A stretch of DNA of 64,000 nucleotides, from contig DF237381.1 of assembly GCA_000708835.1 (NCBI GenBank), positions 14,945-78,944 on the forward strand, in the 5' to 3' direction. A program made the position numbers and the translations under genes. Source of the DNA: Klebsormidium nitens (Eukaryota; Plantae; Klebsormidiophyceae). The notes under the pieces were generated by a model, which worked only from the letters and a program-made list of their open reading frames with translations, was not told where the DNA came from and ran no database searches. Below are positions 1-64,000 of the stretch, one piece after another (position 1 is the stretch's first letter; each line of letters begins with the position of its first letter).

Positions 1-533
1 ATGGCTAATATTCCTCTTCTTTTGACAGGTCATGTTCCCCTGCGCTGTATACAGGGCAGGGGGGCATCAAGTTGAGGCGCAGCAGGTGGACAGTACTTGC
101 GGTTGACCTCGTAATTTCCCCTTCCCTAGGTCTTCATTGCTGGTTCTCAATCTGTACTTTGGCTCGATAGATTAAAGGAGCGCGAGAGAACGTCCCATTG
201 AAAAGGCGCATGTGCTGGACAAAAGTTCATTTGACCTAGTAGCTGTCCACCTCTCAAGCTCTTCAGGTCTTGGTTCTTTTCTTGACCAGACCTCCCAACG
301 CGGCGGAACGTCCAACAGAAAGGTGCGGCGTCTAAACATTGAGTATGTCTGATTAAGGACCTGTCTCTCTTCTCTAGTTCTTCACTGATGTGGACATCTC
401 TTCCTGACAGATCACACCAGCGCAGGGGGACGTCCGATCGGGAAGGTTCAGCAGCTGGACAGCAGTCGCTTTCGGATTTTCCCTCTCTCTAGTGCTTCAT
501 TTTCGGTTCTGAATATGCATTTCTTCTCGCCAG

Positions 534-2259
534 ATCACACCAGCGCGGGGGGACGTCCGATCGGGAAGGTTCAGCAGCTGGACAGCAACTCGGACCGCGG
601 CCGGTGGCTGAGCCAGATTGGGGGAGTCCTGAGCAAGCACTTTGGCCCCGTAACGGCGGCGAAGACCATCTACGAGGACAGTATGGGATACCTTGTAAAG
701 GTGCGGGTTTAGCTCTGCGCACTTTTTCTGACACACTGGGGAGGAGCTGAACCCCGCTTTGGCTATGGTTACTCTTTGGTGCGTGGTATTGGCATTGACT
801 GAAGCCTTTGTGTTTTGCGAGTTGCAAGAACGTGAGTGGGCCACTTCAGTGCAGCCGCTTGGCAGTGCGAAGTGATGGTTGGCTGCATGAGGTGTGACCA
901 GACATCTGGTATCATTGTACAGATTGAGAACACCAGTCCTCCAACAGCTGGTCGAAGGTCTGGCCGATAGGAATGGAAGAGGTTGTTGGAGTCCCCTTAC
1001 CTTAGAACGAGTCCCCTTACCTTCGAATGAAAGGCCTTCGCCGTACTTGCTTCCCTTAGGCCTAGCTTTTATAGCTTTTATAGCTTCACCACACTCTTGA
1101 TCCTCTTAGGACTCAGCCGGATCTTTCCCTTCTACAAGGACAGAAAGGGCGGTCCTTAGTACCTGAGACAAACCCGTTGCGTGACCGGTCTGCTTGCTCT
1201 TTGCTGGGCGTTGATTTGGACGGACAGGATGACGTGGTGCTTATTGGCGTCTCTTCGCCCTGCCAGGTGTCGCTCCCGTACGTGGACAAGCGGACGGTCA
1301 AGATCACGTGGCGCAACACGACCAACGAGTGTATCATCAAGGTGACGGCCACGAGCATTGGCGGCAGCGGGACGTATAACAAGGACGGCCGAATTTACAA
1401 GTGCACAGACCCACAAGCCGAGATTCCCAGGTAGGTCGAGATTGTTTTGTCTGCTTGACTCTGTTCCTTACCGTAGTCCAACGTGATGATTCCAAACGAT
1501 CTTATTTTGAAAATATTTCCAACATTCCGACCAGAAAAGCGGATTTGCTTATGCTGATTCCGACAAGAATCCGAATGCCCTATGTTCCCACTTAGAAGGG
1601 GATTTTTGAGGCGTTTTGGGGCTTCCGAGGACCATTCCAGGACTATTTAAGCGTTCCGAATTTCCGAGTTTCCGAATGCAAATAATTATTTATCTATCCG
1701 GAATCGTTACCTTGGATTACAGTAGTTGGAAAGGAGTGAAGGGTTTTGTTCTTGCGGACGGGGTTCGTTTTTGCTTCTTTCTGAACGTGGTCGTTTCCAA
1801 ATCCGGAATGCCTGACTCGTTTACAAGGCGAATCTGCTCATGAAAAGCGTGAAGAACCGGGGCGACAGTCTGGTAGTCGCAACAGGCATGGTGATGCTGA
1901 ACTGCGCCCCTGTGATCCGATTGGTAACAAGCTGCGGCTGAAGGAAGAAAAGGGGATTAGGTCAGAGGAAAGGTAGAGTGGATACTTTGGGTTCAGGATT
2001 TCAGACTTGCTTGTTAACACGCATGAACAGGTCTTGCGAGGTGCGTCATTCTTCAGGCTGGTCACATACTGCTTACTCATGTAATGTACTTTTGTCCAGG
2101 AATGGCACCCTGACTCGAGAGATCCATCTTCCGATGCTGCTCCCACCAAAGTCTGCACTGCAAGCAAGCTTTGATCCTGTAACTGCGGGGATGGAGATCC
2201 TTGTGCCTAAGCTGACCGCATCTGCAGGCGACTTTGAGATCCCGGTTACAATTCTTTAG
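534..2259 (+). CDS. SLT1-like (sodium/lithium tolerant 1 family) protein with C-terminal HSP20/alpha-crystallin-like fold; 3' part only. Exons 534-700, 1267-1430, 2101-2259; earlier exons not resolved.
   Basis: The spliced peptide reads WLSQIGGVLSKHFGPVTAAKTIYEDSMGYLVK|VSLPYVDKRTVKITWRNT...EIPR|NGTLTREIHLP...GMEILVPK...IL*. This matches the TAAKTIYED / SLPFVD..VKVSWRN / REIPL / LEILVPK pattern of plant SLT1/FYD proteins. GT-AG sites are phase-compatible. Confidence 0.8.
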
Positions 2260-3428
2260 GGGGTAATAGAATTAGGAGCTTTAGGGTAGCCAAGCGGGCA
2301 CCTGCTCATGTAATCATGTTAGTTTTGAAAACTCGCTCTACCAGTTCACCGGTTCAGGGACCACCAATTGTATCCCTTCGTCTCAGTATGTGTTGTTCAA
2401 TGAAGAAGTTTTTGTCTCTTTCGTTCTCTCTTCTTGGCCCTTATTCGAGTCAAGGCCCGGCTGGCAAGGCCCCAGTCTCCAGTTGGAATGTCTTAAAGGC
2501 GACGACTATACCTTTTTTGGATCCCATTGTGCAATGAATGTAGCTGCACAAAGTTTGGCACATGGTTCTTGGACATTCTGCAATCTACATGGGTCGTGCA
2601 AATGGGGCACCGTTTTGATTGCACTGATCATGCTTTGTTAATTATGCATCGGGCATGAACTTTCCGAAATATTGCAAACTCAAATCATTTGAATTCGGAA
2701 GTAGATTTTTGAGTCACGACTCACGTACTATAAGCGAAACGTGATTGGACGTCTATGTTCACAATGATCGATACGCGGCCCGCCATTGGATCGATTACAC
2801 AATATAACGCGTCCATCTCGCTAATCATTTTGGAAATTAAAATCTTGTGCACATAAATCGAGTCCCCGAGTGGCGATCTTAAGCAGCCGCGCCGCAAGAA
2901 TTTCAATATGCATGAGGGGGATTTGCAATATGGAAATTGGCACCTTCCCCAACATGTTGGATCGGACCTGCGGCAGCCCCTTATATAGTAGACATCACAT
3001 TGCAAGCTCCGAGGATTGCCACTTGTATTTCAACCCAGGGCCATAGCGCAATCATGCACTTGCGGCAAACAATTGTTATTTCTTTTCAGCTGACTTCGTA
3101 AGATCTTCATTGTCAGGTCACACCACTTGACGGCAGGCGGTAGAAGGACCACAAAGACATGCCCGCTGGCACTTTGTCCTGAGTTGCATCCTGACACCCT
3201 ACCCTGGCATTTGACTCTCCTCACTTCTCCCAACCCTCAGATGTATTCATCTTCACGACACCACTACTAAACTACCTTTAAATTTTCCTGCGACACCACG
3301 CTCCTTCTCATTCAAACTGTGCATCAACTAACTGTTTCTGCTTCTTACGTGCACGTTATGTAGTTCCTAAACGACTACTGTGACATACTTTGACTGGACA
3401 CAATGTCACACAATCAAGACAAAGCATC

Positions 3429-4675
3429 TCAGCAAGGCATAACCTGCTGCATCATGGTGTGGAACTCCTGGAAGTTGACTTGACCGTCCCCGTCCTGGTC
3501 GACGCCCTGAATCATCCGGGAGCACTCCGCCTCTACAACCGGCTCACCGAGCAACCGGCTCAGGACCTGCATAAGATAGTTGTCATCGATCAGAAAGTAC
3601 GCTGCTGAAAGAAAGTACCCTGATGAAAGCAGACACCTTGAGAAGGCCACCTGATGGGCGAACAAAGGAGCCAGATGCATTGAACTTCTACAGAACCAGG
3701 GATCTGAAGAGGCCACTGCCAAATTTTCATCTAAAGGTGAATCACAACTAAAGTGATCACCTCACTGGAAGTGGCACCAACTAAAAACATATGATTAAGT
3801 TACACTTAACCGCCAGATCTGCAGTGGCTGTAAACTTGCAACCTGGCATCAGATGCAAGCAAAGACAAGCACAAAACAGCCCACCCCATGACAGAACGCA
3901 AAGTATCAGAGGAATATCAAAGAGAATGAAGACCCACCTGCTGCAGTTCCTCGCACGAGATGAACCCATTCTTGTCGAGATCGAACACATCAAACGTCGC
4001 CCGCAGCTCCGTATCCTCATCCCCCGCAAGTCCAGCCTCCAGCGCCATCTTGTTCAGGTTCAGAAACTCGCCGAGGCAGATCGACCCATCTCCATTCTGG
4101 TCCACGGCCGTGATCATTGCGGTAAGCTCAGCATCCGTTGGGTTGTCCCCAAGCGACCGCATCACCGCGCCTAGTTCCTCCTTGTCGATGCATCCGTCAC
4201 TGTTGTGGTCGAAGTACTTGAACGCGGCGATCAGATCGTTGACCACGTCCTCAGGCAAACCCTCCGCTTCAGAAGGGAGCGCGACCTTGGGTTTCACGAC
4301 GCTCATAACCGGCGCAGCGGCAACCGCTTTTGAAACCGTCCCCACTTCCTCAATCGCCGACCCAACCGGGGGCGGAGACGAGAGCTTCCGCACCTCCCTG
4401 ACCTCAACCTTCGGCGCCCGCTCCATGTTTTCTGCTGCTCTAGTTTCCTTGGGAGAGTCGAGGGAGCTCTTTGAGAGCCTTAGCTTGCGCTCGGCGTTTG
4501 GGAAGGTCAGGTGCGTGTCGCTCTTGGTTCTCTGGGGGAGTTCTTCGGGGCGGGGTCTGCGGCTGAAGGGCCTGAGGAGGGCCTTGGCGAGGCGGTGAGA
4601 GGGGCTGGGTCTCTCCGAGGTGGTGACCTCTGAAGAGCTGGTGGTATCGATGCTCTGTTTTGACCGTCTCCACAT
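3429..4675 (-). CDS. Calmodulin-like (CML) protein with four EF-hands and a ~140-aa basic Ser/Pro-rich N-terminal extension. Exons 4675-3938 and 3566-3429.
   Basis: EF-hand loops [36 protein letters not shown] and [12 protein letters not shown]. The intron has a cag|gtgggt donor and gcag|gtcctg acceptor in phase 0. Confidence 0.92.
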
Positions 4676-5774
4676 GCTGCGCTGCAAAACATGACAGAGA
4701 AGAGTTAGAGCTTCAAACAGTGGGTCCAGATTGTAACACAGTTTGTTCAGGACAGGTCTCAAGCAATCAGGAGCTTTGCTAGGGCGTAATGCTCAAAGCA
4801 TCACCACTGGTTTGGCAGTTCGGCGGAAGATTCAAAGAGGGCACATGAAGTGGGTGCCCTTTTCAATCACGATGTGGAATGGCTTCCAAAAGCCTGAAAA
4901 ATGACAACCGCACCGATGCAGCTTGATTCTGTTCATTCGCAGTACAAAAGACATTTCTGAATTCTGAACCATTTCTGAACTCGCTGGCCTGCTGCCTGCT
5001 TAACCGGAGGCGACTGTCAGTGTGGACTCTGGTTGGCTGAACCTGAAAGCAAGCTCAAACCCACATCTGCTTCTGAGAAAGCGTGTCAGGGTAAAGCAAG
5101 CCCACTCGCAATCCAATCTCTGGTCCAACCCCGTGCACTTTAGAGGAAGAGAAATGAATCAAGCAAAAACAATGACCTTGTAGCGAACCAATGCCTTTGT
5201 TCAATTCACGCTGGCTGAGGATGAGGGCAACAAGGCTCACCTTTGAACACTCTGGTGTTGACGATCACCGGGTCGTGACACACGGAAGCATTCGTACTCC
5301 TTCGGATGGATGAAGAGGGCAACGTCTACTTAGAGATTGCTGGATTGACTGAAACGTGCACGATTCCTGGGAACTCCTGGATTGTTGATGAGAAGGAGCT
5401 GAAGAGGTTTATGTATGCTGTAGAATGCTTCTCAGATCATTGCCTCAGAAAGCCCTGCACACTGCAGCCGCGATACGCAACCAGCTCAGTCGCTGTTACC
5501 TGCTTGCGCCCCAAGAGGAAACTGCCAAGGTGCCCCTGAAGTTGCCCTCCAAACAGGCCATTTCGACACTGCAAGAGAGCAATGCGCCCTAGCCGCCACA
5601 GACTCCTCGTGATCAAGATTCAAGCAGTACGGCTTCAGACATGTCTTCACTTTTGTTTGACACTCGACAAGATGACTTCGGTTGAGAGACACATCAAAAT
5701 ATTGTTTTAGTGTCAACTAAGGCTCCTTCCGAGCAGCTTCTGCATGTAGATTTTTCGAACAGAATGTCGCCATG

Positions 5775-5972
5775 ACTCTGACAACTCTTGCTTTCACTAA
5801 CGACAGCTTTCACCAAGATAGGCACCCGGGGAACGGGTGGGGTTAGGGTGGGGGTTAGGGTGGGTGCGGGTACGGAGCGGGTAAAACGTAGAGGTTAGGG
5901 TTTTTAGTTGAGGTGCTCGGAGTTCCTCTATCTTAGTGAAAGCTGCGGTTAGTGAAAGCAAGAGTTGCCAGT
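5775..5972. mobile_element. MITE-like element, 198 bp, with ~45-bp imperfect terminal inverted repeats and an 11-bp flanking direct repeat
   Basis: Left arm caactcttgctttcactaacgacagctttcaccaagatag (within 5775-5821) is the reverse complement of ctatcttagtgaaagctgcggttagtgaaagcaagagttg (from 5928) with 3 mismatches in 40 nt. atgtcgccatg flanks both sides (5764-5774 and 5973-5983). Confidence 0.7.
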
Positions 5973-7599
5973 ATGTCGCCATGTCTCGCCACGTCCGAGC
6001 GGCCGCATCCGAGCAATCGGACGGGTCACGATTCCTGAAAGGATCGGATGCTTCTTGCTGAAGCCGGGCCTAATCGAACGGTCTAGAACCCCGCAGAACG
6101 AAGCTAGCTGGAGGCGGTGTGACTAAAGTGTGGCTGGAGGACACTAGACGTGCGAGAATTCCGAAGTTCGTATTGAACCTCAGAATAGATCAAGGTTCTT
6201 ACATGACTTCTAGCGTGCACGCTCTAGTCTTCTAGACGACCTATTCTATTCGATCTTCCGCTCTGTCTTCGGTACTTATCACAATAGGTATCTGTTCACA
6301 AGGTCGAAGCCTCCTGAGTCAGGGATGCCATGTCGCCATGATTAGTCAAGCCTCCTGTCCTCCTGAATCGCGAGGAGGCCGTAATGTGGCCATAGCTATC
6401 TGAGCCTCATCGATCAATTGCATGAGTGATTAGGAACTCCAAATGCATCTATGCATTGACTCTGCATTGATGAATCAAATTGGCCCTCGTCATGATCACC
6501 GGTGGGGGACCGGTGGCAAACATATGGCTGGCCGCCGTAGTTGATGTTGCAGCATATGTCTATATGCTTCCCGGCGTGTATGTTCAAGCAGTGTCTCGAG
6601 AAAAGCTTTGCCAGCCATGCTGTTTGAACGGCGTCATGTTTGTGATCACAGCTTGGACGCATTGCGTAACGTGCGCGCTGTTTTCGAGTACAATTTCGAT
6701 CAGTTCGATCAAGCTTCCAAGTTTAATTACGGCCATACGGGAGCCGCCCCCGCGCAGCCGCGCGCTCTTTGCAACGAAACCACTATTGATTTGAAAATTC
6801 AGCAGTGACAGCCCCTGAGAAAGGTTGTCGGCCGGCTGAATCCGCTATGACGCGATTAAAACGTGCTGCAGCGATCTGAGGCCGCCGCGCCGGCGCATCT
6901 GATATGCATTCCATAATAAGCCCATGGAGGAAGAAATCCTCCTCCATCACTGCTCCCTCTCACTACGAGTGTCGACTGAGCAGACTCATGCGATCATGCA
7001 TATCAATCCGTGCTCAACGGCGGCAAGTCAGAACATTTGAGTGCGATTCGAATCACACTATACCTGCCTAGTGGAAGAACAAAACACTTCGAAATTGGAA
7101 TCTTCGAGTGAAACTTGATTTGGCACCTGATCCACTGTCCTTGCAGCTGCTGCAATCTATTACGAAAGACGAGTACTTCACAGGGAACCTGCCTCCGATT
7201 GCCTCACTGAGCAATAACCTTAGGCCGGTTTCTAAGCCGTGCCTGGTTTCGTTAACCTTGTTGCGTGCATCATTTATTATGCCTCACAGCGCGTGAGCTG
7301 TCCGCTTAGCATCCCGATTGGAACTCTAGCCGCTAGGCTACGGGTCCAATAAATCTCTGCCTTGAAATATAGGGGGAAAATACCCTAAAGGTAAAACCTG
7401 AGCGAGCGTTCTACCTTGACGTGCGGGGGATCGAGTTCCTGGCCCCCTCGTCGGCAAGTACTTACGTTACCTGCCTTGTGCCGATTCATATGGAACTTGT
7501 CCTGGCTCTACGTGCTTTCATTGCACCTGCTTAGTTGGGCCCGCCAGCAATGCTTATTTGCTCCGATTACGACCAGTCTCTGCGCTTGTCGCTTGACCT

Positions 7600-8440
7600 C
7601 TTTCCAATCAAAATCCCTCCCCCGTGTGTCGAGTCAAGCCTCCGAAAATTTACTCCTCGACCAATTTCGAGGGCACCTACTCGGACCATTTTCAACTAAC
7701 GACCAGTCACGAGAAATGCTCTTTCCTTTCCGATTCAAATCTTCTCGAATTGAAGCTACTCCATCATCTTTTCCGTGCATCGATTCGCCGCCGAAAATTT
7801 ACTCGTTTCCCACCCCCGTGCATCTGATCGTCATTGAAGAACATTTCAATTATTTTCTGCAAATCAACTTGTTGCTGAAAGAGTCCTCGCCTCCGCCCCC
7901 CATCACGGAGAGTGAGCATTCACTCCTCCCCCTTCATCCGACTCGTCGCCGGAAACCCACTCTTCCCTTCTCTCGTGGATCGCCCCAGTTCCAAAAACCC
8001 ACTCGTTCGTCGTTACAGAAGTATCGACTCGTCGCTGAAAACCTAGCTCCTTTCCCCCGTTACCAAACAGTATTCGCGTCTCCCCCCGTCCATCTACCCA
8101 TCGCCAAATACTTTTCCGCTCCGCCCTCCATGTGTTGATTCGTTGCTAAACGAAACCTTCTCGCGTTTTCCCTGACACCAAACCCTCTCGCTTCTTCCTT
8201 CCTTTTTCCGCTTTTGCCAAAACCTACTGACCCCTTCCACCCTCAGCGAAAGGCTCCTCGCTCCTCCCCCCGTGCATCGACTCGTTGCCAAAACCTGCTC
8301 TTTCCTTCTCTCGTGGATCGACCCAGTTCCCAAAACCCACTCGTTCCTCCGTCCAAGTATCGACTTGTCGCTTTATTCTACTCCGTCAACCGAAAGCCTA
8401 CTCGTTCCGTTCCCCCTGTATCGACTCGTCGCCGAAGAAC
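7600..8440 (-). repeat. Degenerate tandem repeat (~35-40-bp unit, with a ~105-bp higher-order block) downstream of and overlapping the hydrolase stop codon
   Basis: Recurrent + strand motif ccccgtgcatcgactcgtcgccgaaaa/cccactcgttc. Block ~7930-8045 resembles ~8270-8375. The last unit encodes FFGDESIQGERNE* on the minus strand. Confidence 0.75.
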
Positions 8441-11400
8441 TTGGCCAGCTTCGTCCGACTGCTCTCCGGCAAACCATTTGCCGCTTCCCCGAGCCCCGCC
8501 CACTGCGCCTCCGCTTTCGCATCGGGGGGGTCCTCCGCGTCTCCCATCAGCTCTGCCCAGGGGTCCTCCGCAACCCCCTGGAACGTGTAGAACCGGAATC
8601 CGTTCTCTGCGACCGTCTCCTTCAGCTTCGGCCGCCGTTCCGCCGGAACTCCGTCCCGCAGGAACTCGCACGCGTCGGTCAGCACCCCCGGAACGGAAAA
8701 GACGTACCCGTGCCCGAGAAGGCTCTTGTCCAGCCTGGTAGCGTCTACCAGGTCGACGTTCTGCAATGTATCGTCAGAAGGGCGCAAAGAATGAGCGAAA
8801 GGGACTAATAGACCTTGTTTGCACTTTTGATCTGCTATTGAGCATGACACTGCTTCCGACGTCAAGCAGTGTCAGGACACGACGCGCCAAGCAAATCTCA
8901 TCCCAAAAATAACTGAAAAAGGGAAATAGAATCTCGGCACGAGGTGACAAATGACCTCAGCAGCCAACTTATCGGAGATGAATTTGAGAGAACGTAGAAC
9001 AGCACTTCTGTTGATCTATTGAAGCTGCTCAATGTAGCCTGGCGTTCCGGCCCACACGGCCTTCTGCGATCTAGCGATCTGACTGCAACGAGTGCACAGG
9101 GCAAGGTGTACTCAAAGAGGGCGTCGGGGAGACCGGTCCCCCCTCGGCGACCAGCAAAGTGCCCAGAGAGCCAAATTGGTCGCTCGGGACGATTCCTGAG
9201 ATGTAATCTAGTCCGTCGGATGGAAAAATATTTCAGGAGTCAGATGGGCGAGCGTTCCTTGAATTCTGACGCCCTCCTCAAAGCAAAGTCAGCCCAGCAA
9301 ATCCGTTTACCTCTGCGAACGGTTCGTACCTCTGCGAACGGTACGTGCCAGGGGCGTACCCCGGGGGAGATTGGAAACGTCCCGAGGCGGGGGTGGCTGC
9401 CGTGGATGCGGGACGACACGTGGAGAGCCTGGTCGGCGGAGGACGCGTAGATCGTCACGTGCTCCACCTGACACGTGGCCGAAAGAAAAGTCCGTCAGTG
9501 ATGCCCTTTCGGTGATACTAGTACCCTTGCCTTCTGCTTTCTCATTTCATTTCGGGCTTCTGCACTTATCCTTCTTCGCCGTCTGGAGGTTGCCCTTTCA
9601 GACGTCATCTACTTCGCACTCAAAAAAGGTCCCGGAAACAGGGCAGCTTGCCACGTGGCAGATTGTATGGTCACGGCCCCTGCCACGCCCGAGGACAGCG
9701 AAGGATGGAGTAGTCTGCAAACATGAAGAGGGTGCTCCACGAAGCCAAACAAATCTGAGAGCAATCCTTGCGAGACCCACGAAAGTTCAGAAAAAATCCT
9801 CAGATTCAACAGACGCGAAAAGTCGCCGCGCAAGAGAGAGCGGAGATTTCTTTTCCGGCCGCAACTAAAATTATGAAGCCATTGGGTGGCGCCTAGATTA
9901 GACTTGAGTCGCTGGCCCTATTCGACATTGGAGTTTCGAGCACGTCGTAATCCCTTCGCGACCGCGTCTTCTGTTCCATCAAGGTCTCGAATATAGTAAA
10001 GACCAACTCAAAACCGAACGGGAGAGAAAGAGGTGAGCAGAAGAGAACGAAAAAGAAGAGGACGGAAGCTGATTCAAACAAGATCGGAACTGGTGCCTTT
10101 GTCCGCAATTCGTTGCTGTCCAAAAATGAACGAAGCACTTGCAAATCCACCAAGAAAGCACCGACAACGTTGTGCGAAGTTGATGACAGACAAGCTTTCA
10201 AGACGCCTCGTGAGGCCATTTGCTTTTGACCAGGCGAGAGGCAACCAAAACGTGGGCTCAATCGTGTCCGTGTGCCAGATCTCAACCACCGCAAACGAAG
10301 ACAGAAGTTGCTAACTAGAAACTTCTGCCATGCCGTTTCTTGCAGCTACCCCTACAGTTTGTACATGTTTTCTTAGCCAACGTGGAACAGGAACTGGATT
10401 CGAAAGAAACGACAGTCTACTTCGCTGCTTCCGCATTTGAAACTGTCACGTCCCTGACTCAACAGGCAAATTTGGGGAGGTACAACTTCGAATCGCCCAG
10501 TTTCGCCGGAAGCAGAAGTTGGAAGTTGGGCAGAGCTGAGCTGAGGGCAGGGTTTCCGAAAGGCCCACCGTTTTGCTCAGCTGACTTTGCAGCTGGTAGA
10601 ACTCCCCGAGGTCAAAGTCCGGGGCGGCCAGCACCAGGCGGCCCAGCTTGGCGGAGCCCTCAGAGAGTTCCCCCAGCGCGAGCCTCATAAGCGCGTACAG
10701 CACAACCCGGGAGCCCATACTGCACGCAGGAAGAATATTTGAAAGGATTTTCGCTTTTGCGGCGCTTCTAAATTGTCGCAAAGCACGAATTTATCCAGAT
10801 TTACGGATGCAGGTTTGCAGAGGCGGGTGCCATTACGGGAACGCACCTCCTTTTTGAGGGCTTACAAGCCGTCTGGGTGTCCGAGCTCTAGACGAAATAA
10901 CCCTCTAGATCCCGGTATGCAATGGGAGTGGTCGAACGGTCATCTGGAAGCTTCCAAGCCGAGTGGTCGAAGCGAGCCATATTCACTCTCTTCGAGACCC
11001 TTAAAAGGCAGAGCGGGATTTCGCTCCGGTGGTGAGTAAAGCCTTTGCGGAGTGGCCGGGTTAAGTCTATTGAAAGACGGGCCGGAGTTAAAAGAAACCA
11101 GGGCTCCCATGGCATCGGCTTCACCAACACACAGTCTGCAAGATTTGCTCTGTAGCCCAACAGGCTGACTGCCAAGCCGGAACTCCCAAAAAACGTGTTC
11201 CCTTTCTTCTTATGAAACCCCAGCTCTGCGCATTGAGCTGCACCCTGTCCACTTTGTCGGGATCTCTTCCAATTTTAACCAAGCAAGTTGCAGTAAACCC
11301 GGCTAGAACAGGACCTTACCTGTGGACGATCAGATGCACCTTGTCCAGTTTGTCGAACCTCTTGCAGTCACAAACCAATATAAAGAATTACAGTAGTCCG

Positions 11401-13441
11401 AAATAGCAGGGCCTTACCTGTGGGCGATGATATGCACCTTGTCCAGCTGGAACTCCGTCAGCATCTTTGTCAGGAAGTCGACGAAGTGCGCCACAGCCCA
11501 CATCGCGTTGCTCTCGTCGGCGCTGTAGCTGTCAATCGCCTGCAGGAAGCGGCTGCGGAGACGTCAGCTCCACTTCGTGCAGATCTGGGACATTATGCTT
11601 GAAGTTTGATGTGCATCTTTGTTGACCAGACCGTCAGTCAACTTGCCGTACTCTGCAAAAGGTCCTTGAAGTTCCGGATCTGTGCAAACGATCTTACACC
11701 TTACCGTCTCTGCAAATGGTCCTATACTTCTGAGGAGGTCCATAATAGTATGATGTCCGACACCGCTTGACAATTCGTTGTCAGAAGAAAGTCATCGCAA
11801 CGGAACCTGGCCCAGCATGGCCATCTATATTTGACAGCCCAATGTAAGGCAAAGCTTTCAAGCGGATTGTGGGACTCAGGAGAAGGGGGGGAATGTTTGG
11901 AACTCGTAAGCATTACAACGGGTCTTAGAACATATGCCAAATTTCGAAGACCCCAAACTTGGAACAGGGTGTTCTTTTTTCATTCCAATATTAGAGCAGC
12001 GGAACAGACTTTCTTCGCATCTGGGACGCCTTTCAAAGCTGCGGGCATGACGCATTAAAGTGTAACAGAGAGCTCGTAAAAAGGGCCTGGGTTGAGTGCT
12101 TTGCATTCGGACCGTTCCCAGCTGTTTGATCACTTGGGCTTCTCTTTGACAGCATCTGAGCTTACATACGCAGTGACTCTCGTTTGCAAGGAATGCTGGC
12201 AGGTCAGGACTTAGAATCTTTGATTCCTCTGTACAGGGAACTGAAGAGAGACGCCGGTGACTCAGCTCACGGTATCCAGTGGTGGCAAATTGAGCGTGTC
12301 CCGGGGGCACAAACAGAAAGTACGGACAGAAATGCCGTGTTAACTTCATTTGTCCTGGCAGGAAAGACAGGAAAAGTCCATGGTTGGAAGGGAGGGGGGC
12401 CCAAAGAAAGGAGATGGAATCCAGAGAAATGAGAAGCAAGCAAAAGAGGAAGCGTGATTAGGTACTACGCACCTGATAGGACGGCCAGCTGAACAAAAAC
12501 AGCGGCGCATCCTCCTGGATCTTATATGCGCAGAGCGCCATTTTCCTCGCCGCCGACCCAAACCGAAAGTTGAACCCGTGCACGTAAACAACCGCCTCGC
12601 TTTTCCCCTTGCTCCATCCGCGCTGGCCCCCCCGCCTCTGTCCCCTCAGAGTCTTATCCACATGCCGCCGATTCTGCGCCATGTGGTGTTTCAAATATTC
12701 CTGGCTCATTCCCATGCACTTGGTTATCATTAACCCGTCTCGAACCCCGGTCTTGGCCGTCCGAGCCCGATCCCAAAACCACCCAAAAGGGAGATCGGAA
12801 CGCGTCTGAGCAACGTTGTCAATGTCGGGAATGGAAACGCGCACAAGGCCCACGGAGACTTCGTCCGCTCGCTCAATGCCGTAAAAGGCTTCCGTGAGAT
12901 TATTCCCACTGGGCTGCCGGCAGGTGCCGTACCAGATGGGCACGTCCATGAAACCGGCGGCGTCTCCGGCCCCCTCGGAAGGACGCGACTGCCCTCGTTG
13001 CAGGTAATCATGCAGGCGATGAAAGCTCGTCAACAGATCTTCCTTCGATTTCCAGTCGACGGGAAGCGCCACATTTGCGACGTCCACTTTCTCCAGCAGA
13101 AAGCTGACGGTCTCTGCCGCTTCCGGGGAATTTTTGCAGTGCGCAATTACCGCGTCCGCAGCTTCACTCAGCTGAGCAGAGGTCACAGTTTGCAGGGGGG
13201 CTGTCGTGACTGGCTCCAAAATGGTCAGCAGCCCCCCGGCAAACTCATCCCAGCTGTCGCTGAGGTCGCGCCTGATGTCAGCGATGTGGATCAGAATGCT
13301 GAAAACAGCGGCGCTTTGGAGGAGGTGTTCTTGGTCCTGAGAACCAGAAGCTGTCTTTGTTAAGCGCAGGGTTTTGAGGAGGTTGGCGGGGATCAGGCCC
13401 GAAGGCCTGATGGTTCCGATGACTGAGCTAAATGAGTTCAT
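8398..13441 (-). CDS. DUF900-type alpha/beta hydrolase (esterase/lipase-like) with an unrecognised N-terminal region. Exons 13441-12473, 11539-11418, 10719-10569, 9467-9360, 8760-8398.
   Basis: Motifs appear in family order: VPIWYGTCR, VVYVHGFN, FSWPS, HIIAHSMG (nucleophile elbow, split by an intron), LVLAAPD, VTIYASSADQAL, VDLVDAT..LLGHGY. All four introns are GT-AG and phase-consistent. Confidence 0.88.
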
Positions 13442-16400
13442 TCTGACCTATTAGTTGGTCAACCTCTGCTGATTTGTTTCTGGTGAGCTTTCCAGCTCTT
13501 GACCTCTGCTTAGCTGCTTTTCTACAATGCTGCATTCCATCTGAACAGCATTCCTTGGAGTCGTGCTTTCGCTTCCCTGTGCCTTGTGGAAAACCTCACG
13601 TGTTTCAGACAGGCAACGCGGGGGCCTTGTTGCACTTCTCCCTATAGCTCAAACAAAGAATGGTCACCCAAGCAAGAGCTGATGAGTGAGTTTGGCTAAC
13701 CCAGAATCGCTACCCGGAAAGTAGGATACAATTGTAGTGAAGCACAGATGAAATGACCCCGTGGCTCCCACGCAAAACAAAAGGTGAGCAAGAATTGCAG
13801 ACGCCATACCACCTTCTCCTGTGGCTCACTCTGAAGGAATGCCAGCTCCAAGAGGGCTCCAAGGGTCGGCCAAGCCTACTATTTAATAGGCATGCATGTG
13901 CATTGTGCATCATTCAGCTTTGAAGTGTCCCTCCGGTTTTCAGGGCTGGAATGATGGGGCTGAAAATCACACGCGCAACTTGCAACCATGATTGAATCAG
14001 ATTGATCCCCACTATGCGACCTCTCCATGGCCCTGGGGGGGGTAGCTACCTATAATCCACAAGTTACGTGTACGGCCGGTCTCGGATGGTACAAGGGCTT
14101 AGGTTAGATACTGGTTTGGCTTGGGTTAGATCAGGTTAGATGACCTTCAACTGCTTGTTGCCTGCCCATCCGGGTTATCTCGATGTACCTTGATTTCAGG
14201 GTTTCTCGCTCTCCCAATAACTTACCCTATGCCTTTTTCACTCTCCATGACACCCCCGTATGATGCACATTGCAGTGACATTGGGGGAGGAAGAGTTGCT
14301 TCGTGATTGAGAGATTGTGCAAATCATGACGGCATTTAATGCAACCGGCCAGGTGGTGTCCTCATTATCATGATGGGTAGTTCAGGCTACAGAGTCGCAA
14401 TAGATACACCCACCCTAAAATTTAGAAAGTGTTCAACAACCAGAATCCATAGTAATCATCAGGGAGACCTACCTATTCCTATACCTACTGTATACATATT
14501 GGATCTGAAGCATTCCTTTCAAATGAGCTCGTGCTTCAGAAGTTGGAATCTCAGCTGGTAAGTTAGCGCCGCAAAAGTTTTCACTTGAGCACTAGTCCTA
14601 CCCTTCACTAACATTGCCGGGCAGAAGATCTAGAGTCCGTCGCACTCTCGCTTCTTTTTCACAACCTCGCGCTGAAAAGGAAATCTCAAGGATGTTTGAG
14701 ACCTCTTTGAGAAACCTTTTCCGTTTGCCCACAGCTCATGAGCTGGCTGAAATTGCAGATGCTTGAGGGAAAAGGAAGCTACATTTACTGGCGTGTGGCG
14801 TGTGTTCCAAGAAGGTAAGCTCGTCAGAGCTTGTCATCATTAGTAGCTCTGCGTGTTTTAGGCTCGGATGTACGTGTGTCACATCTTAAACGTAGAACAT
14901 GCTGTTCTCAGCACAACCTGCAAAGTCCACTCTTTTGTTGCGCTCCTTACACATTTTGCACTCCAGCCCAAATATGTCTCTCCATATTGAGGTGGATCAC
15001 CAGTTCAGAGAGCAGCCAGAAAAAATGCAGGCCCCTTTCCTCACTTGCCGCTGAGCGCGGCAAGCATAGTTCTTTCAAGCTTCAAATCCTGCGGTGTCAA
15101 ACCTCAAGTTTCTGTATACTGTAAAGGCAGACACTTCACTCTTTGAGAAAGACATTTCTGCCGTTCCATCAGGAGCTTTGAAGTTTTTGGGGTGGAAAGC
15201 GTGCGCGCTGTTCAATGCCAGAAGTTTGGAGCGTGCGACAGTTTGCAGATTGTCCTGTGTTAATGGTCATCTGTCTTCGACCTTAGCAACAGCAGAGAGC
15301 TGTCAGCTTCAGTGATGAGATGAGAAGAGCGCTCTGCTTGACTGTGTTTGTTCACTGAGTCTCTGGTGCCAAGGTTGCTGCTACCATGTTTTCAATAAGT
15401 GTGTTCACAGTAGCTGTTTCCATATATAGACTTTCTGCAAAGCATTGGTGAAGGCAAACCCTCTCTTATAATGATTAGGCAGAACCATATCAACGTTGGG
15501 CTTCAGTCCGGGGTGAAGCAAACCCCGGAGCTTTTACAACACAAGAAGTACATGGTTTCTTTTCAGTGCTGCCCTCCAATACTCTTGAGCTTGCCACGTC
15601 GTGTGTCATCATAAGTGGTTACTTTCTCTCTGCCTAACCATGCCCCTAATGCTTCTCCTTGCAGCTGCAACGTGCTTTGTCTCGGGCTTTCCGGCAAGCC
15701 CCGTTTGCTTACAGCCCATGAAGAAATTTCCGCTTTAAGGATACTGATTGCTGGGCAGATCTCGATGAGCAGAGGTTAAGCTGCCAGCAAGCTAGGGAGG
15801 ACAATATTACAGGACCAGAGTTTTCTGAGTCAAGAGGTTTCAAGTTGCGGGCTCTACACAGAGGGGCTTCACAGACTTGACAAACCCAGGCAATTCTTTC
15901 AACTCCTAAGCTTGCTTCTCAGACTTTCTTCCTTCACGAGGACTTACATTAGGCTCACTCAGCCTACGTGCCAGCTCAAAAGGGCTCCGACTGCTGCTCA
16001 AGGAGCCCTCTGAATCTTGTCAGCACCTAGCCAAGAAGTTCTCATAACGTGTTGGGTTTACAAGAAGCTGGGTTTACAAGATGCTGCTGAGCAGCCAAAA
16101 GCCAGGTCTTTGTGACTCTGGCTGAAAACCATTGCAGAAAGGCTTGCTCTGTCAAAGTGGAACCGCAGCTTTGTGTAGTGTCCAATTGAAGTTTTACAGT
16201 TGGCCACCCTTCATTCCTGTGGGGGCTGATTCTTTCAAGCCAGATGGCTTGTTGATTCTACGTAGTCTCATCCCACCACATTCCTTTTCGTGTTGATACA
16301 CTCCAACTTGGTATAATCTGTTACAGTCCCTTTGCACTGGTTTCCTCACAGAGTGGATACTTTTCCACCTTAAACTGCTACACCTTCAATTAGAATGATG

Positions 16401-16502
16401 CGTAATTAGCAATTGACATTCCTGCTTTCTCCCTCCAGGATGAGTAGCTTCAAGCAAAGCAAGAGTAGCTGACTGACAGTTGCATTTTCCGCCTTTCTGC
16501 AG

Positions 16503-19500
16503 ATGGATATCTTCAAGCTGAACCCGTTTGCAGTGAAACCCAAGCCGTGCTGGGCGCTCTCCATTCCACTATCTCTGGTGCTAACCACGGCGGTGGGCCT
16601 TGGGACAGCCTTTTTCATTATTGCTGTGAGTCAACAGAACATTAATCTTCTAACCATCTGTCCCGTCTTCTTTTTGAGTTGTTAAGTTTTCGCCCCACCT
16701 TGGGGACCAAAAGCCCAAACGCACATTTGTTCCAATCACTCCGCCCACCTTCCTACCTACTTTTGGCAACGATATCGGGGCCTGGAATAGCGTTTCCATG
16801 GGGATCGTGGAGCCACGTGAGATCCATCAAGTCTGACGCCCTGTCCCTTTCTCTTGTCTTCAATGGGAGTCCTGTCGTTTGACTCGTAATGAGAGTCCTG
16901 AGCTTAGGGTGTCAGGTAGAGTGGTCGTACAGCTCACCAAAGGTTGAACTAAATTTCGCAGCCGTCCTTGGCGGTTCATTGGCGAAGGGTCCAAGCTTGA
17001 AAAGCTGCAAAGTTGCATTCCTTTGCAAAGTCGGCAGCTCCTCAGTGTAAACGCGCCGCCCTCTTGAATCATCGCTTAGGGCTGAAAGCTTCTTCCTTCC
17101 GCTCACCAACAATGAGCTATTACAAGCTGTTGCCTCATGAGAACAGAGTCGTGCCAAGGTTTCTATTCAGAGATTTCGAACCGTTGAATCAGCAATTAAC
17201 TGTCATTCTGATCGAGATTTGGAAGACTGAGGTCGAGATAATATGACCTCATGTTCGGTCTTCTGTTTGCTCAGACCCCATGTCTGTCTATATTAAGCGA
17301 ACTAGTCTCCTTCTTTCGTCCTTCGACTGTCGGCAAGCAAACAGTGTAAAGCTTCATTACGACAGTTCATACATTCAGCGGTGTGTTCCAAAAAGTAGTT
17401 AAAGTCATTTAACGCTTGAATTCTCACTCTGTCTTGCAGAACTTAACCCTTCTTACCGAGCCCACGGTAACCGAGAAAATCAAGGCGGCCGCGCCGCCAT
17501 TACCGTTCATCTACTTGTGCCCCAGCAAGCGGCCGTACACAATGTCAGGACCAATCTACGTGGGCTGCGGAGATAACATCTCCGATACTGCATACCCCCT
17601 GCAAAGAACTCCCGACGGCATCAGCACCCGCGCCGGGGGGCTGTGCACCCTCCAGCAGCTTGTGACGATCAAGGTGCGCTCCCGGGTGATGCATTTGCTG
17701 ATGTCATCAGGCGTAAGGTTGTGTGCTCTGACAAGGGCAGGTTGTTTTGGTGGCTTCGGAGGACGTGAGCTCTGCTGACGTCACCTGAGGCCATGTTGCG
17801 GTTCAGTGCATATTCGTCGCTTCAAAGGTTGCGTTTTGAAGCAGGGCTTCGGAGCCATTTGATTCGTTTTGGAGCGATTTTCAACCCAGCGATGAAACGT
17901 AATGACGAAAGACGTCTAATCTGTAGAATCCTCGTATTTGTGTCCCATCGAAGCACTCAGGTTCCGGCGCGAAACCAAGACACTACTTGCTTGTGACCGA
18001 TCATAGACCGAGACGTGGAGCAGCCTGGATGACACTCAGTGCGTGGTCTGAGAAGGACCCCGACACTCTTACGTTGACACGCTCTTGTTCGTGTGTCGAC
18101 AGATAATGGACCGGGACGTGGGCGGCCCGGTTGACACTCAGTGCGTGGTGTTCCAGCACATCGTAGCGAACAAGGACATCCCCTGGAAGACGCAGGTTTA
18201 CATGATGCTCTCGCGTAACCAATTTACGGCAGGGCTCTCGACGACGACTCTCGACACCGTTCCAAGTAAGCCGCACGATCACTTGGTGAAACCGTTGGCT
18301 TTGCAGTCATCTTACCCGTTTGCTTCTTTCCTGGGTCGTTTCAAGAAACCAAATTGATGGCCGCGGTTGGCAGGACGACGCTCGATGCCGCGCCAAGGAT
18401 GCGACACCAGACTTTGTGTTCGCTCAGTTCGTCTGCCATGCCGGTTCTTGAAAACAATCGAGTCTACGACAGGGCTCTCGACAAAGGCATTAAGCAACAT
18501 TTGTAAGTACATCCCACTGCATTTGCTGAATCCCCGCGTTTGCATTGTCGTCGAAGCCAACAGATCACCAGCCAGTCGCGGTCGAGGGTGAACACCATCA
18601 GATGCTACCCATAAATCTCTTGTTTTTCAGTAGGTTTGAACACCTCTCTCTCGGTTTACCGCCCTGGCAAATAGTCGACGTCTTCACTCTGAAAGCCAAT
18701 CAAGGCTTCCTGCAAAAATGTTTCCCGAGATCCAAAGTCTAACAGCTTGCGAAGCGAAAACTTTACCGCGAAAAGAAGTAGGTCTACTTATGTGCTTATC
18801 CATTTATTCCTTCTCTACCAGTGGGTTCAGACGAGTGACATTCAATCAACGGCTCCGGAAAACAAACAACACGTTCAGTCAGGCAAGCAACCAGGGCTAA
18901 TGCTGCTCTCGTCAGACTCTCAAACAAGTAACCAACCAGCAAGTTTTATTTAGCAGATTTCCCCCATTTTCAGTCGGTCGTATCGTGTGCTAACCCGTTC
19001 TCTCCTTCTCTTCCAGTGGGTTTGAACTGTTAGAAGTATTTGAGCACTGCCACTCGGGCCACACTGGCGCCAGTGTGGCCCGAGTGGCAGTGCGCAAATA
19101 CTTCTAACAAAAATGCGGTGACCGGACTGGGTTCGATTCCCAGCGAGAACGCGAAGTTTTGCGGCTGGCTGCGCAAAAAGGTTGCCCAGGGGTGGCGTAA
19201 AAAGTGAGCTCAGGAAAAGGGCCGCTTTCGAAGTCCTGAGGGGATGGCGTCAGTTACTTCCTTGGTCGGAAGGAGAGGCTCGACTGGAATACTTCTAACA
19301 TGAACGCCTACCTCTCAGTCAACGACACCTTCAGCCTGGAAGCCAACCAGGGCTTTATGCGAAACGTGGTCAAAATAAACAAGGTCAACGGCTCGCAGGA
19401 TTGAATAACCCCGCTTTTAAAAGTAGGTTTTGTTTTGCGCTAACCCACCCTTTTGTCCTCTTGCAGTGGGTTTAAACGCCTACCTCTCGGTTTACGGCCC

Positions 19501-21299
19501 TGGCAACATTAACGACACCTTCAGCCTGGAAGCGAATCAGGGTTTCCTGCGAAACGTGGTCGAGATAAACAAGGTCAACGGCCTGCAGAAGTACGAGGAG
19601 GGCGCATTCTTCCTCCCGGTTTCGGTGCTGTCCGCGTTCAAGGTGCAGAAGATCAGCCGCATCTTCCAGGTGCATTCGGCGCGGTCGCTAAGAACCTTCG
19701 CCAAGGGAAGCAAGCCGGTAAGGAGTTGAATAGTAACTCGGCTTCTTGTATCAGACCTGCCGTTACGTTACCGTTACAAGTTTCTTGGTTTCGGTGCTGT
19801 CCGCGTTCAAGCTTGAGAAGATGAGCCGCATCTTCCAGGTGCATTCGGTGCGGTTGTTGCGGGCCTTTGCCGAGGAGTGAGGAGACGGGTGGTAGTTGAG
19901 TTTTTCACTTCAGTCTTGCCGTCACTTTGTTGCTGTCCAAGCTTCCCAGTCGTTACCACCTTTCGCCAAGGGAGGCAAGCCGGCAAGGTAACCGGTCGTG
20001 AACGAGCTGTCTGATACAGACTTGCCGTTACTGTACTGTTCAACTTTTTCAAACGCTGCGAGCCTTTCGCCAAGGCAGGCAACCCGGCAAGGGACCCGGG
20101 AACCTTCTAGAAACCGAGGTTTTCTAGTTTTAGCTATTTAGGCTAGCTTCAACTTTACCGGTTTATTGAAGATCTTTCACTACCAGCCTTGGACCAGCGG
20201 AACTTGTTCTCGAAAGAGGTGCTCGAACCGCAGTTGACTCCAGACAGGGAGAAATTAATCGTGCGGTCAGGAAGAGATCTGTCTGGAGAGTGGTTGGAGA
20301 TCGATGCAGCCAGACGTGCAATCAACCGTTGAACATAAAAACCCAAACGGGTTGACCAATTTCATTCTCCCTTGTTGGAGTGCTGCCGAAAGCCGCCCTA
20401 AGTCAGGTTGAACACGTGTCCTGAAAAGCCTCACGGTTGCGATGGTCTTTCCCACGTTCTGCAGAAGCTTATTGGGCTCACCGGCGTCGACGGTTCGACC
20501 ACCGCGCCGCTGCCCAACCTAGTTAGGGCTTTTGCAGCTGCATCTGAAATTGTTACCACCTCTTTGCAGATCATCAAGTTCACCGGCGTCGACGGCTCGA
20601 CCAAAGCGCCCCTGCCCAACCTAGTTACAAAGATTGCATCCTTGAATTACTGCGGGCGGGCTTATCTAAGAAGTTGAAGTTATTGCTGTCTGCAGATTAT
20701 CAAGTTCACCGGCGTTGACGTCTCGACCAACGCGCCGCTGCCCAGCCTAGTTCCCGGCCTCCTCCGACTGCATTTGAAATCGTTACCACCTCCTTGCAGA
20801 TCATCCCGGCGTCGACGGCTCCACCAACGCGCCCCTGCCCAACCTAGTTATGAAGGTGCCCATATTTAATAAACCTGGGCGAATCTTTAAAGACCGTTAT
20901 TGCTGTCCGCAGATCATCAGATTCACCGGCGTCGACGGCTCGACTAACGCGCCTCTGCCCAACCTAGTTCCCGGCCTCATCCGGCTGCACGGCGTCGCGG
21001 CCGCGGACGCGGACGACTTCGAAGCCGCGGCCGCGTCGATCAGCATCAGTTTCGACGAAGTTAAGTACACCGAGATCAACCAGGTCGGGGTTATCCTGCT
21101 GCTCGTGGGGATCATCCCGGTGTATCTAGGCATGGCGGCGAAACTGTGGGCGTGGGTCTTCGCGCCGTTTCCCAAGCCGGGCCCTGCTCCAAGCCAGCAC
21201 TTTTTGGGGTACCTCCGGAAAGCCCCCGAGGAGCCGAAGAAGGACGAGGAAGCGGTGCCGGCGGGGGACGAGATGACGGAACAGTTTATGAAGAAGTAA
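16503..21299 (+). CDS. ~369-aa protein with two transmembrane helices flanking a ~270-aa loop; function unassigned, DEG/ENaC-like motif placement (see findings). Exons 16503-16625, 17440-17673, 18103-18265, 19467-19669, 20913-21299.
   Basis: Phase-consistent GT-AG splicing (0, 0, 1, 0). Hydrophobic segments WALSIPLSLVLTTAVGLGTAFFIIA and VGVILLLVGIIPVYLGMAAKLWAWVFAPF. The first ATG follows an acceptor (ttctgcag|atg), so an upstream exon may exist. Confidence 0.75.
19028..19300. mobile_element. 273-bp insertion with TG...CA ends, 13-bp terminal inverted repeats, 5-bp TSD and an internal tRNA-derived segment (solo-LTR-like or MITE/SINE hybrid)
   Basis: Ends are tgttagaagtatt and aatacttctaaca. 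TSD tgaac lies at 19023-19027 and 19301-19305. Removing the element restores a decayed copy of exon 4 (tgggtttgaac-gcctacctctc versus tgggtttaaacgcctacctctc). Confidence 0.85.
19069..19143 (+). other. tRNA-Arg(UCU)-like head with Pol III A and B boxes; not a functional tRNA
   Basis: A-box-like tggcccgagtgg at 19076-19087, anticodon-loop-like cttctaa, and a perfect T-arm ctggg-ttcgatt-cccag at 19127-19143. The anticodon and acceptor stems do not pair. Confidence 0.65.
20440..20912 (+). repeat. Four decayed tandem copies of the intron-tail plus exon-5 start of the two-TM gene
   Basis: gcag|..tcaccggcgtcgacgg.tcgacc..cgcgcc.ctgcccaacctagtt starts at about 20465, 20570, 20696 and 20800; the true exon starts at 20913. 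Confidence 0.9.
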
Positions 21300-23152
21300 G
21301 AGGAGCTGCGCAGTCGTTGGTCTGCCGTTCAGAACATAACGGAGAGTGTTGGAAACGTTACGTTGCTATGGTGCTATGTTGCTATGTTGTTGAAAGCAAG
21401 TCGACGCGTCTTCAAGGAGGTTTCCGGCAGGTAGTACTAGGGAAAAGAGAGGTGATGAAGCGGTGAAGGCAGCTCACGGGCCGCTGATTTGGGTAGGCTC
21501 CGCTGCTGCCTTCGTTGGAGAGTTTCCTGAAAATCAATATTCTCGCAAGGAGAAGGCTAAAGACAGGAACATTCCTCGGAGATGAAGACCCGTTAACGGA
21601 GCCGATATGAAGGACTTGGATCAGTTGAAGACCCTGCAGTCCCGCTTTTTAGCTGTAGATATAAGCTCGCTCGCAACCCGTTGCGTCGTAGATATTGCGT
21701 GGGGACCGCTTACTTATTAGGGGCATCAGGTGGGTATAGTCACCTGAAAAAGTTGCACGGCGGTCAACCCGCTAGGAGGAACAGATTGGCACAACCGCTA
21801 GAAAAATATTTGACCAGTCGGAAGCAGTGACACCAGCGGAGAAGTTCAAAAGAGCAGCGCCGGCGCGCAATGCAGAGTAGAAAGAACTTAGCAGAAGGCA
21901 TTTGAGCAAGAACGAGGAAAAAGGTCGGAACCGGTTTCGCGGTTACTAGACGAGCTCGAGACAGCCTTCTTGGATTGAACATCAAATGAGCCTGCTTAGA
22001 ACTCTCAAACGACAGTTGCGGTTTCAGGTCAGGGTACCATACGAGTGCCTCAGAGGGGCCGCAGTCAGACTCTCTCAGTTGGACACCGTAACTTATTGCC
22101 CCAGCGGCGCATGTGGAGGTCGATCTTCAGATTCCGACTTGAAATACAATCGCGGCCACGACTCGGAGTGGCGGAAGGATCGACTCTGCATCGCTACTCC
22201 ATGATCTGTACATCTTAATTTCATACCACATGCAATAACCAGTCAACCCAAGCAGCATGGAGATGTGCAGGTGTGCGACTCTGGCGAACATGCGGTTCAC
22301 TCTTGGCTGATTGTATGATGCGTGAATTTTGAGATGGCCGTGGTCAAGCTGACCCGGCATCATCAAATTCTACCATGGCCGGCCGCGCAGCACGGCCCGA
22401 CCCGGGGGCCCGCGGGCCCGCGATCAATCAGAGTCACGCATTCACTTTTGCGGCAACTTGCTAACTTGCTCAGACAATATGGTCACCATATATGCCCCAC
22501 GCAACGCCGGCCCTACATTAGTCTGTCGGACGGTACATTAGTTCTAGATGCATGAAAGCTGACACATGACGGTCTGAGACTGACTCACACTGAAAAGTCG
22601 GGAACCATGATCATTCTGAGTCCGATCCCACTCCGGCTCTGGCCGGGCGGCCAGCCTGGTGGACCCGTATATACGTGCCGACAGCAGGGTAGATGTGCAA
22701 CTGAGTATATTGTACTAAGAACTAATGATCGATTGCAAAGTGGTCGAGCGGATCCGATTCTCGAGGCAGGCTCAGCCCGCGCGCTCGATAGCGCGGTTGG
22801 CGGGCTTTATCTTTAAGTGACGAACTATAGTTAGTTATGGCCTACTAGCCAGGTTGCAATCATCATGCACAGTACGGTACCCAATTATAGCTAAAGTGGG
22901 CTGCAATGATGGCTATATGCCATCTCATGGAAGGTACATATACGTGTCCGCGTCCACTCAGTGTTCTGTCGTAAGAAGGAGGCCGAGAGCTCATGATGAG
23001 CTCTGGCATGAATTGCCGTGGAACAAAGCAAAAGCCTTCGATCAGAAATGTGTACTAAGTTAAGGTTTGGCATCCGATCTACAATACACTCATATACTAC
23101 AAATAGTAAGTTGCACAAAGCAAACATATTGCAATCGGTTCAACGTCTCCGA

Positions 23153-26100
23153 TCAGTCCTTCTTCTCCGTATCCCCAACCAGTGCTCCCGCTTGCAACCC
23201 CCGTGACCCCAGCCCTAAGCTCCTCAGCCCCTCTTCCACAACCGAGTTAGCGCCAGCAATGTTACTATCCCGTACCCGGGCTATCCGTTTCGTGATCTCG
23301 GGCAGCTCTTTTCTCCGCCCCAACAACAGACCCCGCCCGGGGGTTCGACCCGGGGGCGGGTCCTCTTTGGGCTTCTCTTCGCCGCTCATAAAAGTCGCCT
23401 TCTCCGCTTCGGCGGCGAGCGCAACCATGGTCTCTTTCTCTCGCTCCGTTTGGGCTTCTTTCATCTGTTCGCGGATCGCCTCGTACTTAATCATCAGGTC
23501 TTGCCGCCTGGAGATGCAAAAGCAAAGACGTGATCTTTGCTGGAACTGACCAATCAAAGCACCATAGACCGGATAATCAGGCCAAGAAACATAAAGATTA
23601 AGGCTAACACAAAGACTCAACAGGAAGATAACATGTGATGCAACTCTTAAGGCTCAATCAATGAGCAGCCGCACTACGAAGAGTTCAGCTCTAAGGCAAA
23701 TTTGATTCCCAAAAAGGCCCTTGCAAATATAGTTGGAGGAAGGAAAGCCTGACAACAGAGAAAACATATGTCTACGAAGAAGAAATCTGGACAGTTGTGC
23801 AACACCTTCAACTAATACATTCAGGCCATCTTGAAAACAGGATCCATACAGTCTCATGCGATTACGAGGATTGAGCCCTAGCGTCAGGAGGAAAGCTGAT
23901 CGGCCGTGCTTGGAGGACGACAGGAAGAAATAGCAACAGGAACCACAGAAACCTTGAAGTTCTGTATCGATAACCTGAGCATCTCAGATGTGATTTCCTT
24001 ACACTCTCGCGATATCCTTACACTCTCGCAATACAACAATCAGAAAGAGAGTTCGTGATTTGCACTGGCTTACTTGGTGGTGAAGGACGACGGGAAGAAG
24101 TCTGGGAAGTAGCGCTGGATGAAGGAGAAGACGAGCACGTGGCCCACGGGGGTGATGGGGATGATGAGGATGATGGTGAACGGAATGAGCACCAAGATGT
24201 CCTTGGTCGTACGCCGCAGCGTTTGCACCTGGGAGAAAGAGAACGATGACGTCAGCAGAACGCCAGCACTAGATGAAGGAGAAGACCAAAACATGGCTCG
24301 CGTGGGTGATGGGGATGATAAGGATGATCGTGAAGCGAATGAGCACCAAAATGTCCTTGGTCGTGCGCCGCAGCGTTTGCACCTGGCAGGACAGAATGAC
24401 GTCAGCAGGGCGTCAGCAACACCCTACTCGAGGAGAAGACGGGGAACGGGCCCATGGGAGTGATGGGGATGATACCGATGATCGTGAACCAGATCAGGAC
24501 CACAATGTCCTTGGTCGTGCGCCGCAGCATTTGCTCCTGGCGTCAGCAGAACGTCAGGTGAGGATCTTTTTTGCAGATCCCCCGCTGGTTTTGACAGGGT
24601 TGCGAACATGGGATTGATCTTGCTTTGTTGGCACTCGTTGGGATGCTGAGAATGATCAAGGACGGAAACAGCGTCTGCAACTGGCGAGAGAGACGGATGA
24701 CGTCCGCAAAGCGTCAGCTGGGGTCTACTCGGTTAGCATTTGCCCGCTGGCACTGCTGCTGGTTAAGTTGCGACTGCGTCACTTTCACGTTATCAGCGGC
24801 TTCACGGAAGCCAGAGCGTTGCACCTAATGGGAGGTGCATGACGTCAGCTCATGGAAAAACGAAGGGACGGAACTGACGAGGATGGCGAGAAGAAGGAGG
24901 GGTTGGTGCCTTACTCGGAAGACGAAGGTGAAGAAAGTCGCAAGGAGAGGAGGCGGAAGAGGAAGAAGGGGCGACGGGGAGTCGTCCTCGGAAGAGGAGG
25001 GTCGCTCTAGGAGGAAGCATCGGAAGCGGCATGGGGTTGGAGTTGACGCAAATGGAGTAGGAGAAGAGCGAATTGCGGTCGTGGTTGGAGCTTGGCAACG
25101 AATGGACTCTGTCGGTGGCGGCTTACCTCTCTTGACTTGAGGGTGGTCCCTGTGACGGCGACCCAGAAGAGCTTGCCCGCATATGACAGGTCGCCCGCCA
25201 ACAGCCGCAGCCCCCGCCAGTAGAAGGACGCCCCCTCCTTCAACTGCAACAGCACATCCCGGTCAGAACGGGAGCGGACAAGGAAATCTAGCATCGAAAA
25301 CGACTCGATCGTAATCCCCGCCCGGGCCCTTAAGAGACAAGCCTTGAGAGGCAGGAGCGACAGTTCAAGCGGGAAATCACAGGGAATGAACGAACAAGAC
25401 GGAGTTGATGATCTCAGAAAGTCATTCCTGACGTCAACCGAGACGGTTGTCCTTTGCAATACTCAACGGAGCACCTCACGTAAAACACAAGCAAAGCCAA
25501 GCCACTTCTTTGTGGGCACCGGGGCAGACCGAGACCTTGTCTCCAACGGTCGTCCCACTTGCTGCTCGAGCGGAGTCTCCGCTTCACTATAAGCAATGTT
25601 CAGGTGGGTAAACGACTCCACTATGCGTCTGAAGAAACACAGGTATGGCCAGAGCATTCTGACCACAGTGACAGGACAGCTGACAGAACGGTAGGAGGGT
25701 GTACAGGTAGTCCCGGCGGCCTCCCTAGGGACCTCCTTCCATTGTAACCCCTTCGATCGACGGTCTTAATCATGACTCTGATAACCCAGGACGTCGATCC
25801 TAGGGGGTAATAGCTAGGAGCGGTCTTACATCGGCTCGGGAGTCCAAGTTCTCCATTCTTTCGTTCTGACAGACATCTTTTTTCAAGTATTGTATTGCAT
25901 CATGACGTTCAAATCAGGCAAAAGACAGAAACGCTTCGGGAAAGCACCTTCAAAGTGTTCTCCTTGTACGCGATGCCAATCCGCTGCTTGAGCGGTATCT
26001 TCGCTTCCTCCACAATGCCCAACCGATTCTTCAACTCCGGAACATCCTCTGCCAACACCGACAGCTCCTCATCTTGGATCAGATCTGCCTCGTTCCGGTC

Positions 26101-29100
26101 CACCGCAGCGCGCAGCCGCGCAAGCTCGCCGTCCAAAAGTCCGAACTCGGCGACAAGCAGGCTCTCGTCTTCGTCCGTTCTGATGTCCTCTGTAAAGAAA
26201 CAATTCAGCTCTTTTGAGATCTGCAGCTCTTTCCAGTTCTAGGGTCTGAAAATCAAGACCGAGTGTGGTAAGATTCTTTGCTTCATTGCGATCTACCGCC
26301 GCGCGTAGCCGTGCTAGCTCGCCATCGAGAAGGACGAACTCGGCAACAAGCAGGCTCTCATCCTCATCAATTCTGATGTCCTCTGCAAAGGAAAAAAATT
26401 GCTCAACAATATGTCTAAGGTGTTTCTGGAGCATCTGGAAACGGTCTGCCTCGCTGCGATCTACGGCGGTGTGCAGCCACGCTAACCCGCCGACTAGGAG
26501 TCCAAATTCGGCGGCCGGCAGACTCTCGTCGTCGTCCGTTCCTATGTCCTCTGCAAAACCGGACAATCGGTGCATTGAACTCCAAGTCCAAGGTTTGAAA
26601 GACGAGAGTATCAGAATCTCTGCTTCGTTCCGGTCCACCGCCGCGCGCAGCCGTGATAGCTCGCCATCGAGTTAGCCGAACTCGGCGACAAGCAAACTCT
26701 CGTCCTCATCCGTTCTGATGTCCTCTGCAGAGAAGGATTTGTCGACAAATTGTTGAATCGAATAGGGTATTTCTGGAGCATCTGAAAAGATCTGCCTCGT
26801 TCCGGTCCTCCGCCGCGCGCAGCCGTACTAGCTCGCCAGCGAGCAAGCAGAACTCGGCGACAAGCAAGCTCTCGTCCTCATCCGTTTTTGATGTCCTCTG
26901 CGAGAAAAGGATTCGGCGGTTAGTAATTAACAAGTAATCAACAGGTTTCATAAGAAAGAGATCAGACCCTCCTCAATCCACTCAACCACTGCGAACAGCC
27001 CTCCTAGCTCGCTGACGAGGAGGCCGAACTCGGCGACAAGAAGTCTTCCGTCCATTCCTGTATGAACGTACTCTTGGTTAGAACAAGGTTGTGCTAAGGA
27101 TGAACGAGCAGTGGGGACAAACTCTAAGTTATAAATGAGCGGGTCTCGGGAGTTGCCCCGAAAGTAGCGCCAACACCCTAAAAAGCGTGTCCAGAAGGCA
27201 ACGGGCTCTCGTGCGATCCCGCCCCAAACTTGTCGCCTCAAACAACGGTGTACAACCTTTCCGGTGTGCACTATTTCCAACCCAAACGGCTGGGTAATGT
27301 AAACGGAGCCAGTTGACCCTGATCGGTGACAGAATATAATGAACGAGAAAACTTTGCAAAGCATCTGTTGCTCAGATATTGCACGAATGAAGACAGGGGT
27401 TTGTCAACCGCTCACCGGTGATCTGAATGACCTCCTCCTCTAAGCACGCATAGATTAGTTCCATCTCCAATTGTAGCGTCCGCACCGCCAGCTTCTTGCG
27501 CAGCTCGTTTACCTGCCAAGGAATGAAAATAGTGTGAATCGCCACAAGAAGCCAGCTTCTTCAGCAGTTCTCTCTGCGTGCTGGTTGTTCTTCAGCATCT
27601 CTCGTTGTCAATTCGTTCCGGTTTGTCGAAAGTAAAAAGAAAGAGACGGTGTCAAAGTCCGGCAACTCGACTCTAACACGAGTTCATCGAGAAAAGCTGC
27701 AAGGGAAACTAGAAAAGCTGAAAGGCAAGCTAGAAACGTCGGCTCAGCCAATCTATCAAACGTGGACAACACCATAGTCTGCTGATGGAACACCAAACCT
27801 AGGAAGAATAGCTCCTGAATATTGGATTCCTCATCCAAAGGGTCGTGCGGGATTGGGCTGAGGAAGAACACACCTCGTCGTCCAACGGCCTAACTAGCCT
27901 GATTTTAAAGCCATCTCTAGCCCTAACTCACTGAAAATCCATCAGCTTATGAATTCCTGCTTTGACGCGAAGACCTTGCAGCGCCCATCAAATGCGGAAA
28001 GCAATCTGAACCATCCAATTGAGACAATGTAGCAGACGGTGCAAAGCATGTCTTCCGGCCTTAGAGTCGCGCTTTGTGACCCTGAACGCACCTCGTCGTC
28101 TAGCGCCCTGATCTCGTTTGCCAGCCTCGCCCGCGCCAGCACGTTCTTCTGTCGCAACCGTGATTCACGCTCCCTGCTCGCCTCCCGCAACCGCTTGTCC
28201 AGCTTTTCTACCTGGCCAAGGAAGCTGATAATGAACATGGTTTCATCACCTTTGACTTTTCCATCCTTGTCACCATCTCGCATTCAGCAGCTCTAAGAAA
28301 GCCTCTCTAATAAGTCAGCTCTGCGTAAGCTTCTTTAACAAGGCAAAGTAGAAGCATTCATAGAACTGCCTGAAAATGTTGGAAAGATTGCCGAGATAAA
28401 AGTATTAAGACTGATGTGGAGGTGTCAAGATCCGTTACAACAAACAGTTGATGACAAGATTCAGAACAAACAAGTGCGGGATAGGACGCAAGGGATTTTA
28501 CTACCCCCGCAACTCGTCACAGAAAGATCGTACTTACCTCTAAGATGAGGTCCCGTTTCCGGTGCTCGATCTCATCGCGCGATGACGGTATTGGCCGTGG
28601 AAGCCCCTCTGCCAGATTGTCCTCTCCGACCGGCCGCGTCGTCGGCCGCCCATTGAGGCGTTGCCAGACGTTGCCCAATTGGCCAACGAAACTGATGGAT
28701 ACCTGCAACGAACAGTTCAATGATTCAAAATCTTCTCTGCGCTGTCCTCCACATCTCTGATCGCTGCAAAGGCCGGTCTTTGATCGTTTACAATCCTAGA
28801 CCGCACCCGAAAAGTAAAGATAAACTTTACCGTCTGATGAAATTGCAAGTGCGTACTTTGACACCTTACAAGTGCCAAGGACAGTACGAACTCGGGACGG
28901 AAACACTCTGGAAGCTGTCCACTAATGACGTAATCCTTTCAGAGTCCCTGGATCTCTGCAAAGAATCCAATCACGAGGCAAGCATAGACAATCGCCCATC
29001 GCTTTGCCACTGGTGTGGTATGCAGCGAGTATAAACACGTAAGTACATTGAAATCCGTGACGGTCAACGAACATAGATCGATATCCTTTTCTTGTAAACG

Positions 29101-32100
29101 TTGTGAAGTAAGCATTCATGAACTGTTGCCCATATCGATATCATTCTCAAATCGTTGCAGACTTACGCTGGGGATCTTGGCAAGGTCGGCTTGGGAGAAG
29201 CGCAGCCGGCCGTCCTTGGTCTTGACCACCAGGTTCAGGTCCACGGTGCTGAGCCGGTCCAGGAACCGGTTGAGCACCGCGCTCGTGTCTGGAAGGCTCC
29301 GGCCGAGCCCCTTCTTGGACTGCTGCGCGAGAAAGCAAGAGGGATAAGACACTGCGCTCGTGTCGGGAAGGATTCCACCCAGCCCCTTCTTGGACTCAAG
29401 GAAGAGAGTATTGTGAGACATGGAACACTGCACTCGTGTCGGTAAGGGTCCGGCCGAGCCCCTTTCTGGACGGAAGGGCGAAAAAAGTGAGGGACTGAGA
29501 ACGGTTCCCCAAAAGACATAGAAAGTGGCCATCGAGTTTCCTCACTGCTCGAGGCATGGTTCCTAGTAACGCCCCGCCCCTTGTCGGACTGGAGGGCGAG
29601 AAAAAGCGAGAGACCAAAAACAGCTCCCCAAAGGCATACAGCTGTTCGCATCAAAAGGGCCATCGAGTTCCCAATTCTCGAAGTATGCTTCCTAAATTCG
29701 GACTCTACAACGTCTAGCCCCTTCTTGGACTGGAGGGCAAGAAAAAGCGAGACACTAAAACGGTTCCCCAAAAGATACAGCTGTTCCCATCAAAGTGGAC
29801 ATTGAGGTTTCCAATGGTTTCTGATCCTGGACTATCTGGTTAGACATTTGAAAGGGAGCGGACGCTCAAGATGGTGAACCATAACCGAAAGTTGAAACCT
29901 GGAGTGGCAAGTTTGCCGCATAACAGCTGCAAAGTTTCCGTCGTCTCAGGTCGAATGTCCTACACAGCGGAGATAGCATGGTCATTATGACGGAAAAGCT
30001 TCTTGGTATCGAAGCAATTGAAAGGTGCAAAGAAAATGCTCTTCGACAAGCTTAACAGGCGCTGCAGTGGTTGAAATATCCAGAATCAGAAGAAGGAGCA
30101 ACAATTGATCTGCAATAACGCTGTCTTAAGAGAGGCAGAGAGAGACTCAATTGTTCCATAAAACACGGTAAACACAGCCGGATATAGCACACGACCACGC
30201 AGTTCTACAAAAACGAAAGGATTGCCAGCAGGAATTTTGAATTGGAAACAATGTGTAAGGTATCGGCCGCACCTCTTCCTCGTCTTTCTTTTGCCAGGCA
30301 GCCTCTTCCTCTCGAGCCCGCAACTTTTCCTCTGGAGTCAGGCTATCCTTGACCTTCTCGGCCTGCTTCTCCAGCCTGCTGACCACTTTTGACACCGTGT
30401 CGCAGATGATGCCCTCCGCAGTTGTGTTGTCCTGAAGCAAGCGTCATACAATAATTAGTCTTACAAGACACTGTATCCTCTTGTCAAAGCAAGAATGCTT
30501 CACAATCTTAAAGAGGGCGTCTAACCACGTGGTACCGCGGCGGCCACTAAAAAAATAGTCTGCTCTCATGTCGCCGAAAATTCATTCCCGTGGTACAAAT
30601 TTGGCGACCGAACTGTGGGCAGACGAACTATCTGGTCGGCGAGGCGTTACGGGTCACAAGACATGCCCTTCAACTCGTTGGGGCGAAACAAGCCCCGATA
30701 GAGGGCTTAAATTTATTGAGTGTAAGTCAGAAACTGTTCTGAGAGCCTCAAGATTCTCAACTTAAACGATGGTTCGTGATCCGTTGGATCTGATTAAAGG
30801 CCAAAATATTCTAGTCTTTGGTTCGTATGCCATGACTTCCAGCGGCGCATTCTGGCAGCCTGGATCGCATATCGTAAACCTGTCAATTTGGATTGTTGGA
30901 CTCCTGAACAAAGAAGAAAAGCTCTGCCCTTGTTAATCCTCAAGGATCCCACAGGTGTTCCTTTAGATTCCCCACTGTGCTCTTCGGTAACCTAACACGG
31001 TAAGATTGCATTTGCCTGTACCCCTTACAGCAGTTTTTACGCGGATATCATTATAACTCTTGAAAGGCTTCTTCGAATCCATTTTGCGGCCATCTTTGCA
31101 GGACAATCGGTTTGCCTCATAGCATTTATTTTCTGTAGCCATTTTGGAAGATCAAAGTGCCTGATGTATATAAATTCAACCGAGAAATTCGAGTTTATGC
31201 CACCACAATCACTTTAATTCACGACCATTTATTGCAACAATGGGAGATGAACCACAAGGATATACTCACCGGGAAAACAACAGGGAGGAGCCCATTCACA
31301 CCACGGAGATCCCTCTGCAGCGCTATCCCCAGCTCACGAATGTCCTCTCCATAGTCCAGGATCTCAAGGGGACTCAGGGACCAGTCCTCCCCCTGAATGA
31401 AAAAAGTCGACTTTGGTAAGTCACCAGGTAAGCAGTCTATCAAAAAGTCTTTGGGATTCAGGGGGCAAACGGTATGCACACAATATGTATTCCAAGTGAC
31501 TCATAAGTTTGGTCACACAAACGCAGCTTAATCGTGAAGTTTGCTTAGGAGCGGACAGATAGTCTCGCTATGGTGAAAGAGTATGCGTTGCCAAACTAAG
31601 GTGTTGGTTGGGAACAGATTTGTCTAATGTGCCTATTATGCAGCAGCTCGCCAAGTAACCCCACTTTTCAATCATTGTCGAGATGAGGGCTTTGCACATG
31701 ATGCTTTTACTTCTGCTATGTTCCATACGCGGCTTAGTAACTGACTTTCTGCCGACCGGCAGCCATTGAAAGCCCCCATTCCAAGTAAACTCCCAATTAG
31801 ATCACAGTTGCATCCACTCGTAACTTTTTACCTACAATTGAGCTATGATAAGCAAGCAAAGGTAAACCGCAATGCCTGAGCAACTCAGGACTTAGACCGT
31901 CGGTAACTGCACACAATGAAAGATGCGCCAACCAAATGCATGCAAACCACAAAACTGCTGCTCCAGCATCCTGGTATGAGCAACCTAGGAGCCATCAATA
32001 CAGAACAAGTAGAAAGCAACGAATCAAATGGTCCAGGAGTGTAGATCATATTGACTGCTGAGAAGAACTTAGACTATGTTGAATGACAGTACAATCTGGA

Positions 32101-32769
32101 GGATCGAATGTGTGAAAGCTGTGCGGATTGAATTAATTACAAGTTTACCAGCAAGCATCTCACCTTATTACTGCCAGGCCGCCACTTTGACTTCCAGTCC
32201 TTGCCCTTCTCCCTTGACCCCCCCTGCTGCGCCTCATCCTCAACCTTTGCAACTTTTGGGATTGGACTTTCAAGAATCCTCTCTGAAATAATGATATCAC
32301 GGTACAGCCGCCTCAGCAACACTAGCACCTCTAACCGCCGCAGCCTCTCCTCAGTCTCTGCAAAAATCTTCTGCCCCTCGAGAACAGTCTCCACCGGCTT
32401 GATTGCCCCGCTGCTCAGCCCATTCTCTGAGACCGCCTCAGAAATGGCACGGGCGTGAGACGGCCGCCGCCGGCGCTTAGGGTTAGCGACGAGTGGCTCA
32501 GATTTGAGGAACTGAGAGGATCCATAAGCAGATGCAGAGCTCAGAGCAGGAGATGCAGCGGGTCTGAGACTAGGTGCAGAGCTCAAAGCAGGCCTGCATG
32601 GGTAGCTGACAACCCGAGGTCCTTCACAAAAAGTGTTCGCCCGGTTCCAGATGCAGGAAAACTGTGGATGCTTAAATGTCGCAACCTTGGGGTGCTTCCT
32701 CTCTGCCAAAGAAGCATGCAGCACTCCTGGCCCACAAGCAGGGCTGGCAAGGTTCACGACCAGAACCAT
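23153..32769 (-). CDS. Plastid-type LETM1-domain coiled-coil protein, 11 exons: 32769-32164, 31392-31270, 30431-30273, 29322-29167, 28702-28538, 28211-28092, 27512-27416, 26189-25948, 25243-25127, 24228-24074, 23507-23153
   Basis: The C-terminal region [29 protein letters not shown]|[49 protein letters not shown] matches the plant LETM1-like pattern (LKRT..D....IP...L.LP.T.VGH...IQRY.P). The N-terminus is Ser/Ala-rich like a transit peptide. All exon lengths are phase-consistent. Confidence 0.82.
24240..24545 (-). repeat. Two decayed copies of acceptor plus most of LETM1 exon 10
   Basis: ccag|g.gcaaa.gctgcggcgcacgaccaaggacat is repeated upstream of the true exon; each copy has its own ctgac branch-point-like motif. 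Confidence 0.9.
26190..27060 (-). repeat. Four to five decayed ~170-bp tandem copies of acceptor plus 5' part of LETM1 exon 8
   Basis: cag|aggacat..gaac.gacga.gacgagag..tgcttgtcgccgagtt starts at 26897, 26724, 26550 and 26382; the true exon starts at 26189. A more decayed copy lies near 27050. Confidence 0.92.
29340..29760 (-). repeat. About four decayed copies of the LETM1 exon 4 acceptor region
   Basis: Minus-strand variants of cag-tccaagaaggggct.g..cg recur near 29740, 29590, 29470 and 29395 before the true exon at 29322. Confidence 0.8.
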
Positions 32770-33806
32770 GATTCGAAGGGGCCCCTCGGCAGGGCTCAGT
32801 ATTCAGATGACACACCACTCGAAGAAGCTGCACCTATAGATGTCCGGGCCGAGCAGCATCTCAGAGGAGCAAACCTCGACCAGGCTTGAGGACGGCGTTT
32901 ACTTTCCTTTTCACCTTCTTATCATGAGCAGCCCCTGAAAGCAGCTGTAAAGGATTCCCCCCTTCGAGATCAGGCGCTCCTTAATTGCGCAACCACCTCA
33001 TCCTTCTGAATTTCCTGCACCCAGCAGAAACGAGGCGCCAGCTGGGCCATCCGCCCTATCCACCCCCTTTCCCAGCCGCTTGCATTTGTGAAATGGACAG
33101 ATGGCAGCCCTTGAGAAACTTGAAGCCAGCTGCGCGCCACGTAGACAGGCAACTGCCAAGGCATTACCAGGCGTATCTGACCATCTTCGAAAGTTGCACC
33201 GTCGATTAATGGATCTGCTCGCTCACCCTGAAGCGCAGTCGATGGGAATGAACGGGACAAGAAACCGGTTAGATCGCCGCCGGGAATGGTTGAGACCCAA
33301 GGTTCGAACGATATATGCTGAAAACGGAGGGCCCCGCTCTAGATGCATCTCTAGTTCGAACGTCGAAGTCCATTCTTGCGCGCACACTTGTCACTAGGCT
33401 GCAGGCTGCAGCAGTGCAGGCAATTGTGCCGGGGCCTGCTTTTTGCTCATGGGCGCGCAAAATTTTCGCCAGCTTTTGCTGAGCGGCATTCAATGGCGTC
33501 CAGTGCGCCGCTGCCAGCACTAGCGAGCGCCGGTTATCGCTGGCGAAGAAGGCAGACTGTCCAGTGTGACTCGGGCTGGCGAAGATCGGTTTTACTTAGT
33601 TGGCCCAAACTGTAAGCTAATACCTCTGGTAGGGCCAACTGTAAGCTAACAACTCTGGTACCCCGTACGCTTTATCCAGGAGTTCTTCATGCAAAGCATC
33701 ATCCATGGAGCTGAAATGCATGATTGTAAGGCGTAAGGGCGTGTGAGCGTTGTTGCTTGATAACCTTGTCATTTCATTGAATCTGTTGCCTGAGGGGGCA
33801 GTCGAA

Positions 33807-36800
33807 ATGGCGGCTCCTCAGATGCGCAAACTCTCACTGGAAGAAGCAGCACCGCAAAGAAAGGACTTGGAGAGGAGGTGGAATCTGCTTGAAGATGCGG
33901 CAGCGAATGGAAGTGAAGACGAGGAAACGGAGAGGGCAAAAGAGCAGTGGTATGTTGATTTATATCCGAACCATGAGGAACACGAGATTCAAAGCGGCGG
34001 AGCATGCATTGCACCATGCTCTTGCAATGTGCAAAGAGTTCATGCATAATGGGTGCAATTCAACGTCGGGAACCACTAAGTTCGCTCACTTTCTTTGCCC
34101 TTCGAAGGCCCTGCTACCACCACATTTTCTGACGGACTGAAAAGTGCAAGCAGCTTTGCACACACTTGGCCTCCCATTCCCCTAGCCTCAGCTATTAAAA
34201 CCAGACACATTAGACTCTTTCAGGCACAATTACTCGCAGCTTGTCGTTAAGACTTGAAGACTTACAAGGAAAAGATGTTGGGCTCCATGAATTCATCAGA
34301 TTCCCCACCATTTCATCGCAGCCTCCAGTGCAATGACCACCTCTTGGACAGATCTTTAGCGTTTGTCACCATCGTCTCCAACCCCTCTTGATCTACAAGG
34401 AGAATTTATACCGGTTGACGCTTCCTCTTTCTATACAAAGGCCGACTACCTTATGCGCTTCTCACCTTTCACACTGCATCTGAGTGCGAGTTTGCCAAGA
34501 CCTTTTTCTTCACTTTCGATGCGCCATGAAGGCATTTGCAGCGAGGGGGTGAACATCACAAGACTGACAAAGCAAAGGGCAGGCGCCGCTGACGTTGACG
34601 ATGAATGTTTGAAGTGGACTTTCTGACAACGCCCCCTTCACGTTCTGCAGGTTCCTGGACGCTTTGCTCTTTCTCGCTAAGGCCCCCCTGGAGCAGCACT
34701 CCTGGTGCCAGTTCAGCGACCTATCGTCCCTGGCGTTGGAAAGCTTCTACCACTACTACAGCAACCCCAATCAGGCCCTCAGTCTGGTGTGGCAGCGGTG
34801 GTGTCAAGAGCTGCGCAGCTGCGACTCGTGCGTCCATACGTACCAAAGGTGAGAGCCAGAGGGCCTCTGATGGTCAGGAAAGGCTGCACGGAATTGTTAT
34901 CGTCAAAGTGATGTTCTTTTCCCACTTGTTTCCATCCTGAATGACGTGGCATTTGATCATCTTTGTGGTAGAGGGGAGATAGAGAGCCTTTCAAAGCTGG
35001 CTAGTCTTGCTTCTGGAGGGAGAGCCACTGAGACCATCAAAGGGATTGCCCAGTCACCAACTCTGATGCTCATCATCAAAGTTGCTGTGCTTCATCTCAA
35101 CAATATGTGCAACTTCGAAAAATCCTCATTCGGGAGAAGCTGACAATCTCCGTGCGGTCTTGAAAAGAGCTGGTTTTATGGGATCCGCTTATTGAATGCT
35201 TCCGACATCTCGTCAACGCCTTTTGACTTGTCTTCAATCTTAAGGGCAAGCTGTTATTCTCAGACGACACTGAGCTGCTCTCATCACAATCTGAGAAATT
35301 GCCGAGCAGTCTCTTAAAACATGTTGCGACAAGTCCAGAAAGATGGGAGTCCTGTCACCGAGGAGCTGTTCCTCCGAAAGCAGTCGTTGCAAACTCACAA
35401 GCTTTGTCTCCCGTTACAACTTTGTTCCGCTTCACTATGTTCCAACGGATTGCAAGTGTCTGCTCCGAGGAAGAATAAGAGAGGAGTTCCATGGGCCCCC
35501 TGCTACGAAGAAACTGATGTCTGTCCGAAAAAGCGACCATTAGAAAGTCACACTTTCTTGAACTTGGTATCCAGATCCGATTCTGGCTTCTCTTTGCCAC
35601 GTCCTGACGACTTACGTCAAATTCTTGCAGGTTCAAGGAGGAAATTAGGGAGGGCATCAATGAGGCCCTGCCATGGAGAATCTCTTACTCTGTCCAGAAA
35701 AGCGACTGCTGAAGAGGCACAATCGTTGTCAACCTGATACGACTTTGAGCCGCTCTCACCACGTTCTGATACCTTGAGATTCTACCCAAAATCAATTCAG
35801 ACCATTCTTCATTTCGGCGCAGGTCCAAAGAGGAATTGAGGGATGCGTTCGATGGGGGCCCTGCCAAACGAAGAGCTATTCTCCGTCCTGAACAGTGAAT
35901 GCTGAAGCGTTGCAGCTTCCATTTCTTGTACTTCAACGATTAGCTGCTCTCATCACGTTTGATGATAAGCATGATTGTCGCAGGTCGGAAGGAGGGCTTT
36001 AGGGACGAGGTACGTGGGGAGCTTGCCTCGGAGGAGCTGTCCTCGGTCTCGGGAGGCGACTGCTGAACGGTCACGACTACCGAAATCAGTGTTCAGAAAC
36101 GAGTTTGTGCTTGTTTTCACAACATCTTGACGAGTTACATCAAACCGTTGCAGGTCCAAGGAGGAACCCAAGTGAGGCGTTTGACGGGGGCGCTGCCACA
36201 GAGGAGCTCCGTTTTGTCCAGAAAAGCGATTGCTGAAAACTCACAGCCGGATACTTCTTTCAGCTGCTCTCCTCACGTTTTGATGAACCTTAAATTGTTT
36301 AACCATTCTCTATACTTTGTCACAGGTCCAAGGAGGAACTCAGAGAAGAGTTCGATGGGGGCCCTGCGACAGAGGAGCTGTTCTCCGTCCTGGACCGTCT
36401 CGACCAGGAGAGGGTGTCGCAGCAGCTGAAAGAGATCAAGGCGCTGTTTGAAGCCGGCAACTACGACCCTGAGCAATCGGCAGACCTGATCTTCCCAACC
36501 ATTTATGAGGTACCTCGCTCTTGACCACGGCTGATTCTAGTTATTCTGAGTGCTGCCAAAGCCGTTGTAAAGTTGTGAGGGCGAGCATGCGGTTATGTGG
36601 ACGTTTTGAGGTGCTCAAAACGGATATGCTCGGGGATCAATAAGTAGGAACGCGTGTCTGTTCATGCGGAGATGGTAGTGGGGCGCTGTATGGAAAGACA
36701 TGAGCAGACTTCAAGCGTCGACCTACGGCCTGGGCTGGAGTGGACTCGTGGTCTGACGAATCATGAGGAAATGTGGCGGAGTCCGTGTAGGGCCATCTAA

Positions 36801-39800
36801 CAAGAACATTAAGCGCGCCCGGCTAAGTGATGCCTATCGCTTCGAGTTTATTAGCGCAGCAAACAACGGAGTCTGGGTAGGGGCTTCTTACAGACGGAAA
36901 GACGCGTCCCGACCAATGTCTTCTTCTCTCTAGGTGCTCAATTACCCTGCAATCCTAGGAGATGCAGAAATGGACCGACAAACCAACACGTACAAAGCCA
37001 AGATTAAAATCAATACTAAAAATGCAGCTCAACGGACTGAATAGTGTAAATATTTAGGTGCTCAATGACCCTGCGATCCTGGAGGATGCAGAGGTAGACC
37101 GACTTGTGGCCCCGGTTCTGTGCTTTCCCATACCCGAAGCCGAAGTCAAACACTTATCTGGGATTTACGCGGCAATTGACGGACCATCATTGTGTCTTTT
37201 TCCAGGTGCTCAACTACTCTGCAGTCCTAGAAGACGCAGAGGTGGACCGACTTGTGGACCCAGTTCTGTCGTTCATAATCCAAGCCAGAACAAGCGCTTT
37301 TCTACTAGTGCAGCAAGCAACGGACTGACCAGTACATCCTCTCTCCAGGTGCTCAACTATCCTGCGATCCTAGAAGACGCAGAGGTGGACCGACTTGTGG
37401 CCCCCGTTCTGTCGTTCATGGACCAAGTACACGCTATCTCGATCGGGGAGTACCGACCGGCGGGCATCTACTCGCTGCTGTTCCATAACAGCCCCGAAGG
37501 GCGGGCAGTCGCGACGCGCCTCGCAAAGACGACTCCTCCGTTCAGGTAAGTCAGTGAGTGTGTGAGATTTGGAGGGACTTGTCAGTACTAACGATTGAAC
37601 GACTTTCAAGTATTGTAACCGGTCCTCAGACTGACCTGGTTCCTTTGGGGATGTCGAGTCAAAAAACCTTCTTTGCTGGAACTTCAAAAACCTCGGCCCA
37701 AGGTGCTCGACTGGGAGGTAAACATAAATGGCCGAACCTGCATACGCCAGAGTCCCGTCTTCCGACTCTTTTGCAAGTTATATACAGCTTCTATCGTCCC
37801 ACAGACGTCCCTTTTCCGTTCTTGCAAGGACGGCCAAATGTAGGAAAGGGCTCCGAAAACCAGTTCAAGTGAGGAGGGACCCCCAATCTTCCTCTGCGGG
37901 CGTGGCCAGGAAGTGGAGGCCGTCCGTCGGATCCTGCTTCGTGAACTTAATTGAGTTCCTGAAGGCGGCTCGAAAAAGGCCAACGGCAAATGAAATTTGT
38001 GTCAAGAAAGAAAACGTTGCTCGAACAGGGGCGATGATATTCTGCCTGCAGGGATGGCCAGGAACTGGAGATTGTCCAACCGATCCTGCACCGCAAGGTT
38101 GCACTCCTGCAACAGCTGGCGGGCTCGGCGGCCATCCACGTGGATGGCGGAGGACAGCTGCCAGAAGAGAAGCTGGCTATCTTTGGCGGTCGGCCCGCAC
38201 GCCCGACTCGAGTCCAGGAGCACCTCCCACTGTGGTTGGGACTTTCGACTTTGTAAGTGGACTCATTGGAGTTTATCAACTGGTTCTTTTGGGTCACAGT
38301 TTGCGTGTTTAGAAAAAAGCCGTCGACAGCAGAATCTAGGTGATATGTTTTTATGCTTATAAGCAGAAAGATAGCAGGATCTAGGATCTCTATTTTTAGC
38401 TTGTAACTAGAGAGATAACGCAACGAGTTAACTCTTCCTACAAGTCTTACACTGTCGGTCAAGTTTTGCATCATGACTGCGAGACAAGACGATTTCAAAG
38501 TCTGTCGTCGCATCCGAACATCTCAACCAGCAACCGGAGAAGCCGTTTTGATGACTGTAGTGAAGGACTGACCGTCCCGAATCTGCTTATAGATCATAAA
38601 GAGATTCAACAATCTCTATTTTGTTTGCAGCCTGGAGTTGCTCGAGCCAGCCGCGATGCTTGGAGGCCTGGTGGAGCGTCACCCTGACGTCGTCAGCACT
38701 GTCCTTAACCAGGCGAGCGAACCCGGAAACCCCGCCTTCAACGTCGCGCTCAAGTGCCTCAAGCTGCTCTTCCAGGGAGTTGGTAAGTGATAGTTTGCAC
38801 TCGTTCCATGTTGTTGTTATAGAAACAGCTTGTCGGGATCAAGTGCTTTGTCGATAAGCCTTTGTCAGGGGTGTTAGTAAGCTGAGCGACCGTACGTGCG
38901 GTAAGCAGATAGAGGAGTTGTCTGTGCTGAGCCAGGGCACTGGTAACACAAATGAAGAAGCGGGTTCCGATGGTCGTTAAGCAGACAGGCAAGCCCTTGT
39001 CTTTGAACGGGCCATCCATGACCAAGAGCTGTTGTATCGCCGCTTACTGGCAAGCAGACAGGGTGAGAAGTTGAGCACGTCTAGCTCTCATTCCGTCGAT
39101 GGATGAGCGCGCTGTCGAAGACCTTCCAGATTATTCTAACAGCAACCGAGCAGCCTATGTTATGAGGTCTCTCTTGCGCTGACTCTCCTACTATTCCTAA
39201 AAGAAGCTGCTGCTGAGAAAGTACCTTTGCTGTCGTGGGCAGGTTACCGACTGTGGTGGGACACCGACTTTACCCCAAAGGTTGTGCGTTCCACCCTCGT
39301 GAGCCACTGCAACACCAGCCGCAAGGAGAACCTGCACCTCACTATCTTCCAGCTCTTCGAGCCGTTCCTGCAGGTTAGGGAAGCGACACTCTGGTAACCC
39401 ACTTGCAATCATCTGGAGCTCTTTCCGAACGGTTCTCCACTTGTTTGCGAAATCAGTCGTTCGACTGGATGCGGAAATGCAAAATACCGTTTGACGCATG
39501 ATGGTGCGCTGGGTGGCTTGAATGGTAAAGTGGCGCTGATGCAGGTCTTTCGTTGGTGACAGCTGTGCTCGAATCGGGATTTGAGATTGACAGAGAAGGT
39601 TGCGTCACCTTCCTGCCTTAAAAAGGCATTCCTTTGTGTTCCTTCGTCTCTTTTGTCTTCTTGTGGCGTGCTGGCAATCTACCTCTTTCGTTCGTGTTTG
39701 CGAACAATGGCAGATAGCGGAGGCGATTGAACATCGGACGCTGTAAAATTCAGACGCTTTGAACAGTTTGCGGTTGTTTGCAGTCCTTGGAAGTGGATCG

Positions 39801-42800
39801 GAACACGAGCGACGAGTTCTACGACGAGCGGGAAACGCTGCTGAAGTTTCTGACGAAGCAGGTCGCCAACAGCGCTAGTTTCTCGGGCGTGGTGAAGAGC
39901 AAGGGGCTTGAGGTAAGATGGGCCTTGCCTCTCTCCGAGCCACATCCGCTCTTTCCACATAAAGTCAAGGAGATGAAGGAGACCGCCACTGGATATGGGT
40001 GGCTGTGATGTGTTCGCTTGCATTGTTACGATTTCTTTCAGCGAAAGTTCAACTGCTCTTGGTGTTTGAATGCATCAGCACGTTGTCCCCGGTAAGTCGC
40101 AAGAATGGCACTCAGCTTGACATTTGAAAGAAGGTCCACTTCCGTAGTGTATGTGCTCCTTGAAGAGTCGTCTTTCAACTCCTGCCTTCATCAAGCGTGC
40201 CTGATCGACAGTATCGTTAGTCTTCAAGCTGCCTGTTGCTGCAGTTAGAAACCTGGTCATCCAGGCCTTCGACCATTGTCGAAGTATACTCAGACTGGAG
40301 AAGATGACGTTTTAAGTACATCATCATCAGACCATCTTGTATGTTCCCCGCAGGTCGCGTTCCGCATCATCCAGAGAGGCTACACGCTTGTCCCCCCTAT
40401 GCCACCAAGCGACCTCACTCCCTTCTGGGCCCCCCCTTTGGTCGCCTCGCTCAACAACCCCGCCACACAAGAAACCCTCCGGACACAGGCTGTCGAGCTC
40501 ATGTCTACCATCGTCGTTTTCGACTCGTCCGCACTCTGCTCGGCCGTTTTCCCACCAGCGCCCGGTTTCTCCGGGGCTTCCGACTTAGTCGCTTACCTTC
40601 CCGGCTCAAACGCTACCCTAGGCCCGCAGCCCAGCTCCGGCCAGGAACCTCTAGAGGTTCTCGAGGGCCAGCCCGCGGAATCCGGCTGGGGTGCGGAGTG
40701 GGCCACTCTAGAAACCGCGGCCGGCAGCTACGCCAAAGAGCACTTCCACCCTCCCGCGCTCTGGCAGGCCCTGTTTCTGGCTGCGCCGCCGGTTAACTTT
40801 CCGGGTTTGCTAACCAAGGCCGTTCTCTGGGCTGCCACAAGACTGGCGCTCCTGGAGGAGGCGGTTGGGTTGAACCCTGACCAGACTGCAGCGGATGGCG
40901 CCAAAGACTGGCCCTTCGTCGTGGTTGAGAACGATGGGAAGAAGGTGTCGAACGTCGTGGAAGCTTCTAGGGAAGGTCGGAAAGACCTGGTGGTGTTGTA
41001 CAGAAGGTGAGGACTGAAGTTTTTTAAGCTCGCCTTTCAGAGATGCAGATTGTGCCTGCTAGCCTCTCATAATTCTCTACCTGCTCTCTTCTTCTTCTTG
41101 TATCTTTCCATATACCTTTTCTGTTCTCATTCTCGCTTTTTGTCCGTTGGAGGCTGTCCCGCTTTGCCCGTTCTGTAGTGTTCGTGTTCCATTTGTACCA
41201 TGTCCGTTTGAAACATGCTATCATTTCGAAACGGTCAGGATACACACTTACGTGATGAGCGTGACTAATTCTCGTCAAATCCATGAAAGCGGACTTGAAA
41301 GGAAGGACTTTCGAGTTACCCTGCGGTTGTAAGGCATCTCGTGGCACAGCAGCCTTTTCAGCACGATAGGAGAGGATCTCAGTTGAACAATCGCCGTCCA
41401 ACACTTACTCCGTAATAACCTTGAGCAGTTTTGGGTGCTTCAAAGTCAAGCTCAGTGTCGCAATTTCTTTTCTCTGATGTTGTTGGTCAGGGGGAGTATC
41501 GATTTACTCTCCTTTCAAATCCTGAAAAACTTTCAACCATACAGTCAGCACATTCAATGTTAGACAGGAGACTCTATCATGCGCGCAGGTGTACGGCGGC
41601 ATATCTGGACCACCTCCGACAGCGATCTGTGGATGGTGACGTGGCGGTTTTGCAGGCCCTCGAGTGGGAGACCTGGATTGCCGAGAGTCTAATCATCCTT
41701 CTCCTTGATCCCACTGCAGTGAGTTTGACTTCGCTTTCTTCTTCTACAACCTTAGCGCAGCGCTGTCTCTGTGATGTCAGAAGTTTCAAGGGCTCCATTT
41801 GCTTGCTGGCTGCGAAAAGCACGTTGATGGGTGCTTTGATCTTTTCTACCCCTTGTAAAACTGCACGGATCAGCCTCTCGCTTAAGGCAGAAGTTCAAAG
41901 CACGTCTTTAATATGCTCAAACGTATGACATTCTTTTCGGCAACTTCGTACGTTGATGGAACGGCGTAGATCGTGTAGATCATCTGGCTGCAAGACTCTA
42001 CCACCTGGCTCCCGCTGTAAACGGATGGACTGCGCTAACTGCCGGAACGAACTTGGATGCGTGCAGCTCATCCGGAATGCGGACCGGGAAGTTTTGAAGT
42101 ACTTCACAGCGGACGCAACTTTGGACGGGGGCCTGCGGACCCTGTGTGCGGACGCCCCTGCCGCACGCGCCGTCAGCGAGGGGATCTTCAAGGCGTCAGA
42201 AAAGGTGAGCTGCCCACAACCGACTCGAATGAAGGGTTTACTGCAGGGCCAGATAGGGACTTTCCTATTTCGAGTGGGTTCGCTAGCCTTGGTACTTGCG
42301 TTGGCCCCAGTATGCCCCCAGTATGCGTTCAGAAGGATACCTGGCCCGTCCTCCGGTAAGCCGATGGGTCGGACGTTCCTTCACCTTGTTAGCGTTCGGT
42401 TTGCAAGCAATTCGACTCTTGAAGCATAGCGTCCGGATTCCGCTTCGTCAAACCCAGCTGCTTTTGGGCGGCTCCTCACAAAAGCCGTTCAGGGAGAGTA
42501 TCAAGAAACTAGAGGGCGGACTTTTGATCTCCTCCCTTGAAGCGGTGCCTGTTCGCGACCTTCGTTTCTGATAAGCTGCGAATGGCCAGATTCCACTAGA
42601 ATCGCCTTGCTTGAAGCTCTCTCAGCGCTCCTACGTTTCTGTGCAGCTCCTACACATGGGCTTCCCCAAATGCTCGCGGGGCTCCCAACTCCTGTGCTTC
42701 TACGCCTCGAAGCTGCTGCGAATCAACTCCTCCAACGAGCAAGACGCTGCCGAAGGCTCCACGGAACACGTGACGCTTTGGGCGATTGCGTGTGCGCGAA

Positions 42801-45800
42801 TCGCAGAGGGCCTATGGCCGCTGCTCCTGCGGGTCCTTGAAGGAAGTCGACCCGCAGCTGAAAGCTTTGAGGTGCGTGATCCGCTTGTTGACACATCAAT
42901 CCGACTACGTCCGCAGGTCAAGGCACGGTTTAGGACACGGGTCCGCACCGAAAAACGTCTCCTTTTAGCCTCGCTTGTGTCTTACTCCAATCAGCGAGTA
43001 CTATTGTCTGACGACTGCTTTTGAATTCGTGTCAACTCATTACAATCGGGGTCTTGAATCAGCCTCAGTAGTCTCTTGAAGTTCTCAGTTTGTGGTCGAT
43101 TCGTAGATTGTCGTCAAGTCAGTCCTTCCTCTTTGCCAGATTGCTTGATGAACCTGTGCAGTGACTATCTTAAACTGTTCGTTCTTCAGAATATTGTGAA
43201 AGCAGTTAGTCTTAGTTGAGGTGGTACATCTCTCAAGGAAGTCTTGATTCTCCAATAACGCCTTGCATCCCAGCCACGAAGCCATGACTTCTGGAAACAC
43301 TTTTCAAAGATGACTTCTTCACATCCGACTAGTTGACTGCTTTAACCACCAGCCTATAATAGTCTTGTTGTCAACGCTCATTAACATTTCCATCCGATCG
43401 CTCAAATAAGAACCATAGAAGGGCACGCCTTTCCCTTATCCAAAAGCGGCTTCGCTTCTGAACCCCCGACCCGTCTCCACACCAAACAGCCGGGCCCCAC
43501 CGCCCAGGGCTTGCTCCCGGTTGCCGACTACCTCATTAGCGCGTCCCTTTTCCAGAGGCTGATAGTCCACGTGTTCGAGGCCTTCGTGGCCACGTGGCCG
43601 TTCATCCGCCACCGGGCACTTCCCGGGGCGGCGCTCGGGCGCCCCAGCGTCCGCGGTGACGTCAGCACACCGGGCGCCGCTGACGTCAGCAGCCCGGTCA
43701 GGGCCAGGGGTGACGTCAGCAGGGCGCCCGGTTTCGGGTCCCCGGCCAGGACGCCCTCGGTGTTTGACCTGGTCGAGGGCGGCCGGTTGAAGCCCCCGGG
43801 GCATCAGGGCGACGAGTGGCTGGTGGATTTTGTGAAGTGGGGGGACGTGACCCGGCCCGCGGTGCGGCGGCGATGGATGGAGTGCATTGAACTGGTGGGG
43901 TGTGAGATGGTGGACGCGGGAGCAAGGCTGCCGGCGGCGGCGAGGGGCGTCGTTCGAGATCTTCTTGCGCCGAGTGAGTGTCAGGTTGCAAACAGTGTTG
44001 AGAGAAATGTCAAGCACAGCCTCTTCACTCGCTTCGCTTTGTAGCTTTTCCGTCTTTCTTTCACACTGTTCGTAGAAAGCGTTGATCCAAGATGGCAGCT
44101 CTGTGTGCTTTCAGAACGCGCAAACCTTGCAAAGCGGGGGAGCTGTATCTTTCGAAGAAGAGAATTGTGTCTTCTGTAGGCCTATTGATATATTGATTCT
44201 GTTGCTCATATGGCACTCCGCGTTCGAATAGGAGTTGTTGACGGTTGGAGCGGTTTCTTGCGTCGAATCAGAACATGCCGCTAGCAGAATCTCAACAGCT
44301 GGTGCTCAAACTGCAAAAGCACATCTGTTTTGAGCGCCCCATACCCCGCGCATCCCCTGCTCCGTCATCTTTGCTGAGTGTTCGCCTTCGAGAGAAATAT
44401 TTAGCAATCCAAGTTCATAAGTCCGAATCTCTAAAATTTCAAAGTCGGAAACCCGAAATTCTGACCCTCTCGCCGTCTTTCCGCGCAGCTTCGAGCCTCT
44501 CCGACGAGCAACGCCTGGTCCTTTCCCAGTTCTTCCCCCACGAAGCCCCGGGCAACCTCGGCCAAAGCGCTCTCGACTCGTTACCCTCCCGCCCCGCCCA
44601 CGCATCGCCCCCCAAACCGGCCTTCCCGTTACGCCAACCCTCGTTCGAAACCCCACCCCGCAGCAAAGCCCCCACCGCATCCCAGTCGCGGCTCACGACC
44701 AGTTTCCTCGAGGGGGGCTCGCCGCCAGCTCCAGCAGGGTTCTTCCAGCCCCCCCCCACGGCGGTGCCGCCAAAATCCCCCGCTATCGTCATCGATCTGG
44801 AGGAGGACGATCAGCCGCTCAGCCTCCGGAGAAAGGAAGCCCCGCGGGCTGGGAATTCGCGACGGCCGATCGACCTCGAAACCGAGTCGGATTCGAAATC
44901 GAAAAGTAGATCAGATACAAAAACTTTCGTGCGGACGCCCGCTCAGACGCAGTCGGCGGAGGCGTCAACGAGCGGTCGCGAAAGCGCGGATAAAGAGGCG
45001 TCGAAGATGGCCGCGTCTTTGGCCGCGTTTGCAAACCGGGCTTCTAGTAGACCCTCCCCTTGGAGCCGCAACTCCGACACCCCGGGGGGGTCGAGGAGTG
45101 CTGCGACGCCAACTAACCGGACCCCACCGGCGCCGAACCGAACGTCGCCAATGTACAGTAAGCGCGCGCCGCCTAGGTACCCCCAGCAGGTTAAGATAGA
45201 CAGCATGTTGAGTCGGCAGCGGGAGGAGGAAGAACTAGAGCGGGTGTGGGCCGCTGCCGATGGGCTCGGCGGGTTCGGTTCCGCCGGCCCCGGGAAACGG
45301 AAAACCGATAGCACGGAAGCGTCACGGAAGCGGGAGAGCGACAGTAAACCTGCACCAGTAAAATCGCCAACCGTTCCAATGGTGCCGGGGGGGTCAGCTC
45401 CGCAGCCGGAAAGGCCTACGAACCGGGGGGGTGGAGACGAAGGCAGTTCTGTACATAGTAGGGGGGTCCCCGTGCCTGGCCCGAAAGTGCCACAATTGCG
45501 TCCGGCAGCCCCCCGGAAGACGATGAGGATCGAGTTGCCGGGGGAGGGGCAGACGGCGAGCGCCAGGGCGCGCATGCGCAGGTGAGGCAGATGAATATTA
45601 TGGGGTTGAAGATTGAGGCAGATAAAGCTTCAAGGTTGGTGAGATTGAAGGCCAGATAACCTTGAAAAGCACCATCTCAATGCACCAATACATCATCTGC
45701 AGCCCTCCAAAAAAACGCTGGGTGTTGACAAAGGATGGGGCCAATTCTTATGTGAATGGTGGGCCGAAAGGGATGCAGAGGTTGTAGAAAAGACTTGGCC

Positions 45801-48800
45801 AGTGTTTGAGGTTGGAGAAAGCGTGTCCAAGTCCTTTGACGGATAACAGTAGCTCTTTTAGAGGGCTCGACATTGTAACGGCCACTGCTGTCTCCAAGTG
45901 ACCCTCTGCCTCACATATGGAATCAGACTGTTGACTCAACCGTTGTGAGGCAGAAGATTTGTGCCCGATCTGACAAACATCCGTCCCACTTCAGGTTTGG
46001 GAGCCACGCGCCCCCTGGCCCTCCGCCCAAGCCGGACGACTGGTACAAGAAGATCCTGGCAATGGACTTCTTCAGAGTTGTGGGTACGGAGGATGCAGAC
46101 GAAGGGCTGGCCAGGCCCCCCAACGAAGGGACTGACCGCCTGGTGCAGGTAAGCCTGCGCATATGTTCGCGTTCTCACAGCTTGCTTTTCAGAGTCGTTT
46201 AATCTATCACTTCTGGAATCGAGGCGCCGCTTAAGAGCAGCTACAAAAGGGAGTTGATCTTGAGCCTTTTTGAACGTCTGCGGTTGCAGGGTGGAGACCT
46301 TTTCCAGAGCAGGTAATGGCAACGCTTTTCCCGATTGATTGCGTGTCAGAATGCAGGCAGAGGAGAGGCATCTGGGTGCTTTCGCTGCAGGGCTGGCGTC
46401 TCAGCCTCTCTATTCCTCACCCTAATTCTCCTACGCTTTGCTTTCCTTACCCCAAATTGCCGCCCAATATGACCAGGTGATCAACGCCGAGTATCCTTTG
46501 CGCAGGTGCCCGACAGATTCGAGTCCGCTTCGCAGTACGCCCAGGTGTTCCGCCCGCTGCTCATGGAGGAGTTCAAAGCGCAGCTGCAGAGAGTGCACGA
46601 CGAGTCGGGGTCGAGCTCTAACTCGGAGGTGAGGTTCTTTTCCCAGGAAACTTGATTGTCTTCTTGTGGACCTGCTTTTTTATTGGAAGAGCCCGCCGAG
46701 ACGCAGAGCGAAAGAGAACTTCCAAGGATCTTAGCATTGCTCTCATGCCTTCTTCAAGCCGGGGCAGTCGTGAATCTGCTTTTGAAGTCGGAAGGTGAGG
46801 ATTTGCATGCAAGCACTAGAGGTGGGAGGCTTCGAAAGGAGCAGGGCTTCACAAGCTGGAAACCATTGAGAAATCCCTTCCTTACAAGCTGACTTCAATA
46901 TCGAAAGAGTAGAACCATAGGTGGCTTCGAGCAGACTGTGACAGTCATTCTGGCCCTTCAAGGTTGTATCCGTGTCCGAATTTTCGATCGAAACCCAACG
47001 ATTTGTGCTGGGTCAGCCAGTTTCTGCACCTCTGACGCACTCGCTTGATGCTTGACTTAACGATCTTCAAACAGAGACTTCCGTGCACACTCCTAGTATA
47101 CTCCCTTGCAGATCCAAACCCCGATTGGTTCTGTTCTCTGCAGATGCTGGAGGTTGGGCACTTCAAGCTGCTGAGCCTCGCCCGGCGCGACGACTTTTGG
47201 GACGCTAACTTTGTCGCGGGAGAGGACGCGGAGCGGAACGTGCGGGAGTGCAGCGAGCTGGACCTGCTGCTGCTGACGAAGCACGCGCCCTCCAAGGGGG
47301 ATCCCTCTAGGATCCACGTCTTAGCAAAGGTAATAATGCTCTCTAAGTCGAGTGAGATGAGAGAACCCTATGATGGCAATTTGAAATACGGTCACAAGTC
47401 TCGTCAAAAAGCTGACATTAGCAATAAGAATAAAAAGCGTTGCCGTATTTTCATTTTGAGGGCCGTGTCACTTCCAACCGGCAATGAGATGGTCATTCGC
47501 CCGACAGTCATCACCACCTTGAAAATCCAGCCGGTATTTCGGCTTCGGCTAAACTTTTTACAAACTTGACATCCATGGAGTAGGCTGTTCAAAGATTGCT
47601 GTAAAAACCTGTTCATAAACGTGTAGCTCTGAACATACCAGCAGGCGCAATCAGCACGACATCAAAGGCCAGCCTCGACACTGAACTATTATCGTATTGA
47701 AGGTAAAAATGTGAACGGGCTTGGATATCACCTTGAATATCGAAAGCATTGCATCACAGAGAATTTCAACCCTTTCGAATCTGAGAGGCGCGACCAGAAC
47801 GGCAGCAAGGGCCAGCGGTGGCAGTAAACCGTTTTCTGTACCTGGATCTTTAAAATGGCTTTACGTACCCTCCTGTTAACCCCTCTACGTTCCGCAGGTC
47901 GACAGGCGCGACCAGCGCGATAGTAAGGGCCAGCGACGGCAGTGCACGGTTCTGGTGCTGAAGCTGTTTCTGCCCATCAACGAGCCCCGCCTGCTGAAGG
48001 TGAAGCAGCTGCTGACGGACGGCTCCAAGTGGCACGCCACCAAGCTCTTCAGCATGGTGCCGCAAATGCGCGAGTTCCAGGTGAGGAGTGGTTTTTGTCT
48101 CTGAAATTACGCTTGCTGACGTCACATACGTCAATGAAAGATCAAGTGGCACGCCACCAAGCTCTTCAGCATGGTGCCGCAGATGCGCGAATTCCAGGTG
48201 AGGGGAATGGTTTTGTCTTTTTCTTTGTCTTTGTCACCCACGCTTTCTGACGGCATTTGTGACGTCACGTACATTCATGAGAATTCAGGTGGTCAAACTT
48301 TGGGCATGTTCAGCATGCTGCCGCGGATGCGCGAGATCAAGGTGAGGGGGATAATTCTGTCTTTCAAGACCCATTCTTGCTTACGTCACGTACGTTCATG
48401 AGAGTTCAGGTGGTCAAAGCGTCAGCATATCGAGCACGGTGCCGCTGATGCGCGAGGTCCAGGTCAGGATTGGGCTAGCTGAGCGGCCTTTGTAGGATCT
48501 TACTTGATTTTGCACCCGCTGAAGTATTTTCAGAGGCAATGCGGGGTTTGAAGGCAGAGTGTACTGGCGAATCTGACCGACCCCTGGCCGACACGACATT
48601 TAAGTAGCAAGCCAATAGGTGAAAAGGAACTCCTGTCACTAACTATTCCAAGGCCCAGATTGTTGGCAGGAGTTCGGGAAGCCATGTTTGCGCTTGCACG
48701 AACGCTCTGATCATGAGAAAGTGGCCGGACTCAGGAACGCTTCGCTGATTAATTGGCCCCTTTGCCATCACCTGAAAGCTTCCAACTTCTTGCAAGCCCC

Positions 48801-51800
48801 TGCTTTCCCTGCGGGTTGCAACTGATTAGTCTGCTGGCAACCCTTTGTGGTGAACTGTGCTGTGCCTCAACCTGTATCTCGGTGAATGCTTACTGGCAAC
48901 TTGTCTCCCCCCCTGCAGGCCATGTCTGCCTTCCACACACTCCCCATGGTGTCAACCCTCCTCAACCCTTCCTCAGCAAAGCCCCGTTCCAACTCCTCGA
49001 ACCCTTCCGCCATTAGAAAGCTCCCCGAACCCCTCCAGAAACATCTCCTGAGCCGCTACAACGAGTCCCAGCAGGCTGCAATTGCCTCCGCTACCGATTC
49101 AGGGGGGTCGCACAACCAGCGCCTCACTCTCATCCAGGGCCCCCCCGGAACGGGGAAGACGAGCACGATCATGGGCATTCTCAGTGCGTTGTTGAGCGGG
49201 CCGGGAGGAAATGTGACAAGAGCCGAGCGTGTTCCGGGAGGGTTAGGGGCTAACCGGCCGGTTAAGGCTCCGGTTAAGCTCAGCGAACGGGAGGAGTCGG
49301 CGATCCTGACCGCGCAAGCGCAGAGGGCGTGGCAGCAGGCTGAGGAGGCGAAAGAACTGATGGCCAAGGGAGAGGAAAATGGAAACGGACTTGCCGGGGG
49401 GGTGCAATTGGGTGGGGAAGGAGCCCCCCGGATCTTGCTCTGTGCGCAGTCGAACGCGGCGGTGGATGAGCTGGTTGCACGGCTGCTGAAAAGGTGAGAT
49501 GGACAGCTGATTGATAGGTACGTCGAAAAAGCCTTTGAGGGTCGCATGATAGAGTTTTCAACCCGTGCACGGCTGTATATAGACAGACTGCGGTCCTCTG
49601 CTTAATTCATAATCTGAAGGTTGGCAGCTTCTAGGGAAGAGCGGAAAAGTTGCACCATGGATTCCGGGAGCTGAGCTTAGCAGAAGGCGAGGTCAGGACC
49701 TTTCAACCACATTCTATCGATTGATAACATTCAACGGAACATGCCGATCAAGTCTACGAAGTAGATTTAAGTTCTGACTTTTTTGCATGAGAGGCTTACG
49801 TTCAGCGGTCTTTTAGTGACTGACTTTTAGCTAGCAGCTCAGCCGGCTCCACTCAATCTCATTAGAAACAAGTCGCAGCCCATCTACCCTCCTCTTCGTC
49901 CCCGTCAAAGAAGCCGATTACTTTTTTCGTACTTTGGTCGTAACAGTAAATACTTCTATTGCTTATGAGCTCGTGAATCTGCCTGAAGGAGAGGAGGAGA
50001 GCTTTGGAATTGCGGCATGGTGCGACAGCCCTTGGACAGTTTAAGGTAGATGATTCTGATAGCAACCTCTCCTTCGCAGCGGCGTATGGGGCGCAGACGG
50101 CCTTCCCGTCCGACCAAGCATCGTCCGCATCGGAAACGCCCGCACCATCCATCCCGACAGCCGGCCCGTTCACATCGACACACTCGTGGAAGCTGAGACC
50201 CGGTCTCCCTCACCGAGCGATGGTGTGAATAAGCCCGCCTCAGAAGACCAGAAACGGCAGCTGCGGAACTCGCTGGTGAAAATAAGCTCCGAGATGAGCG
50301 CCGCCCAGAAGAAGAGTGCGCCGTCGGGGGGGGGTGCGGACGGCCCTGCCGGGGAGGGGGAGGAAAAGTTGAAAAAGACGCTCGACGGGCTGTACCAGAA
50401 GCGGAAAGCGGTGCAGTCGGAGATCATTGCGCTCGAGGCCGCGGACCGGAAAACGCGCGAGCAGGAGCGCGCGAAACGGAGCGCCGTCCGGCGGAAGATC
50501 CTACGCGACGCGTCGATCGTGGTGACGACGCTGTCGGGGTGTTGGGGGGACGTATACTCGGCGTGTAAGGAGAGCAAGGGGAGCGAGGCTGGGGGCCTGT
50601 TCGACGCCGTAATTATCGACGAGGCGGCTCAGGCGCTGGAACCGGCAACACTGATACCGCTGCAGTTGTTGGTGCCCCGTGGGGGGCGGTGTATCATGAT
50701 TGGGGACCCTAAGCAGCTGCCAGCTACCGTGCTGAGGTAAGTTTCCACTTTGAAGACACTGATGAGCCCATAACACAATCAGCACCTTGGGATCACTGCC
50801 GCTACTTCCAAGTTCCATAAGAGTAGCTGCAGAATCTAACGACGAACGGTGTCCTTATTTGGGTCGCTCTTGCAAAACTGAACGGACACCAACCGCAGAT
50901 CATAAAGCATGGACTTCCAGACAAGCAGTCACTGTCACTTCTGAAGCAGCAGCGTTCAGCTTCAGCAGTGTATTATTCTGCTCTTTTCCATTATCTTCCT
51001 TTGTGGATCATCGCATGCTCCCCAAAATCATCAGGTTCTTCTTCACTGGTCTTTGACGGGAGATTTCTTTGGAAACGTCAGCTTCGAGAAACCTGGTTTC
51101 TTCATCTGCCGGGAGCAGCTGCCAGCTTCATTTGTCAGCGAGCCTGAGCAGTTGCCTCAGTGGCAGACGTGTCATCTATAAACACCTCGGAAAAAAACTT
51201 CCTTCACAAGTATCCTTTTTTCTTGCAGCCGCGCGGCAGCCAACTTCAATTACGAGCGGTCTCTCTTCGAGCGCCTGCAGCGGGGGGGCTTGCCGGTCAC
51301 TCTGCTCAGCGCCCAGTACCGGATGCACCCGGAGATCCGCCAGTTCCCGTCGGCCCACTTTTATGGGGGCCTTCTGACGGACGGAGAAGGCATCTCCCGG
51401 ACGTCCAGATTGGTCCCGTTCCACGAGCGTCCGGTGTTCGGTCCGTACGGTAAGTGAGAGTGCGACTATCTTCGTGATCGGTCCGTAAAAGAAGGTAAAT
51501 GAGGGTATATCAGTGTTGGGACTAGTAAGCTTCCGTGCAGACAGAAAAAGCATCTCCTGGGCGTCTGGAAAGGGTGCGGGTCACGAGCGTCCGGTATTTG
51601 GTCCTTAGGTAAGTGAAAGGGTTGCACTGTTTCGGTGTTCGGTAGATAAAGTGAAGAAGAGTGTATCTTTCTTGGTGTCCGGACCGTAGAGGCAATTGGG
51701 AATGACACTCCTCCTTTGTTTGGTCTGTGTGGTATGCGAGAATATTAGCAATGTCGGGGCTGATAAGCTCTTTGATTCCGCTAGAGTTGACTGCCTGTGG

Positions 51801-54800
51801 AGCGCTCTTTCTGGCTCCATCTTAAGGAAACTCGTAAGAAAGGGAACCGCAGCCTCGCGCTCAGTCGAGCATCGCTGCTTGCTTGCATGCTCCATGATCT
51901 GCATTTGTGGAGCATGTTTGAACGCAGGGTCGCTCTTCTTTGCGTCGTCAACCAACCAAAAACGTCGTTGCAACCGGCCTCCTCAATTGCAAGGTTTACA
52001 GACGCCGTCTATTGAACTTTCTAAGGTTATCCGTGACGAACCGCTCAACTATTTTGATCTTCGTTTTCTTGGATTGATTGGCCGCCAATAACGTTCCCGC
52101 CGAGAAGCCTGTACTCTTTTTGCGACGACGAGAAAGCGACGGCCGTTTTGATTTGACCAGAACCTGCATCTTTGAAGGAAAAAGGCAGAAGCTGAACCCA
52201 GTAGCCTTGACGTTTTCCCTGCAGTATTCTTCGACGTTGTGGATGGTCAAGAGCGCTCCCGCGGGGGCGCCTCCTCCCTCTCAAACGACGCGGAAGCGAC
52301 GGCGGTTTTCGAGCTCTACCAGGGTGTGCGGCGATCGTACCCCGGGGAAAACCTCCGGGGGCGGGTTGGCATAATCACCCCGTACAAGCAGCAGCTAGAG
52401 GCGCTCAAGAGAAAGTTTCGGGAGGTCATGGGCGACCGGGCGATGCTGGACGTGGAGTTTAACACCGTGGATGGCTTCCAGGTAGGCGGCCGTATGTGAA
52501 CACGCCCCGCTCTAAGACACGTTAAGCAGATTGACGGATCTGTGTTTGGTGTGAGCTTGTGTCAGGACTCAGTCAGGGACGCGGGCTGAAAAGTCCAGCA
52601 AAATTCAGACCTCGCCGACGGCCGCATCAAATTTCAACCACGCGTTCCTGAATCTCGGAGATGACTTCACCCTTTCCGATTCTTTTCGTGCTTCGCACAA
52701 CGTAATAACAGTGTATATCCCCTCCGACCCTTGCTTGCAATTACAAAGGAGTCATCAGTACAGCGGAGGCAGAGACTTGAGGACCGTTTCAACCCTTGCC
52801 ACACTTTATTGGTGGCAGGAACTTGGCTTATGGGTCCATCTTTACGACTCAACGAGCCAGCGTATAGTGGTAGATCTGCGCACTTTCGGATCCTGTAAGT
52901 CGGTCAGTAACTTAAGATTCTCCTCCCCCGTTTACTCCAGGGCCGTGAAGTGGACGTCCTCATCCTCTCGACCGTCCGCACCGGCGGCATCGGTTTCGTG
53001 GCGGACGTCCGCAGAATGAACGTCGCGCTCACGCGCGCCCGCAACTCGCTCTGGATCGTCGGCAATTCCGCCGCCCTCAAGCGGAATCCGCACTGGGCGG
53101 CGCTGCTTTCGGACGCCGCCGGAAGGGGCCTTGTTTTCGAGGCGAGGCGCCCGTACTCGGCCCTGTTCACACCTGCTAAAGGAGCTAAGAAGGCCCTGGC
53201 GGGGCCCAGTAAGGCGACCGGTGTGAATTTGGGGAGCGACGAGGGGAAGAATGTGAACACGCTCGATGTACAAGTAGGGAGCGGGGGTAAGAAGGGTGAG
53301 AAACGGCCGGCAGAGCTTATTCCCCTAGGCCGCAGTAAGAAGCCCAAAACGACGGAAGCCTCGCCATTGAGTGGCGTGAAGCGGAAGCCTGAGGGGGGAA
53401 GCCTAGAGATGCCGGTCGCGAAGGCCAGCCGCTCTGATGGTCCGGAAAGCTCTAAGGTTCCCGATGTAAAGTACACGCCCCTCGTGGACGACAGCGAGAA
53501 AGCAGAGACAAAAGTTGCAGCTGCGGCCGACTTTCTGAAAGCTGTTGAAACGCCTGTAGCTGCGGTTTCGGGATCTGTTCCAAAAGGCGCTCCAGTCGAT
53601 CTCTCGAAGGCTCCGAAGAAGAGCATTTTGAAGAACGCTCTGAGCAGGCTCGAAGCGGCGGGGGGTGCGCTTGCCTCGCTGAATCTCCCCCCTGCGCCTA
53701 CAACCTTTTCAGCAGGAGTCTCCCCAGCAAAGTCAACGCCCGGAAGTGCGGTAGACTCTGTTTTCTCGCGACCTGTAGAGGTTCTCAGGAGCAGTCCCAT
53801 GAGGCCCGCACCTCTAGAGATTCCCCTGGTTCGGGTGCCTAGTTCGTTGCGTGTTCCTGACCCCGTGATTGGGACTAAACCCGCCTACTCTAGGGACGTA
53901 TTTACCCCCCCAAACACCAATTCGCAGCAGCAGCCCGCCGGGGGGGTGCCGGAAGCCCCTGACTTGCCCCCTGGTTTTGAACAATTTGCCAAGGTGGATG
54001 CTATGGATTTTGATGGGGCGCCCGGATTCCAAAAAAGAGGAGCCGCGAACCCGGCAGCAAAAGGTCCAACGGGGGCTGCAAATCAGAAGCAGGAAATGAG
54101 CGTTCTGTTCCAGAACGAACGGATTCCGCGGGAGAGCCTAACGGAACCGCGGAACCGAGAGCTCCCGGAGGAACTTCGGCAGGACAACGACGGAACGAAG
54201 GAAGCTCCAACTCCCCGGGGGATAGAGCCAAGAAGGGCGGCGGTGGAAAAGTCAACGGAAGCACGGAACGGAAAGGAAGAAGATGAACGGAAAAGGAAGC
54301 AAGCTGAAACGCTGTCGGTGGAGGAGGAAAAGGCGCGGCGAAACCGGGAGAACGCAAAGCGGTACGACGAAGGGAGGCGGCTTGCTGAGAGGATAGCACG
54401 GGATGAGCGGCTCCGGAAGGAAAATGAGAGATATGAGCGGCAGGATTCGAAAGGTTTCCGGGAACCAAAGGAAAGGCCTTCGAAAGAGGGAGATCGGCGA
54501 GAACGCAGTAGGGAAAGGGGCCACGATACCAGAGGGTCGGAAGTTAGCCCGCGAAAGGTGGGGTCAGAACCTAGTCCCAGAGACAAAGACCGGGATACCA
54601 AAGGCAGCTCGAAGAAGGGGTCCTCAATTCTTAGCCCGAGAGAGAGGGCAACGGAAGCGAGTCCCAGAGAGAGGGCTCCGAAACCGAAATCCAGAGCCGG
54701 GAAGTCGGAACGAAGTCCGAGAGATGGGAAGTCGGAACCGAGCCCGAGAATGAGTTCCGGATGGATAAGGGATGAAAGGAAGGATCGGGAAAGAGACTCA

Positions 54801-57077
54801 GAAAGGACAGGCGAGTTGTCCCGGTCTGATTCGTGGAAGCGCGACGAGAGAAGCCGGGAGAAAGAGGACGGGATAAGATCGAGTCGGGATGCACCCAGGG
54901 AGATAGTCCGAGCCAGGGGTAGCGACCGCGAAAGAAGTCGGGAGAAGTCAAGAGACCGAGGGACCGACCAACGAAGCAGGTCGGTAGACGAGAGCCCGGG
55001 CAGACGGGGGCGCCAAGAAAGGGACCGGGAAGGGCCCCCAGGAAAGAGTCCGAGAGCTCGGGATGACGGTGAAAGAGCGCCAAAGGATCTCGGGACGAAG
55101 GGAAGGGCGTCGGTTGAGAGAAGCCCACGAGGGAGCGGGAAAGAGAGCAGAAGTCGGGAGGTGAGCCCAAAAGGACGTCGGAAGGAAGAGAAAAGCCAGG
55201 AGAGTTTAAAAAGTGCCAAGGACGAGTCGGGATCGGGAGGGCAAAAGTCTGAGGGGTCAGTAGCCGTTGAGGAGAAGGCGAAAGTTTCAGAAGGTCTCAG
55301 CAGTGCTTTGAAGACGGATGGGGTAGCGGGGACTTCGGGCTTGCGTTCCGCAGTTCAAGCGCGTGCGGAAGGGAATTTTGCCGCAAACCAAGGCGTGGGT
55401 GCGCCGGGTAGAGAGGGGTTACCAACTGCTGAGAGAGGTTTAGGAGCTAACCCAAAAAGTGGTGATTCCGCAACGAAAGATAAACCTAGGCCGGCGGATG
55501 ACACGCAAGGGGGGCGGAGGGAAGAAGACGCGTCCAGAGGAGAGCAGCCGGACAGGCGCCAAAGTGGAGAGGGTTCGCAGAGGGGGTTGGATCGGGAAGA
55601 TAAGGGCCCAAGTAAAAGTGGAGGATCTCGGAATTACTCAGGAGAACGCCTCGGTGGCGACTCAAGGGACGCGAGGCGAAGCCCAGAGCCGGACAGCCGG
55701 ACAAAGCCGATCCCGTGCCGCTACTTTCCGAAGTGCGACAAAGGCGATGCGTGCAGGTTCGCGCACGTGCAAGGCTCCAAGCCCTGTCGGTTCTTCCTCA
55801 TGGGGAAGTGCCGCGAGGGCGAGGCGTGCCGATTTGCACACCCCCGGGGGGAGGAACCGGGCGAGCTTAAGGCAATCAGACGGGAGCCACCGAAGGGGCG
55901 TGCCGAAGAGAAGGCGGCAGTCACTGCGGATGACTCCGAACGGAAGCAAGAGGGCGAGTCTCGGAGCCTCAAGTCGCGCTCTCTAGAGAAAGCGAACAGC
56001 TTGGGAGCTGCAACGAGCGAATTGGTGGAGCCCGTTTCTAAGCAAGAGACTGCGGCCCAAGCGGGGCAAACGAAGATGCCGGAAGCCGTTGGCAATGCGG
56101 GAACGGCGGCTCCAAAAGAGAAGCCGGTACCCACCGGAACGGTACCCACCAAGGCGAATGACGTGTCCGCCCTTGCCGAGCGGAAACGGCTCCGGGAGGA
56201 AGCGGCGGCGCTCATGCCCGCGGGCGCGTTCCGGTCCCAAAGCGCGCGCCTCGCGCCGGCGAGCGTGCAGACGGCATATGCTATGCCCCGGTCGTCGTCG
56301 GATATCGGCCGCCGGAAGACGCTGCCCTTGGAGGAGACTAGAATCCGTGGTGGGACACATGGCGAGCTGCCGGAGATGGAGGAGGGGGAGGTGCGGGTTG
56401 CAGAGGAACCAGGCGTTAAGGAGGCGGGGGAACTGAGTCCAGCGGGTGGCGTTCCCCCGGTCAGAGGCGCCGGTCAAGGGATCCCCCCGGGGCGAGCGCC
56501 TGTTCATGCCCGGCTAAGTCTGCCGGGTTCTCGGGTTGAGAGCCAACGGGACGGGGAAATGAGTCCGGGTATGAGGCGGCAACCGGTTGTAGAGAGGCTC
56601 GGACCGGGCGGGCTGGAGGCACGAATGGAGGAAGAGAGGATGAGGTTCGAGGAAATGCGGAGAATGGCGATGAGAGAGGATATGCATAGGGAAGGTGGAA
56701 GAAGGCAGGAGATCATGTTTGAAGAAGCGAGGAGAGGCGAGATGATGGGCGCGTTTGGAGGCGGTAGGGAAATGCTTGTGAGGGATGAGCGAGAAATGAT
56801 GTTGGAAGGCCGTGAGACCGTGTTGCGGGATGAAAGGGAGGTGATGCAGCAGGGACGTAGGGAGGTGATGATGCAAGGCGCAAGGATGCTGGACGACGAA
56901 AGGATGGTTCTGCGGGACGAGAGAGATTTTCAGGGCTCTCCTCGGGATTTGCAGCCGGACCTAAGGGAGCTCCTTCGTCGACGAAACGCTCAAGGAATTC
57001 CCGGTGCCCAAGGTGGTAACAATAGACCGATCTCTGAGAGGCTTTTGGGAGGACCATTCTCAAAAAGAAACATGTGA
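33807..57077 (+). CDS. SEN1: SEN1/senataxin-like superfamily-1 RNA/DNA helicase of the plant At1g16800 type, ~20 exons. Approximate exons include 33807-33949, 34651-34848, 36326-36509, 37349-37545, 38052-~38255, ~38631-38783, ~39243-39373, ~39785-39912, ~40353-41007, ~41568-41717, ~42068-42205, ~42647-42870, ~43555-43974, ~44491-45581, ~45995-46149, ~46506-46629, ~47144-47330, ~47898-48080, ~48919-49494, ~50084-50736, ~51229-51450, ~52226-52481, 52941-57077.
   Basis: Helicase motifs [72 protein letters not shown]|GRE and [12 protein letters not shown]-terminal exons match the plant-type Sen1 N-domain (WFLDA..HSWC..ESFYHYY..CDSC; [21 protein letters not shown]; [10 protein letters not shown]; VP..F.S..QY..VFRPL..EEFKAQL). 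Confidence 0.92.
35270..36325 (+). repeat. About six decayed ~165-bp tandem copies of intron-tail plus SEN1 exon 3 start
   Basis: cag|gt.caaggagga copies start at 35631, 35823, 35984 and 36154, with two more decayed copies near 35350 and 35465. The true exon starts at 36326. The intronic gctgctctc.tcacgtt.tga motif also repeats. Confidence 0.88.
36920..37348 (+). repeat. Three decayed copies of SEN1 exon 4 acceptor region
   Basis: ag|gtgctcaa.ta..ctgc.atcct.ga.ga.gcaga starts at 36934, 37058 and 37206; the true exon starts at 37349. Confidence 0.9.
48081..48470 (+). repeat. Three decayed copies of an exon 3' end plus donor in SEN1
   Basis: cagcatggtgccgca.atgcgcga.ttccag|gtgagg has its true donor after 48080 and copies after 48197, 48341 and 48462. 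Confidence 0.9.
55716..55841 (+). other. Two tandem CCCH zinc fingers within the SEN1 terminal exon
   Basis: [17 protein letters not shown] (C-x5-C-x5-C-x3-H) and [19 protein letters not shown] (C-x7-C-x5-C-x3-H) in the 1375-aa ORF. Confidence 0.9.
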
Positions 57078-58674
57078 CCCAAGGATATGTGCATGGAAGC
57101 AATAAAGTCAAGGGAGCTGGATTCGGTCCAAGACACTTTTCAATAAGTCATGGAACTTAAGCTTTGACTTGTCGGATGCTCCACGTTCACGAAAGCAATC
57201 AAGTTCGCTGCCAGCACACATTTTTGTTATTGAATGATCAACGACATGCATCTTTAAGTTACTCTTCCGTTTTCAATGACGGAGCTCTTTAGTGTAGGTA
57301 CCGGCCGCGGCCGGGCGGCTGTGCATGTGCCGGGTTTTACTATAAGCGCTACGGGGTAGATGCGTGCATGCACATGCTGGCATTGATTAATGTGGCCGGC
57401 GCCGCTGCGGCCCGCGGCCCCCACCTATGTGCATCATATATCACGTCATATACATGGTCGAATGCCATTATCCTGTCGAACTTATAGAAAAGGAATCGAT
57501 CGACAGCCAGCGGCATTGCTAGCTAGGCGGCTGCAGCTTGCCGCGCAGACTCAGAGATGGGGACAGCCCGCCCATGTCGGCTCAACTTTTGATGCGATTG
57601 ACTGCATGTTGATTGCTAAAGTTGTTTGACTTTATATACCCAGTAATTTAATTAAGCCATGCCAGACAGGGTAGCATGCTTGTAGCCCTACTCTTGTGAT
57701 AAAACATGCTGCTTTGTTGTTAGTAACTAGAATATAACGTTTCTTTATGAAGCCCGAACCCCGAAATTGCTTGTTTCTACGCCATGGGCCCAGGTTCCTA
57801 AGCGTGTATTAAAAGAAATGACCATTGAGTCCTGCATGTATACAATTTTTGCGTGATCCAACGATACGCAAAGAACCAATTGATCAATTAAGCGTGATCA
57901 CGTCTGACCGGCGGCCGCGGCTGGTGCCGCGCATGACTGAGTGCTCGCGACGTACATGAGACATGCCATTCATCACTGATATGCAATCCGACAACTTCCG
58001 TATACCATATACTAGCACAGAGATGCCCGCGTCGCAGCTATCGTACTTGCGCACGTTTAGTACAGTCGTCGAATCACGCACTGCGGTGTGGTCACGTGCA
58101 ACCGTCTTGGTCACATGATCGAAATGATTACTATCTGTCGTAGTTTAGTCACGTTGTTTTGCAGTCGGACTGATCGGTTTAAAGTGAAGTTTCTTGGCAA
58201 TCAAGGTCGTATGATCAATCGATACTTGCATGTACGGTACTCGACGTCGGACACATGAAGCTGGGTAGCCTGATGTCATGGTCCAACTCAGTCGATTCAC
58301 TATACAATATGCACAGCATATCGACGAGCAAGCTCTTGAGAGGACGGGTCTCCTTGTAAATCCAGATGGTTTGCAACCTTACGGGCGGCAAGGACTCAGC
58401 TACGTTTAGCCCCATCTCAATGATTCTATATTTAAGTCCCGTGTAGTACACCCAATTTAAAGCGAAATACATCAATCCCAACAAATTGAGTCCTACGTTT
58501 CTACGTAACTCCCATTCATCAATCAACCCAAGACGTAAGCAACGTACTTCGGATCACATGAAGATAAGTATGCGGTAGCAAGTTCGCAAATCGGTGTATG
58601 AAGCATACTTACCTATGACCTTGACTTTGTTCTATGGAAACACAACGGGTCGCTTTTTGTCAACTTCCCGACAG

Positions 58675-59880
58675 CTATCGTGGTGTGACAAATCTGGAAG
58701 CTACTAGAATCGTACTCTCTGCGGACGCCTGAAAGCTCCTTGAATCGGCCTCGAAGGGCATGTCACTAGTGACGTCTGTGTACTCTGAGTCCGGCCCCCA
58801 ACTCTCACCATCAAAGCTGGCCGCGACCTCGGTTGTTGCGAGACCCACAAGTAGCGAGCTGACCGCTTGCATGCTCGGCCTTGTCGAGGGATCCCTTCGC
58901 AAGCAGAATGTTGCAATCTGAATCAGGCGCTGCGCTTCCTCCAAATCGTAGTTGCCGTTGAGCCGGGGATCAACAAGGTCCGGCACTCTGCCCTCTTTAA
59001 GATGTCTAAGAGCAACCTCAGTGAGCCGCTCAACTACCCCGCTCTCGTCTTGCCGTATAACCTGGCGCCCGCTCACAATCTCGAGGAGCAGAACTCCGAA
59101 GCTGTAGACATCACATTTTCGGGTCAAAAACTTCGCCCCACCGTGAAGATACTCTGGTGCCATGTATGATACCGTGCCTTTTACCATAGTTGACGTCTGT
59201 CCTCCCAAATCCTGCACAAGGTGCGCGAGCCCAAAATCTGCTATGCACGCCTCCATATTGTCTGCCTCAGCCAGCAATATGTTGGCAGCTTTAATATCTC
59301 TGTGCAGCATGGGCGGCGACAGGTCGTGATGAAGGTAGGTCAAGCCCCGGCAGATGTCGCGTGCGACACCTACTCGCTCCACCCAAGACAAAACGAAGGA
59401 GGCCTCGAGAGGATGGTGGAGGCGGTCGCTCAAGCTGCCCCTAGAAAAGAACGGGAACACAAGGAGCCGCTCACCCCCTTCCATGCATACCCCCAACAGC
59501 GGCACCAAGTTCTTGTGCCGAACACTGGCCAGGGCCTTGATCTCCGTGTTCCAGGACCTTTCCTCGATGACCCTGCGGCCGGGCCTCTTCTCCAACCGCT
59601 TCACAGCAACCACTGACCCGTCCGGAAGGACTGCCTTGTATATCACTCCGAAAGAACCCTTACCAATGATATTGGCTTCTGAAAAGTTTTCGGTGGCCGC
59701 CTTGAGATGTTTCAACTTGAAGACCGACTGCAAGTTGGAATTTGACAAGGGCAGGAAGGCCTGGGCGCCGGCTCTACCAGGATCTTTGCTTCCAAGTTCT
59801 GATCCTGACGTCTCCGTGTGCTTTCGACGTGCAATAAAGCAACGGCTTTTGCTCAACGTTGACGAAAAGGACAAAACCAC
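58675..59880 (-). CDS. RLK/Pelle-family Ser/Thr kinase domain, RD type, uninterrupted by introns; true 5' end uncertain
   Basis: FKLKHLKAATENFSEANIIGKGSFGVIY, VAVKRL, VRHKNLVPLLG, HRDIKAANILL, IADFGLA, GTVSYMAPEY and DVYSFGVLLLEIVSGR. Confidence 0.93.
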   Translation of the reverse strand: MVLSFSSTLSKSRCFIARRKHTETSGSELGSKDPGRAGAQAFLPLSNSNLQSVFKLKHLKAATENFSEANIIGKGSFGVIYKAVLPDGSVVAVKRLEKRPGRRVIEERSWNTEIKALASVRHKNLVPLLGVCMEGGERLLVFPFFSRGSLSDRLHHPLEASFVLSWVERVGVARDICRGLTYLHHDLSPPMLHRDIKAANILLAEADNMEACIADFGLAHLVQDLGGQTSTMVKGTVSYMAPEYLHGGAKFLTRKCDVYSFGVLLLEIVSGRQVIRQDESGVVERLTEVALRHLKEGRVPDLVDPRLNGNYDLEEAQRLIQIATFCLRRDPSTRPSMQAVSSLLVGLATTEVAASFDGESWGPDSEYTDVTSDMPFEADSRSFQASAESTILVASRFVTPR

Positions 59881-60135
59881 CAGAAGGAATAAGACTTCGC
59901 CTGAAGACCAGGATTCCTTTGCTAGATAAAGCCCTTTTCAACCGTTTCTCACATCCTGGTGAACATACTTCTTGTAAAATCCGCCATCTCTCTCAATAAA
60001 GAAATGGGACGGCTATTCACTTCTCTCTCTTTCAGATTCTGAACTTGACACAACTACTTAGAGCAGCCCATGGTGACAGTCAGAGGAGGTGGATTGTTTC
60101 TTTGCTAGACGGTAATCAACATTCAAGATCCTCAC

Positions 60136-63100
60136 CGGCTGCAAAATGCTGTTGAAAATGACCCCCTTTTGAAGAGCAAGAGAGGAAGTGCCGTCGATAC
60201 CAGTAGGGGCATTCCCGATGGGTGCGCTAAAGGGATTGGCGCTAAACGTCGCAACACAGAGGATAGGTTCCTGGTATTGAATAACCCCAATCATCGGGAG
60301 TGCGACGATGGCTGCGTCGGGGGGCAACATCACATTCTGTATGCATTGAAGGATAAGATCAGAGCCTCGAACTTCAAGAGTTTCTTGGAGCCATTATGCA
60401 CCAAGGCACTCACAAGAGACAGTGATGGCAACCAACAGAACCGCCCTATGACTCGAGTCTTGCTTGAATGACTCTGGCGAATAGGTTACAAGCAGGCAAC
60501 CTTTTGACATCAGCAGTGCCGGCAATTTTGTAAAGCATGCTATTGGGTGCTTCGCATAAGCATGCTAGAAATGAAGAGAGCTGGAGCTCACCGTCCACGT
60601 TGCAGTGTGACCAGCAGCAGAAACCGTTGTTGGATAGAAAACTCTGCTGCTGCTAGCGTTCAAGTCGAACAGACCTTGTGGATTTACATCACAGCCAGGG
60701 TAAGCTTCGCTGAGAGGTGTTCCTACCGCATATGGTGGTATAGTTATTCTCTCGTTGCATCCCGGACTTGCTAATGTAAGGTTCCGGTTGATGAGGAAGG
60801 CGTCTGTAGGAAGCTGAAAAGGGTCAGCTGAAACATCGCACTAAATATATGATGTCTTGAAACAGGGCGGCTTGAGAGCTGCAGAAGCATCTCCACTTGA
60901 GCGAATAAGAATCAAGCTGGACAACAAACATTGAGCGTGACTTACCTGAGCAGGAGACACTCAAGGTGCCATTTACCATAGTCGTCGCCCCGTTGAGCAT
61001 ACTGATTCCACTGTTCCGCACGAGTGTTGTCACTTGAAGAAGCTTGCCAACAGTGACAGGCCCATTTGCGGCAACGAACTGAAAGTAGCCAACGCTTTGT
61101 CTCACATGACAATTCTCATTACATGCGCAACAGCACTTGTAGATTCACATGTACGTCAACCTCACACCAGCAAACCACTGAAATGAACCTTGGCAAATCA
61201 GTGTCCATCTTGCATATCCTTTAGAACTCCAACAAGATGTCGAAAGCACTCACACAAGCAAGCACCAACTGAAAAGAAAACGCGAATGCGAAGGCGAGCA
61301 GCCTTATCAACTCTTATGTAGACGCTTAGGAGCAGCTAGATATCTTGAGACAGTCGTGAGAAACAAGCGTCAGCTAACATGAGATGGACCCATGTCTACT
61401 GCCTCTAGCTAGTGCACAACCTAGTGACGGGCATGAACTCTGAAGCAACGCATGTACTCAAATTCTTCGGAAATGGCTTACACTCATAAATATGATAGCG
61501 CCGGGTCCTGCAATGGTATCCATAGATTCACTGAGCAATCTTCTGAAGGGAGTCGGAATAGGGGGGTTCGATGGTGGGGGGCTCAAAGGGCAAAGGTGGG
61601 GGGTTGCTGGAGGGAAAGAGGTTAGGCTGCACGACACGAGCAAACCAGCTTTAGCCGTGGTACTAGATTACCAGGAAAAACAGGGACTAGGAACTGGAAC
61701 ATGCAGCAAGGACAAAGCAAACAATTGAAGCCCAACCATTTCACAATGAGGAGAGTATGTATACGCTCTTACATCATCAACAAAAAGTTGCCTTTGTCAG
61801 CGGGCGGATGCGGGAAGCAAGGCCCATGAAGACAAGGGATAAGACATGGACCCCTCACTGGTTGTAGGATTTGTGCGAACGTTATTCCTTTTTGCAGAGT
61901 GCTTGATGAGGTGCCATTGACTTCGTTCAGAGCATTCAGGATCGAGGAGTTGGCAACACTCCCGCGTGAGGGCCCAAAAGTAGCAAGGCACAGGATGGGC
62001 TGTTGATATTGGATGCGTCCAAACATAGGAAGTGCAGTGGACACGTTGGGAACAAGAATCACATTCTGCACAAGGAAAAACCAACACTAATTTCAGATTC
62101 AACGGGGGCCTGGTTTATAGAGAGCCCGGTGGAAGTTGCAACTCTGCTGTTGAGCAATGACGACAATGCTAACAAAAGGGCCGTCAGACAAGTATGTAAT
62201 TGAAAGAGTCATGAAGCATGTACCAAATCTTTGGGCCAATCTCTTCTGGCTGTTAAGCAACAGATGCAAATGCCTGCTCTCAACAAGTTTCTGGATAGTT
62301 GGATAGTTAGATATCTCACTGTCCATATGGCTGTGTGCCCATCGGCCGTGACTGATGAAGGATATCGCACCGGCCCGGTGCTTGTGTTGAGGTTAAAGAC
62401 CCCCTGAGGATTCACATCGCAGCCTGGATATGTTCCATTCAAGCCAACTGGATACGGTGGGCTCATGGGCTGCTTGGTACAGCCCGGGCTGGCCAACGTG
62501 CTGTTTATGTTGATTATGTAAGCGTCTGCACAGGCGCAGAGACGTTGCATTTGTTAATTGCTTCAAGTCGGCAAAGGCGTCGGCAAAATATGATCAACGG
62601 CGTACGAAGGTTGCCGCACATACAGCAATATAGCCCACAAGCTCAAACAACCAGGGTGGCAGACCTGTCAACAATCTTAATAACATTGGAAGAACTGAAA
62701 AAGAAAAAGAAAAGCACTGGCTATGGTGCACTTTGCTTCTTTCCCTAGATTTGAAAACTTGAAGGGCAAAAGTGTCTACAAAGTTTCTTGAGCAGTAAAG
62801 CAATCTGGCAAGCAGCCATGATCTTTGCTCGAGGAAGAACGATCAGGCCGGAATTTTGAGAGGTACAAACCAGAGCAGGTAACAGTCAGTGTTCCATTGT
62901 AGGTCACAGCAGCCACAGAGCTAGCGTAACTTCCTGGGCCAGTATTCCGGAGAAGGGTCGTAAGTTGCAGAAGGTCTCCAACCGCCACAGGTCCATTGGC
63001 TGAGAGGAACTGCAGTGGAAAGCTTCGAGAGGTCAGCACACATGCTTCCAAATCCTGACCTGACATCTGGTTCGACAACCCTAGTCGAGTCTTGCTGCCA

Positions 63101-63715
63101 CTTCCCTTCCACTCTGCATAGACAGAGTTGCAGCTGAGGGTTTAGATTCCTCAAATTGTAAGTCCAATGACTCTGGGCTTTCATTGCAAGATGCCAATTT
63201 ATTACTGCATCCCCGAATCCCAGCATTGAATGTAGATGCAGTTCTCATTAAGCAAGGAGTCAGATAAATTATGGCGTCTTCTCATCCAAAAACATCCCAC
63301 TTGCCAGTGATCGACGAAGAGGACTGGTAGAGAAGATGGTGACTAGCTGGATTCAAGCAACGTAGGTCAGGGTGTCGTTTGAATGCTCTACCGCCAGAGT
63401 TTGAATGCTCTACGGCCAGAGATTTCCAGTCGCGAATTGATGATATATACCTCTCAATGCCTCTGAAGAGCAGTCCTTACATTTGAGGACGAAAGGCTGA
63501 AACTGCAACTATGTACCAACACACCCTGTAGAAAGCTTATCAGTCAGAAATTTGAAGAAAAATAGCAAAAGGTGATGAGAAAGGCTTACGTTTATGCTTA
63601 TAGTGGTCCCATTGTCTGCACGCACCGGGCCCCCTTGCAGCAGGTAGACGACCACTCCGAATAAAACGGCCTGCACTTTAACCAGAGAGCCTGCTGGCCG
63701 CCAAAGGAGAGCCAT
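60136..63715 (-). CDS. Signal-peptide protein made of two copies of an unrecognised ~185-aa three-exon module; possibly the ectodomain of the downstream kinase. Exons 63715-63590; A: 63009-62871, 62525-62320, 62065-61859 (or to 61773); linker 61626-61482; B: 61078-60946, 60803-60592, 60336-60136.
   Basis: The hydrophobic leader AVLFGVVVYLLQGGPVRA is followed by the paired exons FLSANGPVAVGDLLQLTTLLRN / FVAANGPVTVGKLLQVTTLVRN, LASPGC..YPGCDVNPQG in both copies, and LPMFGRIQYQQPILCLATF / LPMIGVIQYQEPILCVATF. Intron positions and phases are the same in both copies. Confidence 0.8.
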
Positions 63716-64000
63716 TCTACGTTTCTGTACGTGCCTACATCACCTTGCATGGTCCTATTGGCCTTTGAGCACTCCCTTGTTACCGTGACGTCACGCGGTC
63801 GCGAGAGCGCGGGCGCCGAAGCGGCTTAGGCCGCGCCTCAAATGAATGATGCCATGACTAACTAGCTGTCACGCGAGCGCGCGCGTTCGGTCACGGCGGA
63901 CCTGCACGTCGGAGGTCATACCTGGTTCAGAATCACAGTGCACACACACAAGAACTTGAAGTTGCACTGGCAGACGTAGACCTGTCCTACGGTGTCCTAG

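Follow-up and report, generated by a model that had tools for sequence, protein, structure and literature searches.

A Klebsormidium two-transmembrane protein family with a predicted subunit fold of the PAC/DEG-ENaC type

The gene KFL_004320050 of Klebsormidium nitens encodes a two-transmembrane (TM) protein of a new family, restricted to its genus, whose predicted subunit fold is of the PAC/DEG-ENaC type and closest to PAC. The family is not a demonstrable member of DEG/ENaC. The probability that it has such a fold and works as a gated trimer lined by TM2 is put here at about one in two. An initial annotation, made from the DNA letters alone, had proposed a minimal DEG/ENaC homologue. That idea is partly supported: a predicted subunit fold of the trimeric-channel type was upheld; membership in the family was not, because sequence and profile signals were missing and the hallmarks absent.

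Gene structure, transcripts and topology

Klebsormidium nitens is a land-dwelling streptophyte green alga. In the window (the whole 64,000-nt stretch of DNA that was analysed), spliced RNA contigs define KFL_004320050 as a forward-strand gene of five coding exons encoding 385 amino acids. Its four GT..AG joints were identical in contigs of three runs from two studies. In other words, the gene is expressed and spliced. Exon A (16503..16625; residues 1-41) carries the start codon, the 16 cytosolic residues of the N-tail and the larger part of TM1, as read from translation and hydropathy; its joint to exon B (16625 to 17440) was present in three runs. Exon B (17440..17673; residues 42-119) contains the end of TM1, predicted strands beta1 and beta2, and Cys68, Cys84 and Cys110. 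Its assignment draws on RNA joints, the family alignment and the secondary structure of a paralogue model. The family alignment places two conserved blocks in this exon, E.I....P.LP[FY]IY.C (17458-17523, here EPTVTEKIKAAAPPLPFIYLCP) and G.[IVL]Y.GC.D. Exon C (18103..18265), delimited by RNA joints, encodes residues 120-173 plus 1 nt, including Cys133 and the family-alignment blocks IM.R....P..T.C..F and [DG][IV]PW. Exon D (19467..19717), also delimited by RNA joints, consists of 2 nt plus residues 175-257, and an exon-D alignment (A4) revealed the blocks G.N.Y....G, N..FL...EI and [KR][FY]EEG..FL. The joint from 19717 to 20913, again found in three runs, leads into exon E (20913..21299; residues 258-385 and the stop codon). 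Translation and the family alignment place in it the block LP[ND].V.G....H, the beta11/beta12 block ISISFDEVKYTEINQ (21039-21083) and TM2 (21084-21161), which contains YLGMA and is followed by the C-tail. Contig coverage shows that the 3' UTR reaches at least 21400.

Two 5' exons, both on the forward strand, were found upstream. The main 5'-UTR exon, whose 3' end lies at 15863..15889, is joined to exon A and has the donor CAG/GCAATT, so the intron is apparently of the GC-AG type. This exon was placed using loose ends of the X1, X2 and X5 contigs, which mapped to 15863-15886, together with the genomic letters. The alternative upstream exon (14759..14816, start approximate) was placed in the same way from a loose X5 contig end that mapped to 14789-14812. 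It is spliced straight onto 16503 in an RNA contig and includes the ATG of the public gene model. Because this splice puts that ATG out of the frame of the main ORF, a short upstream ORF results.

The public model differs from the transcripts by an N-terminal extension and one exon that lack RNA support. The exon (20465..20623, forward strand; 159 nt, 53 additional amino acids) was recognized by comparing the public sequence, P0009, with the RNA joints, and contig depth was zero over 20074-20908 in four runs. The 53-residue insert is made up of two degenerate copies, lying in the intron, of the beginning of exon E, and a tandem repeat with a period of 217 occurs at the same place. A tblastn comparison of the protein with the window uncovered a similar echo, a degenerate intron copy of the start of exon D (19279..19398, forward strand), and further echoes at 18630-18754, 19788-19874 and 20462-20773. 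Neighboring ORFs gave no informative context, the single match being a weak one to DUF900 at 12461-13441 on the minus strand.

The 385-residue protein is arranged as a short N-tail, TM1, a loop of ~270 residues, TM2 and a short C-tail. The hydropathy profile has two hydrophobic stretches and no more, residues ~17-47 and ~313-340. Between them, the loop contains four Cys (68, 84, 110 and 133) and three N-glycosylation sequons, which support an extracytosolic location. RNA-defined exons, translation and hydropathy thus confirm the two-TM topology and the four-Cys loop of ~270 residues described in the initial annotation. The motif strings that it quoted, including YLGMA in TM2, are where it had placed them, and its observation that a Cys-rich thumb is missing also holds.

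A conserved family confined to Klebsormidium-like algae

The family falls into three groups of paralogues, and all its members come from Klebsormidium-like algae. Two annotated paralogues are present in the K. nitens genome, and a third group occurs in related algae. The KFL_004320050 product is homologous to the paralogue KFL_003460070. The family is conserved under purifying selection, with a dN/dS of 0.14. Both motifs singled out in the initial annotation sit in blocks conserved over the three groups and are thus no mere accident of a single sequence. The TM1-proximal block has E53, I55, P60, L62, P63, I65, Y66 and C68 as invariant residues. S301, I302, D305, E311, G323, P326 and Y328, and also W336, are invariant in the TM2-proximal block and TM2. 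TM2 equals the ectodomain in its degree of conservation, with invariant G, P, Y, W and F, which fits the expectation for a pore or assembly helix. A charged or polar pore residue common to TM2 of all three groups was not found.

Is the family related to any known one? Pfam searches at E<=10 returned no match to PF00858 (ASC), the DEG/ENaC profile, for the exon pieces, P0007, P0008, P0009 or the 21 family rows, so the check proposed in the initial annotation came back negative. PF15122 (PAC/TMEM206), PF00864 (P2X) and PF03381 (CDC50/LEM3) were likewise unmatched at this threshold, and no family member matched ERGIC_N (PF13850) or COPIIcoated_ERV (PF07970). The exon pieces, P0007 and the 21 rows produced transmembrane noise only (DUF4064, FtsX and DUF2545). 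When PDB sequences were searched with a family profile, no ASIC, ENaC or PAC chain came up at E<=10, and phmmer with the exon pieces against all PDB sequences gave nothing relevant. Exhaustive HMMER probing of 1.84 billion representatives with the exon-E piece yielded three true matches, all Klebsormidium-like; a fourth, P0004, is an archaeal-type repeat protein and was judged spurious. Two profile word searches (one at E<=10) recovered Klebsormidium proteins only, and a scan of contig collections with the exon-D alignment recovered a single match, the metatranscript-like contig L005. Thus, whatever the sequence method, no tie of the family emerged to DEG/ENaC, PAC, P2X, CDC50 or a Pfam entry of any kind, and relatives are not recognizable by sequence beyond Klebsormidium-like algae.

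These results bear directly on descent from DEG/ENaC. DEG/ENaC proteins are recognized by a His-Gly motif ahead of TM1, by a thumb rich in Cys and held by several disulfides, and by a G/S-x-S sequence that serves as the selectivity filter in TM2. The HG motif is absent from the N-tail MDIFKLNPFAVKPKPCW, the thumb disulfides are missing, and the filter position reads G330-M-A here, and groups 2 and 3 have G-Y-A and S-Y-I, respectively. The family could still be a true, very diverged DEG/ENaC member, as the resemblance of its motifs to those of ASIC had suggested. However, the blank PF00858 result for 21 family sequences, the lack of any DEG/ENaC chain among the PDB matches of the family profile, and the lost hallmarks all argue against this, as does the finding that PAC outmatches any DEG/ENaC chain in three structural searches. 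Outside animals, moreover, DEG/ENaC proteins have been found only in a few heterokonts and in Tunicaraptor, a filasterean relative (PMC10507113). Descent from DEG/ENaC is therefore regarded as very improbable.

Predicted fold and its closest structural relatives

The fold prediction rests on an AlphaFold2 model of the paralogue P0008 and an ESM Atlas model. The KFL_004320050 protein itself was modeled as residues 22-459 of P0009, that is, from the public sequence with the unsupported 53-residue insert, and at a pLDDT of 39 this model was unusable. The fold was therefore transferred by homology from P0008, whose model has a mean pLDDT of 58.6, a pTM of 0.52 and no residue at 90 or above. In this model, TM1 is followed by beta1 and then by beta2, which contains the LP.IY.C block, and the two final strands, immediately preceding TM2, are made by the SIS.DE...E block. 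The motifs would thus occupy the same structural places as the named ASIC motifs, as the initial annotation had supposed. The predicted beta11-beta12 turn comes 3-4 residues before the position implied by its register. Statistical significance could not be demonstrated for its by-eye alignment with ASIC; the ASC profile at E<=10 and the family profile against the PDB were both blank.

Comparison of the P0008 model with 48,161 solved chains showed that the best 11 were all of the PAC, ENaC, ASIC or FaNaC type. TM-scores were low, at just 0.35-0.53. PAC/TMEM206 was the best match in every search. The structural comparison envisaged in the initial annotation thus did place DEG/ENaC-type chains among the top matches, but the closest relative was PAC rather than ASIC. 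The predicted paralogue fold appears to include the palm/beta-ball core of the DEG/ENaC ectodomain as well as the PAC subunit arrangement of TM1, a compact beta-domain and TM2. None of the outcomes that the initial annotation had named as speaking against its proposal was encountered. CDC50, one of the identities so named, was rejected because it matched neither in Pfam nor in structure. P2X was also rejected, having no Pfam match and no chain among the best 50 of the 48,161 solved chains or the best 50 Foldseek matches.

Could the fold be an artefact? The protein may be an unrelated, lineage-specific two-TM protein whose likeness to ASIC motifs arose by chance. The low mean pLDDT of the P0008 model, the collapse of three of its five models (scores of about 37), the unusable model of the protein itself, the ~6-8 effective sequences in the family alignment and the uniformly negative sequence tests all point in this direction. 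Even so, we regard an artefact as unlikely.

PAC, a proton-activated chloride channel whose trimer gives an outwardly rectifying Cl- current (also TMEM206 or ASOR; PF15122; 7JNA, 7SQF, 8FBL, 7JI3), is of similar size (~350-385 residues) and shares with the Klebsormidium protein short tails, TM1, an ectodomain of ~250-270 residues and TM2; its ectodomain is compact and lacks a Cys-rich thumb. K334, close to where TM2 reaches the cytosol, may be a further likeness; this Lys is kept in group 2, whereas the aligned residue in group 3 is Leu. In PAC, K319/K320 at the cytosolic end of TM2 form the anion selectivity filter (PMC7904269). In contrast to these similarities, sequence and profile comparisons with PAC detected nothing, and, unlike TMEM206, which is described as one single gene (PMC6663466), the Klebsormidium family includes paralogues. 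The described range of TMEM206 covers vertebrates and one hemichordate, no homologues being reported outside deuterostomes, and the source speaks of "no homologs in ... other kingdoms of life" (PMC6663466). The DEG/ENaC/ASIC proteins (PF00858; 6AVE, 2QTS, 6BQN, 6WTH, 8ON7), whose trimers form amiloride-sensitive cation pores, share two TM helices, a large ectodomain and short tails with the family. However, the KFL_004320050 ectodomain is smaller by ~100-150 residues and lacks the thumb and finger elaborations, its loop has four Cys compared with about 14, the HG motif, G/S-x-S filter and Pfam match are missing, and the structural match is poorer than that of PAC.

The nearest clusters in the ESM Atlas are 'transmembrane protein' clusters from Mucoromycota, haptophytes and ciliates (277-483 residues, some with PF27811, Y80K_N). 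They are nearest both by language-model features (0.96 for P0008, 0.93 for P0009) and by structure (TM 0.43-0.57), the two measures on which they were compared. HMMER and word searches found no Mucoromycota, haptophyte or ciliate relative.

A putative gated trimer and its significance

How might such a protein work? By analogy with the known channels, we propose that the extracytosolic loop of ~270 residues folds into the beta-strand core common to PAC/TMEM206 and DEG/ENaC/ASIC, with TM1 joined to the first core strand and TM2 to the last. Three subunits, all alike or combined with paralogues, would most likely assemble into the working form. TM2 would then line a central pore, and the ectodomain would gate it on a signal from outside, for example pH, a ligand or force. 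Trimer assembly, the pore itself, the permeating ion and the stimulus are what we only infer. Counted against this scheme are the low confidence of the P0008 model, the unusable model of the protein itself, the low TM-scores and the lack of PAC, ASIC or ENaC sequence signal. The group 3 Leu in place of the TM2 Lys, the absent filter and HG motif, and Atlas matches of the Erv41/46 type were also weighed against it.

The same fold may instead serve a protein that is not a channel, since function does not follow from fold alone. Such a protein could act as a sensor anchored in the membrane, serve in adhesion or face the cell wall, or cycle between ER and Golgi in the manner of Erv41/Erv46. Erv41, Erv46 and ERGIC-32 (PF13850 and PF07970) have a like topology, with two TM segments around a beta-rich domain of comparable size in the lumen, and are not channels. 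In Atlas structure searches, COPIIcoated_ERV/ERGIC_N clusters appeared beside TMEM206 as weaker matches (TM 0.39-0.52), and TM2 offers no pore residue, charged or polar, that the three groups have in common. However, neither Pfam family matches any member, no Erv41 chain occurs among the best 50 of the 48,161 solved chains, where the top 11 are of the PAC/ENaC/ASIC type, and TM2 is conserved like the ectodomain. A canonical C-terminal KKxx signal was not found either, the protein ending in FMKK and the paralogue in PAGL. Membership in the Erv41/46 family itself was rejected, as Pfam gave no match and the Atlas matches were weak. A non-channel role is considered possible but doubtful.

The predicted shape of the paralogue matches the subunits of ASIC/ENaC and PAC, which makes the family possibly the first candidate for such a channel in the plant lineage. 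It is tentatively suggested, at less than even odds, that the PAC/DEG-ENaC fold is an ancient eukaryotic design rather than an invention of animals and scattered protists, and that the Klebsormidium gene encodes its first streptophyte member, a stimulus-gated trimeric channel. The fold is perhaps also present in the nearest Mucoromycota, haptophyte and ciliate clusters. In earlier work, structural convergence was discussed as the basis of the likeness of PAC to ENaC/ASIC (PMC7904269). If the suggestion is true, a channel family would exist without a sequence link to either animal family, and common descent of PAC and DEG/ENaC would be favored over convergence. With 385 residues and few Cys, the KFL_004320050 protein is a concrete object for testing trimer formation and gated ion flux. 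Proof of a channel would extend the PAC/DEG-ENaC architecture to the plant lineage and provide an outgroup for the question of a shared PAC and DEG/ENaC ancestor. It would also offer a new candidate sensor of pH, osmotic or mechanical cues in an alga close to the point where plants moved onto land.

Transcripts and gene structure

The locus matches a public protein recorded as 'hypothetical protein KFL_004320050 [Klebsormidium nitens]'. Contigs of four public sequencing runs were placed on window positions 16400-21400, and identical GT..AG joints were found in three runs from two studies (16625->17440, 17673->18103, 18265->19467, and 19717->20913). KFL_004320050 is transcribed and spliced, because contigs without its four introns can derive only from RNA. 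The joined exons (A-E, 16503-21299) form an open reading frame (ORF) of 1,158 nt that encodes 385 amino acids. Two alternative 5' exons, ending at 15889 and 14816, are joined to the acceptor preceding the ATG at 16503. The donor of the main 5'-UTR intron is apparently GC (CAG/GCAATT ... CTGCAG/ATG, 15886-15895 / 16500-16503). The other 5' exon (~14759-14816), seen in an RNA contig and in the sequence, carries the ATG used by the public model. This ATG would serve as a short upstream ORF, because direct splicing of its exon to 16503 puts it in a different frame from the main ORF.

The public 459-aa protein departs from the RNA in an N-terminal extension and an extra exon. Its start codon lies in the 5' exon at 14.8 kb, from which a 7-nt micro-exon (15665-15671) leads to exon A; the extension amounts to 21 amino acids. 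The extra exon (20465-20623; 159 nt, 53 amino acids) is built from two degenerate intron copies of the exon E start. Neither addition is backed by RNA contigs. The region 20074-20908 lacks any contig among the four runs, and 19717 is joined straight to 20913 in three of them; on these grounds we regard the 385-aa protein as the principal product.

Introns 3 and 4 hold intron echoes, which are degenerate partial copies of the first and last parts of exons D and E (18630-18754, 19279-19398, 19788-19874, and 20462-20773), and a tandem repeat with a period of 217 bp lies at 20478-20989. Some copies lie under low-depth unspliced RNA contigs (19131-19384 and 19767-19975); no RNA joint in the contigs of the four runs employs an echo. 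An RNA contig from one run (window 19023-19305) aligns at 19062-19109 only, with unrelated sequence on either side. A minus-strand ORF at 12461-13441 (327 amino acids) has a weak Pfam match to DUF900 (alpha/beta hydrolase) at its C-terminal end (E 1.6e-5) and is probably one exon of an adjoining gene.

A two-TM family in Klebsormidium

The two-TM topology proposed in the initial annotation is borne out by hydropathy. The 385-aa protein has exactly two hydrophobic segments (residues ~17-47 and ~313-340), which flank a ~270-residue loop containing four Cys (68, 84, 110, and 133) and three N-x-S/T sequons. The conserved Cys and the sequons are consistent with a probable extracytosolic loop and two cytosolic tails.

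An exhaustive HMMER search of 1.84 billion representative proteins with the 128-aa exon-E piece returned three real matches, every one from Klebsormidium or Klebsormidium-like contigs. The family includes P0007, a K. subtile protein recovered at full length (382 aa), and KFL_003460070 (P0008, 383 aa), the K. nitens orthologue of P0007. Three genomic loci from JGI samples (L001-L003) also belong to it and have the five-exon layout of KFL_004320050. One more relative came from a metagenome scan, on an intron-free JGI contig that resembles a transcript (Ga0315919_1012732, 1,274 nt). Its locus L005 (153-1272) encodes a near-complete protein with 71% identity to KFL_003460070 and an apparent frameshift near position 1128; lacking introns, the contig is probably a metatranscript. 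Two further profile searches, one at E<=10, found no relatives outside Klebsormidium-like algae.

These relatives define three paralogue groups: group 1, KFL_004320050 with L002 (~70% identity); group 2, L001 (~48% identity to the KFL_004320050 protein); and group 3, P0008 with P0007, L003, and L005. Between KFL_004320050 and its L002 orthologue, dN/dS was 0.14 over 318 codons, with dS (~1.5) close to saturation. The KFL_004320050 protein and P0008 align collinearly from the N-tail to past TM2 (BLASTP E 1e-48). The three groups share 65 invariant positions, including all four loop Cys, a post-TM1 block (E.I....P.LP[FY]IY.C), a pre-TM2 block (SI..D.....E), and G323, P326, Y328, W336, and F340 in TM2. 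Further common blocks are G.[IVL]Y.GC.D, IM.R....P..T.C..F, and [KR][FY]EEG..FL.

Predicted fold and search for sequence links

The strings that the initial annotation had aligned by eye with ASIC were located at 17458-17523, at 21039-21083, and within TM2. That alignment is not statistically supportable, because Pfam and PDB sequence searches were negative. At E<=10, Pfam returned no family beyond transmembrane noise for the exon pieces, P0007, or any of 21 family rows, and phmmer and the family profile returned no PAC, ASIC, ENaC, P2X, or CDC50 chain among all PDB sequences.

An AlphaFold2 model of P0008, made with the family alignment, has low confidence (mean pLDDT 58.6, pTM 0.52) but a clear layout, which runs from a helix (10-48) through ~15 strands with short helical inserts to a second helix (301-327). 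Foldseek gave 57 PDB matches at E<=0.001. The top 20 were all PAC/TMEM206/ASOR chains (best E 1.1e-9, probability 1.00, TM by target 0.53), followed by ~30 ASIC chains (E 1.8e-5 to 6e-4). In a Foldseek-independent structural alignment against 48,161 representative chains, the first 11 places held PAC and DEG/ENaC-type chains only: PAC (12.3, with 254/278 residues over model 12-330, and 11.9), ENaC (10.5 and 10.3), PDPNaC1 (10.3), ASIC1 (10.1), ASIC5 (9.8), the ENaC delta (SCNN1D) trimer (9.6), BRTNaC1 (9.2), and two FaNaC chains (9.1). The ESM Atlas fold search also placed a TMEM206 cluster first (TM 0.50/0.47, 269 residues aligned), TMEM206 was the first structural neighbour of the Atlas single-sequence ESM model of P0008 (pLDDT 0.61), and language-model features put P0008 at 0.85 and the public KFL_004320050 protein at 0.88 to TMEM206. 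The AlphaFold2 model agrees with the structural places given to the motifs: of the strands that follow TM1, LP.IY.C makes up the second, and SIS.DE...E makes up the last two pre-TM2 strands, with the beta11-beta12 turn 3-4 residues earlier than the proposed register implies.

The model of the public KFL_004320050 protein, 53-aa insert included, reached only pLDDT 39 (pTM 0.22), so its predicted fold is transferred through clear homology to P0008. Such values, together with the pLDDT of 58.6 for P0008, count in favor of the rival view that the fold assignment is a prediction artefact, a reading that we consider unlikely.

A candidate channel family and its possible wider relatives

As modelled, the protein most closely resembles PAC/TMEM206 in look and putative working. 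It shares with PAC a compact two-TM build that lacks the Cys-rich thumb found in ASIC/ENaC subunits. A PAC-type TM2 lysine is present in the KFL_004320050 group (K334) but absent from group 3. DEG/ENaC proteins are marked by an HG motif, thumb disulfides, and a G/S-x-S filter. All three are missing here and the PF00858 (ASC) profile test was negative, so the proposed DEG/ENaC membership could not be demonstrated and is very improbable. The test for PF15122 (PAC/TMEM206) was negative as well. Given these negative tests and the missing hallmarks, we class the Klebsormidium proteins as a novel family whose predicted subunit architecture is a known one.

The likeliest mechanism, by analogy and with a probability of about one half, is that the subunits would assemble as a trimer, with TM2 lining a pore gated by the ectodomain. 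The same fold might instead serve without channel function, for example in an Erv41/46-like trafficking role, a rather unlikely alternative. For Archaeplastida, the literature searched describes neither PAC-like nor DEG/ENaC-like proteins. TMEM206 has been stated to lack homologues in other kingdoms (PMC6663466), and DEG/ENaC beyond animals has been reported for heterokonts and Tunicaraptor only (PMC10507113). By language-model features, the closest neighbours in the Atlas were unnamed clusters of transmembrane proteins from Mucoromycota (0.96 for P0008 and 0.93 for the public KFL_004320050 protein), and haptophyte and ciliate clusters were also among those listed. These neighbours hint that the Klebsormidium family may belong to a wider undescribed superfamily.
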